Shown: in pieces, positions 1-64,000 of the stretch | How the letters are laid out: every line of letters starts with the position of its first letter | Numbering within the stretch: position 1 is the stretch's first letter | NCBI GenBank assembly: GCA_038897215.1 | Contig: JAWAWX010000001.1 | Coordinates: 640,001 to 704,000 of the forward strand | DNA from: Acidilobaceae archaeon | GTDB taxonomy: Archaea; Thermoproteota; Thermoprotei_A; Sulfolobales; Acidilobaceae | Length of the DNA stretch: 64,000 nt | Reading direction: 5' to 3' | The notes under the pieces: generated by a model | Database searches by the model: none | Seen by the model: only the letters and a program-made list of their open reading frames with translations | What the model was told of the DNA's origin: nothing | Program-made: the position numbers and the translations under genes

Positions 1-321
1 CATCTGCCCTACAGTGAGAGGCTTACCGGTCTCACAGTCTAGCTCTTTTGACTCTCCAGCTCCTATCACTATATTGACATCACATTTTCCTACTCCGACT
101 ACCTCTATTCTAACTACCTTGGATGCTGCTGTTCCATCGTTCTTGACTAGGAGTTCTACAGTGCCATCGTTGTAGAGTCTAGCGTAGCTTATCTTTAGCC
201 TCTCTCCTCCTCCTAGCCCACCCCAGATGCCCATTACCCAGGCTCCTACGGCTAGAGCTATGGCTATGGTTACAGCGATCAGGATTACTGTGGCGATTAC
301 GGGGCTTATTCCTCTACGCAC
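1..321 (-). CDS. Archaeal type IV pilin (partial, runs off left edge); not in ORF track
   Basis: Hand translation from GTG at 321: MRRG|ISPVIATVILIAVTIAIALAVGAW..., a class III signal peptide plus hydrophobic helix; GAGGTGA SD just upstream; open to position 1. Confidence 0.9.
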   Translation of the reverse strand, partial: MRRGISPVIATVILIAVTIAIALAVGAWVMGIWGGLGGGERLKISYARLYNDGTVELLVKNDGTAASKVVRIEVVGVGKCDVNIVIGAGESKELDCETGKPLTVGQM

Positions 322-411
322 GGCGTGTCACCTCAGCCCTGTTCCTAGTACTGGTTTCTCTTTGCTTCTGCTTAGTTTTTGCGTCTTAGATCGGCTAGAA
401 TCCGTGTTCTC

Positions 412-424
412 CCTTATATATACT
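412..424 (-). promoter_or_regulatory. Putative TATA box for the pilin gene
   Basis: GTATATATAAGG on minus strand ~95 nt upstream of the pilin start. Confidence 0.45.
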
Positions 425-458
425 ATTCTGAGTGATCGATCGCTCTGGATCCAGCTGT

Positions 459-1067
459 CTAGCCCGTGACGTATACCCGGGCTGATGCTAGGTGGGGTGT
501 GTTGTTTATGTAGGCTATGATGGCTATGGTTACTGGCCCCTTGGGGGCTTCTACGTAGAGAGTTCTCGAGGCTCCAGGCTTGAGTAGGAGTGACGCGGCT
601 GGAGCGAGAGTGCTGGGGACGCCTGCTTCTCCGAGAGTGTACCCTTCAGCCGTAGCCACTCTAGACAAGTCTATCCAGCCGGGGGGCTCTGGCTGGGAGG
701 GGCAGGGGGGGACTTGTATCAGGCCGTCCACGGACTTGAGTATAGCGAGTCTAGCTAGCGCTCCCTGGCTCACGCTAGCCCCAGTCTCCGTTAGGGCTCC
801 TGGCACCACGGCTATGGTTATGTAGAGCTCGCTCTGCCCCATGTTGACGACCTCTACTATCATGCAAGCCTGGTCACCGCTAGAGCTAGCGTAGACTAGG
901 ACGAGGTCTATGCTCGAAGAGACTAGGCTCAGGTAGGATACTCGGGCTCTCTCGCTGGCCAGCCAGGACTGCTGGGAGACAGCGTAGGCGAAGAGAGCCA
1001 GCCCTAGAGCTAGAGTCACAGCCACAAGTATGACAACAGCCACTACGTCTGACTGGCCTCTAGCCAA
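459..1067 (-). CDS. Pilin-like protein (class III signal peptide)
   Basis: MARG|QSDVVAVVILVAVTLALG prepilin motif. Confidence 0.8.
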   Translation of the reverse strand: MARGQSDVVAVVILVAVTLALGLALFAYAVSQQSWLASERARVSYLSLVSSSIDLVLVYASSSGDQACMIVEVVNMGQSELYITIAVVPGALTETGASVSQGALARLAILKSVDGLIQVPPCPSQPEPPGWIDLSRVATAEGYTLGEAGVPSTLAPAASLLLKPGASRTLYVEAPKGPVTIAIIAYINNTPHLASARVYVTG

Positions 1068-1188
1068 AGCCCTCCCAGTACTCTACTCTAGGAGTGGCGC
1101 TAATTAGTGCTGGATAAGACCTCTCGGCTCTTACTATTAATCGCTAAGATATTATCCTCGAGTTCTACCACCGATTACCGGGAGTAGA

Positions 1189-2946
1189 GTGAAGAAGGCT
1201 CAATCGGAAGCGATCGGAGGAGCCTTAGTGCTAGCCATAGTGATCCTGATCATGATACCCCTGCTTCTAGGCATGTTTGTCGAGACGCAGAGAGGGGTAG
1301 AGAGGTACAAGCACGTAGCATCATTCCAAGCGGAGAGGCTAGCCGAGAAGATCCTAGTAGACTGGGTGCCGGTGCTCGACGAGAGATACCCTGGCTTCTG
1401 GGTGAACAACACGGGCACGGTCGCGGTAGAGCTCCGCACGCTATTCCTCATAGACACGGCATCCCACAAGATACTCTACGCGGTCAACCTGACAGAGTAC
1501 ACTCCGTGGGTAGAAGGAGGCCCCATCGTGAGCATAGTGCTCTTCCCCGAGGTCCGCAGGCACCTGGGAGGGAGGCTCGTGCTCAACCCCGGGGAGGCAG
1601 CGTTCTTCCACCTCGACGGGAGCAAGAGTGAGCTCCGCAGAGTCACAGTCTCAGCGGTCATACTCTCCGGAAGAGGAGTCCTACACCCCACGGGAGGAGC
1701 GGGCTTCGACAGGAGGCTAATCCCCCCGCTCTCGGAGACAGGGCGAGCTACAACAGCGGTGATGCTAGAGCCCAGAATAGTCTTCCTGAACTTCACTAGA
1801 CTCCAAGACCTCCTAAGCCCAGAGTCACCCATAGAGCTCGCTAGCAGAGGGTACTTCAGCAGAGTAAACCCCACAGTAGGAGTAGTAGTCTACGATAGCG
1901 GAGGAGGCCAATACGCGTACGTCGTCGTAGAAGAGCGCAGCAACCACAACGTCAACATAGAGCTGAGAGCCCCAACCCCCTTCACCGCGGTCATAGGCCG
2001 AGCTCCGGGCTCGCAGGATAGATACAACATCCTCCTCACATACCGAACTGGTGCTGGAACACCAGTGAATCCTTATGTGTGGCATAGGGTTAGGATAGAG
2101 GGGCTGACGGTCTCGTCCTTCTCGTTCCAGTACAGTAGTAGCGATGGCTACGTGAACGTCAACACGCAGAACATAGAGGAGGCTCTGGGGTTCTGGTACT
2201 ACGCTAACACCGAAGGTATTCTAGCGCAGCCCGGAGCAAGGCTATCGATAACCGGCAGTATCCGCATAGTAGGGGTAGCGGAGAAGTACGTAGTCTACAG
2301 GCTTCAAGCAACTAGCAGCGGCCAGGTTATGAGTAGCTATGAGCCCTTCGTGTTCGTAGCTGACACTGACGGGAACGGGTACGGCGAAGTCATAATAATC
2401 ACTGAAGACTACGTGTGGGGCACAGTCAACCCGCCTGATGTAAAGTGTAGTGTCGACGAGGGAGGCAGCATCCTAGCCTACTCTGCCTTCATCTCCGGAG
2501 GCAGAATAACCTACAACCCGTGGCACCCGCTGGGAGGGTTCACGTTTAGGCTGAAGGGCGTAGTCTTAGACCCCAGGAAGGTTATCGGTGTCTACGTTAT
2601 GGCTAGAGTCTACTATCACGACACGGAGCTCGGAGGCATCGGCGACTGCGTGATAACGCCGTACCCCATACTCAGATTCCTCCTAGTAGACGATAACTGG
2701 AATGTGCTAGCATTCAAGGACGTGACCTACAACGAGCTCGTAGCTCTAGCCTCAGAGAACACCTGGCCTCCTAACAGGCAGTACGTCTTCGTATCAGCTA
2801 CTCTAGCAGTCCCCGTTACGGACGCTCAGAGACTCTACGTGGCGGTATCTCTCATAGACCCGTTTAGAGGAGTGGGGAGAGACGACTTAGACTTGACTCT
2901 TGGAGTCGAGATCATCGGAGTGATACCCTACGTGAGAGGAGACTGA
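1189..2946 (+). CDS. Large minor pilin / adhesin-like protein
   Basis: MKKA|QSEAIGGALVLAIVIL class III signal; pilin-like VNNTG motif; long beta-rich C-terminal region with DTDGNG possible Ca-binding loop. Confidence 0.75.
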   Translation: MKKAQSEAIGGALVLAIVILIMIPLLLGMFVETQRGVERYKHVASFQAERLAEKILVDWVPVLDERYPGFWVNNTGTVAVELRTLFLIDTASHKILYAVNLTEYTPWVEGGPIVSIVLFPEVRRHLGGRLVLNPGEAAFFHLDGSKSELRRVTVSAVILSGRGVLHPTGGAGFDRRLIPPLSETGRATTAVMLEPRIVFLNFTRLQDLLSPESPIELASRGYFSRVNPTVGVVVYDSGGGQYAYVVVEERSNHNVNIELRAPTPFTAVIGRAPGSQDRYNILLTYRTGAGTPVNPYVWHRVRIEGLTVSSFSFQYSSSDGYVNVNTQNIEEALGFWYYANTEGILAQPGARLSITGSIRIVGVAEKYVVYRLQATSSGQVMSSYEPFVFVADTDGNGYGEVIIITEDYVWGTVNPPDVKCSVDEGGSILAYSAFISGGRITYNPWHPLGGFTFRLKGVVLDPRKVIGVYVMARVYYHDTELGGIGDCVITPYPILRFLLVDDNWNVLAFKDVTYNELVALASENTWPPNRQYVFVSATLAVPVTDAQRLYVAVSLIDPFRGVGRDDLDLTLGVEIIGVIPYVRGD

Positions 2947-3512
2947 TAGCAGGCTCTCGAGGCTATGGCTTTAGCGTAGGCGGGAGCGCAGGAGGCTAGA
3001 GTCCCCCGATTCTCTAGAGTGACTCTGATTATGGGGGCTCTCGCTACTAGAGCCTCGTATATGCTAGGGTGAGTCTCGCGGAGTCTTCTATGGACTACGG
3101 CTACGTAGAGTCTGCCCGACTCCACGGCCTTCTCCAGAGCTCTCCTCAGCTCCTCTACGAGGAGCTCCATTGGCCCGATCTCGTCTACTGCCACGACCTG
3201 GCACTCTCTGAGAGCTCTCTCCAGAGCCCTGACCCCTACTCTCACAGCGTCCTCCTCCACGACAGCGTACCTCCCCACTCTAACCCTCCCAGGAGCTCCG
3301 GCTCTAGCCAGCCACCCCTCCTCCCCCGTGGCCAAGTCCACTATCCTGAAGCCCACTCTCGAGCCCCCCACTCTGACCTCGGGAGCGCTGAAGCCCCCCA
3401 CGCTGCAGCCGAGAGAGCGGAGCTCAGCGACAACCTTGGAGAATATCGTGCTCTTCCCGACCCCGGGCTCTCCCGTCAGGTACAGCCTCCCCCATGGGAG
3501 AGAGCACTCCAC
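2928..3512 (-). CDS. Nucleoside triphosphatase (THEP1/NTPase_1 family)
   Basis: TGEPGVGKST Walker A, VGRY and DEIGPMEL family motifs. Confidence 0.9.
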   Translation of the reverse strand: MECSLPWGRLYLTGEPGVGKSTIFSKVVAELRSLGCSVGGFSAPEVRVGGSRVGFRIVDLATGEEGWLARAGAPGRVRVGRYAVVEEDAVRVGVRALERALRECQVVAVDEIGPMELLVEELRRALEKAVESGRLYVAVVHRRLRETHPSIYEALVARAPIIRVTLENRGTLASCAPAYAKAIASRACYQSPLT

Positions 3513-3592
3513 GAGAGCCCCCTCGAGCTGCTGTGAGGTCGAGTAAAGGCTAATTACGTGGCGCTCAGAGTATATCCAGGCTGGGGGAGGTC

Positions 3593-5197
3593 TTGAGCCA
3601 GCCTCTGGGCTACGTCGTCAAGTCTCTGGACCACCGTACGGCTATAGCTGTGTCACGAAACCCTCTACCCGTGGGCGAGTACGTCTCAGCATCCTTCACT
3701 GTAGACGACCCGATGAGGGGAGAGAAAGAGATCTCGACTCTGGCACTAGTCTCCGTAACCTCCTACCTCCCGCTAGTCCCTGAGAGCGTGCTGAGATTCG
3801 TCGGGCCAGAGTCTAAGCCTAAGACTCCCTCTCTGAAGTACACAGAGTCCACTCTCTACGTCGTAGCCCAGGTAGACAAAGAGACCGAGCAGGCAGAGCC
3901 CCCCAGGTACCCGATACCTCCAGACACCCCCCTGGAGCCAGCTAGCAGAGAGCTGCTATCAGCAGTCTACGGGAGCAAGACCGGTATCGTGAGGATCGGT
4001 CTTCTAGCTCCCAGAGAGCTGGGGGTAGAGGTGAGGATAGACCCGAACAAGCTCGCTAAACACCTCTTCATAGCTGGAGCCACGGGGTCCGGTAAGAGCA
4101 ACACTGTAGCTATACTAGCCGATAGACTATCCAGGATGGGGGCTCCGGTCATAATCTTCGACGTCCACGGAGAGTACTCGCTAACCCCCGAGGACGGAAA
4201 TACAAGCAGAGTCGTCAGAGTGAACGCTAAGATCAACCCTCTAGCGATACCGCCTAGAATGATGGCCTCGATAATAATCCCAGAAGCGCAAGCACGCAGA
4301 CAGAGGAGAGCACTCTCGATAGCTCTCAGAAACCTCAAGAAGAAGATACAAGAGGAGAAGGAGAAAGAGAAGCTCTCCACAGAGGAGGCTGTAGTAAAGC
4401 TCTATGAGAAAACCAGGTCGGTGCGGAGAGAAGAAGAGGACGAGGAGGAACTCTCCTGGGGCCCTCAGCTGCCAATACAGCTCTTCAAAGAGCTCCTGAT
4501 AAGAGAGGTGTTCTCTCTAGCCAGCAGAGGAGTGATCGATGGAAAGCAGAGAGACACAGTCATAGACAAGGTCGAGGAGTTCTTCGAGTACACTCCTCTA
4601 ACTCTACAAGAGGACCCAGTAGTGGAGAGAGCTAGACGCGGGTCTATAGTCGTAGTCGACTCCTCAGAGCTCTCAGACGAGCAGAGAAGGTGGGTCTTGA
4701 AGATTCTAGCGGACTCAGTCCTCAACAAACTGAAGGAGGCGAGAGGCTCGCAGTCCATAGTCTTAGTCGTAGAGGAGGCTCCACTGTTCCTGGATTCGTG
4801 GCTCCAACACCCGGTCAAAGACAGCTTGCAGAGGCTAGCTAGAGAAGGGAGAAAGTTTGGAGCATGCCTAATCGTCGTTAGCCAAAGGCCGAGGAATCTC
4901 GATTTAAACGTCGTCAGCCAGCTCCAGAACTTCGTCTTCCTCAGGATGGTTCAGCTAGACGACATTAGGGTTGTAGCCAACGCTGCCGACTCTCTAGACG
5001 AGAAGCTAGCATCAATCATCCCAAGCCTCCCCGACGGCAGAGCGATAGTGATGGGGGAGTGGCTGGGCAGATTCCCAGCTCTAGTAGACATAGACCTGCA
5101 TAGAGGCAAGAGAGTTGGAGCAACGCCAAACCTCGTGGAGCTCTGGGCTAGCGGAGAGCCTAGAGGAGTTGAGAGTCTTCCAGTAGAGCCCTTCTAG
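3593..5197 (+). CDS. herA: HerA-family ATPase/helicase (DUF87)
   Basis: N-terminal HAS-barrel-like region, HLFIAGATGSGKSNT, DVHGEY, VEEA Walker B, REGRKFG...SQRP. Confidence 0.85.
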   Translation: MSQPLGYVVKSLDHRTAIAVSRNPLPVGEYVSASFTVDDPMRGEKEISTLALVSVTSYLPLVPESVLRFVGPESKPKTPSLKYTESTLYVVAQVDKETEQAEPPRYPIPPDTPLEPASRELLSAVYGSKTGIVRIGLLAPRELGVEVRIDPNKLAKHLFIAGATGSGKSNTVAILADRLSRMGAPVIIFDVHGEYSLTPEDGNTSRVVRVNAKINPLAIPPRMMASIIIPEAQARRQRRALSIALRNLKKKIQEEKEKEKLSTEEAVVKLYEKTRSVRREEEDEEELSWGPQLPIQLFKELLIREVFSLASRGVIDGKQRDTVIDKVEEFFEYTPLTLQEDPVVERARRGSIVVVDSSELSDEQRRWVLKILADSVLNKLKEARGSQSIVLVVEEAPLFLDSWLQHPVKDSLQRLAREGRKFGACLIVVSQRPRNLDLNVVSQLQNFVFLRMVQLDDIRVVANAADSLDEKLASIIPSLPDGRAIVMGEWLGRFPALVDIDLHRGKRVGATPNLVELWASGEPRGVESLPVEPF

Positions 5198-5247
5198 AAC
5201 TAGTTTAAAACACTCGCTCAGCCTACTCCCTCAGCGGTTGGTGCTGA

Positions 5248-6771
5248 TTGAGCAAAGTCTTAGTGCTAGACCTGGGAGGGCAGTACGCGCACCTGCTGGC
5301 TAGGAGGCTTAGAGAGCTGGGAGCTTACAGCGAGCTTTTGCCAGTAGCGTCGGCTAGCATCGAGGAGGTCTTAGATGAAGTAGAGGAATCAGACGCGGTA
5401 GTCTTCAGCGGGGTTCTCGAAGACTCTATCAGCGACGAGCTAGTCTCTCTAGCCAGGAGAGTCGTCGAGACCGGGAAGCCGGTACTGGCAGTCGGCTCAA
5501 GCCACCTGCTACTAGCTCTAGCACTAGGGGGGAGGGTCGGAGCCTCCCCTGTAGCAGAGTACGGGCCGGCTATTGTTGAACTCTCGGGAGAAGACCCTGT
5601 TCTCAGAGAGCTCCCGCGCAAGCTCAGAGTCTGGATGAGTCACAGCTACTCAGTCATAGAGCCTCCTCCGGGGAGTCTGGTTCTAGCCTCTAGCCCGGGT
5701 AGCCCCGTAGCAGCCTTCAGACTAGGCAGAGTCTACGGAGTCCACTGGCACCCCGAGGTGGCTCACAGCGAGCACGGCTCTACTCTCCTCTCCAGATGGC
5801 TCGACTACCACGGCATAGACAGGAGCTGGAGACCGGAGGATGTAGTGGAGAAGATAGTTGAGGAGCTGAGGAGAGAGCTAGCCGGAGCTCGCGTGATCTC
5901 AGCGGTAAGCGGGGGCGTGGACTCCACCACAGCGACTCTACTAGTCTACAGAGCAGTCGGGAACTCGCTCAGAGCAGTCATGATAGACCATGGCTTCCAC
6001 CCTATGGGCGAGCCCAGGAGGTCTTTTGAGATTCTCAGAGGCCTCGGCTTGAACGTTGTTCTCGTAGACGCTAGAGAGAGGTTCTTTAGAGAGCTCAGAG
6101 GAGTCGCTGACCCCGAGGAGAAGAGGAGAGTCTTCGGCAGAGTCTACGCTGAAATCCTGGCAGAGGAGGCTGAGAAGTGGGGAGCAGAGTACCTAGTCCA
6201 GGGGACTATCTACCCGGACGTGATAGAAAGCGGGGGCAGGCCTGGAGCTAGCCTCATAAAGACTCACCACAACGTAGCAGGGCTACCTAAAGACTTCAAG
6301 CTGAAGCTCGTAGAGCCTCTGAAGTGGTTCTACAAAGACGAGGTCAGGCGGATAGCTAGAGCTCTAGGAGTACCAGAGGAGATAGTGAGGAGGCAACCGG
6401 TCCCAGGCCCGTCACTCCTAGTCAGAGTAGAAGGCGAGGTCACTGAGGAGAAGGTGGAGATAGCTAGGAGAGCTAATGCCATCGTCAGAGAGGAGGTAGA
6501 GAGAGCAGGGCTAGGAGACAGGCTCTGGCAGTACTTCGCTATACTGACCTCCTCTAAAGCCACTGGAGTGAAGGGGGATAGGAGAGTCTACGGCTACGTC
6601 GTCGTAGTTAGAGCTGTGGAGAGCTCTGACGCAATGACGGCTTCAGCGGCGAGGCTACCCTGGGAGGTCTTGGAGAGAATAGCGTTAAGGATAACAAGCG
6701 AGGTCCCGGGAGTCTCTAGAGTAGTCTACGATATCACGAGCAAGCCTCCCGCAACGATAGAGTGGGAGTAG
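5248..6771 (+). CDS. guaA: GMP synthase (fused GATase + ATP pyrophosphatase); GATase nucleophile Cys absent
   Basis: SGGVDS, QGTIYPDVIES, IKTHHNV, YDITSKPPATIEWE; GATase HPEV retained but PVLAVGSSH replaces PxLGICxGxQ. Confidence 0.95.
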   Translation: MSKVLVLDLGGQYAHLLARRLRELGAYSELLPVASASIEEVLDEVEESDAVVFSGVLEDSISDELVSLARRVVETGKPVLAVGSSHLLLALALGGRVGASPVAEYGPAIVELSGEDPVLRELPRKLRVWMSHSYSVIEPPPGSLVLASSPGSPVAAFRLGRVYGVHWHPEVAHSEHGSTLLSRWLDYHGIDRSWRPEDVVEKIVEELRRELAGARVISAVSGGVDSTTATLLVYRAVGNSLRAVMIDHGFHPMGEPRRSFEILRGLGLNVVLVDARERFFRELRGVADPEEKRRVFGRVYAEILAEEAEKWGAEYLVQGTIYPDVIESGGRPGASLIKTHHNVAGLPKDFKLKLVEPLKWFYKDEVRRIARALGVPEEIVRRQPVPGPSLLVRVEGEVTEEKVEIARRANAIVREEVERAGLGDRLWQYFAILTSSKATGVKGDRRVYGYVVVVRAVESSDAMTASAARLPWEVLERIALRITSEVPGVSRVVYDITSKPPATIEWE

Positions 6772-7059
6772 CTACCGTTCTCTAAGCTCATCCACATCGA
6801 TCTCTATCACTTGAGGCTCTCCGCTCTCTCCCCCCGCTCTCTCCCCGCTCCCCTCAGACCCTCCGGCTTTCAGCTTCTGGATTACGGCATTCCACGTGTT
6901 ACCGCACTCGGGGCAGAGAAATGCCCCCATCACTGTGACCGTTACTCTACCCTCTTTATCGGGGATTGGCGAGACTAGAGTCCAGGTTCTCAGAGGCCCT
7001 GGAGACCTGGCTCCACACCGGGGGCACTCTGATGGAGGAGCCTTTCTCCCCTTAGGCAA
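6772..7059 (-). CDS. Cren7-like zinc-ribbon chromatin protein
   Basis: CPRCG...TWTLVSP...VTVMGAFLCPECG matches the Cren7 W-x-L-x-P...G-x-F-x-x-P pattern, with two CxxC pairs. Confidence 0.65.
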   Translation of the reverse strand: MPKGRKAPPSECPRCGARSPGPLRTWTLVSPIPDKEGRVTVTVMGAFLCPECGNTWNAVIQKLKAGGSEGSGERAGGESGEPQVIEIDVDELRER

Positions 7060-7882
7060 CAGTTCTCCACCTCAGCTCGTAGCCCTCCAAGGGCTCTACT
7101 ACGATGCTATATGAGGGAGACAGCTCTTTAAGAGCTACTCTCAGCCTCTCTATGAGCCTCCCTAGTCTCTCTAAGCCTGCTCTACTTGCTAGAGGCATGT
7201 CTACAACCAGGCTTATGGAGTCTACTCCCACCTCGTAGACTAGTACTCTAGGTTTGGCTGAAGCGTTCATAGATAGGTCTCTCATCACTCCTCCTAGAGA
7301 CTCGACTAGAGAATCGATCACCCTCTGAGCGCTAGCCTCAGGGTCTAGATTCCAGAGCTTTATGTTAAGCCTTACCGCTGTAGCCTCTCCCGATATGAGA
7401 GCAGGCGTGTTCAGAAACCTAGAGTTGGGTATAGTGTAGACTCCTCCAGAAGTCTTCACTATGACATGCGTTGGGGTTATATCAGCGATCTCTCCGTGAG
7501 CTCCATCCGGTAACACTATCTGAGTCCCTCTTGTCAGCAGGCTCTGAGCCGCTATCGCGTAGTAGGCTATAACATTCGAGATTACTGGCGTGAGCGAGAG
7601 CGAGATGACGCCGATTAAGGCGACGAACATAGCCAAAAATATCAGAGAGTCTGTGATTAGGTAAAGGAGTACTAGTAGAGCTAGAGCCATCAAGAGGAAC
7701 GAGGAGGTCTCAGAGAGCTTTCTAGCACCCTCAGGCCCTAGAGTAGCTCTAGCTCCGGCTAGGAGGCCTCCTATCTTCCTGCCAAGCACGAGAGCCGAGA
7801 CTAGGGCAAGGACTCCTACGATTATGTCGAGTGACGCCTCGGCTAGCTTCTGTCTAAGAGCTTCTACTAGCTCTTCTAGCAA
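7052..7882 (-). CDS. MscS-family mechanosensitive channel
   Basis: Three N-terminal TM helices, ISNVIA, G-x-I-x-D-I and TIPNS motifs. Confidence 0.75.
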   Translation of the reverse strand: MLEELVEALRQKLAEASLDIIVGVLALVSALVLGRKIGGLLAGARATLGPEGARKLSETSSFLLMALALLVLLYLITDSLIFLAMFVALIGVISLSLTPVISNVIAYYAIAAQSLLTRGTQIVLPDGAHGEIADITPTHVIVKTSGGVYTIPNSRFLNTPALISGEATAVRLNIKLWNLDPEASAQRVIDSLVESLGGVMRDLSMNASAKPRVLVYEVGVDSISLVVDMPLASRAGLERLGRLIERLRVALKELSPSYSIVVEPLEGYELRWRTVA

Positions 7883-7891
7883 TCTATCACC

Positions 7892-8548
7892 TCAGAATAG
7901 CTTACTGTACTCCTCTATAGCCTCCTTCTTCACTAAGGCTATAACACTATCTCCCTCCTCTAGCACCACGGAGTCCTCGGGCTCGATTAAGTTGCTCTTC
8001 TTGAGTACAGCCAGGACTTTAGCGAACCTGCTCGCCTCTGCTTTCAGCTCTCTCAAATGCCTCCCTCTATACGGGCTTGTCTTAGTTACAGCTGAGGAGA
8101 CGAGAGCATAGCCTCCCGAGAGAGCCGGGACTATGGATAGGACTCTCTGAGACCCCTCGATCATAGCTTGGAGAGTGCTGGCCACTAGCTGAGGCCACAC
8201 CAGGACGCTCGTTATACCCATGAGTCTTGCTGCTTCAGCAACCTCCTGCCTTCCTAGAACCATGTAGACTCTCCTAATCCCCTTAGTCTTAGCTATAGCG
8301 CTAGCGTAGAGGCTCACTTCGTCTCTCTGCGTTACAACAACTACTACATCGTAGCTAAGAACGTCTATGCTATCGTAGAACTCGGGGTCTAGCACGTCTC
8401 CAGCGTAAGTCTCAACGTCGATACTCTCTCTTATCTTATCTAGCTCAGCTCTATCAGAGTCGACTACGGTAACCGAGTGGCCTTCTTCAGCAAGTCTCTC
8501 TGCCAGGTATCGCGCGATAAGATTAGCGCCTACGATCAGCACCTTCAC
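7892..8548 (-). CDS. trkA: TrkA-family RCK-domain protein
   Basis: TrkA-N Rossmann fold (degenerate GANLIA) plus TrkA-C (SPYRGRHL...LEEGD). Confidence 0.8.
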   Translation of the reverse strand: MKVLIVGANLIARYLAERLAEEGHSVTVVDSDRAELDKIRESIDVETYAGDVLDPEFYDSIDVLSYDVVVVVTQRDEVSLYASAIAKTKGIRRVYMVLGRQEVAEAARLMGITSVLVWPQLVASTLQAMIEGSQRVLSIVPALSGGYALVSSAVTKTSPYRGRHLRELKAEASRFAKVLAVLKKSNLIEPEDSVVLEEGDSVIALVKKEAIEEYSKLF

Positions 8549-8613
8549 GCTCCTCTACGCACCCCCGGCTATCTGAGGCTAGAGGAGGTAAATAGCCTGG
8601 GAGCCTCCTGACT

Positions 8614-10407
8614 TCAAGCAAATCGTGAGAGGGTTAGCACTGCTGTCACCATCGCTAAGCTAGTTGTTAGAATAGCGTGAATGAAGCCGGCGGCTATAGT
8701 CCCGTTAGCGATCTTCCCTGCTGTGAGACCCATTAGCCAGGAGTTCATCACAGCTCCGAGGCTAGCTACGAGAGAGACTAGCATCAGCTGGTGCATCATA
8801 GCCTCTAACCTAGGGCCAGTGACGCCAACAGCTATGCTTTGAGAAGCGAGCCCGATCATCAGCATCGAGGACCCGGCTACTAGAACAGCGCCTATGTAAG
8901 GCATCATCATGTATACTCTGAGCTTCTTGCTCAGCTCTTCCTCGAGCTCCGCTAGGCTCTTCGAGTACCTAGCTAAGCTGTCTAGAGTCTCGGGGCTTCC
9001 GCCCCCATAGGTTATAGCGTCTACCAGGAATCTCATCGTAGCTAAGAGGAGCCAGTTCTTGTAACCTCTCAGAGCAACCGCCACGGCTCTCTCCAGGTCA
9101 GAGCCTAGTGATAGGGAGGAGGCTATCCTCCTTAGGACCGGGTTCAGAGGACCGTAGTCTCTCTTAGAGAGCATCACGATAGCCTTCTCCGGAGCTAGCC
9201 CCGTCTTCCTCGTCTCAGCGAGCTCTCTAAGAAATATCGCTAGCTGGAGGCCTGCTCCCTTGACTCTCCTAGACTCGCTCATCCACGCTATAGCGCCCGG
9301 GATGCTGAGAGCTATGAAGAAAACTCCAGCGCTTATAGTGAGACCGACAACCACCTGCTTATCTAGAATCCCGTCAAGCACTCTATAAGCGCCCGTGACT
9401 TGAAACACCACGATGAAAGCTACTACGGCAAGAGGAACCCCATAGCTCAAAGTGGCTATATAGGGAGATACAACCCTAATAGGAGTCTTGGGCTGGATCC
9501 TGTCCACTAGATATATGACAGCAACTGTCATCAGCGGTAATGCTACGAAAGCGAAGACAGCGAACTGAATCACACTACTAAGACCCGCTTGTGTAGGATT
9601 CATTGACGCCATTATGAAGAATACGTAGAAGGTTATAGATATGATCACAGCTATTATGACGTAGATCTCGCTATACATAGCTATCCTACTGCTTATAGTT
9701 TCAAGCTCTTCTATTCTCTTGGAGAAGATATCTCTAGTCCTCACCTCTAGGTAGTCTACTAGATTCGCTCCTGTCTTCAGCACAGTTATGTATCCGAGAA
9801 TGAAGTCTCTAAAGACGGGGCTCGGGTGTGTATAAGCTTGTCTCTCGAGAGCATCGATTGGGTCTAAGCCCATGTATTTCACGTTACGGAAGACTGCTCT
9901 AGCTTCTCTCCTTATTCCAGCGAAGACTCTCAGTCTCGACACGCGTTCTAGAACATGTACTAACCCGACGCCTGCGAGACTCATCGAAGTAAGGTATGCG
10001 GCGAAGAAGGGGAGCTCGCTATTAGTCCTGTTCCTCCTATAGTCTGCCGCTATAGATGGTAGAGCGAGCCCAATAGCTAGGACGAAGACGGGGAGCATGA
10101 GCGAGAAGAGAGATAAGATCACGCGTAAGATGAGGTCTATAGCGAACCACCAAACAACGAGAACCACGTATAGTGAGATGAAGAGCGATAGAAACGTAGC
10201 CATCAGAACCCTAGCTGAGTATAGTTGAGGATACATACTCCAACCTGCTCTCCTCAGAGCATCCTCCATCTCGAAGGTTTTCGTAAACCAGTCCACCACT
10301 CTTCCGAAGAGAGCGAGAGACAGGTAATCGTATACGTCGATGAATCCCACTCCTTGCCTCTTCTCCGCCCATTGCTTTAGCGAAGAGCTATCCCTACTTC
10401 TCAGCAT
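8614..10407 (-). CDS. Type IV pilus membrane platform protein (TadC/T2SS-F, two domains)
   Basis: Duplicated T2SS-F repeats (ELPFFAAYL; FLRELAETRKTGLAPE), multiple TM helices, directly after the ATPase. Confidence 0.9.
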   Translation of the reverse strand: MLRSRDSSSLKQWAEKRQGVGFIDVYDYLSLALFGRVVDWFTKTFEMEDALRRAGWSMYPQLYSARVLMATFLSLFISLYVVLVVWWFAIDLILRVILSLFSLMLPVFVLAIGLALPSIAADYRRNRTNSELPFFAAYLTSMSLAGVGLVHVLERVSRLRVFAGIRREARAVFRNVKYMGLDPIDALERQAYTHPSPVFRDFILGYITVLKTGANLVDYLEVRTRDIFSKRIEELETISSRIAMYSEIYVIIAVIISITFYVFFIMASMNPTQAGLSSVIQFAVFAFVALPLMTVAVIYLVDRIQPKTPIRVVSPYIATLSYGVPLAVVAFIVVFQVTGAYRVLDGILDKQVVVGLTISAGVFFIALSIPGAIAWMSESRRVKGAGLQLAIFLRELAETRKTGLAPEKAIVMLSKRDYGPLNPVLRRIASSLSLGSDLERAVAVALRGYKNWLLLATMRFLVDAITYGGGSPETLDSLARYSKSLAELEEELSKKLRVYMMMPYIGAVLVAGSSMLMIGLASQSIAVGVTGPRLEAMMHQLMLVSLVASLGAVMNSWLMGLTAGKIANGTIAAGFIHAILTTSLAMVTAVLTLSRFA

Positions 10408-12073
10408 AGTGAGCCACCTCTTCCGCAGCTTTCTCGAATACGTCCTCGGGGAATCTGTAGTACATGTAGATGACGTCAGCTACCTCTCTGTAGTCTCTCT
10501 TATCTCTAAGCGCCATCCACTGGATCACGGTAGCTCTCTTCTCTATCTCTCTCCTCACTTCATCATGACTCTTGCCAGTAATCGCGCTGACCTCTTCGAC
10601 TACCAGGCTGTCTCTAAGGTCTAAAACGAACTTGTCTCTAGCGGGGTCCCACGCTAGTGACACTTTATACTTATCGTAGTCTTTAATCTCCCATATGTTA
10701 AACACTCTCCTCACTGTTACGGGCCCATGCTCTCCGGGAATGGTTACTCTTCTAACGAGAAGACACCACTTGAGTAGAGGTATGTAGCTTGGCGGTATAT
10801 TCATGGGAGGGCTCGTCAGCCTCCTGACTAGGTTCCTCACGTGCTCAGCGTGAGCGGTAGTCAAGCCTCCGTGGCCTGTGGCCATTGCCTGGAAGAGCAC
10901 GTATGCCTCCTCGCCTCTGATCTCACCGACTATGATGACGTCGGGTCTATATCTGAGGCTTATTTTCACCAGGTCGTATAGTGTAACCTCGCCGACTTTG
11001 CTACCTCCTAGAGCGTAGCTGGGTCTAGCTACGAGCTGAACCCAGTTCTCTAGAGTTAGCTTCAGCTCGGGAGTGTCTTCTATAGTTACTACTTTGATGT
11101 TCGGTCTAAACATGGTGGCTAGAGCGTTAAGCATCGTGGTCTTACCCGAGCCCGTGACTCCGATCACTATCCCCGGCATCTTGTACTCCATTGCGAGCCA
11201 GAGATATCCCGCGGTCATCGGGTCCAGAGTTCTCCCTTTCACTAAATCAATTATGCTTAGAGGTTTCTCCTTGAACTTCCTGATAGTGAATGTAGAGCCG
11301 CGCGTGCTAACTTCTCGCCTGAAGGTAGCGGCTAGTCTGTGACCCTCTGGGAGTATCGCGTCGACTATGGGGAAGGCGCTACTTATATGCTTCCCGGCCT
11401 TGTGGACAAGCTTTAGAACCATGGAGTCTAGCTCTTCGTCTGTCTCGAAGACTATGTTGGTTGGCATGCTCTCATACCTCTGGTGCCACACGTAGACAGG
11501 CTTGCCTACACCATTACAGCTAACGTCTTCTATGTAGGGGTCTCTAAGTATGACGTCTAACTGCCCGTAGCCTACATTGTCTCGAACCAGGTAGTAGTAG
11601 ACCTTGTTCCAATCCACTCTCCTTTTTAGAGTAGCCTCTAGCCTCACGCTATACCTTCTCATCAGATTCTTGACCTGCTCTAAGAGGTACTCTCTCTCAA
11701 TCTCTGCTTCCGACACTCCGCTCTCGCTTTTCGCGAGAAGAGACTTATCGAAGGGCTTCAGCTCCCACTCGAGGATCTTCACTAGTCTCTCGTAGGCTCT
11801 CATCTCGTAGGCGTTTAGGGGGCTCTCGTAGACGTAGTAGAGTCTTTCTCTTGAAACCTTCTCCTCTAGAATGAATACATGAGCATAGGGCTTAACCACG
11901 GTATACCTATCTACGACCTCGTAGTTCTCGTAGCCTCTGATATCGGGCACCTCGCCGGCTTCCATGCTCTCTGCTAGTTGCTTTTCGAACTCGCTCTCTT
12001 CGCTATACCCCAGCCTACTTCTTCTGAGAAGCGACACGGCCTTCTTGAACAGGTCTGTAATCGCTCTCCACAT
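10394..12073 (-). CDS. Type IV pilus assembly ATPase (VirB11/FlaI family)
   Basis: DPYIEDVSCNG, GVTGSGKTT, TIEDTPEL, LRYRPDVIIVGEIRG, ATGHGGLTT. Confidence 0.95.
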   Translation of the reverse strand: MWRAITDLFKKAVSLLRRSRLGYSEESEFEKQLAESMEAGEVPDIRGYENYEVVDRYTVVKPYAHVFILEEKVSRERLYYVYESPLNAYEMRAYERLVKILEWELKPFDKSLLAKSESGVSEAEIEREYLLEQVKNLMRRYSVRLEATLKRRVDWNKVYYYLVRDNVGYGQLDVILRDPYIEDVSCNGVGKPVYVWHQRYESMPTNIVFETDEELDSMVLKLVHKAGKHISSAFPIVDAILPEGHRLAATFRREVSTRGSTFTIRKFKEKPLSIIDLVKGRTLDPMTAGYLWLAMEYKMPGIVIGVTGSGKTTMLNALATMFRPNIKVVTIEDTPELKLTLENWVQLVARPSYALGGSKVGEVTLYDLVKISLRYRPDVIIVGEIRGEEAYVLFQAMATGHGGLTTAHAEHVRNLVRRLTSPPMNIPPSYIPLLKWCLLVRRVTIPGEHGPVTVRRVFNIWEIKDYDKYKVSLAWDPARDKFVLDLRDSLVVEEVSAITGKSHDEVRREIEKRATVIQWMALRDKRDYREVADVIYMYYRFPEDVFEKAAEEVAHYAEK

Positions 12074-12239
12074 TGGGCTTAATCACTTCCCTCTATGATT
12101 ACATCATAGGCTAACGTAGACCTTTTCCAGCATATTCGTCTTAGAGAAGAGATATTATATGTCTGATTTTATCTCCCAGCTAGCGAGCATGAGGAGACTT
12201 TAAAATAGAGTAGCGCTATAAGCTAGGATATGAGGAGGA

Positions 12240-15200
12240 ATGCCACGAGTAGCTCGATTAGTCTCTATTGCTTCGATTCTAGCAATAGCTCTAGCTGTGT
12301 CTTCCATTTGCTCAGCACTAGTTTTAGAGAGCTCTGTTGAAGCGGTTCTCAGCAACATCTACGGCTTAGAGGTAGTCACACTACCCGGCTGGATGATCTA
12401 CACTCACTATGAGGTTTCAGGGACAAGAGTGCTCTTGGGCGGAGACGGCTTCATAGCTAGCATCGACTTGGAGAAAGCAAGGGTCGAGAGACCCCTGGCT
12501 GTAGTAGGCAGAGTCACCTCCCTGTCTCTAGACTCTAGTGATACGAGCTATGCTGCAGTAGGCTCTGATAGCGGCGAGGTTCTAGTCCTGCAGCTCAGCG
12601 AGTGGAGCCTTCTGGCTAGATTCTACACGGCTACGAGAGCCTCGGTCAAGGCTGCCTACGTCGTAAAGTTGGGGAGCGAGAGAGCTAGAGACCCCTTCCC
12701 TCGCCTGATCGTCCTAGACGAGGCCGGGTTCCTCTACGTCTCTAGAGTCTCCAGGGGCCTTCTGACGGGCTGGTTTGAAGCGGGCCCTGTAGAGAACCAG
12801 GGCGCTGTAACGGGCGTCTACGGCTTCAGGGTTCTCAGCGTCGCCCCCTTGATGGAGCTAGCTGGCTGGCACTCCTACAGGTATCTAGGCGATAGAGTCA
12901 TAGCTCTAACGGACATAAGGATGCCAGAGCTCCCAGCCAACAGCCCCTTCCTGGGCTCCTCCATAATCAGAGTCTACTACCCAGACCCATACAGAGGCTT
13001 GATAGAGGCCTACACGGGGGTCTTCGAGCCCACAGTCTTAGGGGGCCCCTTGGAGGAGCGCTTCCTCTACTACGCGGTCTCCTGGGGGAGGTATCTGCTA
13101 CCACTACCTCAGCCTCGCGTATCAGCTACATCACTCGTATACTATGGTAGCAACGGGACAGTGGTCCTCGAGAACCTGCCTCCCGACGTCTATAGGGTTA
13201 GGGTTCTCTACGAGATAGTCTACAGAGATAGCGAGACGAGAGCAGTGCTCTCGAGAGAATACTACGTGGGAGAGCTAGCCATCGCGATTAAGAGTAGCTC
13301 GATCGAGCTAGTTAACATGACTCTAGCTCGTAGCGATTGCTCAGACATAGTCGAGAGATGCCTTCTGGGAGGTGAGAAGCTGTACTCTCCTAGCGTTATG
13401 CAAGGTCTCCTCGTCCTCGATACTAGGAGGCTACCGTTACTCTTCGACTACGAGGAGGACGGTAGACTAGTCCTCCTACCAATATCCAGGCAGCTAGCCG
13501 AGCTGGGTGTCAGAGACCTCTCGCAACACACTCTAGCAGTTTTCCTAAAGCCTCTAGACCCCCCTCTGGGCTGGAGAACTCTCAACGTGAGCTACGCTGC
13601 CGTGTTAGGGCTCGGAGACTGGCTCGTCGTTTACTATCTAGAAGAGGGCTTTAGGCTAGCTGATATCGGTTACGAGCAGCCACAGCTGATATACCTTGGT
13701 AGTAGACCGCGAGCCATAACGGTATCAGCCGACGCTAGAACGATCCTAGTAGGGACAGATAGAGGGCTCTTCTTCAAGATACGCTGGCTGAGAGGGCTGG
13801 GTCTAGCTCAGCCCGCGGGGAGTCTCGATAGGTACGTCATAGACTCGGTTCTCTCAATCGGGCCTGCTGCCGTCACCTCTATCAGGATGATCGACGAGAC
13901 TCGAGCACTAGTTGCTCTCGAGAACGGGAGGCTACAACTAGTAGACATCAACACCTGGACCCCCCTGTGGAGAGGCCCTCCAGGCTACGAGGGTCTAGAT
14001 ACAGGCCTTCGCGGAGCTCTAGTAGATCTAGCGGGCTCCTACGTTATCGCTGTCTCACCTGGGTCCAACAGGGTCTACGTCTTCAGAGAGAGGCTCGACG
14101 CTCTGCGCCCTCTCCTAGTCAATCTCGTTGTAGTAACGTATGATGACGAGGGGAGATGGTATGTATTCGAGCCTCCCTTCGAGCTAGAGCTAGAGCTGAG
14201 AGATAGAGCAACAGACTCAGTAGTAGCTGTGGCTAGGGCTAGGAGAGTGGCTCTCTTCTACGTCCCCACAGGCTCCTACTACCTAACAGTATCGGCTCCA
14301 GGAGCGGCGAGACCAGCCTCTATCGCTGTAGCAGTAGGAGCGGAGCCGGTTTCGCTAAACCTACTAGCTATATACTATCCGGGCTTCCCATTAAAAGTCG
14401 AGATAATAGACGCGACTAGGACCATCGAGGAGGTGATGAAGTACCACCCACCTAGAGCCACGATAACTCTCAGGTTTCTGAGCATCGATAGAGATGTAGT
14501 CCAGGAGCCTCTAAGAGTCACACTCCTGGGGCCTACTAGCGTGCCTAATATTCTCGTGACTAACGGCGTACTGATCGTGAGCGATGTCCTCCCAGGAGAG
14601 TACACGGTGCACGTGTCTCCCCTGACTCCCATGCTCAGAGAAGCAATGTTCACGGTCAGGGTCTCAATGACGAGAACGAGTCCTGATACCCTCATGCTGT
14701 ATCCCACTTCTCTGCCAGTGAGGATAATCCTCTGGGATGTGGATGCTAGAGCCTCGGTAGGAGTGGCTCACAGAGTGTTGCTCGAGAGGCTAGGCGCTGG
14801 CTCCCCCCTGCTAGCCTACCCTAGAAGTCTGACTGTAGCACGAGAGGCTCTAGTAGAGCTTCCAGCTGGAGTCTACAAGGTCAGGGTTGAGCCGCTGACT
14901 CTGAACGTCTACGAGAGGCCTGGAGAGATAACAGTTGAAGTCAGAGAGCCGACTACTGTGACTATAAACATGACCAGGAAGAGATTCACGCTAGAACTCA
15001 CAATACTAGACTCTTGGGGCAGACTTATGGAGGGGGCTAGGGTAGAGTTCGCAGGCATAGACATCCCCGTCTACGTTGAAGCGAAGACCTGGAGAGACGG
15101 CAGGGTTCTAGTAGAGCTACCATATGGTTTCTACGATGTCACGATATCGAAGAGGTTCTACAAGACCTTCACGGACTCTATTGCTCTCGAGTCGAGCACA

Positions 15201-15353
15201 TCGAGGCAGATAATCGTAGAACCGGGCGTCGTAGCGGTCCTAATCAGGTACGCGCCGATACTTGCTGGGGTAACAGCATTAGCGGTAGCGGGAGCGGTCT
15301 TTCTCAGAGTAAGGAAGATGATAGCGGAGAGGCTAGAAGAAGAGGAGCTCTAG
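12240..15353 (+). CDS. Large secreted, C-terminally anchored surface protein (beta-propeller-like + Ig/carboxypeptidase-regulatory-like repeats)
   Basis: Signal peptide, propeller-like blades (AVGSDSGEV, LVGTDRG, VALENGRL), repeated PGxY strands, C-terminal TM and charged tail. Confidence 0.65.
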   Translation: MPRVARLVSIASILAIALAVSSICSALVLESSVEAVLSNIYGLEVVTLPGWMIYTHYEVSGTRVLLGGDGFIASIDLEKARVERPLAVVGRVTSLSLDSSDTSYAAVGSDSGEVLVLQLSEWSLLARFYTATRASVKAAYVVKLGSERARDPFPRLIVLDEAGFLYVSRVSRGLLTGWFEAGPVENQGAVTGVYGFRVLSVAPLMELAGWHSYRYLGDRVIALTDIRMPELPANSPFLGSSIIRVYYPDPYRGLIEAYTGVFEPTVLGGPLEERFLYYAVSWGRYLLPLPQPRVSATSLVYYGSNGTVVLENLPPDVYRVRVLYEIVYRDSETRAVLSREYYVGELAIAIKSSSIELVNMTLARSDCSDIVERCLLGGEKLYSPSVMQGLLVLDTRRLPLLFDYEEDGRLVLLPISRQLAELGVRDLSQHTLAVFLKPLDPPLGWRTLNVSYAAVLGLGDWLVVYYLEEGFRLADIGYEQPQLIYLGSRPRAITVSADARTILVGTDRGLFFKIRWLRGLGLAQPAGSLDRYVIDSVLSIGPAAVTSIRMIDETRALVALENGRLQLVDINTWTPLWRGPPGYEGLDTGLRGALVDLAGSYVIAVSPGSNRVYVFRERLDALRPLLVNLVVVTYDDEGRWYVFEPPFELELELRDRATDSVVAVARARRVALFYVPTGSYYLTVSAPGAARPASIAVAVGAEPVSLNLLAIYYPGFPLKVEIIDATRTIEEVMKYHPPRATITLRFLSIDRDVVQEPLRVTLLGPTSVPNILVTNGVLIVSDVLPGEYTVHVSPLTPMLREAMFTVRVSMTRTSPDTLMLYPTSLPVRIILWDVDARASVGVAHRVLLERLGAGSPLLAYPRSLTVAREALVELPAGVYKVRVEPLTLNVYERPGEITVEVREPTTVTINMTRKRFTLELTILDSWGRLMEGARVEFAGIDIPVYVEAKTWRDGRVLVELPYGFYDVTISKRFYKTFTDSIALESSTSRQIIVEPGVVAVLIRYAPILAGVTALAVAGAVFLRVRKMIAERLEEEEL

Positions 15354-15396
15354 GGGTCGGAGTCTAACAACATGCTCCTAGTGTAGTTGCACGAGA

Positions 15397-15744
15397 CTAG
15401 CCCCACTTGCCTTTCTTCATGTGGACCTCTAGCTCAGCCTTTATCTCTTGGATCGTGAGCTCAGCGAACTCCTTCTCCTTCTGGAAGATCTTGACACACA
15501 GAGGGTCGAGATTGTCCTGGATCCCCTTCTCAGCGATCTCTCTAAGCTCTTCGAGTAAGACGAGAGCCCTCATGTGGAGAGTATTCGTCAACCTAGACCT
15601 CAAAACTAGCTGAGCCTCGTTCTCCGATAGCTCAGCGAATTTCTCTTTAGGAGCGCCACACCTAGGGCAACGGTCCGGAGGGCTGTCAGCCTCCAGCACT
15701 AGAGCACAAGCTTGGCACTTCCAGAACTTCGGCATGATGCTCAC
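15397..15744 (-). CDS. Rubredoxin-like domain protein with helical C-terminus
   Basis: WKCQAC...CPRCGAPKEKF rubredoxin motif; DNLDPxC...HMKKGKWG tail. Confidence 0.8.
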   Translation of the reverse strand: MSIMPKFWKCQACALVLEADSPPDRCPRCGAPKEKFAELSENEAQLVLRSRLTNTLHMRALVLLEELREIAEKGIQDNLDPLCVKIFQKEKEFAELTIQEIKAELEVHMKKGKWG

Positions 15745-16008
15745 TCCTCCTTCAAGTAGTCAGAGAACCCCCCTACACTCCGAATAAGCTTTTATTAATA
15801 ACTTCTCCATTACTCCACACGCCTTGAAGAGAGCGTTGAATCTCGCGTCGCGGAGGATTAGGAAGGTGGTGAGTCTGAGAGGCTCGGAGACACGCTAGCC
15901 ACGTGGTATCTATAGTGTAGCAGACTGGCATGTATTGAGAAAAAGCTAGCTGTATGGCTTACGGTGGAGTAATTAAGCTTAAAAAGGAGCTAGGAGAGTA
16001 GACCCAAT

Positions 16009-16083
<75 letters not shown>

Positions 16084-16206
16084 CTACGTGGTCGAGTTGT
16101 CTCTCTACGAGGCTGACTCACAGCTCTCGAGAGTATCTATGGCGGCTTCAGGGCTTGCTCGAAGGTGTTCTCGTATAGCTGTAGGCCCTATGCTCTAGTC
16201 TTAGTT

Positions 16207-16818
16207 CTAGCTCTTGGTCTGCCTCGTCTCCGATAGTATCGCTTCAGCTGTCTTCTCGTCTAGTAGCCCGCGTTTCGCCAGGCACTCCACCACGTCGGCT
16301 ATAGTGGCTACAGCGTGTAGCTTGACTCCTGCTTTCTCCAGGTTTTCTCGAGCTCCCTGAAGCCTGTCTAGTATCACTAGCGCTGCCTCTACTCTACACA
16401 CTCCGCTATCTCTCAGCGTTCTAGCCGCTCTCTCTATCGTGCCGCCCGTGGTCGCTACGTCGTCTACGAGTATGCACCTAGTCTCCTCGCCTTCGAGAAG
16501 CCCCTCTACGCTGCTCCTAGTCCCGTGCTCTTTCACCTCGCTCCTAGCGTAGGCTAGCTTCTTCCCCGATAGTAGAGCTATGGCTGTAGCCCACGGTATC
16601 CCGGCTGTAGCCAAGCCGACCACGGTCTCGTAGGGCTCTAGCTCTCTAGCCTTGTCTAGTAGCATCTCGACTGTTCTCGAGAAAGACTCTGGGTCTCCCA
16701 GAAGCCTCCTCAGGTCTAGGTAGAATCTGCTCTTCCTGCCTGAGGTTAGAGTGAACTCTCCCACCATTAGAGCTCTACGCTCAACCATCGCTTCAGCGAG
16801 CTCACAGACTCTACTCAC
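16207..16818 (-). CDS. pyrE: Orotate phosphoribosyltransferase
   Basis: FTLTSGRKS, KEHGT, LVDDVATTGG PRPP motif. Confidence 0.95.
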   Translation of the reverse strand: MSRVCELAEAMVERRALMVGEFTLTSGRKSRFYLDLRRLLGDPESFSRTVEMLLDKARELEPYETVVGLATAGIPWATAIALLSGKKLAYARSEVKEHGTRSSVEGLLEGEETRCILVDDVATTGGTIERAARTLRDSGVCRVEAALVILDRLQGARENLEKAGVKLHAVATIADVVECLAKRGLLDEKTAEAILSETRQTKS

Positions 16819-17492
16819 TCAAGCTCGCCCCGGAGAGCTCTCTCGTGCTCTAGATTGATAAACCTGACTGCCTCCAGGGGGTCTCGAGAGCCCCAGATGC
16901 TCCTACCCACTATCTCGTAGTCTGCCCCCGCTCTCAGAGCGTCGCCAGGCCTAGCTCCCTGAGCCCCGATCCCGGGCGAGAGTATCCTAGCCGCAGGCAG
17001 TCTGCTCCTAGCGACCCTTATCATAGCCGGTCTGGTAGCCGGAGCCACCAGACCCCACGGCTTTAGAGCCTCTGCCACGGCTAGAGTCTTCTCTATATTC
17101 TCATCTATTATCTCGGAGCTTCCCGGATGACTCATAGAGACGACTAGAGCCAAGTCTATACCTTTCGAGTCTAGGAAAGCCTTCAGCTCATCGAGAGCCC
17201 CGGCTCTCCCCACGAATGCGTGAGCTATCACAGCATCAACGAACTCAGCAATAGGCTCCACGCTTCTAACCATCACGTGAGCCACGTCGGCTAGCTTGAA
17301 GTCCGCTATAACCCTAGCCCTGCAAGCTCTCCTAAGAGATCGCAAGCCCTGAATCCCGTAGAGGACCATGAAGGGGAGCCCGATCTTCAAGCCATAGACC
17401 TCACTACACACAGCTGAAACTATTGGGAGAAGAGGCTCGAGGCTAACCCCTCTTTCGGGGTCTAGAGCGACTATCAGCCTGCTTTCTCTCAA
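16815..17492 (-). CDS. pyrF: Orotidine-5'-phosphate decarboxylase
   Basis: LIVALD, DFKLADV, MSHPG, SPGIGAQG, IVGRSI. Confidence 0.95.
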   Translation of the reverse strand: MRESRLIVALDPERGVSLEPLLPIVSAVCSEVYGLKIGLPFMVLYGIQGLRSLRRACRARVIADFKLADVAHVMVRSVEPIAEFVDAVIAHAFVGRAGALDELKAFLDSKGIDLALVVSMSHPGSSEIIDENIEKTLAVAEALKPWGLVAPATRPAMIRVARSRLPAARILSPGIGAQGARPGDALRAGADYEIVGRSIWGSRDPLEAVRFINLEHERALRGELE

Positions 17493-17538
17493 CTCTCTTC
17501 CTCCAAGAGCTCTCTTCGAGCTTGCGAGCTAATTAAGT

Positions 17539-18051
17539 GTGAGAAGCCGAGAGAGCCTGCGAGGCGGAGAGGGGTTGGAGGAGGGGGGGAGGGAGCTCCT
17601 AGTAAGGAAGATTAGAGACGGGATAGTGGTAGATCACATAACGGCAGGCAGAGCTCTCCAAGTCTTAAGGCTACTAGGGCTAGAGAACTCGGGCTTGACT
17701 ATGGCTATAGTGATGAATGTTGAGAGCAAGAAACTCGGGAGAAAGGATATAGTGAAGGTTGAGGGCTTCTATCTAGACGTAGACCAGATCAACAAGATCA
17801 GCTTGATAGCTCCGAGAGCCACGATCAACGTGGTGAAGGACTGGAGAGTAGTGGAGAAGAAGAGAGTAGAGCCTCCTCAGCTCGTCGAGGGGATCCTTAG
17901 ATGCCCTAACCCGACCTGTATCTCGAGGAAAGAGGGGGAGCCCGCGACTCCCAAGTTCAAGCTGGTCTCTCGCGAGCCTCTCGAGTATCAGTGTATCTAC
18001 TGTGATACGAGAGTGAGGGAGGAAGAGATTGCTAAATACATCTCAGGATAG
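17539..18051 (+). CDS. pyrI: Aspartate carbamoyltransferase regulatory chain (likely true start TTG 17575)
   Basis: GIVVDHI, KDIVKVE, CPNPTCIS...CIYC zinc site. Confidence 0.95.
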   Translation: MRSRESLRGGEGLEEGGRELLVRKIRDGIVVDHITAGRALQVLRLLGLENSGLTMAIVMNVESKKLGRKDIVKVEGFYLDVDQINKISLIAPRATINVVKDWRVVEKKRVEPPQLVEGILRCPNPTCISRKEGEPATPKFKLVSREPLEYQCIYCDTRVREEEIAKYISG

Positions 18052-19321
18052 CCTGCTCGTATGCGGAGACGTGCTAGCAGACTCTAGGAGAGTAGTGAGA
18101 GACGCGTGTGTAGAGATATCCGGTGGGGTTATTCTCGGAGTCAAGAGGAGAGAGGGGGGAGGTCTAGACTTCAGGGGAGAGAATAGCATAGTACTCCCCG
18201 GTCTCATAGACATGCACGTCCACCTCAGAGGGCTAGAGCTTTCCTACAAGGAGGACGAGGCCTCGGGGACTCTAGCGGCTCTCAGAGGCTGCCTGACGGG
18301 GGTAGTAGACATGCCTAACACCAAGCCCCCTCTCTCTACCCCCGAGGCTCTCGAAGCGAAGCTTAGAGCTCTCTCCGAGAACAGCTACGTAGACTACTCG
18401 GTCTACGCCGGGGTCCCCAGCAGGCCTGAGCTCGTGAGGAAGCTAGCCGAGAAGCCTATAGTAGGCTTCAAGATATACCCGGAGGACTTCGAGAAAGAGA
18501 GCTCTCTCTGCGAGGTGCTTAGAGAAGCTGAGAGACGCGGTCTCCTAGTAGTTCTCCACGCAGAGCACCCACTACTCATCAGAGCTCCAGACTACGGCTA
18601 CGATAGGAGACTCTATAGGAGCTGCGTGGCTGAAGAACTCGCGGTCTTGGAGATAGCAGAGCTCACTGAGAGATGTCGCGCGAAGCCCAGAATCCATGTC
18701 ACACACGTCTCCTGCTATAGGACGCTAGAGCTAGCCAAGAGTCTCGGCTTCACTGTAGACGTGACACCACACCACCTCCTATTCTCTCAAGAAGAGGCCC
18801 CCTACCTCTTCTCTCCCTACTGCGAATCCAAGGTGAATCCTCCTCTGAGAGATGCTCACGAGAAGAGCAAGCTGTGGATAGGCGTGTTCAGCGGTCTCGT
18901 AGACGCGCTAGCGAGCGACCACGCTCCTCACGCGTTCTCAGAGAAGACGTCTCTAGACCCTTCTCTCTGTAGCCCGGGCTTCTCGAGCATAGAGGCGTGG
19001 CCTGGGGTTATGGCTAGAGTCTTCTACGGAATAGGTGCTATCGAACTCTTCGCTAGACTAGCTTCAGAAAACCCGGCTAAGATATTGGGGCTGGGTGGTT
19101 GCTTCGGCTTCGAGAAGGGGTGTGTAGCCTCTCTTTCTGTTTTCAGAGAGTCTATCACGAGAGACCCCATGGCTTACACTAAAGCAAGAGTCTCCCCATA
19201 CTCTAGCTTAGAGAGGCTGGAATGCCTAGCTGTCATCGTGAGAGGGAGGCTCGCTATGCTGAAAGGGAGGCTGGAGGCCTCTAGAGGCTCTGGCTTCAAT
19301 CTAGCACTATCGAGACCCTAG
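18029..19321 (+). CDS. pyrC: Dihydroorotase
   Basis: [31 protein letters not shown]. Confidence 0.9.
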
Positions 19322-20244
19322 CTCTCGCCAAGTATGCCTAGCAAGAGAGCCATCCTCAGAGGCACGCCTAGCCTGGCTTGGAGAAAGTATGCAGCGAACG
19401 GGCTATAGTCGATCCTAGGGTCTATCTCGTCCACCTTTGGCAATGGGTGTAGAACCTTGAGGTCTGGCTTAGCCTCTCTAGCGAGGACATCAAAGTCTAT
19501 CCTGTAGCTACCACGTACTCTCTCGTACTCCTCGGGGTCAGCGAATCTCTCCTTCTGTATCCTGGTCACGTACATGACGTCGAGCTCTCCAAGCACTAGA
19601 GCGTAATCGGAGACCTCCCTGTACGCTACTCCCCTCTCTCTAAGCACCTCGAGTATCTCCTGGCGTGCTCTAAGCTGCGGGGGGGAGATTAGGTAGACTA
19701 GTCTGGGCTTGAATATCGTTAAGCCGAGGAGGAAGCTGGCTGCTGCTCTGCTATACTTCAGGTCCCCTACTACTCCCACCGTGAGGTCTCCTACGTCTCC
19801 CTTGAGCACTCTAAGCGTGTACAAGTCTAGCATCGCTTGAGTCGGGTGGTGGTGTTTCCCGTCGCCCGCGTTTATCACGGGGTTCTCGGCGATCTCCGCT
19901 GCTAGTCTAGCCGCTCCGTCGAACTTGTGTCTAACGACTATAGCGTCACTGTAAGCGTCAAGCATCCTTATAGTGTCAGCGAAGCTCTCCCCCTTAGCTA
20001 TGCTGGTAGCTTCCTCGCTAGAGAAGCCTATAGTCTCTCCTCCTAGCTTCTTGACAGCTGTCTCGAAGCTAAGCCTGGTTCTCGTAGAGGGCTCGAAGAA
20101 AGCGAGCGAAACGATCCTACCTTCTAGAGGCTTACCTCTAACTCCCTTCTTTCTAATCTCATCAGCAGTGTTGAAGAGCTCCTCTAACTCCTCTCGGCTG
20201 AAGTCTAAGATGGTGATGACGTCTCTTCTTCTAAGAAACACCAA
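19318..20244 (-). CDS. pyrB: Aspartate carbamoyltransferase catalytic chain
   Basis: [31 protein letters not shown]. Confidence 0.97.
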
Positions 20245-20401
20245 ACCGTACCCTCTAGTGCTGAGCCTAGTTCGAGCCTTATAGCTCTAGAAACTTGTAG
20301 AGTCCGCCAATTCCCCTCAGAGCCTCCTGGAACATCGGCTAGCAGTCAGTGACACAGATTATTAAGCGCCTGGAACTAACTGAAACACTGGGATACAGGC
20401 T

Positions 20402-21088
20402 ATGAATAGGTCTAGAGAAGGTGTTGCTTCTAGCGTGCGCGAGGTTCTAGTCAGCAGGCCTCACCTTAGAGAGTGCCTATCCGAGGGTGTAGTCAACTAC
20501 AGTGCTTTAGCGAGAGCTATACTCAAAGACGTTAGGAGAAAGCACCCTAACGCTTCTCTCTCCGCTATAAAGATGGCCTTGATTAGAGTTAGAAGCGAAC
20601 TCTCGGAGAGCGAGACTGCTCTAAGAGAGAGACTTAGAGGAGTGCTGGGCAGGAGCGTTCTTCAAGTACAGTCAGACCTCATAGTAGTCACCATAAAGAG
20701 GCACGCGCTCCTACCCAAGATACACGATGTAGCCAAGATACTGGACTTTGCTAGATTCATGCAGATTCTTCAAGGAGTCAACACCTTCACTCTCATCATC
20801 TCAGCGGAGAATTCCGAGGAGGTGTTCAGACTCGTCGAGAGAGAAGCCGTAGTCGAGGTGATAAGAGACCAAGCAGCAATCATAATAATAAGCCCGAGAG
20901 AGATCGTCGAGACCCCTGGAATAATAGCGTTCATCACTTCACTTTTATACGAGAACAATGTGAACATAACTCAGATAGTCTCGTGCCATGATGAGACGAT
21001 AATCTTAGTGTCCTCATCAGAGGTCACTAGAGCATTCCAAGTACTCGACCAGCTAATTAGAGCCATGAGAACCCAGAGTTCCACTTGA
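20402..21088 (+). CDS. ACT-domain protein with N-terminal HTH-like domain (putative amino-acid-responsive regulator)
   Basis: GVVNYSALAR...AIKMALIR helical N-domain; C-terminal ACT (ETPGII...NITQIVSC); directly upstream of argG. Confidence 0.75.
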   Translation: MNRSREGVASSVREVLVSRPHLRECLSEGVVNYSALARAILKDVRRKHPNASLSAIKMALIRVRSELSESETALRERLRGVLGRSVLQVQSDLIVVTIKRHALLPKIHDVAKILDFARFMQILQGVNTFTLIISAENSEEVFRLVEREAVVEVIRDQAAIIIISPREIVETPGIIAFITSLLYENNVNITQIVSCHDETIILVSSSEVTRAFQVLDQLIRAMRTQSST

Positions 21089-21106
21089 AACTCTATTCTC
21101 GAGCTA

Positions 21107-21124
21107 TGAAACCTATTTGTTACA
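21107..21124. promoter_or_regulatory. Putative operator TGAAAC-N6-GTTACA upstream of argG
   Basis: Imperfect palindrome just upstream of the AATAAATAAG TATA-like element; similar sites at 20381 and 36014. Confidence 0.4.
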
Positions 21125-21175
21125 AAAGGAATAAATAAGTTACTCTCCCAGAGGGTTCGACGTAGGGGTCGAGCT

Positions 21176-22354
21176 TTGAGAGTAGTCCTAGCTTTCTCCG
21201 GCGGGCTCGACACGTCAGTAATCCTCAAGCTACTCCAGGAAAGACTAGGAGCGGAAGTGGTCACAGTCACTGTAGATGTGGGTCAGCAAGACGACTTCGA
21301 GGCTATCGAGGAGAAAGCGCTCAAGCTTGGAGCCGTGAGACACTACTACATAGACGCTAGGCGGGAGTTCGCCGAGAACTACGTGTTCAAAGCGATCAAA
21401 GCCAACGCTCTCTATGATGGAGCATACCCGCTCTCCACAGCTCTCGCTAGACCACTGATAGCAGAGAAGGTAGTCGAGGTGGCTAGAAGAGAGGGGGCTG
21501 ATGCTGTAGCTCACGGGTGCACCGGAAAGGGGAACGACCAGATTAGATTCGATATAGCGATCAAGACTCTCGCGCCACACCTCAAGATCATAGCCCCCGT
21601 GAGAGAATGGGGGCTCACTAGAAGCTGGGAGTACGAGTACGCTATGAAGCACGGGATACCCGTGAGAGAGAAGGTCTACAGCATAGACGAGAACCTGTGG
21701 GGTAGGTCCATAGAGTCGGGGGTTCTAGAAGACCCCAGCGTAGAGCCCCCCGAGGAGGTGTTTGAGTGGACACTGCCCCCCGATAAAGCTCCCGACACGC
21801 CAGCGTACATAGACCTAGGCTTCGAGAAAGGAGTCCCAGTGTCAATCAACGGGGAGAGGATGGAGCCAGTGAAGCTGATAACTCTCATAAACAAGATAGC
21901 TGGACTTCACGGAGTAGGGAGAATAGATATGATAGAGAACAGAGTCCTCGGGCTCAAGAGCCGCGAGGTCTACGAGGCTCCAGCAGCCACAACCATAATA
22001 ACAGCGCACAAGGAGCTAGAGAGGCTAGTGTTGACGAAGAGACTCTTAGACTTCAAGGAGCTAGTGGACTCGGAGTGGGCTAAGCTAGTCTACCAGGGCC
22101 TTTGGTTCGACCCGCTGAGGATAGCTCTCGACGCCTTCATAGACATAGCGGAGGAGACGGTGACGGGCTCTGTGAGAGTGAAGCTCCACAAGGGAGCGGC
22201 TAGGGTTGTAGGAAGGAGCTCTGAGTACTCTCTCTACGACGAGGACTTGATCTCGTACTTCAAAGACCAGCTAGACCAGAAGCTAGCAGTAGGCTTCATA
22301 GAGTTCTTCGGGCTCCAGTCGGCTAGAGCCTACAGGAAGCTCTATGCTAAATAG
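21176..22354 (+). CDS. argG: Argininosuccinate synthase
   Basis: [36 protein letters not shown]. Confidence 0.97.
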
Positions 22355-22366
22355 CGGGGGCTCTCG

Positions 22367-23731
22367 TTGTATAGAGAGAAGCTACTGGGAGTAGCTGAGG
22401 CTCTGCCTTTCACGTACATCTCCTCCATGGAGACAGATAAGCTTATAGCCTGTGAGACTCTAGAGGTTGTGAAGGCTTACTTGAAAGGGCTCGTAAAAGC
22501 GGGAGCGGTCGACGAGCAGCTAGCCTCCTCGATAGAGGCAGAGCTTCTAGAGCTCCAGAGAGACCCAAGCCCTCTCTGGAGAGAGGAGGCAGCGGATATA
22601 CACGAGGCAATAGAATCCTACCTCGTCAAAAAGCTCGGCCTCGCGGCAAGCCAGATAGCTCTAGGCAGGAGTAGAAACGACCAGGTTGCTGCTGCTCTAC
22701 GCTTGAAGACCAAGACTCTGCTCTACGAGATCCTAGCGGAGATAGCAGAGCTCAGGAGAACGGCTCTAGACCTAGCTCTATCGAACCTCGAGACCCCGAT
22801 ACCAGCGTATACTCACGAGAGACCGGCTCAAGTCTCTAGCTTAGCCCATTACCTTTCGTACTTAGACGAGATGCTAGAAGACTACGAGAGAGTCTTGTCG
22901 AGCGTGCTAGAGATAGTGGATAAGTCACCTCTAGGAGCGGGCCCCGCAGCGGGCACCATGGTCCCCATCGATAGAGCCTACGTGTCCAGCCTCCTCTTCA
23001 GAGGCTTGGTTTACAATAGCCTCTACGCTTCTGGGAGCAGAGACTTCCTCATGCTAGCAGTAGCAGTAGCCGCTAGTCTTCTCGTAGCACTGTCGAGGAT
23101 AGCCTCAGACTTGATCTACTTCTCCTCCCCCGAGGCCGGCTTCCTAGAGCTTCCGTCCTCCCACCTAGACACTAGTAGCATAATGCCTCACAAGAAGAAC
23201 CCCGTGACTCTAGAGATTATCAGAGCGAGAGCCGGAGAAGCGGTAGGCCGTTTGGCCGGCATCATGAGCATAGCTAAGGGCTTGAGGTCAGGATACAGTC
23301 TAGACTTCCAGGAGGCTAACGACGACGCTCTCTATGTCCTGATAGAGGCTAAGAGAGCTCTAGCAGTTCTGAGAGACGCTCTCTCCAAGACCCGCGTCGA
23401 CTCGGAGCGCGCTAGAAGATACCTGGAGGAGTTTCAGCCAGTAGCGGCTGAGGTAGCGGAGCTACTGGCTCTCAAGACCGGTAAGCCTTTTAGAGAAGTC
23501 TACTGGGAGATAGCTAGAGCGATCAGAGAAGAGGGAGGCTTGGAGAGAGCTCTCGAGAAAATGGAGAAGCTCTACGGTGTCAGAGTCACTGTAGACGAGG
23601 CTCTACGCAAGCCTAGCGAGGGCTCGCCCAACCCGGACTATCTCAGGAGGCGCTTGGAGAGCAGGCTCGCGGAGGCTTCTCTGAGGTCCTCCGAGCTGAG
23701 GAAGATTCTGGAGTCTGCGAGGTGTAGGTGA
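22367..23731 (+). CDS. argH: Argininosuccinate lyase
   Basis: GRSRNDQ, SPLGAG, SSIMPHKKNP signature. Confidence 0.93.
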   Translation: MYREKLLGVAEALPFTYISSMETDKLIACETLEVVKAYLKGLVKAGAVDEQLASSIEAELLELQRDPSPLWREEAADIHEAIESYLVKKLGLAASQIALGRSRNDQVAAALRLKTKTLLYEILAEIAELRRTALDLALSNLETPIPAYTHERPAQVSSLAHYLSYLDEMLEDYERVLSSVLEIVDKSPLGAGPAAGTMVPIDRAYVSSLLFRGLVYNSLYASGSRDFLMLAVAVAASLLVALSRIASDLIYFSSPEAGFLELPSSHLDTSSIMPHKKNPVTLEIIRARAGEAVGRLAGIMSIAKGLRSGYSLDFQEANDDALYVLIEAKRALAVLRDALSKTRVDSERARRYLEEFQPVAAEVAELLALKTGKPFREVYWEIARAIREEGGLERALEKMEKLYGVRVTVDEALRKPSEGSPNPDYLRRRLESRLAEASLRSSELRKILESARCR

Positions 23732-24864
23732 GAGCCGTGGAGGGCTATCTAGTGCTCGAAGACGGGCTCGTAGTCAGAGGCGAGGGCTTCGGAGCACCCG
23801 GAGTAGCCGTAGGCGAGGTCGTCTTCAGCACAGCTCAAGTAGGCTATCCCGAGAGTCTAACAGACCCATCGTATAGAGGGCAGATCCTAATCCTATCCCA
23901 CCCCATGGTTGGAAACTATGGAGTCCCCGAGAAGAGCATAACCCTCCACAAGATCCCGCTCCACTTCGAGTCCGATAGAATCCAGGTAGCCGGGCTCGTC
24001 ATCTCCACTCTAACGAGACCAAGCCACTACGCGTCAGCAATGAGCCTCGACGAGTGGCTGAGAAGAGAGGGAATCCCAGGGCTCCAGGGAGTAGATACAA
24101 GGATGCTCATAAAGAGGATCAGAGAGCGCGGCGTCATGAGAGGAGCCCTCATTGTAGGCAAGCCTCTCGAGAGCGTAGACGAGGTCCTCGAGGAGGTGAG
24201 GAGATTCGACTACGAGAGGCTCAACTTCGTGAGAGAAGTGACGGTCAAAGAGCCAGTGGTTCACAGAAACCCGCACGCGAGCAAGCGGCTAATCCTCTTA
24301 GACTTCGGCGTTAAGTATGGCATCTTGAGAGCGCTCCTAGACAAGGGATTTGAAGTAATCAGAGTCCCCTACGACTCCGACCCGCTTAGATACTACTACG
24401 AGTTCGAGGCAGACGGAGTCGTGGTAAGCAATGGCCCCGGAAACCCTAGGTATCTAGCGGAGAGCACTGACGTCTTGGAGAAGCTGAGAGCAGTCATAGA
24501 GAACGGAGTGCCGACTCTAGGCATATGTCTAGGCAACCAGCTACTATCTATGAGCCTAGGGGCTAGCGTGTTCAAGCTGAAGTACGGGCATAGAGGCATA
24601 AACAAGCCCGTCTACGACCTCAAATCAGGCTTTGGGTTCGTCACGACGCAGAACCATGGCTACGCTGTAGACCTGTCTAGCGCTAGAGGCCTCAGATTGT
24701 GGATGGTAAACATCGACGACAAGACAGTCGAAGGGTTCCTTCACGAGAGTAAGCCTGTACTAGCCGTGCAATTCCATCCAGAAGCCTCTCCGGGCCCGTG
24801 GGACTCAACGTGGGTCTTCGAATACTTCAAGAAGATCGTGGAGAAGGTGGGGAGAAGTGCCTAG
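23728..24864 (+). CDS. carA: Carbamoyl-phosphate synthase small subunit
   Basis: TDPSYRGQ, SNGPGNP, GICLGNQ, QFHPEASPGP. Confidence 0.97.
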   Translation: MRAVEGYLVLEDGLVVRGEGFGAPGVAVGEVVFSTAQVGYPESLTDPSYRGQILILSHPMVGNYGVPEKSITLHKIPLHFESDRIQVAGLVISTLTRPSHYASAMSLDEWLRREGIPGLQGVDTRMLIKRIRERGVMRGALIVGKPLESVDEVLEEVRRFDYERLNFVREVTVKEPVVHRNPHASKRLILLDFGVKYGILRALLDKGFEVIRVPYDSDPLRYYYEFEADGVVVSNGPGNPRYLAESTDVLEKLRAVIENGVPTLGICLGNQLLSMSLGASVFKLKYGHRGINKPVYDLKSGFGFVTTQNHGYAVDLSSARGLRLWMVNIDDKTVEGFLHESKPVLAVQFHPEASPGPWDSTWVFEYFKKIVEKVGRSA

Positions 24865-27800
24865 AGAGTCTGTCAGCAAGGTTTTAGTGATAGGCTCGGG
24901 AGCCATAAAGATAGCTGAAGCAGCCGAGTTCGACTACAGCGGCTCTCAAGCCCTCAAAGCTCTCAAAGAAGAGGGGATTAAGAGTATTCTGATAAATCCT
25001 AACGTGGCGACAATCCAGACTAGCCACGAGCTAGCCGACAGAGTATATCTAATCCCCCTCACTCTAAAAGACGTCTCTAAGGTGATAGAAGCAGAGAGAC
25101 CAGATGGCATAATGGTAGGCTTCGGGGGGCAATCGGCTCTATCTCTAGGAGTAGCTCTCTACGACTCCGGGGTTCTCGAGAAGTATGGAGTCAAGGTTCT
25201 AGGGACTCCCATAGAGGGGATAAGGAGAGCTCTAGATAGAGAACTCTTCAAGAAAACAATGATAGAACACGGTCTCCCCGTGCCTCCCAGCAAGCCCGTG
25301 ACGACTCTAGAGGAGGCTCTAGAGGCGGGCGACGAGATAGGGTATCCTGTGATAGTTAGGGTTAGCTTCAACCTAGGCGGTAGAGGGTCGTTCATAGCCT
25401 GGAGTAGAGGAGAGCTCAGAGAGAAGATCTACAAAGCTATGGCTCACAGCGAGATCCGAAAGCTACTCGTAGAGAAGTATCTCCACCACTGGAAGGAGAT
25501 AGAGTATGAGGTCATGAGGGACAAAGTCGGGCAGAGCGTGGCCGTCGCGTGTTTAGAGAACGTGGACCCCATGGGGGTCCACACGGGAGACTCAATAGTA
25601 GTAGCTCCTTGCCAGACTCTAACCGATAGAGAGTACCAGCTTCTCAGAAAAGCCTCCATAGCGGTCGCTGACTCAATAGGCTTGATCGGAGAGTGCAACG
25701 TGCAGCTAGCTCTAGATCCCACATCTGAACTCTACTATATCATAGAGACAAATCCCAGAATGAGTAGAAGTAGCGCTCTAGCTAGCAAAGCCACAGGCTA
25801 CCCTCTAGCATACATTGCTGCCAAGCTAGCGCTAGGGTATACTCTAGACGAGCTTAAGAATAAGGTTACGGGGGTCACGACTGCTCTCTTCGAGCCCAGT
25901 CTCGACTACGTAGTCGTGAAGGTCCCCAGATGGGATCTCGAGAAGTTCGTGGGAGCAGAAAGAAGTCTGGGTAGCGAGATGATGAGTGTTGGCGAAGTCA
26001 TGGCTATAGGGAGGAATCTCCACGAGGCTTTCCAGAAAGCTATCAGAATGCTCGATATACGCGATGAACTCATAGGAGAATACTACGAGCAAGAAGAGCC
26101 TCTCGAAGCCGTCTTGGGAAGGCTGAGAAGGAGAGAGCCGTATACAATAATGCATATAGCTAAGGCTTTGAAGCTAGGAGCCACGGTAGAAGAGATATAT
26201 GAAGCTAGCGGGGTAGACAAGTACTTCATATATGTCATAGAGGATATAGTCAATGTAGCTGAAGCTCTTAAAAGAAACCCATCGAGAGAACTCGTCGAGA
26301 AAGCTAGGAGATTAGGGTTCACCTGCGAGCAAATCAAGAAGCTAGCCGGTAGAGACGTTGACTGTGAGAGGCCACGCGTTAAGCAGATAGATACTCTAGC
26401 TGGAGAGTGGCCTGCATCCACGAACTATCTCTACGTGAGTCACGATGCTAGCGAGGACGACGTCGAGCCAGCCTCCCACCCTAAAATCATGATCCTAGGT
26501 TCCGGGACGTTTAGAATAGGTGTTAGCGTAGAGTTCGACTGGGCTACAGTCAGCTTCCTAAAGGCGGCTAAGAGGAGAGGCTTCAAGGTGATAATGGTTA
26601 ACTACAACCCCGAAACAGTCTCTACAGACTGGGATGTTAGCGATAGACTATACTTCGAGGAGCTAGCTCTAGAGAGAGTCCTCGATATACATGATTTCGA
26701 GAAACCTGACTACGTTGTAGCCTTTGCAGGAGGCCAGATCCCAAACAATATAGCTAGGAAACTGGAGGAGAGAGGAGTTAAGCTTCTTGGGACGAGCGGG
26801 AGAAGCGTCGACATAGCTGAGGATAGAGCAAAGTTCTCCAAGCTACTCGATAAGCTCGGAATACGTCAACCAGAGTGGATAGAGGCTAAGAGTCTTGAGG
26901 AAGCTCTCAGATTCGCTGAAAGCGTCGGGTATCCCGTTATAGTAAGACCTAGCTACATCATAGGAGGCATGGCTGTGAGACTCGTTAAAGATAGAGACGA
27001 GCTAGAGTCATTCCTGAAACTTGCTAGAGACGTATCGAGAGAGCACCCTGTAGTAGTGTCTAAGTACATAGAGGGGATGGAGGTAGAGGTGGATGCTGTA
27101 TCAGACGCGTCTAGAGTTGTTGGAGTTCTCTCAGAGCACATCGAGCCAGCAGGTGTTCATAGTGGAGACGCTACACACGTAACTCCCCTCGTGAAGACTC
27201 CCCCAGAGTCAGCTAAGGAGATGAAGGAGATAGCCTTGAGTTTAGCCATAGAGCTCGGCATAAGAGGACCCTTCAACATACAATACGTAGTTGATGAGAA
27301 GAAGAGAGTCTACGTGATAGAGCTAAACCTAAGAGCAAGCAGGTCTATGCCCTTCGCCAGCAAGAGTAGAGGCGTAGACTTCATGGAACTCGCTGCTCAA
27401 GCAACACTAGATGGTAGCATAAAGCTAGGAGAGCCAGGAGAGTTCTACGAGATCCCAGCTAAGGCATACGCGGTTAAGACTCCCCAGTTCTCCTGGGCTC
27501 AGATTAGAGGAGCCTACCCGTTCCTCGGACCCGAGATGAGGTCTACCGGTGAAGTCGCGGCTCTCGACTCAGACTACCTCCTAGCTTTAATTAAGAGCTG
27601 GCTAGCAGCTAAGCCGAATAAAGTCCCATCGAGAGGAGCACTAGTGTACACGTACTCCAACGGCTCGAACACTCTTAACGTGACGGCTAAGATTCTCGAG
27701 AAGCTAGGAGTCAAAGTCTATACTCTAGAGGGCGCTCTCACGAGAGTAGGAGAGCCTATCACTAAGGAGGAGGCCCTAAAGCTAATCAGAGAGGGTAGCG

Positions 27801-28000
27801 TAGACCTGGTGGCCACATCGGGCTTCACTCCAGACCTCGACTACAAGATAAGAAGGCTTGCTGTAGACATGAATATACCCATAGTCCTAGACTCCACTCT
27901 AGCTCTAGAGCTAGCTCGAGCTATGGAGAGACTAGCGGTGAGGGGAGACTATGAGGTGAGAGAAGTCTCGGAGTACTGGGTCTTCACTAGGTCGCTCTAA
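24857..28000 (+). CDS. carB: Carbamoyl-phosphate synthase large subunit
   Basis: AEFDYSG, NPRMSRSSALASKATG, duplicated ATP-grasp, MRSTGEV. Confidence 0.97.
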   Translation: MPRESVSKVLVIGSGAIKIAEAAEFDYSGSQALKALKEEGIKSILINPNVATIQTSHELADRVYLIPLTLKDVSKVIEAERPDGIMVGFGGQSALSLGVALYDSGVLEKYGVKVLGTPIEGIRRALDRELFKKTMIEHGLPVPPSKPVTTLEEALEAGDEIGYPVIVRVSFNLGGRGSFIAWSRGELREKIYKAMAHSEIRKLLVEKYLHHWKEIEYEVMRDKVGQSVAVACLENVDPMGVHTGDSIVVAPCQTLTDREYQLLRKASIAVADSIGLIGECNVQLALDPTSELYYIIETNPRMSRSSALASKATGYPLAYIAAKLALGYTLDELKNKVTGVTTALFEPSLDYVVVKVPRWDLEKFVGAERSLGSEMMSVGEVMAIGRNLHEAFQKAIRMLDIRDELIGEYYEQEEPLEAVLGRLRRREPYTIMHIAKALKLGATVEEIYEASGVDKYFIYVIEDIVNVAEALKRNPSRELVEKARRLGFTCEQIKKLAGRDVDCERPRVKQIDTLAGEWPASTNYLYVSHDASEDDVEPASHPKIMILGSGTFRIGVSVEFDWATVSFLKAAKRRGFKVIMVNYNPETVSTDWDVSDRLYFEELALERVLDIHDFEKPDYVVAFAGGQIPNNIARKLEERGVKLLGTSGRSVDIAEDRAKFSKLLDKLGIRQPEWIEAKSLEEALRFAESVGYPVIVRPSYIIGGMAVRLVKDRDELESFLKLARDVSREHPVVVSKYIEGMEVEVDAVSDASRVVGVLSEHIEPAGVHSGDATHVTPLVKTPPESAKEMKEIALSLAIELGIRGPFNIQYVVDEKKRVYVIELNLRASRSMPFASKSRGVDFMELAAQATLDGSIKLGEPGEFYEIPAKAYAVKTPQFSWAQIRGAYPFLGPEMRSTGEVAALDSDYLLALIKSWLAAKPNKVPSRGALVYTYSNGSNTLNVTAKILEKLGVKVYTLEGALTRVGEPITKEEALKLIREGSVDLVATSGFTPDLDYKIRRLAVDMNIPIVLDSTLALELARAMERLAVRGDYEVREVSEYWVFTRSL

Positions 28001-28095
28001 GAGAGCACCACGTAGCATAAAGCCTGAGCGCGCCGAAAAAGCTCTCAGCTCGCTTATTAGCTCTCGAGAAGGCTTCGGCTTCTTATAGGCGATGA

Positions 28096-29328
28096 GTGTT
28101 GCCTAGAGTCTCAATGAGCTACAACACTCTGCTAGATGAGATCGAGGAGGCTCCGACAGTCTCTCTGCTCAGAATCGCTGAGGAGCTGAGGAGAAGCGGA
28201 GCAGACCCCATAATGCTTCTAGCAGGAGAGCCTGGTGTGCCCCCGCCTCTAGAAGTCAGAGAGATGCTTTGCGAAGCTCTCAGAGTAGAGTCGATGAGCC
28301 TCTACTCCTACACGCCGTCGGAGGGGGTGGCTGAGCTGAGGGAAGCCATAGCCTACGACTTGAAGGAGCTAGGGGGGATCGATGTCAAGCCCTCGCAGAT
28401 AGTTATCACAGCGGGAGGCCAGGGAGCGATGTTCTCTTCTCTAGCAGCGATCGCTAGAGAGGGGGACGAGGTCATCCTCGTAGACCCAACCTACTTCGGC
28501 TACAACGGGCTGATCAAGTTCTTCAAGCTTAGAGCTCGACGTATCATTGCTCCAGCCGAGAGAGGCTTCCAACCGGACCCGGAGGCCTTGAAGGAGGCGA
28601 TCAGCCCGGGTAGAACTAAAGCAGTCATCCTCGTCAGTCCAGACAACCCAACGGGCAGGCTTCTCGATAGAAGCGTTGCTAGAGCTATAGCGGAGATAGC
28701 TCAAGACTACGGGCTCTGGATTCTCTATGACGAGCCCTACAAGACTCTGGTCTACGAGGGCGAGCACGTCTACCTCTACGAGCTCGCTCCAGAGAACGTC
28801 CTAGCTCTCAACGCTTTCAGCAAAGACCCGGGCATTCCGGGCTGGAGGCTGGGCTACGTTTACGGGCCGGAGTGGCTGATGAAGAGAGTCGCTATAGCGT
28901 CAGAGGTCTCCGTCTACAACCCCCCCTCTATAGCGCAGGAGCTAGCGCTAAGGTATCTCAGGAATAGAGAGCTAAGGAGGAGGCACATAGAGAGAGTTAG
29001 AAGCATATACGTCGAGCGCAGAGATGTGATGCTTAGAGAGGCGAGCAAGCTTAGAGAAGCGCGGTTCATCAAGCCTGGTGGAGCCATGTTTCTCTTCGTA
29101 GACCTCTCAGCCTACCTGGAGAGAGCGGGCATGACTTCAGAGCAGCTAGCGGAGAAGCTACTAGTAGAGAAGCACGTAGCGACAGTCCCCGGTAGCTTCT
29201 TCGGAGAGTCTACCAGGAGATACCTGAGGCTAACGTTCACCACAGAGACCCCGGAGAGGATCAAGGAGGGGGTCGCGAGGCTCAGAGAGCTACTAGAGGA
29301 GTCCACGACTACCACTCAAAGATTCTGA
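28096..29328 (+). CDS. Class I/II PLP aminotransferase (aspartate aminotransferase-like)
   Basis: SPDNPTG, YDEPY, FSKDPGIPGWRLGY. Confidence 0.9.
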   Translation: MLPRVSMSYNTLLDEIEEAPTVSLLRIAEELRRSGADPIMLLAGEPGVPPPLEVREMLCEALRVESMSLYSYTPSEGVAELREAIAYDLKELGGIDVKPSQIVITAGGQGAMFSSLAAIAREGDEVILVDPTYFGYNGLIKFFKLRARRIIAPAERGFQPDPEALKEAISPGRTKAVILVSPDNPTGRLLDRSVARAIAEIAQDYGLWILYDEPYKTLVYEGEHVYLYELAPENVLALNAFSKDPGIPGWRLGYVYGPEWLMKRVAIASEVSVYNPPSIAQELALRYLRNRELRRRHIERVRSIYVERRDVMLREASKLREARFIKPGGAMFLFVDLSAYLERAGMTSEQLAEKLLVEKHVATVPGSFFGESTRRYLRLTFTTETPERIKEGVARLRELLEESTTTTQRF

Positions 29329-29484
29329 AATTATGTAATTACGAAAACTATATAGCACGTAGTAACTGACAGATACCCGGTAGTAGCCTCTAGCGTAGGA
29401 GGAGAGCATCCTCCACTTCGGAGGTGATGCTTTATAGGCAAGAGTAAAGCCTTCATAAGCTATGTTCTCTGGAAAGGGTCCTGT

Positions 29485-30168
29485 ATGCTAGCCGAGGTGC
29501 TAAAAGAGTCTTGCGGAGGCAACCCCACGGCTATAGTAGCTAGAGTCCTCAGAATTAGAGATGGGGACCAGCATCTAGAAGCATGGCTTAGAGTCAGCTT
29601 CGACGACTGGAGCCTCTTCGATCACTTCGAGAGGTCTCTTTTCAAGAGGAAGGTTAAGAGCACGGTCGTGTACAGGGGGAAGAATAACGTAGTCCTATGG
29701 GCTAGGTACGCTTTAAGCACGTCGTGCAGAAGCTGCCTTCTGGTAAGCCCTCCCAGTAGATGCATGCTGAAGACCACGCTGGTGACGCCCGTAGGCGTAA
29801 TACACGAGATCCTCCACATGAACTCAAGCATAGCACACAACGGCCGCAAAGACACAATGGTCCTCATATCGGGTAGCATAAGGGAGATGATGAACTACAT
29901 GCTGACTCCTAGAGAGCAAGAAGTCATATACACAGCGTACTCAAAAGGCTACTACGAGTCTCCCAGAGAGACCACGCTACAAGAGCTAGCCAGAGAACTC
30001 AAGATCAGCGTCTCGACTCTAAACGAAGTTTTGAGAAGTGGAGAGAGGAAGATCATCGAGGCTTTCATAAAACACGACATGCCGCACTTAATGTTTAAAC
30101 GAATACTAGCGAAAGCATGGATTGAGATACCTCAAAGCTCTACTACTAGTAGCGCGAAGAGCGCGTAA
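29485..30168 (+). CDS. Bat/HTH-10 family transcriptional regulator
   Basis: LTPREQEVIYTAYSKGYYESPRETTLQELARELKISVSTLNEVLRSGERKI; Cys-rich N-domain (CRSC...C). Confidence 0.85.
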   Translation: MLAEVLKESCGGNPTAIVARVLRIRDGDQHLEAWLRVSFDDWSLFDHFERSLFKRKVKSTVVYRGKNNVVLWARYALSTSCRSCLLVSPPSRCMLKTTLVTPVGVIHEILHMNSSIAHNGRKDTMVLISGSIREMMNYMLTPREQEVIYTAYSKGYYESPRETTLQELARELKISVSTLNEVLRSGERKIIEAFIKHDMPHLMFKRILAKAWIEIPQSSTTSSAKSA

Positions 30169-30202
30169 GAGAGGCGCAACCTTCTGGAGAGCCCTAGAGA
30201 GC

Positions 30203-30216
30203 CCGAAAGGTTTCGG
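30203..30216. promoter_or_regulatory. Perfect inverted repeat CCGAAA-GG-TTTCGG upstream of TATA box
   Basis: Lies 8 nt upstream of TATATATT (30224) of the 30269 gene, a typical activator position. Confidence 0.55.
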
Positions 30217-30268
30217 AACCAGCTATATATTTCTTTTTGAAAATAATTCAAATAATAGAATTGAGTAG

Positions 30269-31720
30269 GTGGTTCTAGTGAAGGATACCATAAGGCTAGG
30301 CATGAACCTGCCGCTCTTCGTCATAGGGACTCTAATCGTTGGATTGGGTTGCTTTATTGGCATTGTAGGCATATGGGGCTACATGGCTCAAGGAAAGGTT
30401 AGCCCTGAGTGGGTCAAGATAAGTCACGGCCATGTAGCTTGGTGGGGGGTCTTAATACTGATAGCGGCAACAGTCCTACCCGGGCTCAACGTGACCAGGT
30501 CATTTAAGAACCTTGCTGTCATAGTCTGCCTCGTCGCGCCCACAGTGTGGGGAGTCTCGTACTATCTCTACTACGCTAGGGGCGTCGACGCTTTCAAGTA
30601 CCTTCTACCTGTGAGCGAGCTAGCGTTAATGGCCGTCCTCCTAGCTATAGCGCTCCAGGCTTCGGGCTTCCAGCTACCTGGGATCACGGCGCACGAGGTC
30701 GAGAAGAGCCCCTACGAGATAGAGACGGGCATAGAGGTACCCAGGAAGATGTTCCTCGTGCCCACAGTCATCACAGTTCTAGGAGTTCTCGCAGGCTTCT
30801 ACATGACAGTATTCTTCAGAGCCGCGGAGAAGCCTATAGAGCCTGCCGCGCTAGTTCAGCTACACACTCATACAGTGTTGCTGGCAGCTAGCGCTGTGCT
30901 GATGCTTCTAGCGCTGAAGGTTCTCGGAGTCGACGAGGCTATCTTCGACTCAGCTCTGAGGATCTCACAGATAGCTCTACCTCTAGTCTTCCTAGGGCTC
31001 CTGGTCTTCATCCTATTCGGGACACACAGCATAGTCTGGGTTCTCCCTGCAGGCATATACTTCCTGCTACCTCTCGCTGTGTTCCTGGCTAGCATAGGGT
31101 TAATAGCAACGAAGCCAGTGGTGCCTTTCCACTCAGCTCTCAAAGCCTCTATGGCTTTCGCTCTAGCCGTGCTCTTGATACTCATCGCTACCGGCGCCTA
31201 CATAGCGCTCAGGTGGGACACGTCTCCCTACGTGACGGTAACGTTCAGGCAGCCAGAAGGGTGGCCTCACGTAGGCCCGTACTACGACCCTGCTAAGGGC
31301 TATCCGGGCACAGCCCCGGCCAGGAACACGCCTAGAGGGCTGGAGAACGCTCACTACAGTCCCGGAAGCTGGCTACACGTCGCTGTAGCGTGGCTGGTAT
31401 GCCTAGGGCTGCTCTCCGCAGGAGGAGTCTTCACAAACGTGCTGAACAAGCCAGGGCTCTTCTACCTCTTCGCGATCACCATCCCCCTAGCTCCATTCTT
31501 CAACGCGCTCGGAAGATACCTAGCCTGGTGGCCTGAGCTAGGCCCAGCGGCTCCAGCGCTTATGGTTACAGACCCCACGTTCACTGGCGCTCCGGGCGGC
31601 ATAGGAGCACTCTGGTACGCAGGCCACCCACTCAAGGCTTTCAACATATTGAGCCTAGCGATACTAGGCTTGGTAGTCATAAGCATCATAGCTCAAAAGA
31701 GAGCTAGCTCCGGCTCCTAG
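30269..31720 (+). CDS. 12-TM membrane protein of three 4-TM units with His motifs (heme-copper-oxidase-homology-like)
   Basis: Second helix of each unit carries SHGH, LHTH and AH...LH. Confidence 0.5.
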   Translation: MVLVKDTIRLGMNLPLFVIGTLIVGLGCFIGIVGIWGYMAQGKVSPEWVKISHGHVAWWGVLILIAATVLPGLNVTRSFKNLAVIVCLVAPTVWGVSYYLYYARGVDAFKYLLPVSELALMAVLLAIALQASGFQLPGITAHEVEKSPYEIETGIEVPRKMFLVPTVITVLGVLAGFYMTVFFRAAEKPIEPAALVQLHTHTVLLAASAVLMLLALKVLGVDEAIFDSALRISQIALPLVFLGLLVFILFGTHSIVWVLPAGIYFLLPLAVFLASIGLIATKPVVPFHSALKASMAFALAVLLILIATGAYIALRWDTSPYVTVTFRQPEGWPHVGPYYDPAKGYPGTAPARNTPRGLENAHYSPGSWLHVAVAWLVCLGLLSAGGVFTNVLNKPGLFYLFAITIPLAPFFNALGRYLAWWPELGPAAPALMVTDPTFTGAPGGIGALWYAGHPLKAFNILSLAILGLVVISIIAQKRASSGS

Positions 31721-31816
31721 CCTCCGAACTCTACCTATCCCCTCTTCTCCCCATTCCCCTCTTTGCTCTCTTGAAGGATAGCAGTTAGAGGAGGTAAGTG
31801 TGTTCGACCGCCCCCA

Positions 31817-32674
31817 CTAGGACTTAGCGCTTCTCGCCACATATCTGGCTATTGATGCTGCTATGTTGACTCCCGTGACTCTAGCTAGGGTTTTGAACTC
31901 GGGGACTACGTTTACTTCGTTGACTAGTAGTCCCCCCTCGCGAGCGTAGAGCATGTCCACTCCCGCTATCTCAGCCTTTACTGCTCTAGCTGCTCTTATC
32001 GAGAGCTCTTCTAGCTCGCTAGTCACGGGCACGGCTTCAGCTACTCCCCCGAGCGCAGCGTTGCTCCTCCACTCGTGGCTACTAGCGCTCCTCCTCTCCA
32101 TGCAGGCTACTACCTCCTCTCCTACGACGAAGCACCTCAAGTCTCTCCCGGTTAGCGCAGCCTCCTGGATCACGTGGACTCTTAGATGTGGCGACTCGAG
32201 CCTCCTCCTGTGTTCTACTATCGCCTTGAGAGAAGCCGGGTCTCTCACTAGGCTCACGAGCCTGCCCCAGCTCCCTAGAGGAGGCTTGTCTACTAGAGGA
32301 AAGCTGATGGGTAGCGTGCTGCCGTCTAGCTCTCCGCCCTCTAGGAGGATCAGCGTCTCGGGTATCCTCAAGCCTTCTCTATACAACATTGAGTACGTGA
32401 GGATCTTGTCGTGCCCTATCGTTAGAGCTGTCAGAGAGTTTATGGCTCTACCGCCTGAAGCCTCGACTAGTGAGGCCACGTATATGCTGTTGACGGAGGA
32501 GATGTTCCTAACTAAGACTAGAGACCCGGGCTCCACAACGCCATTTATTCTAAGAGCGTTTCTAGAACCTAGAATCGATACTCTAAGCCCTAGATTCGAG
32601 AACTCCTTTAGCAACATGTCTTCCTCGAGACGCAATACATCGACTGATATGTAAAGGTGGGCGAAGTGATTCAC
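31817..32674 (-). CDS. argX: RimK/LysX-family ATP-grasp ligase, ArgX-like (glutamate-LysW ligase)
   Basis: KPPLGSWGRLVS, WRSNAALGG, NEVNVVPEFK; WR rather than the LysX WITNT motif. Confidence 0.65.
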   Translation of the reverse strand: MNHFAHLYISVDVLRLEEDMLLKEFSNLGLRVSILGSRNALRINGVVEPGSLVLVRNISSVNSIYVASLVEASGGRAINSLTALTIGHDKILTYSMLYREGLRIPETLILLEGGELDGSTLPISFPLVDKPPLGSWGRLVSLVRDPASLKAIVEHRRRLESPHLRVHVIQEAALTGRDLRCFVVGEEVVACMERRSASSHEWRSNAALGGVAEAVPVTSELEELSIRAARAVKAEIAGVDMLYAREGGLLVNEVNVVPEFKTLARVTGVNIAASIARYVARSAKS

Positions 32675-32689
32675 CGAATATCCACCCCA

Positions 32690-33781
32690 CTAGCGATACA
32701 CGTATTTAAGTTTTTCCATCTTCGCTAGCTCGAGGAGAGCATCGCGGTAGACCTCTATGCCTGCGTAGAAATCCTCGACCTCGATCCACTCTATGTCGGT
32801 ATGCGAGAGAGCAGGGTCTCCCGGACCGTACTCTACTATAGAGTCTGTCAGGCTCGCTAATATAGCCATATCGCTAGTGCCCTGCTTAACTACGAATCTC
32901 GGCTTGACCCCTCTGAGAGCTAAAGCTCTCGCTATAGCTCTAGCAGCAGGATTTCCCGGCGATGCTCTAAAAGGTTTAGTGTAAGACTCTATGGTGTAAC
33001 CGCATCTACTCGGGAGGCTTCTCGAAAGCGCTTCTGAGACCTCGCTGAGCTCTCCTCCCACTGGTACTCTGACTCCCAATATCATTCTGCCATAGCGAGG
33101 GACCACGTTGAATCTGCTATCGCCACACTCGAGTCGCAGAAGGGTTGCGATGTAATCAGCTGAGATAGTGTTCTTGAAGAGATGCCATGAGGAGATCAAG
33201 TCCTCGCAAGCCGAGCTGTATATGTTGGGAGAAGCGCTATGGCCTCCGAGACTCCTACACTCTACGACTATTCTAGCGCTCCCTCTGCACCCAATTGCTA
33301 CTCCATTGAGCCCCGTGGGCTCACCCACGATCACAGCGCTGACTCTCAACCCGCTGGACGCGAGCACTTGAGCCCCATGGCTCGGACCCTCTTCACCCAC
33401 TAGAGCTGCCAGGACCACCCTGAGGTCGCTGGTATAGCGTGTTGCCAGAGCGCCGGCTATAGCCATGGCTACTAGGGGCCCTTTAGCGTCTACTGCTCCA
33501 CGACCGTAGACTCTCCCGTCTTCAACCCTCACGGGTATAAAGCCCTCCACTGTGTCTATGTGGCCGGCTAGGAGCACTGCATAGCTCCCGTTGCCGGCTT
33601 CAGCTATCAGGTTGCCGACGCTATCCACCTCTACTCTCTCATAGCCTATCTTTGAGAGCTCGCTTTCTAGAGCTCTGACCGCTCTCTCCTCCTGGAACGT
33701 GGGGCTGTACGCTTCCAGGAGCTTAACCAGGAGCTCTAGCGCTTGCTTCCTCGTCGAGGCATCTAGCAAGAGCTCCGACAC
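32690..33781 (-). CDS. lysK: [LysW]-lysine/ornithine hydrolase (M20 peptidase)
   Basis: GHIDTV, GRGAVDAKGPL, GEE, GTSDM, YGPGD...HT. Confidence 0.9.
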   Translation of the reverse strand: MSELLLDASTRKQALELLVKLLEAYSPTFQEERAVRALESELSKIGYERVEVDSVGNLIAEAGNGSYAVLLAGHIDTVEGFIPVRVEDGRVYGRGAVDAKGPLVAMAIAGALATRYTSDLRVVLAALVGEEGPSHGAQVLASSGLRVSAVIVGEPTGLNGVAIGCRGSARIVVECRSLGGHSASPNIYSSACEDLISSWHLFKNTISADYIATLLRLECGDSRFNVVPRYGRMILGVRVPVGGELSEVSEALSRSLPSRCGYTIESYTKPFRASPGNPAARAIARALALRGVKPRFVVKQGTSDMAILASLTDSIVEYGPGDPALSHTDIEWIEVEDFYAGIEVYRDALLELAKMEKLKYVYR

Positions 33782-34919
33782 CCCACTCTATGTCCTCATC
33801 GGTTATCATATAGGGGGGCAGGAAGCGCACTACCGTCGAGCCAGCTCTTAGAGCTAAGACTCTCCACTTCTCCTGCATGCATCTCAGCACTCGAGCAGGG
33901 GGGACTCGTAGCTCAACTCCGACCATGAGCCCCACTCCTCTAATGGCTCTCACGAGCTCTTCGCCTCTCAGAGACTCGGCTAGCCTCACTACCAGCTCTC
34001 GGCCAGCTCTCCCAGCTCTCTCCGGCACTCTCTCCTCTAGGAGGACTCTAGTCGAGGCCTTGACGGCAGCGCAGGCCAGCGGGTTGCCTCCGTAGGTTGA
34101 GCCATGGTCTCCCGGGGAGATCTTGCTGGCTGCTTCCTCCGTTAAAGCTACCATGCTCACAGGGAAGCCTCCACCTATCGCCTTACCTGCTATCAAGACG
34201 TCTGGCTCGATCCCGTAGATCTCGGAAGCCCATATCCTTCCTGTTCTCCCGAACCCTGTCTGAACTTCGTCAATCATGACTAGAGCTCCCTTGCTTCTAG
34301 CTTTTTCTACTAGAGCCTTCACGAAATCTGGAGATGCGGGGACTACTCCCCCCTCTCCCTGAATAAGCTCTACTATGACGCCAGCTGTCTCTCCATCGAT
34401 CTTCTCTAGGTCATCTACGGAGTTGAATCTGAGGATCTCGACTGCTGGGAGGAGGGGCTCGAAGGGAGCTCTGTATCTAGGGTTTCCTGTGACTGAGAGA
34501 GCTCCAAGCGTTCTACCGTGGAAGCTGTTGGTGAAGCCCACGAGCTTCTTCCTCCCGGTAGCTCTCCTAGCTAGCTTCAAGGCGAACTCTACGGCCTCAG
34601 CTCCGCTATTGAGTAGAGTGACGCTAGTCAAGTGTTTGGGCAGTATCTTCTCTAGCTCTTCGAGCATCTCTTCTCTAACTCTAACAGCAAACGAGGGAGT
34701 CGCGGTCGCGACCACCTCTAGCTGTTCTTTGAGCTCCTTTACCACGCGGGGGTGGAGATGCCCCAAGAAGGCTACTCCATGACCTGTATGGAAGTCTAGA
34801 TACATGTTGCCCTCTCTATCCCAGACGTATTGCCCTCTAGCTCTTGCTATCTCCAAGTCTCTAGGCTCGAAGAAGGAGAGGTATCTCAGCAAGCCTGCTA
34901 CCTCGCTATCTTTTAGCAA
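33723..34919 (-). CDS. lysJ: [LysW]-aminoadipate/glutamate semialdehyde transaminase
   Basis: NSGAEA, FHGRTLG, DEVQTGFGRTG, HGSTYGGNPLACA. Confidence 0.9.
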   Translation of the reverse strand: MLKDSEVAGLLRYLSFFEPRDLEIARARGQYVWDREGNMYLDFHTGHGVAFLGHLHPRVVKELKEQLEVVATATPSFAVRVREEMLEELEKILPKHLTSVTLLNSGAEAVEFALKLARRATGRKKLVGFTNSFHGRTLGALSVTGNPRYRAPFEPLLPAVEILRFNSVDDLEKIDGETAGVIVELIQGEGGVVPASPDFVKALVEKARSKGALVMIDEVQTGFGRTGRIWASEIYGIEPDVLIAGKAIGGGFPVSMVALTEEAASKISPGDHGSTYGGNPLACAAVKASTRVLLEERVPERAGRAGRELVVRLAESLRGEELVRAIRGVGLMVGVELRVPPARVLRCMQEKWRVLALRAGSTVVRFLPPYMITDEDIEWGVGALARCLDEEASARAPG

Positions 34920-35751
34920 TGGCTACAAGGTACTCTATGATCTTGCCCGGCAGGTCGTAGCCAGTAACGGCTACGGTGTTCTTGAAGTCCGGGACTACGT
35001 TCACCTCGTTTACCACATAGCCTCTCTCGGGGTCTTCGAAAACATCTATCCCCGCTATCTCGACCCCAATGATTTCAGCTACCTTGATAGCTAGCTCTCT
35101 GAGGTCTGAGTCAACGCGAGCAGGCTCAGCTCTGCCCCCTCTAGCAGTGTTAGTTATCCAGTGCTCGCTGACCCTGTATATCGCTACGGGGGCTTCAGAG
35201 CCTACTACGAATACCCTCAGGTCTCTCCCGGGCTTTCTGATAAACTCTTGGATTAAGTGTATCTGGAAGCGCGGGTCCGGCACGTAGCTTCTATGCTCTA
35301 TTATAGAGCGTAGTGACTCATCATCGCTGATCAAGCTCACGAGCCTACCCCAGCTTCCATCAATAGGCTTGATGACAACAGGGTAGCCTAGCTTTCTCGC
35401 AGCTTCGAGAGCGGTCTTCTCATCGAAAGCCACGTAGGTTCTCGGAGTCTCTATGCCTCGAGATGCTAGAAGAGTCAGTGTCCAGAGCTTGTTTCTAGCT
35501 ATGGCTGTCGAGAGAGAGGTATTCACTACTCTCACGTCGCTAGACTCTAGAGCTATAGTTGAAGCTAGTGCTATCTCGTGGCTTACGCTTCTTTGGAGAG
35601 CCACTTCTAGGTTTATGCTCTTCGCTCCAATAGAGAGAGGAGAGTTCTTGAGGTACAGTATCTCTAGAGAGACTCCTCTCCTCCTAGCAGCCTCTACTAG
35701 GGCTCTCTCCTCCCATCTAGCCACATCGTATACTATCCCTATCCTAGCCAT
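34906..35751 (-). CDS. lysX: Alpha-aminoadipate-LysW ligase
   Basis: KPIDGSWGRL, KPGRDLR, HWITNTARGG, EVNVVPDFKN; adjacent to lysW. Confidence 0.9.
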   Translation of the reverse strand: MARIGIVYDVARWEERALVEAARRRGVSLEILYLKNSPLSIGAKSINLEVALQRSVSHEIALASTIALESSDVRVVNTSLSTAIARNKLWTLTLLASRGIETPRTYVAFDEKTALEAARKLGYPVVIKPIDGSWGRLVSLISDDESLRSIIEHRSYVPDPRFQIHLIQEFIRKPGRDLRVFVVGSEAPVAIYRVSEHWITNTARGGRAEPARVDSDLRELAIKVAEIIGVEIAGIDVFEDPERGYVVNEVNVVPDFKNTVAVTGYDLPGKIIEYLVAIAKR

Positions 35752-35757
35752 GCCCGG

Positions 35758-35943
35758 CTACTCTCCCCAATCTTCGCCTACCTCTAGAGGCTTCAATGAG
35801 ACCTCCTTACCCGACACTACTACCTCTAGAGAGACCCCGCAGTCGTGGTCTACTACCTCACCAGGTAGCACGTCTTCGGGGAGCTCCACGTCTCTACCGC
35901 ATATAGGGCATCTAGCTTTCAAGGGCACACCGGACACCCCCAT
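35758..35943 (-). CDS. lysW: Amino-group carrier protein LysW
   Basis: CPIC...HDCG zinc ribbon and C-terminal EDWGE. Confidence 0.97.
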   Translation of the reverse strand: MGVSGVPLKARCPICGRDVELPEDVLPGEVVDHDCGVSLEVVVSGKEVSLKPLEVGEDWGE

Positions 35944-35995
35944 GCCTTATAGGCGCCGAAATGCCTCTAATTCAGCGGAGAGTATATAAGTTTTT

Positions 35996-36031
35996 CACAC
36001 TGTTAGCTTCAGATGTAACACTGTGAGTACA
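35996..36031. promoter_or_regulatory. Inverted repeat / putative operator in the divergent lysW-lysY promoter
   Basis: CACACTGTTA-N10-TAACACTGTG (9/10 match) just downstream of TATATAAG; contains TGTAACACTG. Confidence 0.45.
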
Positions 36032-36063
36032 TTCGAACAAACGGAGTTCCAGGTGTCTGAGCC

Positions 36064-37116
36064 GTGATCAGAGTGGCTGTGGTGGGCGCCTCGGGCTATA
36101 CCGGAGGAGAGCTTCTCAGGATCCTAGCGGAGCACCCGGAGGTAGAGGTCACTGTAGCCACGTCGAGAGAGTACGCTGGAAAGCCCCTACACTTCGCTCA
36201 CTTCAACCTCAGGGGGTTCTATAGAGGGCTTAGATTCACTTCGCTCGACTTAGACCACATAGCCCGCAAAGCCGATGCGGTCTTCTTATCGCTACCTCAC
36301 GGAGTCGGCTTACACTACGTCCCTAAACTTCTAGAGGTAGGTCTCATGGTGGTAGACCTGAGCGCGGACTTCAGGCTAAAGAATCCCGAGGACTACAAGA
36401 AGTGGTACGGTATCGAGCACCCATACCCGGACCTCTTATCGAAAGCAGTCTACGGGCTACCGGAGCTTCATAGAAGCGAGCTGAGAGGAGCGAAGCTGAT
36501 CGCCGTCCCTGGCTGTAACGCTACAGCCTCCATCATAGCTCTCGCTCCACTAGTCAAGAACAGGATCATCGATGTCAAGAAGATAGTGGTCGACGTTAAG
36601 GTGGGCAGTAGTGAAGCAGGCTGGAATCCCAGCAAGTGGAGTCACCACCCTGAAAGAGAAGGAGCTATGAGACCCTACGACGCGGAAGGCCACAGGCACG
36701 CGGCTGAGGTAGAGCAAGAACTCAGAGCTCTCGTAGGCGAAGACGTCGAGGTCTCTCTAGTCCCCCACGCTGTGGGAGCAGTGAGAGGAGCTCTTGCATC
36801 AGCTCATTCATGGCTTGCTCGAGATGCGAGCTCTCTCGATATCCTTAAGGCCTATGTGTCGATGTACTCGGAGGAGCCTTTCGTCAGGATAGTCTACAAT
36901 GCTCCCCCAGGCTACCCCGACCCCAAGTACGTCATCGGGAGTAACTACGCCGACGTGGGCTTCGCGCTAGAAGAGAGGAGAAGAAGGGTCACGGGTTTCG
37001 CGGCTATAGACAATCTAGTAAAGGGAGCGGCAGGCCAGGCGGTCCAGGCGTTCAACATAGCTCTAGGGCTTAGCGAGACTCTAGGATTATCGAGGCCCCC
37101 CCTTAAGCCAGCGTGA
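36064..37116 (+). CDS. lysY: [LysW]-aminoadipate/glutamate phosphate reductase (ArgC family)
   Basis: GASGYTGGEL, DLSADFRL, PGCNAT, DNLVKGAAGQAVQ. Confidence 0.95.
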   Translation: MIRVAVVGASGYTGGELLRILAEHPEVEVTVATSREYAGKPLHFAHFNLRGFYRGLRFTSLDLDHIARKADAVFLSLPHGVGLHYVPKLLEVGLMVVDLSADFRLKNPEDYKKWYGIEHPYPDLLSKAVYGLPELHRSELRGAKLIAVPGCNATASIIALAPLVKNRIIDVKKIVVDVKVGSSEAGWNPSKWSHHPEREGAMRPYDAEGHRHAAEVEQELRALVGEDVEVSLVPHAVGAVRGALASAHSWLARDASSLDILKAYVSMYSEEPFVRIVYNAPPGYPDPKYVIGSNYADVGFALEERRRRVTGFAAIDNLVKGAAGQAVQAFNIALGLSETLGLSRPPLKPA

Positions 37117-37120
37117 GACT

Positions 37121-37924
37121 ATGATCGTGGTGAAGATAGGAGGCCGTGCTCTGAGAGCTAACCTCGAGAACATAGCGGGAGACCTGGCAGAGCTCTGGGC
37201 TAGAGGAGAGAGGATAGTCGTAGTCCACGGGGGAGGAGACATAGTCTCGGAGTACTCGAAGAGGATGGGCGTAGAGCCTCAGATCGTAGTCTCCCCCTCG
37301 GGCGTGAGGAGCAGGTATACTAGCAGAGAGGAGCTAGAGGTGTACGTTATGACCATGGCCGGTAAGATAAACAAGGAGATGGTCTCCAGACTGGTGGCTA
37401 GAGGAGTCAGAGCAGTAGGAGTCTCAGGAGCAGACGGGCCGACGCTACTAGCTGAGAGGAAGGAGCGGATAATAGTAGTCGACGAGAGGGGGAGGAGGAG
37501 AGTGCTAGAGGGAGGCTATACGGGCAGGATAGAGAGCGTCGACGCTAGCCTGCTGAGTAGCCTAATCGAGAAAGGCTACCTGGTAGTAGTAGCGCCGATA
37601 GCAGTGTCTCGAGAGGGAGTCTTACTCAATGTAGACGGAGACCAGGCAGCATCCAGGATAGCGGCTTCTCTCAAAGCCTCTAAGCTCATAGCTCTCTCTG
37701 ATGTAGACGGGTTGATCCTAGAGGGGTCTCTAGTCGAGAGAGTAAGGGTTGAGGAGCTGAGAAGCCTACTGCCTAGAGTGGGTCCCGGAATGAATAGGAA
37801 GCTGCTTCACGTAGTGGAGGCTCTAGAAGCCGGGGTTGGAGAGGCAGTCATAGCGAGCGGCCTAGGCGAGAAGCCCGTTAGCAGAGCGCTAGAGAGAAGA
37901 CGCTGTACAGTCATCACTCTCTAA
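37121..37924 (+). CDS. lysZ: [LysW]-aminoadipate/glutamate kinase
   Basis: VKIGG, VHGGG, SRYT, NVDGD, GPGMNRK. Confidence 0.93.
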   Translation: MIVVKIGGRALRANLENIAGDLAELWARGERIVVVHGGGDIVSEYSKRMGVEPQIVVSPSGVRSRYTSREELEVYVMTMAGKINKEMVSRLVARGVRAVGVSGADGPTLLAERKERIIVVDERGRRRVLEGGYTGRIESVDASLLSSLIEKGYLVVVAPIAVSREGVLLNVDGDQAASRIAASLKASKLIALSDVDGLILEGSLVERVRVEELRSLLPRVGPGMNRKLLHVVEALEAGVGEAVIASGLGEKPVSRALERRRCTVITL

Positions 37925-38354
37925 GACACAAGCTCTCTAGAGTCCTCAAAGCCAGCTCAAAAGCTCTCTTCTCAGAGCTAGCTGAGATAGCGATGAGCAC
38001 GAAAGGCTCCCTGGTGAAAAGTCGTAGAGCCCCGGCAACACCGTCCACCGAGACGTCTCCCGAGAGCCCTAGCCACAAGTCTCCTCTCATGCTCTCCCAG
38101 CTCTCCTCCCCTGTTTTGAAAGGCTCTATCACAGAGACCTCCGCCTTCTCGACGGCCGCGCCTTCTCTACAGCCTACCAGAGCGATCTGCCTACCGGAGG
38201 AGTCTATCGCTATGCCTAGAGCGTCTTTCAGCCCGTCTCCGAGCACGCACCTACCTAGAGTCTCCAGACTCTCCAACAACCTCTGTAGGCCTTTCCCGCA
38301 TTCGCTCAGCAGATGCGCTCTCACAGCCACGTATAGCTCTCTCGAGTTCTGCAA
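37914..38354 (-). CDS. Hypothetical protein (possibly hydrogenase-maturation related)
   Basis: Co-oriented downstream of hypA/hypB; typical codon usage; start uncertain. Confidence 0.5.
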   Translation of the reverse strand: MQNSRELYVAVRAHLLSECGKGLQRLLESLETLGRCVLGDGLKDALGIAIDSSGRQIALVGCREGAAVEKAEVSVIEPFKTGEESWESMRGDLWLGLSGDVSVDGVAGALRLFTREPFVLIAISASSEKRAFELALRTLESLCLRE

Positions 38355-38601
38355 AAAGGTCCCCCGATTCGCTCAATCCTAGAGACCTAGCTATCTCGGC
38401 TTTTAGCTCCTCGAGAGTGGGTTGAGGTTGAGCTTTTAGCGCGTAGATAGACTTAACAAGCTCTTCCTCAAGAGGCTTGAGGACCTCTCCTAGGACTGCT
38501 CTACTCAGCTCTTTCTCAGCCTCTTTAATAGCCTCTCCTACGTTAGCCCCTATCCTCAAAGCTTCTCTCAATAGCTCAGCGATAGCACGCCTACGCTCCA
38601 C
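38251..38601 (-). CDS. Hypothetical helical protein
   Basis: Co-oriented with hypB; typical codon usage; overlaps the next ORF. Confidence 0.5.
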   Translation of the reverse strand: MERRRAIAELLREALRIGANVGEAIKEAEKELSRAVLGEVLKPLEEELVKSIYALKAQPQPTLEELKAEIARSLGLSESGDLFAELERAIRGCESASAERMRERPTEVVGESGDSR

Positions 38602-38630
38602 AGCCTCTCATCATCTCTTAATTGTCACAC

Positions 38631-39368
38631 TCAGAGTATTAGAATCTCTCTGAGAGTCCCGGCTAGCGCTCTAGCTAGCTCGGTATCGAGAAGCCTAGAG
38701 GGGCTCCCGATGGAGTCCCGGAGGGAGCTATCGTAAGGCAGAGTCCCCAGATGCTTGAATCCGAGGAGAGAGACCTCACTAAGTAGGAGGGGGTCTCTTC
38801 TAGCTGACATGTTCTCGATGACGCCCACTGAGCGAGCACCCTCGCTCTTCAGAAGCCTCAGAAGCCTCCTAACGCTAGAGAGGCTTAGAGGGTCTTGAGT
38901 AGTGACTACTAGAATCTTGGCTCCGATAGCTAGGACTTCTAAGAGCTCATCTTTAGCCCCTGGAGGCATATCGAGTATTAGAGCGTCCAGTCTACCCCAG
39001 TCCACAGCGACTAGAAGCTCTCTCATAGCGTCGACAGCCGAAGAGCCTCTCAGAGCTAGAGGATTGCCTCTAGTGAAGACAACGGGGGTAGCTAAGAGAA
39101 CCCCCTCAACCTCGAGAGGCTTGACTCCAAACCCTTCTTCTATAGAGGCTTTCTCTGCATCAACTCCTAGCACTAGATGTGTTGTAGCGTTGGTGAAGTC
39201 TAGGTCTAGCAAGCCTACTCTGTAGTCTTCTCTAGCTAGGAGGAGGCTGAGGATGCAGGCTACAGTAGTCTTACCTACTCCACCCTTGCTACTAGCAACA
39301 GCATACACTCTCTTCACACTCTCAACGATCCTTCTAGCCTGAACTAATCTGGGGTCGGCAGAGCGCAT
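38631..39368 (-). CDS. hypB: Mrp/MinD-type ATPase HypB (Thermococcales-type nickel-insertion ATPase)
   Basis: DPR N-terminus, SKGGVGKT, LDLDF, DMPPG, ENM without the Mrp CxxC; directly downstream of hypA. Confidence 0.75.
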   Translation of the reverse strand: MRSADPRLVQARRIVESVKRVYAVASSKGGVGKTTVACILSLLLAREDYRVGLLDLDFTNATTHLVLGVDAEKASIEEGFGVKPLEVEGVLLATPVVFTRGNPLALRGSSAVDAMRELLVAVDWGRLDALILDMPPGAKDELLEVLAIGAKILVVTTQDPLSLSSVRRLLRLLKSEGARSVGVIENMSARRDPLLLSEVSLLGFKHLGTLPYDSSLRDSIGSPSRLLDTELARALAGTLREILIL

Positions 39369-39370
39369 CT

Positions 39371-39769
39371 CTACCCACCTTCACTCAAGACTATCGAGAG
39401 TCTAACGCCTCTACCGCTAACCACATCGAAGTCGCTCGATGCGCAGAACGGGCACTTTATGAATGCATGAATAGCCTCGGGCAGGAAGTGTATGTATTCT
39501 CTAACCTCTTCGCTGATACTCTCGTCTCTAAGTCTCCACTCGAGACCGCACCGCCGGCACTTGAAGACAGCCTCCTCCTCTAGTATCTCGTAGGAGACGC
39601 TTAAGTCATAGTCTTTCAAGCTCATCCTTATATACTCTTCGAGAACAGAAGCATCAAGGCTCTGGAGTTCTCCTAGATAGATTCTAACTAGTTTGACTTT
39701 AGAGCCCTCCTTCTCTACAGCTTCTCTTATAGCCGAGACTATGGCTGAAGCTAGAGCAAGTTCGTGCAG
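39371..39769 (-). CDS. hypA: Hydrogenase nickel metallochaperone HypA (CTG start inferred)
   Basis: Frame extends upstream of the track ORF to CTG-CAC-GAA (MHE motif), GELQ, CRRC...CPFC...GRG; GGTGG SD 6 nt upstream. Confidence 0.9.
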   Translation of the reverse strand: MHELALASAIVSAIREAVEKEGSKVKLVRIYLGELQSLDASVLEEYIRMSLKDYDLSVSYEILEEEAVFKCRRCGLEWRLRDESISEEVREYIHFLPEAIHAFIKCPFCASSDFDVVSGRGVRLSIVLSEGG

Positions 39770-39901
39770 AGAGTTCCACCAGGCTCTCAGGTCTTCATTT
39801 GCACCTCTTAAATATCACTGTTGAGCCTCTATATAACGTAATCTTTAAAAGGATCGAAGGACTGGAGATTAATAATTGAATCCGACCTCTGGTGGTTCGC
39901 G

Positions 39902-41167
39902 TTGATGCTTTCTAGAAGAGATTTCATAAAGCTATCAGCATCAACAGCTCTTCTAGCTTCTCTCGATTGGGATAACGTCGTTAAAGCTGCGCTCGAAACC
40001 ATCCAGAAGGGCAAATACAACATAATATGGTTCGAGGCTCAGTCTTGCACAGGTGATACTGGCGCTCTACTCCTAGCCACAGACCCCAACGTCATACAGG
40101 TTTTAGCCGGGCATCTCCACGTAGTCGGCCCCGGGACAGTCGCTCTACTCTACCATGATGCAGTGATGCCTCAGTGGGGTGAGAGCGCTCTCGAGATCCT
40201 AAGGAAAGCCGTTGCGGGAGAACTCGACCCATTCGTCTTAGTCGTGGAGGGCACGGTGCCTATCGATGAAAAAGCTGGGGGCCCTAAGGGTAGCGACTAC
40301 TGGTGCTTCGTAGGCGAAGAGAGAGGAAAGCCTATCACGTGCCTCGAGTGGATAAGGAGACTGCTTAGGAGAGCCGCGGCTGTGGTCACTGTGGGGACCT
40401 GCTCATCCTATGGAGGCATCCCAGCCAACACTCCCTGGGATCCAGGCTTCTTCAAAGCCTACGGCTTCGATGAGTTCGAGAAGTATCCCGATGGGTGGAG
40501 CAGGTCTCCCACGGGAGCCACCGGATTCTTCGGAGACAAGATTAGGGGCTTCAAAGGCCTCCTAGACCTGCTCCCTGAAGCCGAGCCCTTCAGGAAGTTC
40601 GCTAAGGGAGAGAAGTGCGAGCTACTCAAAGACTGCAAGCCTGCAGTAGCTGTTCCAGGATGCCCGGCTAACGGGAACGCTATCCTCAAGACTCTAGCGC
40701 ACCTAGTCCTAGCTCTAGAAGGGCTCATGCCTCTATCGCGCGAGCAGTTCGACGAGATAGGGAGACCCAAGTACTTCTTCGGAGAGACCACGCACAACAA
40801 CTGCCCGAGAGCAGGGCACTACGCTGCGGGAAGGTGGAGAATGTATCCCGGCGACGGCACGGAGTACTGCCTCTGGGGCGTTGGGTGCAAGGGTCCAGTC
40901 TCCCACTGCCCGTGGAATAGGCTAGGGTGGGTTAGCGGAGTTGGGGGATGCGTGAGGCAAGGCTCTGTATGCATGGGATGCCACGAGCCCGGCTTCAGCG
41001 ACGCCTACGAGCCATTCTTCCAGAAGCTACCCTACGTGTTTGCTAGCAGAGAGGCTCTAGTTGGAACCCTTGCTGGAGCAATCGCTGTAGCCGCTGTCGT
41101 GGGAGTAGTCAGCGGAGCTCTAGCATACATGAAGGGCAAGAAGCAGGGTGGCGTAAAGCATGGCTAG
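39902..41167 (+). CDS. [NiFe] hydrogenase small subunit (Tat-exported, C-terminal TM anchor)
   Basis: SRRDFIK Tat motif, CTGD, GTCSSYGG, PGCP, HNNC, GCKGP, CMGC. Confidence 0.93.
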   Translation: MMLSRRDFIKLSASTALLASLDWDNVVKAALETIQKGKYNIIWFEAQSCTGDTGALLLATDPNVIQVLAGHLHVVGPGTVALLYHDAVMPQWGESALEILRKAVAGELDPFVLVVEGTVPIDEKAGGPKGSDYWCFVGEERGKPITCLEWIRRLLRRAAAVVTVGTCSSYGGIPANTPWDPGFFKAYGFDEFEKYPDGWSRSPTGATGFFGDKIRGFKGLLDLLPEAEPFRKFAKGEKCELLKDCKPAVAVPGCPANGNAILKTLAHLVLALEGLMPLSREQFDEIGRPKYFFGETTHNNCPRAGHYAAGRWRMYPGDGTEYCLWGVGCKGPVSHCPWNRLGWVSGVGGCVRQGSVCMGCHEPGFSDAYEPFFQKLPYVFASREALVGTLAGAIAVAAVVGVVSGALAYMKGKKQGGVKHG

Positions 41168-42140
41168 ACTCTGGGTCAGCGCCATCAACCTAATCGCTGG
41201 AGGAGTTCTCTGGGCTATAGCAGCAATAGTAGTCTACTACGTAGCCGTAGTCAACCTCCCAGCTAGCCTAAGTGAGCTTAGAGAAGCTCTAGCAAGCCCT
41301 GCTCTCACCAGCTGGGTTTGGTGGATCCCCATCTTCAAGGTCCTGCTGGGACTAGGATCGATCATAGTGTTGCTATTAGGGATAGTGACAAGTATCAGGT
41401 ACCTCTCGCTAGGGCTCTTCGAGTCGGGCAAGTGGACTTCAGCAAGGCTCAAGGCGAGAGCAGACGAGCTGATCCAGAGACTGAGCCCTGTAGACGTCGC
41501 ATCACACATGATGTTAGCAGTGGGCTTCGGGCTGGCTATGCTGACAGGATTCATACTATACTTCGCTGACAACCCTTACGTCTATGGGTACCTTTATGTT
41601 GTAAGTAGAGAAACCTTAGCGAATCTACATGTGATAGGGGGATACTTAATGGCGTTCGCAGTAGTACTTTATATAACCCACTACCTCACGCAATTCCTGC
41701 TCTCACTGAAAGACTATGGAGTCAAGGGAGCTTTCAGCAGGTTTCTCATACTGAAAACTCTCCCATCGCTGCCAGCTCAACTCATAGACTATTACACCTG
41801 GCTTTTCGGGCTCAAGAAGGAGCACATGAAGTATCACAAGTACATGCCTACACAGATAGTAGCATACTTCGGGATAGGAGCAATGGTTCTACTCATAGGC
41901 ATAACGGGTCTATCTATGGTATTATGGGGTATGCAGAGCGGTAACGGTTTCGCGTGGTGGGTGCACGTGTACGCAGCTACGTTGAGCGTAGCACTCATAG
42001 CGTTCCACGTCTTCATGATCCACGTGAGACCCGCGACTTTCCCCATAGATTTCGCGTTCTTTGACGGGAAAGTGGTTAAGGGTATGGCGGAGGAGGAGTG
42101 GCCTCTCTGGCTTGAGGAGGGTAGAGGTGGTGGGATGTGA
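41160..42140 (+). CDS. Hydrogenase-associated di-heme cytochrome b subunit
   Basis: Multiple TM helices with His ligands (SHMML, LHVIGG, VHVY, FHVF); lies between the small and large subunits. Confidence 0.8.
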   Translation: MARLWVSAINLIAGGVLWAIAAIVVYYVAVVNLPASLSELREALASPALTSWVWWIPIFKVLLGLGSIIVLLLGIVTSIRYLSLGLFESGKWTSARLKARADELIQRLSPVDVASHMMLAVGFGLAMLTGFILYFADNPYVYGYLYVVSRETLANLHVIGGYLMAFAVVLYITHYLTQFLLSLKDYGVKGAFSRFLILKTLPSLPAQLIDYYTWLFGLKKEHMKYHKYMPTQIVAYFGIGAMVLLIGITGLSMVLWGMQSGNGFAWWVHVYAATLSVALIAFHVFMIHVRPATFPIDFAFFDGKVVKGMAEEEWPLWLEEGRGGGM

Positions 42141-44005
42141 GTGTGGAGCTCCGTATAGACCCTATCACTAGAATCGAGGGGCATCTCGGAGCCAGGCTAG
42201 TAGTAGACACGACCACTAGAAGACCCGACCCGGCTACTGTGAGAGTATTCTGTACTGCCTTCAGAGGATTCGAGGTGTTTGCTAGAGGGAGACCTCCAGA
42301 GGACATGCCCGCTATGACTAGCAGGCTTTGCGGAGTCTGCGGAGCGTCTCACGCTAATGCCTCAATGCACGCAGTAGACATGGCTTATGGCGTGTCACCA
42401 GAGCCTCTAGGGGTTGTTCTGAGAAACCTCGGGTTCGCTATAGGAGAGTACCTCTACGACCACTCTATAATACTGAATCTCCTAGAGGCTCCAGACTACA
42501 GCGAGGTTATAGTCAAGAGCTTCACTCCCTCAGTGTGGAGCGAGGCTACTCGCACTCTAGCTGAGAACAGGGATAAGCATGGATTCACCAAGATCTCAGA
42601 CATAATGGAGGCGTTCAACCCGATAACCGGCAAGATGTGGCAGTTAACGGTCCACTTCCAGAGGATAGCTAGAGAAGCAGGGAGCCTCATATACGGCAAG
42701 CACCCCCATCCCAACACGCTCATACCTGGAGGGATACAAACCAACGTCTACGACATAGAGGAGACGCTGGTCGCCATAACTTACAGGCTTACAAAGCTGA
42801 CAGCCTGGGTCAAGTTCAACTACTACGTGTGGGAGGACATACTGAACTTCTACAAGAGAATAGGCTACGAGATGGTGGGCTTAACCTACGAGAAGCCTAG
42901 AGTGATGAGCGTAGGGCTCTTCGACCATCCAGAGAAGTACTCGGAGATAGGGGATTACGTCAGCTGGGAGGACTTCTACAAGAACATAGACGCTGCAGCT
43001 AGCGCGAGAGACCTGAAGCCAGGGCTTGTGCTAGACGGCGAGATGGTGTCTAGGAAATACACAGACATGAACGTAGCCACGATGGAGCACGTAGACACGT
43101 CCTTCTATGCGGATTGGGCGGACAAGGTCAAGAAAGAGGAGTGGTACACTGAGAAAGACCCTCTAGGGAACACTCTACTATGGGGCAGAGCAGACCCCGC
43201 CTACCATCCGTGGAACAAGATAACCATACCGAAGCCCGAAGAGAAAGACTGGGCTAGGAAGTACTCGTGGGTAGTCAGAGTCAACATGGTCTGGAAGGAT
43301 GGAAGCATAGGCCCCATAGAGCTAGGGCCCTTCGCTAGAGTCTACGTACAGTCCAGAACAGCCGACACCACGGCGGCAGGGCTGATCAAGTCGGGGAACG
43401 GTATTCTCAGAACTACGTTGCCCAGAGCTGTCGCCGACGAGCTACCCCCAACGGTCTGGGAGGAGGCCACCATAGAGTGGAGAGTTCCAGAGACCAGCAC
43501 GACCATATACAGGCTCTGGGGTAGAGCCTACTGCCTCCTATTTGCGGCTGCTAGCGCCTGGAACAATATACTGATCGGGCTCGACCTAGTGAAGAAGGGT
43601 AGAACGAAGACCTCTAGACCGTGGAGGGTCCCCGGAGGAATAACCAGAGGAGCGGGCTTCACCGAGGCTCCGAGAGGCTCTGTGAGACACTGGATCGTCC
43701 AGAAGGGAGGCAGAGTACTAAACTACCAGATCCACGCTCCGACAACCGAGAACGCCTCCTCGAGAGACGAGATCAGAGTCACGGACAAGGTGAGATACGT
43801 GAGAGCGCCATTCGAGGCAGCGGTAGCGAACATAGTCGTCACAGAAGAGCTCCCACCAGCTCAGTGGCAGGGCCTCGATGTAGTTAGAGCTATAAGAAGC
43901 TTCGACCCATGCCTAGCCTGCGCTGTCCACATAGAGCTGAGAAGTAACGGGAAGCAAGTCAAGACTATCGAGAAGATACTGAGAGACGTCACGTGCACTC
44001 TATAA
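42137..44005 (+). CDS. [NiFe] hydrogenase large subunit (group 1, 1g/1h-like)
   Basis: DPITRIEGH, L1 SRLCGVCGASH, EAPRG, L2 SFDPCLACAVH plus cleavable tail. Confidence 0.95.
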   Translation: MSVELRIDPITRIEGHLGARLVVDTTTRRPDPATVRVFCTAFRGFEVFARGRPPEDMPAMTSRLCGVCGASHANASMHAVDMAYGVSPEPLGVVLRNLGFAIGEYLYDHSIILNLLEAPDYSEVIVKSFTPSVWSEATRTLAENRDKHGFTKISDIMEAFNPITGKMWQLTVHFQRIAREAGSLIYGKHPHPNTLIPGGIQTNVYDIEETLVAITYRLTKLTAWVKFNYYVWEDILNFYKRIGYEMVGLTYEKPRVMSVGLFDHPEKYSEIGDYVSWEDFYKNIDAAASARDLKPGLVLDGEMVSRKYTDMNVATMEHVDTSFYADWADKVKKEEWYTEKDPLGNTLLWGRADPAYHPWNKITIPKPEEKDWARKYSWVVRVNMVWKDGSIGPIELGPFARVYVQSRTADTTAAGLIKSGNGILRTTLPRAVADELPPTVWEEATIEWRVPETSTTIYRLWGRAYCLLFAAASAWNNILIGLDLVKKGRTKTSRPWRVPGGITRGAGFTEAPRGSVRHWIVQKGGRVLNYQIHAPTTENASSRDEIRVTDKVRYVRAPFEAAVANIVVTEELPPAQWQGLDVVRAIRSFDPCLACAVHIELRSNGKQVKTIEKILRDVTCTL

Positions 44006-44061
44006 TCTTCTTTACTCTCCTCTAACTTTCTCTCTTCTCTTTTTCCTCGGGTGTTTCCAGC

Positions 44062-44643
44062 TTGTCAGAGCTAGTTATTAGAGCTCTAGGTGAAGCTCTT
44101 CGATACGGTCTCCCAGTAGAATTCAGACTTCACGGGAAAGCTCTCTCTCTACGCTATAAGTCTAGGTCGACAGTGTATAGAATTGTGGAGCTAAGAGGGC
44201 TTCGAGGAGAACTCACAGGACTCGCTTTAGCTATACCCGGATTGGAGGCCTTCTCTGTGAAAATAGTCAGTTTCTCGAGAAGCGGGGCTGAGATAGTCTG
44301 GGAGAATCTACCTCTAGCAGTAGGACTGGATAGAGACTTCATGAGCCCAGCTGAGACAGACATCTGGCTCAAGAGGTTCAAGTCAAGAGGAGAGCTTGAG
44401 GCTCTCGAGAAGGCTCCAGAGAGTTTCACTGAACTAAGAGAAGTCGGTTTCGATATCTACTCCACGAGAGACCGCTTGGACTACGCGGTGGGGGAGGGAG
44501 ATGTGATAGCTTTATGGTATAATTCTCTCACAGGCAGAATCGACTTAGCTATGGAGATCCAGGAGAAGATGGGTCTCCACAGGTGGGGAGAGAAGCTGGA
44601 GGCAGTAAAGCAGTGGGCGAGAAAGCTAGAGCTCTCAAGATAA
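44062..44643 (+). CDS. Hypothetical protein in the hydrogenase locus
   Basis: 193-aa ORF with host-like codon usage between the large subunit and hypF. Confidence 0.6.
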   Translation: MSELVIRALGEALRYGLPVEFRLHGKALSLRYKSRSTVYRIVELRGLRGELTGLALAIPGLEAFSVKIVSFSRSGAEIVWENLPLAVGLDRDFMSPAETDIWLKRFKSRGELEALEKAPESFTELREVGFDIYSTRDRLDYAVGEGDVIALWYNSLTGRIDLAMEIQEKMGLHRWGEKLEAVKQWARKLELSR

Positions 44644-46937
44644 CAGTAGTCGGTGTCGTTCAGGGAGTAGGCTTCAGACCCTTCATCTACAGACTGGCGT
44701 CATCTCTGAGTCTTGGAGGCTATGTAAGAAACCTGGGGGGTAGCGAGGTAGAGATATGGGTTGAGGGGAGAGCAGAACTCCTCGAGGCCTTCTTGGAGAG
44801 GCTCGTTAGAGAGAAGCCTCCACCCGCTAGAATCGAGTACGTGAGAGTCGAGCCCGTGGAGCCGGTTGGCTATCGGAGCTTCGAGATCTCCGGGAGCGAG
44901 CGTAGTAGACGCTCTAGGAGCATGATACCCCCCGATATCGCTATATGTAACGACTGCGTCAGAGAAATCCTAGAGCCCGGCACCAGGTTCTCGAGCTACT
45001 ACTGGAATAGCTGCGCTTGGTGCGGGCCCAGGTTCTCGATGATATACGAGCTACCATACGATAGGGAGAATACGGCCATGAGAGTCTTCTCTCTCTGCGA
45101 GGACTGCTCTAGAGACTACAGCGACCCGGCTAACACTAGGAGATTCCACGCTCAAGGAATAAGCTGTAGCGTTTGCGGCCCCAGAACCTACGTCTACACG
45201 TCTCGAGGAGAGAGAGTAGATGTCGAGGACCCCGCGGTGTTCGCTGCTCGAGTAATAGAAGAAGGGGCTATAGTTGCTGTGAAGAGTGCTGGAGGCTATC
45301 ACATAGCCTGCTTAGCGACCAGAGACGAGGTAGTGGTAGAGCTGAGGAGAAGGAAGAAGAGACCCTTCAAGCCTTTTGCTTTAATGGCTAGAGACTTGAG
45401 TGTTGTAAGAGAGATAGCCGAGCTCTCCGACACAGCGGAGAAGCTCCTAGTATCACCCGAGAGGCCTATAGTATTGTTGCCTAAGAAGAGAAGCTCGAAG
45501 ATATCAGAGCATGTAGCTCCAGGACTTTCAACGATAGGAGTCATGCTCCCTTACACGGGTTTCCAGGTCCTACTCCTCTCACACGTCAGAGACGGGGTCT
45601 TGGTAATGACTAGCGCTAATATTCACGGGAAACCTATGTGCACGAATCTAGAATGCGTGTTGAGAGAGCTTGAGAACGTTGTAGACTACGTGGTCGAGCA
45701 CGAGAGAGCGATAGCTCACAGAGTAGACGATAGCGTTGTCAGGTTCACGGATGGAGAGCCTGTGCTATTGAGAAGAGGTAGGGGCTATGCGCCAGCCTGG
45801 GTCACTATCCCCTTCAACCTCCCAGACTCGGCGGCTGTAGGAGCAGAGCTTCAGTCAGCTGGAGCAGTAGGCTTCGAGGATAAGGTTGTGCTAACGCAAT
45901 ACATAGGAGATGTCGATGAGCCAGCTACGCTGGAGGACTTGGAGAGAGAGCTCTCCTGGTTCATCAAAGCCTACGACTTAATGCCTAAGCTCATAGCGTT
46001 AGACATGCACCCGCTCTACCACAGTAGAGAAGTCGCTGTAAAACTAGCGGATAGCATGGGAGCAGAGCTAGTGGAAGTCCAGCATCACCACGCTCACGCG
46101 GCGGCAGTCATGACGGAGCTAGGAGTGAAGCCGGGTGAGAGAATCCTAGCTATAGCCATAGACGGTACCGGTTACGGGCTAGATGGAGGCATATGGGGCG
46201 GAGAGGTGCTCGTAGCTGGCTATGATGGATTCGAGAGAGTCGGGAGCATGAAGCCCTACAGCCTGCCCGGAGGAGACACAGCTGCTCTCTACCCCGCCAA
46301 GCCTCTCATAGCTCTTCTAGCATCACACGGTTATAGTGAAGAAGAAGTCGTCGAGATACTCAGAAAGAGAGAGCTAGATTCGACTCTACCCAGGGGGCTC
46401 AAGGAAGCTCTAGTGGCCTACGATTTGGCTAAGAGAGGGAGGGGTGTTGTGAGCACGAGCCTGGGGAGAGTCCTAGACGCTTTCTCTGCTCTTCTCGGTG
46501 TCTGCTACTTCAGAAGCTACGAGGGAGAGCCAGCTATGCGACTTGAGGCTGTAGCAGACGAGGGTAGAGACCTAGGCTGGGAGGCTGGCACTAGGTGGCT
46601 CGATGGAAGACTCGTAGTGGACACGAGGAGCTTGCTAGAGCTCTCTATCGACAGCGAGGCCTCTAGAGAAGACAAGGCGCGCTCTATCCTAACAGCTCTG
46701 GGGAGAGCTCTAGCGAGAGTAGCTCTCGACGCTGTCAAGGGTAGGAGAGGAGTCAGAGGAGACGCCATAGTAGTCTGTGGCGGAGCAGCAGTAAACACTC
46801 ACATAGTGAGAGGGATGAGGGAAGTCGCTAGAGAAGAGGGGGTCAGAGTCCTCTTACCTAAGCTAGTCCCGCCCAACGACGGCTCCATAGCTCTCGGTCA
46901 GCTAGTAGTAGCATGCTTCACCGCGGGCCTTTGCTGA
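44583..46937 (+). CDS. hypF: Carbamoyltransferase HypF (likely start GTG 44613)
   Basis: VQGVGFRPF acylphosphatase domain, CxxC fingers, RRFHAQ, QHHHAH, DGTGYG, PPNDGSIALGQ. Confidence 0.96.
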   Translation: MGREAGGSKAVGEKARALKITVVGVVQGVGFRPFIYRLASSLSLGGYVRNLGGSEVEIWVEGRAELLEAFLERLVREKPPPARIEYVRVEPVEPVGYRSFEISGSERSRRSRSMIPPDIAICNDCVREILEPGTRFSSYYWNSCAWCGPRFSMIYELPYDRENTAMRVFSLCEDCSRDYSDPANTRRFHAQGISCSVCGPRTYVYTSRGERVDVEDPAVFAARVIEEGAIVAVKSAGGYHIACLATRDEVVVELRRRKKRPFKPFALMARDLSVVREIAELSDTAEKLLVSPERPIVLLPKKRSSKISEHVAPGLSTIGVMLPYTGFQVLLLSHVRDGVLVMTSANIHGKPMCTNLECVLRELENVVDYVVEHERAIAHRVDDSVVRFTDGEPVLLRRGRGYAPAWVTIPFNLPDSAAVGAELQSAGAVGFEDKVVLTQYIGDVDEPATLEDLERELSWFIKAYDLMPKLIALDMHPLYHSREVAVKLADSMGAELVEVQHHHAHAAAVMTELGVKPGERILAIAIDGTGYGLDGGIWGGEVLVAGYDGFERVGSMKPYSLPGGDTAALYPAKPLIALLASHGYSEEEVVEILRKRELDSTLPRGLKEALVAYDLAKRGRGVVSTSLGRVLDAFSALLGVCYFRSYEGEPAMRLEAVADEGRDLGWEAGTRWLDGRLVVDTRSLLELSIDSEASREDKARSILTALGRALARVALDAVKGRRGVRGDAIVVCGGAAVNTHIVRGMREVAREEGVRVLLPKLVPPNDGSIALGQLVVACFTAGLC

Positions 46938-47223
46938 ATCTCTTCTCGAGACTCTCCAAGTCTGGGAAGTAGTCGTCAACGCTATCCACTCTACTCCTCC
47001 CCCTCCCCCGCCTTCCTAGCTTTGATAGGAAGACTTGGAGTCTAGGGCTTCTAGACCATGAGGGAGACTTCCTGACAACAACCAGATACCCGTACTTCTT
47101 GAGCTCTGCTGAGAGATGCTCAGCGGCGACTCTAGCAGCTGTCTCCCCTATCTCCCCTCTCTCAGCCATAGCTCTCAGCTCTTCGAATCTCGAGAGGAGC
47201 CTCTCTAGCTCGGGGTCTCTCAC
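46918..47223 (-). CDS. Hypothetical protein
   Basis: 101-aa ORF directly downstream of the 47226 gene. Confidence 0.5.
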   Translation of the reverse strand: MRDPELERLLSRFEELRAMAERGEIGETAARVAAEHLSAELKKYGYLVVVRKSPSWSRSPRLQVFLSKLGRRGRGRSRVDSVDDYFPDLESLEKRFSKGPR

Positions 47224-47225
47224 GT

Positions 47226-48302
47226 CTAGGAGCCTCCTGCTAGCTTCTCGAGTTTCACGTAGCTCTCCACGATATCTACTATCACATCGCTTCTAGCTCT
47301 TAGAGACGACGTCGTAACCAGCGAGCCAGCCTCACCTATCTTCTCTATCACGCTATACGTGTCGCTATGGACTAGAGCTAGAGGAACCCCTATCTCTCTA
47401 GCTTTAGAGAGAACGCTTGGAGGCGGGTAGAACCCCCCCGTTACCACTACTAGAGCGGGCTTAGACTCTATAGCGCTCACCACTAGGTCCGACCTATCGC
47501 CACTCACTACTACAACGGGGGCTGGGGACCTCCTAAGCTCTCTAGCTAGGGCCTCAGGGCTTGCTGCTGCTACCACTATGCTCTCGATTACTCCATAGAG
47601 TCCCTCGCCTTCCTCTAACACTTCTGCCTCCAGTATCTCCACGACTTCTCTGACTCTAGGAGCTAGCAAGTCAGGCTTGTAGGGGATATAGCCTAGAACC
47701 TCTACTTCTTTGCTCTCGAGCGTTGCTGCCGCTCCCTCCTTCAGTCTATCCATGTGGGTTAGCGGGACAGCGTTGAATATTACTCCAGCTACTCTAGCTC
47801 CTCTACTCGAAGCCCACTCGTAGTACAAAACGGCTTTATCTACAACGCCATCGATCACCCTGCTTTCTCTACAATCAACCACCAAGACTAGTCTAGCGTC
47901 CAGCATTACCGCTATATCGGCTGAGCTAAGCCCAACTACTGCTAGAGACTCGGGGGCTGAGTAGCCTTCTACGAGAACTGCATCTCTTCCAGCTGAGAGC
48001 ATCCTGAAGGAGGACTCTATAGTCTCGGCTATCTCTCCACTCCTCTCTCTCAGCTCTAAATAGCCTCCAGTAATCGCTATCGGGTTGACTAGGCTTAGGT
48101 GGTCTCGTAGACCGAGAGCTTCAGTCACGGCTATTGCGTCTGTGTCTATGTAGGAGCCTGAGGGGAGTCTTCTCCTACCGATACCCACGGGCTTGAAGTA
48201 GGCTACTCTAAGACCTCTCTTGGTCATCGATAAGGCTAGCCCATAGAGTAGGATAGTCTTGCCTCTACCACCAGCGAAGACGAGAGCTTCAGCAGTACTC
48301 AT
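47226..48302 (-). CDS. BioD-like phosphotransacetylase N-terminal / DRTGG domain protein
   Basis: GKT, YFKPVG, LVEG, VSGDRSD, VTGG motifs. Confidence 0.85.
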   Translation of the reverse strand: MSTAEALVFAGGRGKTILLYGLALSMTKRGLRVAYFKPVGIGRRRLPSGSYIDTDAIAVTEALGLRDHLSLVNPIAITGGYLELRERSGEIAETIESSFRMLSAGRDAVLVEGYSAPESLAVVGLSSADIAVMLDARLVLVVDCRESRVIDGVVDKAVLYYEWASSRGARVAGVIFNAVPLTHMDRLKEGAAATLESKEVEVLGYIPYKPDLLAPRVREVVEILEAEVLEEGEGLYGVIESIVVAAASPEALARELRRSPAPVVVVSGDRSDLVVSAIESKPALVVVTGGFYPPPSVLSKAREIGVPLALVHSDTYSVIEKIGEAGSLVTTSSLRARSDVIVDIVESYVKLEKLAGGS

Positions 48303-48378
48303 AAACAGTGCTCCCTCACTACTAGCTTAGCTGAAGTAATTAACTCTTAGCTCTCACGAAACCAGAGAGCTGTTGAGG

Positions 48379-48852
48379 TTACGATAGCCTACTTATTCTC
48401 GGGACTGTGATCTCCTCTAGGAGCTCTTGTCTGCACACAGTTTTCGTGAAGGAGGAGCTCTCGGAGCTGAGAACGCTATAGCCCACGGTCTTCAACACCT
48501 CTATCAGAACACTGGAAACACCGGGGTCCAGTCCTAGCGCGACTACTGCGCGCGCTTCTCCAACTCTCTCTACCACATCTCTAACCTGCTTTACTCCTAG
48601 GAGATTCATGAGGATGAGTATAGGAGTCTTCTTGACTCTCGAGCCTATCACTCTCTCCTCTAGAGCATAGAGATAGGATAGAGCTAGCTTACAGGGCTCA
48701 GCGTGCTCGAGACTCGGGAGCCCGACTACAGCGTAGCTATCGTTAATGGATGGTAGCGTGTCTACTCGTAGAGGCTTATCCAGCAAGGCTATCGACACGT
48801 AGACCTTGACGCAGCCCAGCTCGATCTCGTGATTCGATAGCTTTAAGCTCAA
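48379..48852 (-). CDS. Possible KEOPS subunit Cgi121-like protein
   Basis: ILILMNLLGVKQVRDVVERVG resembles the Cgi121 LLxLSGxRQIxxAxxxxG segment; size fits. Confidence 0.45.
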   Translation of the reverse strand: MSLKLSNHEIELGCVKVYVSIALLDKPLRVDTLPSINDSYAVVGLPSLEHAEPCKLALSYLYALEERVIGSRVKKTPILILMNLLGVKQVRDVVERVGEARAVVALGLDPGVSSVLIEVLKTVGYSVLSSESSSFTKTVCRQELLEEITVPRISRLS

Positions 48853-48855
48853 GAA

Positions 48856-49110
48856 CTACCCTCCGTGAACTACAGGGATTATCACGATCTCTCTGGCAGG
48901 CTCGTCGGGCTTCAGAAGCCTGTAGTCTACACCGTCGACGAAGACTATGTAGCCTGGAGCGGGCTCGCCAGAGTCGTCTATCACCTCTCTCAGGAATTTA
49001 GAGAACTCTCTAGCTTTGAGCAGAGCCTCTCTCCAGCTAGAAGCCTCGACCTCGAGCTTCTCGAAGCCAGCCTGCTCTTTAAGAGACCCCAGGAGCCTTA
49101 TCAGAGTCAA
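48856..49110 (-). CDS. Ubiquitin-like sulfur carrier (MoaD/ThiS/SAMP/Urm1 family)
   Basis: 84 aa, VFVDG, C-terminal PVVHGG. Confidence 0.9.
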   Translation of the reverse strand: MTLIRLLGSLKEQAGFEKLEVEASSWREALLKAREFSKFLREVIDDSGEPAPGYIVFVDGVDYRLLKPDEPAREIVIIPVVHGG

Positions 49111-49131
49111 GAGTTCGAACCCTGCTCGCTC

Positions 49132-49344
49132 CTAGCTAGCAGTCTTGGCTCTCCTCTTCCTAGTAGCGTTGATCAAATGAGTTATGTACCCCGCCACCTG
49201 GTTTCTCAGCTTCTTGCTCTGAAACTCCGCTAGCTCAGCGACTACTCTCTTATTGTGCTCAAAGCTCCCTGTGAATACGTCCGGGTATAGCTCGAGCAAT
49301 CTCCTAGCCGTCCTCTTAACCAGAGAGCTCCTCACCTTACCCAT
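49132..49344 (-). CDS. rps17e: 30S ribosomal protein S17e
   Basis: MGKVR...VKR, FEHNK, SKKLRNQVAGYIT. Confidence 0.97.
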   Translation of the reverse strand: MGKVRSSLVKRTARRLLELYPDVFTGSFEHNKRVVAELAEFQSKKLRNQVAGYITHLINATRKRRAKTAS

Positions 49345-49714
49345 ACTCGAGACCCCCCCGGGCTGCTTCTACAACTCGCTCCTTTAACGGTATCGCTACC
49401 CGCTAGGGTTTAGCTCTGATATGGGTTATTGACATCGCCTCATCTTATCTTCCCTGCATCTCGCTATGGGTCTCATCGGGCTCGGGGGCGTTTAGAGCAA
49501 CCCCGGGCATCTCCACTATTGCGCTACTCTCGGGAAGAGCCTCCTAGCGAGCTCTCGACCTCTCACAGAGTAGCTCTCAACTTCACTTACACTGATGTAG
49601 CTTGCAAGGCATCTCTGCTACAAACCAATATAAAGCTTGAAACGCCACCCTGAGCTCTAGCTAGGGCTCGTCAACAACTATAGGCTCTAAGCACTCTACG
49701 ATCTGGGGAGTCGG

Positions 49715-50413
49715 GTGAGCTACTCGGAGGAGACCCTCAAGGTAGAAGAGGTAGACCTGGAGCTAGCCAGGCTCCTAGTGGGGGTCGCGAGAGAAGCGAT
49801 AAGGTTCTACCTCGAGAAGAGCTTCAGGCTCTACGAGGTCCCGAGAGAGCTCCTAGAGAGACAGCCGTTGCTGAGGAAGAAGGCGGCGGTGTTCGTGACT
49901 CTCGAGAAGATAGCGGAGGTTGGGGGTAAGAGAGTGCCAGAGCTGAGGGGGTGCATTGGGTTCGTGGAGCCAGTGTATCCTCTACACGTCGCTATAGTAG
50001 AGTCAGCGGTCTCCTCGGCTTTCGGAGACCCCCGATTCCCTCCAGTCAAGCTATCTGAGCTAGGCGAGATAGTGATAGTCCTTACAATACTCGGGGAGAA
50101 GATCCCGGTCTCTAGCCTAGACGAGGTGGTAATAGGGAGAGACGGGCTCTACGTCGAGATGAAAGCATCAGGTAGGAGGCTCTTCGCGGGAGTGCTGCTC
50201 CCAGAAGTCCCGGTAGAGTACTGCTGGGATATTCAAACATTTGCAGACATGACCTGCAGGAAGGCTGGTCTCGAGCCCGGCTGCTGGAAAGACCCCCTAA
50301 CTACTCTCTACAGGATACCCGGTAGGACCTTCAGAGAGCTGGAGCCGGGAGGAGAGGTGGTAGAAGCAGACTTGGTTAAAGAGTACAGAGAGAGATGCAC
50401 CGGCGGGTTCTAG
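49715..50413 (+). CDS. AMMECR1-domain protein
   Basis: VFVTL, LRGCIG, DPRFPPV, LLPEVPVEY, KAGL. Confidence 0.93.
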   Translation: MSYSEETLKVEEVDLELARLLVGVAREAIRFYLEKSFRLYEVPRELLERQPLLRKKAAVFVTLEKIAEVGGKRVPELRGCIGFVEPVYPLHVAIVESAVSSAFGDPRFPPVKLSELGEIVIVLTILGEKIPVSSLDEVVIGRDGLYVEMKASGRRLFAGVLLPEVPVEYCWDIQTFADMTCRKAGLEPGCWKDPLTTLYRIPGRTFRELEPGGEVVEADLVKEYRERCTGGF

Positions 50414-51135
50414 GAGAGCGTGTAGTATATCCTCTTCTTCCTCCTCCCTCTATTCTCGACTCTCAATAGCCTTATCTCTCCTATCTCGCAGGTATTCCTG
50501 ACGTGAGGGCCTCCATCTAGCTGGACGTCGACTCCTGGGATTTCTACTACTCTCAAGTACTCCTCGTCTGGCGGAGCTCTCTCAGCTAGCTTGACGACTC
50601 CCGGTATCTTGAGGGCATCCTCGCGCTTGAGCCAGTATACTCTAACCTCGATGCATCTCGATATTATTGAGTTGGCTTCAACAACTGCTTTCTCGAAAGC
50701 GCTTCTCCAGTCGTCCACGTCTATGTCGAAATCGTCTCTGGAGTACTCTGGAGTAACTAGGCCACCCGTGACGAGCGCTCCGAATCTATTGTAGAGAACT
50801 GCTGCCAGCACGTGAGCAGCAGTGTGGAGCTTCATCATCCTGTATCTGCGCTCCCAGTCTATAACACCCCTCACTACCTCGCCTACGCTGAAGACTGAGG
50901 GGTTGTCGACGATGTGAGCCACGCTTTCGCCTCTAACCTCGGCTCTAGAGACTCTGGCTAGCGCTCCGCTACCTGTCATCAGGACGCCTGTATCCGTGTC
51001 TAGCCCGCCGTAGGGGGCTGGGTGGAAGGCTGTCTGGTCTAGGATCACTGCGTCGCTCTCGACTCTCTCGACTCTAGCCGTGAACTCTCTCAGGTAGCTA
51101 TCCTCCTGGAAGAGGAGTCTCGTCTTCAGAGGCAA
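50410..51135 (-). CDS. alaX: Alanyl-tRNA editing protein AlaX
   Basis: DSYL, DQTAFHP, MKLHTAAH, DGGPHV. Confidence 0.9.
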   Translation of the reverse strand: MPLKTRLLFQEDSYLREFTARVERVESDAVILDQTAFHPAPYGGLDTDTGVLMTGSGALARVSRAEVRGESVAHIVDNPSVFSVGEVVRGVIDWERRYRMMKLHTAAHVLAAVLYNRFGALVTGGLVTPEYSRDDFDIDVDDWRSAFEKAVVEANSIISRCIEVRVYWLKREDALKIPGVVKLAERAPPDEEYLRVVEIPGVDVQLDGGPHVRNTCEIGEIRLLRVENRGRRKKRIYYTLS

Positions 51136-51180
51136 GCTCTCCCCGACTCGCGGCTCTCGAGCTCTGGAGACTAATATGCT

Positions 51181-52614
51181 CTAAGCGGGTGAACGCTCTC
51201 TCCGCCACTCGGTGCGGTTCTGGTAGTCCATCAGCCTTATCCCCAGCTTGAGGAGCTCGCTCCTAATCCAGTCTGAGAGCTCGTACATCCTCCTAGCTCT
51301 AAGCTCACTCCTTACTCTTACTATCAGGTCTATTAGAGGCTCTTCTAGAGTCTCTACTCTCCGCGACTCCAGGACGTCGTCTAGAACCCCGTAGACTCTA
51401 TTCGAGTCAACGAGGAATTTCAGCACATGCAGCAGAATGCTCTGACTCTCGCTGTGCTCCACCTCCTTGTAGTACAGGCTAGTGAACTCCCAGAGGGCGC
51501 TCATAGCCCCCGAGAGGTTGAAGTCTTCAGCGAGTTCTCCACGCCATCTAGCGTAGAGCTCTCTTACTCGAGCGAGTAGCTCCACGTCTCCGGGAGAGAG
51601 CCAGTGTGTTGGCTCGCTCTTCTCGAGCCTTCTGAGAGTCTTGTCCGCTATGTCTACGAGCCTCTGGTGTAGTCTAACAGCTTGGCTTAGACCCTGCTCG
51701 CTGTAATCGAGAGGAGACCTGTAGTGAGCGCTCAGAAGCCATAGTCTCAGAGGCTTAGAGCCCCACTTCTTCGAGGCTTCTCTGAAAGCCACTATGTTGC
51801 CCAGGCTCTTGCTCATCTTCTCTCCCTCTATGGTCAGGTAGGCTACGTGGACCCAGTACTTGACCCAGGGGCTTGAGCCGAAGTATGCTTCGCTCTGAGC
51901 TCTCTCGTTCTCGTGGTGAGGGAAGACTAAATCCATGCCTCCTCCGTGGATGTCTATACGTGAGCCTAGATACTTGCTACTCATAACGCTACACTCGATA
52001 TGCCAGCCCGGCCTGCCCGGACCCCAGGGGCTCTCCCAGTAGGGTTCTCCCGGCTTGGCGGCTTTCCATAAAGCGAAATCGTAGGGGTTCTTCTTCTCTC
52101 TAACCAAGTCTTCTTCCTGCCTCCAGACGTCTCTTGAGAGCCTCCCGCTCAGCCTACCGTAGTCCGGGTACTTGTCTACATCGAAGTAGACGCTCCCCGA
52201 CTTCGAGACGTAGGCGTAGCCCTTGTTCACGAGTTCTTCAACGAACTCTACTATCTCTCTAATGTGGTCGGTCACTCTTGGATGTATATCGACTCTTATC
52301 CCGAGCTCTTCGAGCATAGCCATGTAGTCTCTAGTGTACTCCTCGACTATCTCCCTCCAACTCCTACCCTCGCTCTCCGCTCTCTTCAGTATCTTGTCGT
52401 CGATATCAGTTATGTTCTGTACGTGAGTCACGCTGTAGCCCATCAGACTCAGGTATCTCTTGAGAGCATCGAAGACAGCGAATGTCCTAGCGTGACCGAT
52501 GTGAGTATAATCGTAGGGAGTAGGGCCGCACACGTACATCGAGACGAGGGGGCTACGCCAGGGCTTGAACTCCTCCACGGTCTTGCTTAAAGTGTTGTAC
52601 ACGGCTAGAGACAC
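51181..52614 (-). CDS. cysS: Cysteine-tRNA ligase
   Basis: CGPTPY, HIGH, PGWHIEC, FPHHENE, KMSKS. Confidence 0.97.
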
Positions 52615-52720
52615 AAATACAGCTTCACCGATAGCTAGTATGAGGGATAAGAGCCTAATAAAAGCTTCTCGCTCTCTTTAAAAGCTCCCTCCAATAAGAG
52701 CTTGTAGCCGGGAGAGTGTA

Positions 52721-53362
52721 GTGGAGGCTAGGGCTAGCTTCTCTGAGCGAGAGCGATATAAGCACCCAGTAGTTATAGCTATGAACGATATAGTCTCGTT
52801 CATTCAGAAAGCCATAGACAACCTGGACTTGAGGAAGGTGGATGAGCTCCTAGACCTCCTAGTAGGCGCCTACAAGAGCCGGAAGAAGATCCTAGTCATG
52901 GGCGCTGGTAGGAGTGGTCTCATAGCTAAAGCGTTCGGCATGAGGCTCCTCCACTTAGGCTTCACGGTTTACGCTCTAGGCGATAGCCTTGTGCCCAGCG
53001 TGTCTAAAGGCGATATAGTCATAGCTGTATCTGGCTCTGGCTCCACAAAGCTCATAGTCACAGCAGCGGAGACAGCGAAAACGGTGGGAGCGAAGGTCGT
53101 GGCTATAACTAGCTACCCAGACTCTCCTCTAGGCAAGCTAGCAGACCTCACGATAGTCGTCCCCGGTAGAACCAAGACGAGCCACATCACGGACTACTTC
53201 GCTCGGCAAATACTCGGAGTCTACGAGACCACGGCCCCTCTCGGGACGCTCTTCGAGGACACAGTCTCGGTATTCTTAGATGGCGTCGTCTACGCTCTAA
53301 TGCTCAGACTTAACGTGAACGAAGACGACATGAAGTCGAGGCACGCCAACATAGAGCTCTAG
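52721..53362 (+). CDS. hxlB: 6-phospho-3-hexuloisomerase (SIS domain)
   Basis: GAGRSG, SGSGST, APLGTLFE, RHANIE. Confidence 0.93.
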   Translation: MEARASFSERERYKHPVVIAMNDIVSFIQKAIDNLDLRKVDELLDLLVGAYKSRKKILVMGAGRSGLIAKAFGMRLLHLGFTVYALGDSLVPSVSKGDIVIAVSGSGSTKLIVTAAETAKTVGAKVVAITSYPDSPLGKLADLTIVVPGRTKTSHITDYFARQILGVYETTAPLGTLFEDTVSVFLDGVVYALMLRLNVNEDDMKSRHANIEL

Positions 53363-53406
53363 AGCGCAATTACCAGATATCGGGGCTGCGATAAAGAGAC
53401 CGGTCT

Positions 53407-54939
53407 CTAACCCCCTCTCACGGTTAAGACTATAGATTGAGATGAGATTACGTTCTCCATTACCCACCAATCCATATCAAGTCTTACGGTGCATGATGCT
53501 GTCGGCGGAGCTATGGCTGTCAGATAGAGTTTGACCGCTAGCCATGAGCCCGTCCAGGATGGTGGCGGGCTGATATACAGGTCTCCTGTGGTTTCTCTTT
53601 GAAGCCCTCCATTTGCTATAACTATGTCGCTAGGGGCTTTTCTTCCATCCCAGGAGACTAGAGATATAGTGGCGTAGACTCTGGGGTCTGTGCAGTACAC
53701 GTGGGCGGCTCTCAGCCTCGACGTGAATGCGTGAGCTAGATTGCTGTAGACGTGCAAGAAGTCTCCAGCGAATCCAAACCTGTAGACGTCGCCTCCGACA
53801 ACGTAGTCGAAGAGTGCAGAGTAGACAAGGCCCCCTCTGTCGTCGAATATCTCTATCCTAGCGTTCCTAAACACTAACCCGTAGTCGGTGCCGGCTGAGT
53901 ACGTGACTCTAGTTAGGTCTAGCTGGGGAGCCCAGACAGGTATCGATGCAATCCCCCCGCTGGATACTGCCTCGAAGACCACGGCTCCTCCCTGTCTTGG
54001 AACAATCCTGGCTCTCCAGCCGTCAGGCAGCCCCGTGATGTTGACGAACCAGGGGGGCTTATCTATCGTGACCACCATATTGTCGAAATAGAAGGTTCCC
54101 GTGAACAGGCTCGTTGAGATCCAGTAGCCGACGCCGACTCTATTAGGGTAGAACCTCTGCCCGGCTCCTATGCTGGCTGAGCTTAGCAGTGTTACATTCC
54201 AGTGCTCTGCTCTCCAGGCTCTAAAGTCTACGAGCGCGACGACCTGAGCGAGGTACTCGTGCTCTAGCGTCATCCTGGTGCCTAGCCTCACGTGTGAGAG
54301 TACAGTGGTTCCATAGAGTATTGTTGATGAGAGGCTATCGCCAGTCCTGGCGGTCAGCAGCGTAGAGTTATAGCCTATTCTGTAGAATCTCCCAGTAGTA
54401 GTGGTATCGACGTAGACACCGTCGGCTCTTATACGCGGGAAACCCGTATAACCGGGATAAGGTGTATAACTGGTTCTCATAGCTAGAGCAGCTACGTAAA
54501 CTCTCCTGCCTTCGCTAGCGTAAGCGCTGATATCGACATTAGCTAAGGCCATACACTCATAATCCCAGCCTGAGGGTCCTCTGGATCCCGCGGCTATGGA
54601 TAGAGCTCCTCGAGTAGAATCCCAGCTCCAAGTACACGTAAACGATGTCACTCGGCCAGCGGTTATCGGGTTATCGTCAAAGACGTCGAAGAAGACCGCC
54701 GACCTATGCACCCTCTCTAGCCTATACTGAGCATTAACGCTGACGTCGGCGGATGTTCTGTTATCATACAAGACTACTGTAACCCCGGGCGTTCTCGGGT
54801 CCTCTAGCCACACGACCGGCGGAGCTATCTGAGCGACCCCGTGCCCCCACCTATAAGCGAATACTCCCCCCCAGACCGTTGCTGTCACCACGGCCAGAGC
54901 GAAGATAGCTGTCAGCGCTCTCGCGGCTTTACTCAACAC
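53407..54939 (-). CDS. Secreted beta-rich hypothetical protein (possible fibre subunit with inserted lectin-like domain)
   Basis: Signal peptide, no C-terminal anchor, Thr/aromatic-rich, FDVFD...FDNMVV bracketed insert. Confidence 0.55.
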   Translation of the reverse strand: MLSKAARALTAIFALAVVTATVWGGVFAYRWGHGVAQIAPPVVWLEDPRTPGVTVVLYDNRTSADVSVNAQYRLERVHRSAVFFDVFDDNPITAGRVTSFTCTWSWDSTRGALSIAAGSRGPSGWDYECMALANVDISAYASEGRRVYVAALAMRTSYTPYPGYTGFPRIRADGVYVDTTTTGRFYRIGYNSTLLTARTGDSLSSTILYGTTVLSHVRLGTRMTLEHEYLAQVVALVDFRAWRAEHWNVTLLSSASIGAGQRFYPNRVGVGYWISTSLFTGTFYFDNMVVTIDKPPWFVNITGLPDGWRARIVPRQGGAVVFEAVSSGGIASIPVWAPQLDLTRVTYSAGTDYGLVFRNARIEIFDDRGGLVYSALFDYVVGGDVYRFGFAGDFLHVYSNLAHAFTSRLRAAHVYCTDPRVYATISLVSWDGRKAPSDIVIANGGLQRETTGDLYISPPPSWTGSWLAVKLYLTAIAPPTASCTVRLDMDWWVMENVISSQSIVLTVRGG

Positions 54940-55029
54940 TCTTTAACCCCCGATACCATGGCCTCTTAGCGTTTTAATTTCCTATAGTCAGTCGATAAAC
55001 GTGAACATAGCCGAGCGCTTGCGCTCGAG

Positions 55030-55495
55030 AGATTAGCGTAATCGAGAGGAGCATCCCCGCGAGTAGTCTCTAGAGAGCTAGTAGAGGCCGGCTCTAAAGC
55101 CGCGGCGAGCCTAGCGGAGCACAGAGAACCCCGTAGTCTCGAGCCCGGAGAGGTCCGCGAGGAGCCGTTAGCCAAGCCGCTCTACGGGAGCGGGCAACGC
55201 GGGCTCTCTATGATGCTCGGGTCTCGGAGGTCAGCGGATCGAGGAGCGGGGTCGACGCTACCAGCTGGCATCGCCAGTTACGGAGTCCGAGCCTCTTACA
55301 GAGCCTGCTTTCACGCCGTCAGGCTGGTAGCGGGTCAAGCACCTCTACTCTCATCTCAGCGTGGCGGTTCACGCGAAAGTGCCTCGTATCGATCCTTCGA
55401 GAAGAGCCCCGAGTCTTTGAGGCGGCAAGCGGGCTCATTGGCGCTCTCGGGGGCGCGAGGGGTTCTTGCATGCTATTCCTCCCGACTCGCTGGCA
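55030..55495 (+). ncRNA. Candidate large structured non-coding RNA, family unknown
   Basis: ~64% GC over 55141-55500 (hand count), no CTAG from 55115 to 55530, at least six nested helices, cUACGg and GNRA loops; no credible ORF. Confidence 0.65.
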
Positions 55496-55571
55496 GAGAG
55501 CTTGGTTTAGAGAGTTAAGCTTTAGCTCGCTCTAGCTTCTAACGCTCTAGAGTAGAGGGGGTGCTCGGCTT

Positions 55572-56936
55572 TTGGCTAGACGTCTGGAGTACGATGTCGT
55601 GATAGTGGGGCTCGGCCCTGCTGGAGCTGCTCTAGCCTACTTTCTGAGGAATAGCGGGCTTAGAGTAGCTGGCTTAGACTTAGTGGACGAGAGTAGAGTG
55701 TGGTCTAAGCCGTGTGGAGACGCTATTGGAGCAGGCTACTTCGACTCTCTAGGTCTCCCGCACCCTTCAGGAGACGAGGTTAAGACGTATGTGAACGAGG
55801 CTAGAGTCTACGCTCCGAGCGAAGAGGCCTATATCTCATTCAGGGGGGAGAGAGCTGGCTACATAATCGATAGACGCGGCTACGGGCTGAAGCTGATTAG
55901 AGAAGCTGAGAAGAGGGGGGTAGACGTCTACCTGAGCACCAAGGCTCTCCATCCAGTGATCAGAGACGGTAGGCTAGAGGGGGTTAGGGCTAAGAGGGGC
56001 GAGGAGGACGTAGAGTTCGCGGCTAGAGTGGTCGTGGACGCTACTGGAGCCTCGGCTTCTATCAGATACAAGCTCCCCAAAGAGTGGCCTGTTGTCGATG
56101 AGCCCGAGGAGACGGACTTCGAGCTAGCCTACAGGAGGATCCTGGAGCTGGAGGACGAGATCCCTGATTTCGACGCGATCAGGCTATACTTCAACGTAGA
56201 GATAGCTCCCGGAGGGTACTGGTGGTTCTTCCCCGAGGGCAGGAACGCTGTCAACATAGGGCTAGGAGTCCAGATGGGTAAAGGCTACCCGAGCCCTCTA
56301 GAACTCTACGAGAAGCACTTATCGCGCAGGAGAGAAGTGAGTAGAGTCAGGAGAGTCTTGAGCGACGGCGGCGCCAAGCTGCCGACAAGGAGACCCCTAA
56401 AGACCATGGTCTGGGATAACTTCATAGCTATAGGTGATAGCGCTTACACAGTAAACCCTGTTCACGGAGGAGGAATAGGCTACGCTATGACGGCAGCTAA
56501 GCACGCTGCGGAGGCTATCCTTGAGGCTCACTCGACCGGAGACTACTCAGCTAGAGGGCTCTGGAAGCTCAACCTACTCTACATGAGAGATCTTGGAGCC
56601 AAGCAGGCTTCACTAGACGTCTACAGGATATTCATGCAGACTCTGGGAAACGATGAGATAGAGTGGGCTGTGAGAAAGCTTTCATCAGAAGACCTCACCA
56701 TAGCTTTACTAGAAGGAGAGCTAAGACTAGACGCGAGCCTCCTAGACAAGGTGAAGATCGTGGCGAGCCTTGTCGGCAAGCCACGTCTACTAGCCAAGCT
56801 GGTGAAGACAGCGGAATACGCTAGAGCAGCCAAGAGTCTCTACAAGAGCTACCCCGAGGATCCTAGTGGTCTAGAGAGCTGGAGTGAGAGAGTAGAGTCT
56901 CTCATCAGGTCCTTCAAGAGAGAGGTAGAAGCTTAG
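55572..56936 (+). CDS. Digeranylgeranylglycerophospholipid (geranylgeranyl) reductase
   Basis: GLGPAG FAD motif, KPCGDA, PGGYWWFFP, GDSA...NPVHGGGI. Confidence 0.9.
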   Translation: MARRLEYDVVIVGLGPAGAALAYFLRNSGLRVAGLDLVDESRVWSKPCGDAIGAGYFDSLGLPHPSGDEVKTYVNEARVYAPSEEAYISFRGERAGYIIDRRGYGLKLIREAEKRGVDVYLSTKALHPVIRDGRLEGVRAKRGEEDVEFAARVVVDATGASASIRYKLPKEWPVVDEPEETDFELAYRRILELEDEIPDFDAIRLYFNVEIAPGGYWWFFPEGRNAVNIGLGVQMGKGYPSPLELYEKHLSRRREVSRVRRVLSDGGAKLPTRRPLKTMVWDNFIAIGDSAYTVNPVHGGGIGYAMTAAKHAAEAILEAHSTGDYSARGLWKLNLLYMRDLGAKQASLDVYRIFMQTLGNDEIEWAVRKLSSEDLTIALLEGELRLDASLLDKVKIVASLVGKPRLLAKLVKTAEYARAAKSLYKSYPEDPSGLESWSERVESLIRSFKREVEA

Positions 56937-56961
56937 CTCTCCTCACTCGAGGCTCATCTCT

Positions 56962-57843
56962 ATGTCCTCGAGAGAGGTGGTCGAAGGCTGGGTTGTGGTC
57001 GTCTCTAGAAGCGGACGCTTAGACTTGATGACTGTGAGAGGCTACAGGCACCCCAGCGGAGAGCTCGTAGTCTCGCCCTACATGAGCTTCTCTAGGAGAC
57101 TCAAGTCCTACGACTTCAGAGAAGTAGAGGAGTTTGTTAGATTCGTTGACTGCATTGGGAGACACGCTCCCGTGATCGCGGAGTCTCTCGTAGTGACCTA
57201 CATCGACCCAGAGAGAGCTCTGAAAGTTAGGCGCGCTGACCTAGACCCCAGAGTTCTCGAGCTACTAGACACGCTAGCTCCAGAGTGGGCTGGGCTCACG
57301 GGCTCATGGGCAGTGTTCTCCGAGAAGCCGGGGAGCGATGTCGACCTCTTGGTCTACGGAGACTCCTCGAAGCTATACAGGGCTCTCCAAGACTTGAGAG
57401 ACGAGGGTCTCATACGCTCCTGCAGACTCGAGGATAGACTAGAGAAGACGAGAGACCTCTCTGGCCCCAAGCTATCAGCTCTCCTAGCTGGGAGAAGGCT
57501 TCTAGACTCGTGCTACAAAGAGCACCCCTATACTATAAGGGTTTTAGAGAGACTCGATAGAGAGCCTTGTAGCGAGAGAGTCTACTATTGGGGGAGGTAT
57601 GAGGGGCTAGTCAAGATAGAGGAGGTCTTAGGGGCTCCAGCTGTGCCTACACGATATCGAGCAGTCCTCCTGGATATAGGAGTGGAGGCTGTCCTCGAGA
57701 CGTGGCACACTAGGTTCGCTGAGCTCCCTCGAGGAGTCTACACGGCTAGATTAGTGCTACTCGAGGAGAGAGGAGTAGTCAAAGCGAGCCCCGACGTAGA
57801 TGGGTGGATTGAGGTAGAGCAAGTGGGGGATAGAGGGTCTTGA
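56962..57843 (+). CDS. Pol-beta-superfamily nucleotidyltransferase (COG1665-like), paralogue 1
   Basis: VRGYRHP N-motif, GLTGS...SDVDLLVYG catalytic motif, beta-rich (OB-like) C-terminus. Confidence 0.75.
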   Translation: MSSREVVEGWVVVVSRSGRLDLMTVRGYRHPSGELVVSPYMSFSRRLKSYDFREVEEFVRFVDCIGRHAPVIAESLVVTYIDPERALKVRRADLDPRVLELLDTLAPEWAGLTGSWAVFSEKPGSDVDLLVYGDSSKLYRALQDLRDEGLIRSCRLEDRLEKTRDLSGPKLSALLAGRRLLDSCYKEHPYTIRVLERLDREPCSERVYYWGRYEGLVKIEEVLGAPAVPTRYRAVLLDIGVEAVLETWHTRFAELPRGVYTARLVLLEERGVVKASPDVDGWIEVEQVGDRGS

Positions 57844-58772
57844 AGACGGCTGTAGAGCCAGCCCACGGGAGCATAGTCTATAGCGTAGACGGGCTGGTGG
57901 CTCAGGCTCTCGGGATTCCCCACGCTCCAGAACTCATTCCCGTCATACCGAAATACGTGTTATGCAATGAGGGAGCGTGGTCTAGGCCGGCGAGCAGATT
58001 GTGTAGAGTCATCGACGAGTACGGTCCCAGAGGGCTTTCCAGAGCTCTGTCTAAGCTTAGCTCTCTCAATAAGAGAGATGGAGTCTACGGTGCTCTAGTC
58101 CCCTACGTAGAGCGTTGGAGAACACTTCTCCTCATAGACCCAAGGGAAGCTCTAGAAGCGAGAATCAGGTCTCCTAGAAGCCAATTAGACCACACGGTTC
58201 TGAGAATCTCCAGCGTGCTGAGAAGCCTCGGAGTCTCTCTGGGAGAGCTCGGGCTAACAGGCTCTCTAGCAGCTGGAATCGAGAACCCCAAGTTCTCCGA
58301 CGTAGACCTCGTAGTCTACGGAGCGCGAGCAGCTAGAAGAGTTCTCGAGTTCTTCGAGTCGAGCACGATTAGAGGAGTCGAGAGGAGAGAGTTCGGCGGT
58401 CTATCCGTTAACCCCCCGGTTAACACTAGCTGGAGGAGAGCTAGACTAGAGGGAGTCGAAGTCTCCTGGGTAGGAGTCCCTCTCGAGGGAGAGCTCTGCA
58501 CACCCCTAGAGAGCTACTTCAAGGTGCCGAAACCCGAGAAACACGCTGAGAAAGTGCTGAGAATCGAGCCGGAGCAGGAGGAGAGCCTCCTCTACCCTCT
58601 ATGCGTTAAAGCGGAAACCGGAGAGTATCTTGTCTCCTTCGAGTACAACATAGCCATAATCGTCTACAAGGGGGGAGTGTTTAGAGTCAAGGGGCTTGTC
58701 GACGAGAACGAGACAGTAGTATACCTAGGGCTTAGAGAGCTCCCAGGAGAGCTATCCAGCGTAGACCAGTGA
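57840..58772 (+). CDS. Pol-beta-superfamily nucleotidyltransferase (COG1665-like), paralogue 2
   Basis: GIPH...PKY, DPRE, GLTGS...SDVDLVVYG; 4-nt overlap with paralogue 1. Confidence 0.75.
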   Translation: MKTAVEPAHGSIVYSVDGLVAQALGIPHAPELIPVIPKYVLCNEGAWSRPASRLCRVIDEYGPRGLSRALSKLSSLNKRDGVYGALVPYVERWRTLLLIDPREALEARIRSPRSQLDHTVLRISSVLRSLGVSLGELGLTGSLAAGIENPKFSDVDLVVYGARAARRVLEFFESSTIRGVERREFGGLSVNPPVNTSWRRARLEGVEVSWVGVPLEGELCTPLESYFKVPKPEKHAEKVLRIEPEQEESLLYPLCVKAETGEYLVSFEYNIAIIVYKGGVFRVKGLVDENETVVYLGLRELPGELSSVDQ

Positions 58773-58828
58773 GACGAGAGGTCTCAGCGGGGCTAGAGCT
58801 CTATCAAGGCGAGAGAGTCTACGCTGAG

Positions 58829-58850
58829 TTTAAGAGTGCTCTCCTCTTAA
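58829..58850. promoter_or_regulatory. TATA box overlapped by inverted repeat TTAAGAG-N7-CTCTTAA upstream of hsp20
   Basis: Perfect 7-bp arms at 58830-58836 and 58844-58850. Confidence 0.45.
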
Positions 58851-58888
58851 CAAACTTCTCGAGAAGACTCCCGGGGGGCTGATGAAGA

Positions 58889-59449
58889 ATGTCGTGGTTT
58901 CCCAGGAGGAGGAGGTTTTTCCGCGATATAGACGAGTTCTTTAGAGACTTCTTCAGAGACATGGAGGAGTTCTTAGAGGAGATAGAGGAAGAGTTCGAGA
59001 GACTCCGTCGTAGAGCAGTAGAGGAGGGGAGAGAGGAGGGCTATAGAGTCAGATACTTCGGCCCCTACGTTTACGGCATGAGGATAACCATCGGGCCAGA
59101 CGGGATCCCTAGAGTCGAGGAGTTCGGTAACGTTAGGAGAGAGCGCGGCAGGAGACCGCTGATATCTGAAGAGATGGAGCCGATAGTTGATGTGATCGAG
59201 AGAGAAGACGAGGTACGAGTAGTGGCTGAGCTCCCTGGAGCCGATAAGGAGAAGATAGACGTCAAAGTGGTCGGCAAGAAGGTGGTGATTAAAGCGAGCA
59301 ACGGGAGAAAGTACTACAAGGAAGTAGACCTGGAGCACGAGGTAGACCCTGATACAGCTAAAGCCACTTACAAGAACGGCATACTCGAGGTCGTATTCAA
59401 GAAGAAGAAGAGAGTAGAGGAAGAGGGTAAGAGGATCAAAGTGGAGTAA
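58889..59449 (+). CDS. hsp20: Small heat-shock protein Hsp20
   Basis: GPYVYG...GPDG, EPIVDV, AELPG, ATYKNGILEV, IKVE tail. Confidence 0.95.
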   Translation: MSWFPRRRRFFRDIDEFFRDFFRDMEEFLEEIEEEFERLRRRAVEEGREEGYRVRYFGPYVYGMRITIGPDGIPRVEEFGNVRRERGRRPLISEEMEPIVDVIEREDEVRVVAELPGADKEKIDVKVVGKKVVIKASNGRKYYKEVDLEHEVDPDTAKATYKNGILEVVFKKKKRVEEEGKRIKVE

Positions 59450-59990
59450 CGTCTCTACACTCCTCGTCGAGCTCTCTCTCTACCACGCTATCTCCGACTA
59501 TCTTGCTCCCCCCGTCGAAATCGCATAGAACTATAGTGAATCTCTCTCTACCCTCCACGGCTCTAGAAAGCCACTCTTTCAGCTCTCTGCACTCCTCTCC
59601 TGAGGCTTCTCTACACGCTATGTCTACAGGCTCTTCGAACATGTAAACTAGCCCCTCGATTGTCGTTATCAGTCCTGGCGTGTAGATAGTGGGAGTGAAT
59701 TGGAGATTCTTCTCTCTAATCTTGATACCGGCTTTCGAAGACTTGACGACCATGTATCTCAACTCCTCCTCTCCTGAGACCTCAACGAGTATCTTCTTAG
59801 GCTTCTGCTCTTCTGCTAGCATCACGTTCCTGTTGGAGAAACCGCAATTCCCGCATATCGCGACGAGGATTAAGACTCTACCGAAGTGGGGGACAGAGTA
59901 AGTGTACACGTCTACCTCTAACTTCTCCTGACCGCAGACAGGGCACTTCTCCCTACTCGAGTATAGCTTGACAGGCTCCTCTGTCTCCAC
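59436..59990 (-). CDS. ZPR1 zinc-finger protein
   Basis: CPVCG...PHFG...CGNCGF, VVKS, ITTIEG. Confidence 0.9.
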   Translation of the reverse strand: METEEPVKLYSSREKCPVCGQEKLEVDVYTYSVPHFGRVLILVAICGNCGFSNRNVMLAEEQKPKKILVEVSGEEELRYMVVKSSKAGIKIREKNLQFTPTIYTPGLITTIEGLVYMFEEPVDIACREASGEECRELKEWLSRAVEGRERFTIVLCDFDGGSKIVGDSVVERELDEECRDVTPL

Positions 59991-60000
59991 GCGTGCTCCC

Positions 60001-60279
60001 TCATCTCGCTTTCTGCTTCAAGAAGTTTTCAGCCTCTCTCGCTATAGCCTCAGCTAGAGCTCTCTCAGACTCTAGAACACACTCCTCCACACAGCCCTCT
60101 CTAGCTACGGGGTCTAAAGTAGCGCATCTCTCGTAGAGACACTTCCTGGAGAGCGATTGCCTGTTGAACGAGTAGACGACGATATGGCCTAGTTGTTGCT
60201 TTAATAGGAGATGGGAGACTCCCAGTCTTCTGAGCACTTCATCCACTAGCGCTATGTCGACTAGCCTGCTGTCAGCCAC
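60001..60279 (-). CDS. Small Cys-containing hypothetical protein
   Basis: 92 aa, CxxxC...CxxxC; co-oriented with ZPR1. Confidence 0.55.
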   Translation of the reverse strand: MADSRLVDIALVDEVLRRLGVSHLLLKQQLGHIVVYSFNRQSLSRKCLYERCATLDPVAREGCVEECVLESERALAEAIAREAENFLKQKAR

Positions 60280-60415
60280 GAATGCTCTAAGGTCCGATCT
60301 GAGAGACTCAGCTATACTCGAAGCGATAGCCTCGTCTCTCCTCTCACTCTCCAGTGTTACTCACCTAGCTGAGCCTAGTCGGCTTAGGCGTTTATACGTA
60401 AGAGGGTTTAGTAGA

Positions 60416-61417
60416 GTGTCTCTAAGGAGAGTATCGCTACCCCCGCCTAGACACAGCAGGACATTGGGGGAGGCTGTAGAGGAGTTTCTAGCCAAGCTAG
60501 CCACTATGGGGCTCTCGGAGAAGACTATTAGAGCGTACTCCGTTGCTCTCAAGAACTTCGCTGCATACGCAGGGCCCGAGAAGCCTATCTCCACTGTCTC
60601 GAGTAGCGACTACTACGGCTGGCTATCATATCTTAGAGTCAGAGGTGTGAGTGCTCGCGGCGGTAGACTCAAAGAATCCACGCTACACTACTACTCGGTC
60701 TTCGCCAGGAGATTCCTCAAGTGGCTAGGGGTAACTGAAGACCTTCAATCGATACCCGGGGGGGCTAGGGGATTCAGTGGTGCTCTAAGCTGGGCTGATG
60801 TCGAGAAGCTTCTCAATGCTTCAAGAGACCTCGTAGACCTAGCCGTGGTATCTCTCCTAGCTGAGACTGGGTTGAGAGCCTCCGAGCTACTCTCTCTCAA
60901 GGCTTCAGATGTGAATCTAGCTGAGGGAGTAGTTAGAGTTACGGGCAAGTACGGGAAGCAGAGAGTCGCAGTCCTAGGACCCTACTCGCGGTACGTTCTA
61001 GCCGAGTACATGTCTTACTTTGTCAGAAGCCCTGCCGATAGACTCTTCAACCTCTCATACCAAGCGCTCTACAAGAGGCTCAAGAGGCTTGCTGCTAGAG
61101 CAGGGCTCCCAGTAGACAAAGTGAGACCCCACGTCTTACGCCACACTTTCGCTACCGAGGCTCTAAGGCGAGGCATGAGCCTCCCCTCTCTCCAGAGGCT
61201 CTTAGGACACAGCGACCTGAAGGTTACACAGCTCTACCTCCATCTAACAGCAGAGGACGTGAGAGCAGAGTATGAGAGAGCATTCATGAGACAGGCCCCT
61301 GCTCCTCCGCTGGGAGTGTGGCACCAGCCTCCAGCCTATCCAAGCGTCTTCTACAACCCACACTATCAACTAGGCTACAGCATCCCCCAGGGTAGACCGC
61401 ACGCGGGGAGACGCTAG
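60416..61417 (+). CDS. xerA: Tyrosine recombinase XerA (start moved to GTG 60416)
   Basis: TGLRASE, GKYGKQR, HVLRHTFAT, LGH...TQLY catalytic residues; TTTATA at 60391, 25 nt upstream of GTG. Confidence 0.85.
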   Translation: MSLRRVSLPPPRHSRTLGEAVEEFLAKLATMGLSEKTIRAYSVALKNFAAYAGPEKPISTVSSSDYYGWLSYLRVRGVSARGGRLKESTLHYYSVFARRFLKWLGVTEDLQSIPGGARGFSGALSWADVEKLLNASRDLVDLAVVSLLAETGLRASELLSLKASDVNLAEGVVRVTGKYGKQRVAVLGPYSRYVLAEYMSYFVRSPADRLFNLSYQALYKRLKRLAARAGLPVDKVRPHVLRHTFATEALRRGMSLPSLQRLLGHSDLKVTQLYLHLTAEDVRAEYERAFMRQAPAPPLGVWHQPPAYPSVFYNPHYQLGYSIPQGRPHAGRR

Positions 61418-61426
61418 CTCTCGAAC

Positions 61427-61657
61427 TCATTCAGTCTCCTCTTCTTCCTCCTCCTCTGTCACTTTGACTAGCTTCGTAGTCAAGCCTCTCGCGTGAGCTA
61501 CTATGTGGTGCATTAGGTCGCTCGATGAAGCGAAAAGAGCTCTCCCACAGACAGGGCAGACGTAGAGCCCATCGGAAGTTACCTCGGCTAAGACTCGAGA
61601 CCCCTTATAGGAGACTTCACGCTTTCTCTCAGTCATCCCCGAAAGCCTCCGAGACAC
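61427..61657 (-). CDS. Small C2H2 zinc-finger protein
   Basis: YVCPVC...F...DLMHHIVAH, acidic tail. Confidence 0.75.
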   Translation of the reverse strand: MSRRLSGMTERKREVSYKGSRVLAEVTSDGLYVCPVCGRALFASSSDLMHHIVAHARGLTTKLVKVTEEEEEEETE

Positions 61658-61863
61658 TTATAGAGTCCCGAGTGTGTATATATATACCCGGAGCCCCGCC
61701 ATCTCACATCCGCAGATAATCCCCCAGGGGGGATGAAGATGACAGCGGACCGGTTAGGCGGGGCACAACTCTCCTAACCAAACATCGCGCTCTCTCAGTT
61801 TCGTTAAGCCACTAGCCGAGTCTGAGAGGACTCGTCTATGAGCTATGCTATACGCTAGTACGG

Positions 61864-64000
61864 GTGCGGCTATTGCCGAGATTCCTGAGTCTCTTCTCGG
61901 CTAAGCTGAAGCATACCTCCAGAGAGGTCTTCCTAGCTTCTGTAATCTACTGCGGAGAGCTTGAGGTAAGAGTTCTGAGCCCAAAGGGCTACGGTGTCTA
62001 CATATCTGATAGCCTTCTACGCGAGCTGACTGGAGAGAGTAGTGGAGCTGTGGCCGTATACCCAGAGATCAGTTTTAGAGCCAACCCTAGCTCCTTCGAT
62101 TTATGTGAAGCGGCTAGACGGGTAGTGCAGAGAGAACGAGTAGTATACGTGGTGACTAGAGCTCTAGCAGGCGGTAGCGCGGTTGAGGAGATTTACATCA
62201 ACGATTATCCAGAAGCCCCTGTCGAGAGACTAGTAGAGGAGGTGGAAAGACATTTCGTGAAACTACTGTCAGCTCGTGGTCTAAGACCGTGGCAACGCAG
62301 ACTAGCAGAGCTCGTTCTCGAGAAGGCGGGCAGAGGAGGGCTGGTAGTAGCGAGACTCCCTACAGGCTATGGGAAGACAGTTCTGCTCACTCTGCTAGCT
62401 AGAGTGATGTCGAGTAACGGTCTCGGAGGCTATGGGCTCATAGTGTCTCCTTTGAGAGCCATAATTAGGAACCAGTATCTGAAGTCGAGCAAGCTAGGGT
62501 TGAGGGTTGCATTCATAGACTCTACTCTGAGCCCCGACTCGAGAGCCAGAATCCTAGAGGAGACCTCGAGAGGGCTCGTGGATGTTCTAATGGTTACCCC
62601 CGAGAGATTCCTAGACGATTCTTTCAGGAGCTTTCTCGAAAACAATCCACCATCATTCATAGCCTTAGACGAGGCTCACGCTGTAGTAGAGTGGAGTCTC
62701 ACCTTCAGGCCCGCCTACCTCTATCTGCTAAGCTATCTGGCTAAAGCTAGGAGAGAGAAGCTCGGAAAGACCCCTCTGGTCGCTGTAAGCGGTACTCTAG
62801 CCAGGTCTCACACATTGTTTATAGTAGAGAAGCTTGGATTCAAGAGCATCCAGAGCGTTGGCTTGGATTCGAGTAGAGCGAGTAGTAACTCTGAAGCTCT
62901 CCTGATAGAGGGGGAGGCTGTTAGGAGAGACATAGAGCTAGACGTCAGAATAGTTCCAGCGGGTAGGAAGAGGCTTGAAGAGCTAGAGGAGGAGGTGGAG
63001 AAGCTTGTCAGCTGGGCTCGCTCGAGAAGCAGTGGAGGCGCTGGCATAGTCTACGTAGGATTCGTTGAGAACGCTCCCGTGGAATGGCTTAACGCTAAAG
63101 TGGTAGCAGAGACTCTCTCGAGAAGCATAGAGGCTCCATTAGTGTTGTATCATGGAGCTCTTCGAGAAAGCGAGAGGAGGAAGGTGGAGGAGTTTCTGCT
63201 CTCAGATGCTACTCCTCGAGAAGTCGTAGTAGTCGCTACGAAAGCTTTCGGGATGGGAGTAGACGTGCCTCACATCAGATGGGTTGTCCACTACACTCTA
63301 AGCGACTCCATAGAGGACTTCTGCCAGGAGATCGGGAGAGCGGGAAGAGATGGGAGAGGGGCAAGAGCAGTGGTCTTCTACAACCCTCTCGACTTCGAGC
63401 TCAAGAGGAGACTAGTGGTTAGCGAGGTTCTTCCAGCAACTGTCCCACTAAGAGTCTACAATACTGTAGCGGAGCTCTCGAGAAAAACGGGAGAGAGAGC
63501 TGTCTCAATCCCTCTAGAGCTAGCTGGTAGCAAGGCTAGGACGATTAAGGGGCTAGATAAGCTGAGAGAAGCGGGCCTCGTAGACTTCACTATAGCCAAG
63601 AGACGTAACCTCATCCATAAGCCTACCCCTCTACTCTCCGAGAACACCAAATTCTACGTGTGCCGGAGTAGTGCGCAGGACTTGTACCCTCTCAGAATCG
63701 AGGCTCGAGAGAGAGTAGTTGAGGTCGGATATTGCGATGAATGGGTGCTAGCAACTGGCGACCTTCTAGCAGTCGTGGAGCTGCTATCTGGAGTCGAGAA
63801 GCTCCACGCTCCCACACTCGATCTTCTTTTAGCCACGTACTCTGAAGCTGCTTGGAGACTCTCCAAGCTCGATGAGCTACAGAGCTTGATCGAGGAGGCG
63901 GTAAAAGTTGGAGAGCAGAGACTCCTAGACCTTCTAGAGGACTACTTTGATAGAAGGAGAGAGCTGGGGGCTATAGCTGATTGCAGAAGACTCTTGCTAG
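61864..64000 (+). CDS. recQ: RecQ-family DEAH helicase (partial, runs off right edge); not in ORF track
   Basis: Hand translation of frame +1: LPTGYGKT, VSPLRA, TPERF, DEAHAVVEWSLTFRPAY, YHGAL, ATKAFGMGVD, QEIGRAGRDG; no stop before the window end. Confidence 0.9.
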   Translation, partial: MRLLPRFLSLFSAKLKHTSREVFLASVIYCGELEVRVLSPKGYGVYISDSLLRELTGESSGAVAVYPEISFRANPSSFDLCEAARRVVQRERVVYVVTRALAGGSAVEEIYINDYPEAPVERLVEEVERHFVKLLSARGLRPWQRRLAELVLEKAGRGGLVVARLPTGYGKTVLLTLLARVMSSNGLGGYGLIVSPLRAIIRNQYLKSSKLGLRVAFIDSTLSPDSRARILEETSRGLVDVLMVTPERFLDDSFRSFLENNPPSFIALDEAHAVVEWSLTFRPAYLYLLSYLAKARREKLGKTPLVAVSGTLARSHTLFIVEKLGFKSIQSVGLDSSRASSNSEALLIEGEAVRRDIELDVRIVPAGRKRLEELEEEVEKLVSWARSRSSGGAGIVYVGFVENAPVEWLNAKVVAETLSRSIEAPLVLYHGALRESERRKVEEFLLSDATPREVVVVATKAFGMGVDVPHIRWVVHYTLSDSIEDFCQEIGRAGRDGRGARAVVFYNPLDFELKRRLVVSEVLPATVPLRVYNTVAELSRKTGERAVSIPLELAGSKARTIKGLDKLREAGLVDFTIAKRRNLIHKPTPLLSENTKFYVCRSSAQDLYPLRIEARERVVEVGYCDEWVLATGDLLAVVELLSGVEKLHAPTLDLLLATYSEAAWRLSKLDELQSLIEEAVKVGEQRLLDLLEDYFDRRRELGAIADCRRLLL

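Follow-up and report, generated by a model that had tools for sequence, protein, structure and literature searches.

Our comparison of a 64-kb window (C1:640001-704000, i.e. the whole stretch of DNA that was analysed) with the genome of a sister Acidilobaceae species has revealed a unique, non-coding, GC-rich addition of ~520 nt between two divergent genes, which leaves both promoter-like boxes of the site in place and folds no better than shuffled sequence. On balance, we read this insertion as a relic of acquired DNA, present in one copy and with no fold under selection: leftover foreign DNA appears more likely than a new RNA gene, because the folding is at shuffle level and no relatives are found. 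The species would have gained the insertion after its split from the sister species, the probable source being horizontally acquired DNA, i.e. a virus, a plasmid, a mobile element or a decayed foreign gene; the insertion would then have settled between the two divergent promoters, where it may act at most as a spacer that holds both promoters apart, with no selected RNA fold, and its helices would be the chance product of a sequence of 64% GC.

The insertion site and its neighbourhood

The source genome is a single contig (C1) of 1.16 Mb with 53.9% GC, whose nearest protein relatives carry the Acidilobaceae label and are associated with hot springs. Two anchor words that are common to both species, TATAGTCAG (54983-91) and TTAAGCTTT (55515-23), each located beside one promoter-like box, are separated by ~520 nt here and by 17 nt in the sister species, while the gene-to-gene gap, anchored on the flanking genes, measures 633 nt here and ~120 nt there. 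The short form is present at all three places shown, no copy of the insertion occurs elsewhere in the sister genome, and the insertion is missing at the syntenic site of both the sister species and the outgroups, with the flanks kept, as befits a lineage-specific intergenic insertion. The contig of a third species (SRR32459161) stops 51 nt short of GGR. The earlier note had drawn a structured element at 55030-55495: the GC-rich stretch is indeed located there, but the element is larger, extending over ~54992-55514 (Table 1).

Table 1. Coordinates of the insertion, its internal features and its flanking genes in the window.
Feature	Position	Strand	Remarks
Left neighbour gene	53407-54939	-	510-aa protein, no known family, 13 relatives found
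Intergenic gap	54940-55571		Between the divergent 510-aa gene (-) and GGR (+)
TATA-like AT-rich box	54972-54980	-	~33 nt before the left gene's start; the sister species has an AT-rich box in the corresponding position
Species-specific insertion	54992-55514		~520 nt, in place of the sister species' 17-nt spacer; from shared anchors and gene-anchored gap
Left part of insertion	54995-55120		Word usage host-like (87th percentile), three CTAG
6-bp hairpin with G-CUUG-C loop	55012-55027	+	Left of the start in the earlier note
GC-rich CTAG-free core	55120-55470		5-mer signature at the 7th genome percentile (structural RNAs 0.6-2.7)
Small hairpin	55177-55193	+	Pairing probability 0.86
24-pair ungapped imperfect stem	55199-55222/55285-55308	+	Best structural feature of the element; 3 G-U, 3 pyrimidine mismatches
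TATA-like box of GGR	55515-55523	+	Present whether or not the insertion is; 57 nt upstream of GGR start, as in the sister species
Right neighbour gene, GGR (digeranylgeranylglycerophospholipid reductase)	55572-56936	+	NF041080 563.5 bits (cut-off 580); TIGR02032 above cut-off

Outside the genus, hsp20 mostly points away from GGR over a short gap, and the short gap is therefore presumably the ancestral state. The gene of the 510-aa protein occurs between hsp20 and GGR solely in this genus (elsewhere it is not a neighbour of GGR), which suggests that the site took in new, foreign-looking DNA at an earlier time. More than 30 spacers of the genome are longer than their counterparts in the sister species by 150 nt or more, many of them unexplained, and the present insertion is the largest expansion that lies wholly inside a syntenic spacer. 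A decayed hsp20, the gene found at the site in the outgroups, has been rejected as the content of the insertion: there is no similarity, and an intact hsp20 is located at 58889.

Several observations concern the neighbouring genes themselves. The 510-aa protein has an N-terminal hydrophobic stretch, PF18998 is found in two of its 13 relatives, one of the relatives is from Infirmifilum, and the protein is possibly a surface protein. Two tandem nucleotidyltransferase-like genes, similar to each other and with a weak PF01909 match, are located at 56962-58772; several genomes of the family have such a pair close to GGR, in one or the other orientation. The block 53407-58772, which comprises the 510-aa gene, GGR and the nucleotidyltransferase-like pair, is inverted with respect to hsp20, relative to the sister species, and the breakpoints of this inversion coincide with the ends of the block, not with the insertion.

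The insertion is not an artefact of assembly, since a second MAG and Logan contigs cross it with zero differences; contigs from a second study span all of it except 24 nt. The flanks of these second copies differ by just 1 base in 3.7 kb, so the identity over the insertion is uninformative on selection. Two metatranscriptomes, from a study shared with one of the DNA samples, have yielded 0 reads at 54100-59499, a count that comes from ~3% of each run and is also 0 for hsp20.

The position of the element directly upstream of GGR, together with the mutually exclusive helices that can be drawn in it, would fit a long leader, either a riboswitch or a thermosensor, for GGR and the two nucleotidyltransferase-like genes downstream. 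We consider such a leader very improbable: GGR retains its own box to the right of the insertion, and GGR stands with both downstream genes in the sister species, where the element is missing, an arrangement that speaks against both a leader and an RNA-enzyme unit. No riboswitch model matches either, and the conformational switch that had been proposed from two competing helices is not supported, as competing helices are the norm among shuffles.

Composition and coding potential

The compositional claims of the earlier note hold. The GC content of the core (230/360 = 0.639 at 55141-55500) compares with 0.539 for the genome and 0.523 for intergenic DNA, and the CTAG-free stretch is confirmed, with CTAG occurring at 55070, 55078 and 55111 and next at 55532, against a genome average of one per 81 bp. 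A GC content of at least 63% combined with zero CTAG is seen at 0.14% of genome positions; among the 42 loci with high GC and no CTAG, the majority are coding, while the rest comprise chiefly rRNA, RNase P and one tRNA cluster, along with a few unexplained spacers. Six of 77 long spacers exceed the insertion's spacer in GC, and those that are identified contain known RNA genes; in the sister genome, every GC island is a tRNA, rRNA, RNase P or SRP gene. The composition of the core is RNA-like and the signal is real; foreign DNA would yield the identical signature. The rule that GC islands mark functional RNAs, to which the earlier note appealed, has been established in AT-rich hyperthermophiles (PMC3150283); the present host has 54% GC and holds 143 islands with at least 61.5% GC over 360 nt. 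Further GC-rich spacers or stretches with a weak coding signal, likewise unexplained, are located at C1:35774-36150, which reaches 70% GC and adjoins a tRNA-Arg, and at C1:749134-749396, 831348-832367 and 148116-148606.

The gap contains no credible ORF, as had been stated: the best frameshift-tolerant coding score is 9, compared with at least 24 for real genes (1st percentile), codon periodicity is absent (P = 0.16-0.73, as opposed to ~0 for GGR), and gene callers place nothing there. An orphan or foreign protein gene could be sought in two long stop-free frames of the + strand, one of 158 codons (55042-55515) and one of 132 codons (55137-55532), or in the ATG-initiated ORF of 102 aa at 55210, but it is highly unlikely, given the hexamer score of -49 for the last and the lack of periodicity and of gene calls; neither stop-free frame has relatives in searches that included 1.8 billion proteins, Pfam and NCBIfam.

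Folding of the insertion

The earlier note had proposed a highly structured, fully nested fold on the + strand. All of the complementary words that it listed are found where it placed them, but neither the number of helices nor their nesting exceeds what shuffled sequences provide: perfect helices of at least 6, 7, 8 and 10 bp number 37, 11, 4 and 1 in the element, compared with shuffle means of 38, 11, 3 and 0.3, and the best nested set comprises 56 bp, compared with 58.6 +/- 8 in shuffles, 39 of 60 of which reach 56. The same count separates the controls from all 60 of their shuffles (53 vs 34 for RNase P, 87 vs 54.5 for a 16S piece). The minimum free energy (MFE) of the insertion has a z-score of -0.50 on the + strand and -0.41 on the - strand, i.e. 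no better than shuffles, an outcome that the earlier note had itself named as refuting its proposal, whereas the controls from the same genome reach -4.2 (RNase P), -13 (SRP) and -4.7 (16S piece). The ensemble diversity per nt is 0.40 for the element, against 0.21 and 0.06 for controls, and its predicted helices shift with window and temperature.

The proposed fold as a whole lies 19 kcal/mol above the MFE, and most of its helices have a pairing probability below 25%. The 10-bp helix 55256-65/55323-32 and the domain-closing helices 55141/55206, 55236/55395 and 55404/55436 do not exceed 0.02; the hairpin at 55177-93 is the only well-supported internal helix, although its loop is of 5 nt unless a bulged G is assumed. 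The enclosing terminal stem (55046-54/55470-81) is weaker than the best terminal duplex in 96% of shuffles, and in the form 55046-56 with 55471-81 it vanishes in a widened window. A preference of UNCG and GNRA loops for the + strand is seen to the extent that three capped hairpins are located there and one on the - strand, but the excess of special tetraloops is within chance (3 observed vs 1.2 expected, P = 0.12).

Neither fold nor helix content thus rises above composition-matched shuffles, as a structured ncRNA of a new class would be expected to do, with the single exception of one stem. This 24-pair stem, which is absent from the list of the earlier note and incompatible with two of its helices, has a score that is matched by 2 of 100 shuffles (best-stem P ~0.02), although it is one among several statistics tried; read on the + strand, all three of its non-Watson-Crick pairs are G-U, and it scores 18.9 there compared with 14.9 on the - strand. 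The window 55199-55308, the ends of which were picked post hoc, has a z-score of -3.2 on either strand, and a sliding folding scan is not significant (-2.1 for the element, -0.6 to -4.5 for shuffles). Single-sequence folding is, moreover, a weak test for ncRNA (PMC3150283), and shuffle-level folding therefore lowers the probability of an RNA without excluding it.

A young, species-specific ncRNA gene on the + strand is accordingly a candidate that we regard as possible, with limited confidence. Its transcript would start at ~55003, driven by the AT-rich box of the left gene (a box that could drive the + strand as well), and would end before the GGR promoter; its core would be the stem at 55199-55308 and not the previously drawn fold, and it would have arrived with mobile DNA and would probably bind protein, by analogy with sRkB/sRkC of Pyrococcus abyssi. 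The RNA-like composition, the stem with its strand-specific G-U pairs, the z-score of the core (-1.7 to -2.0), the distribution of the capped hairpins and the precedent of transcribed, GC-rich spacers that are confined to one species and related to IS605 ends (PMC3124441) argue for such a gene. On the other hand, whole-element folding and nesting are at chance, the stem carries the qualifications given above, with equal z-scores on both strands, there is no conservation, and the element has no C box, no D box on the + strand and no run of four T; a sigma-70 promoter scan of the region is uninformative for archaea. A broader form of this proposal, i.e. a transcribed RNA of ~500 nt whose fold and function would lie outside Rfam and which a single Acidilobaceae species would have acquired recently, the source being perhaps an archaeal virus or mobile element, as yet unsampled, with a new class of large RNA, seems to us doubtful. 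Of the undescribed large ncRNA that the earlier note had inferred, the non-coding nature, the lack of an Rfam match and the RNA-like composition stand, but the structure is at shuffle level.

Relatives, known classes and origin

The element is present as a single copy in its own genome, and BLAST against 350 genomes of the class has returned no homologue. A covariance model of the first domain of the previously proposed fold, searched against the sister genome and 66 family genomes, and one of the 24-pair stem, searched against 149 order genomes and five close ones, match only the element itself; these searches have a single sequence as their query, and models built on one sequence overlook remote relatives. 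The lack of a homologue in the sister species and in any of the 66 family genomes searched makes a ribozyme or RNP scaffold, as had been suggested, unlikely in a housekeeping role. The search for a donor among phages, plasmids, viral contigs, family TnpB loci and 1.8 billion proteins has given no match, and pattern scans of metagenomes, GTDB genomes and viral contigs have given chance matches only. Two CRISPR arrays with the same repeat are located at C1:10319-12730 and 23682-28961; the self-search showed no match between them and the element.

A second insertion of ~170 nt, missing in the sister species, is found outside the window, directly upstream of the PINA promoter (C1:732432-732565; L107:1033-1166). 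It folds better than the element (z -2.4; its nested pairs are reached by 2 of 60 shuffles), and has an ACA end after its closing stem, with no match in one quick rRNA target search. A module shared between this spacer (C1:732444-732558) and the element has been rejected: the letters in common number 22, whereas the best chain in each of the 60 shuffles reaches 25-32. Three shared words co-occur at these two sites only; the covariance model R1 misses the PINA site, and the hairpins are absent from relatives and from the metagenome matches.

No Rfam model matches inside the element, even at E = 10, and the absence of RNase P, SRP, tRNA and rRNA signatures is confirmed by model and motif searches: archaeal RNase P RNA (RF00373) has no model match, conserved regions or P4, archaeal SRP RNA (RF01857) has no model match and no helix 8 motif, and both genes sit elsewhere in the genome; for a tRNA, split tRNA or rRNA fragment there is no T-loop motif, and the longest words shared with host tRNA and rRNA are 12 nt. 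A C/D guide RNA is rejected for want of an exact C box on either strand and of a D box on the + strand, and an H/ACA guide RNA because no ACA is positioned after a hairpin; antisense matches to rRNA and tRNA are short. Group I and II introns, small ribozymes and riboswitches have neither an Rfam match nor core motifs in order, and a TPP riboswitch is rejected. The dispersed copies that would indicate a MITE are not seen: there is one copy, with no target-site duplication and no significant terminal inverted repeat. An omega-RNA remnant of IS200/IS605 type is likewise rejected, with no TnpB above cut-off in the genus and a null nhmmer search against 30 family TnpB loci.

A second, degenerate RNase P RNA, or a circle excised by the splicing endonuclease from the terminal stem 55046-56/55471-81, appears scarcely credible. 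RNase P-like conserved-region words occur at 55046, 55119 and 55427, but a profile built from 30 crenarchaeal RNase P RNAs scores the element nil, while 30 of 200 shuffles do score, and there is no Rfam or pairwise match. For the circle, a 4-bp helix with one 3-nt bulge has the right bulge-helix-bulge geometry, but the other side is a 5+1 loop, and the stem is not significant, as detailed above.

Other structured loci have been noted in the same genome: the SRP RNA (C1:51512-51834) has a long perfect duplex extension, its sister copy aligning over a shorter stretch at 77% identity; a long near-perfect palindrome (C1:557592-557792; z -9.6) is located in a spacer longer than that of the sister species; and a tRNA-Gln-like gene at C1 ~565330-565410, missed by ARAGORN and probably containing an intron, would provide the UUG isoacceptor that is otherwise missing from the list.

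For a relic of acquired DNA we have counted the anchor distance (17 vs ~520 nt), the ancestral short gap, the earlier DNA uptake, the other expanded and GC-rich spacers, the chance level of folding, nesting, tetraloops and terminal stem, and the lack of homologues in sister, family, order and class genomes; against it we have counted the lack of a donor, of a target-site duplication and of a strong terminal repeat, a rare GC/CTAG composition that, outside coding DNA, is seen mostly in rRNA and RNase P, the weakness of single-sequence folding tests (PMC3150283), and the RNA genes in the identified GC-richer spacers. As a relic, the insertion has little significance beyond exemplifying spacer expansion in one archaeal lineage, and the lesson is that, at a genomic GC of 54%, GC islands with helices drawn by hand are misleading. 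A true RNA at this site would be a rarity among crenarchaea, as a large orphan, and would point to a mobile element not yet sampled; even then, nothing long-standing would become testable now.

Compared with known systems, the element resembles RNase P and SRP RNAs in length class, high GC, CTAG depletion and non-host word usage, but these fold far better than shuffles, and RNase P recurs throughout the relatives; the element does neither. The crenarchaeal MITEs and IS200/IS605 derivatives are non-autonomous mobile elements that form non-coding intergenic insertions; the element is also such an insertion, missing in the sister species, but it differs from them in its one copy, without target-site duplication or terminal repeat, in a genome without TnpB above cut-off. 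The sRkB/sRkC spacers of Pyrococcus abyssi, of 200-340 nt, bind L7Ae via K-turns and resemble the 3' end of IS605 OrfB (PMC3124441). They form six related, transcribed copies, whereas the element is single-copy and without a link to TnpB; what they have in common is that they are species-specific spacers of hyperthermophiles, absent from related genomes, one of the Pyrococcus spacers also being located directly upstream of an ORF (PMC3124441).
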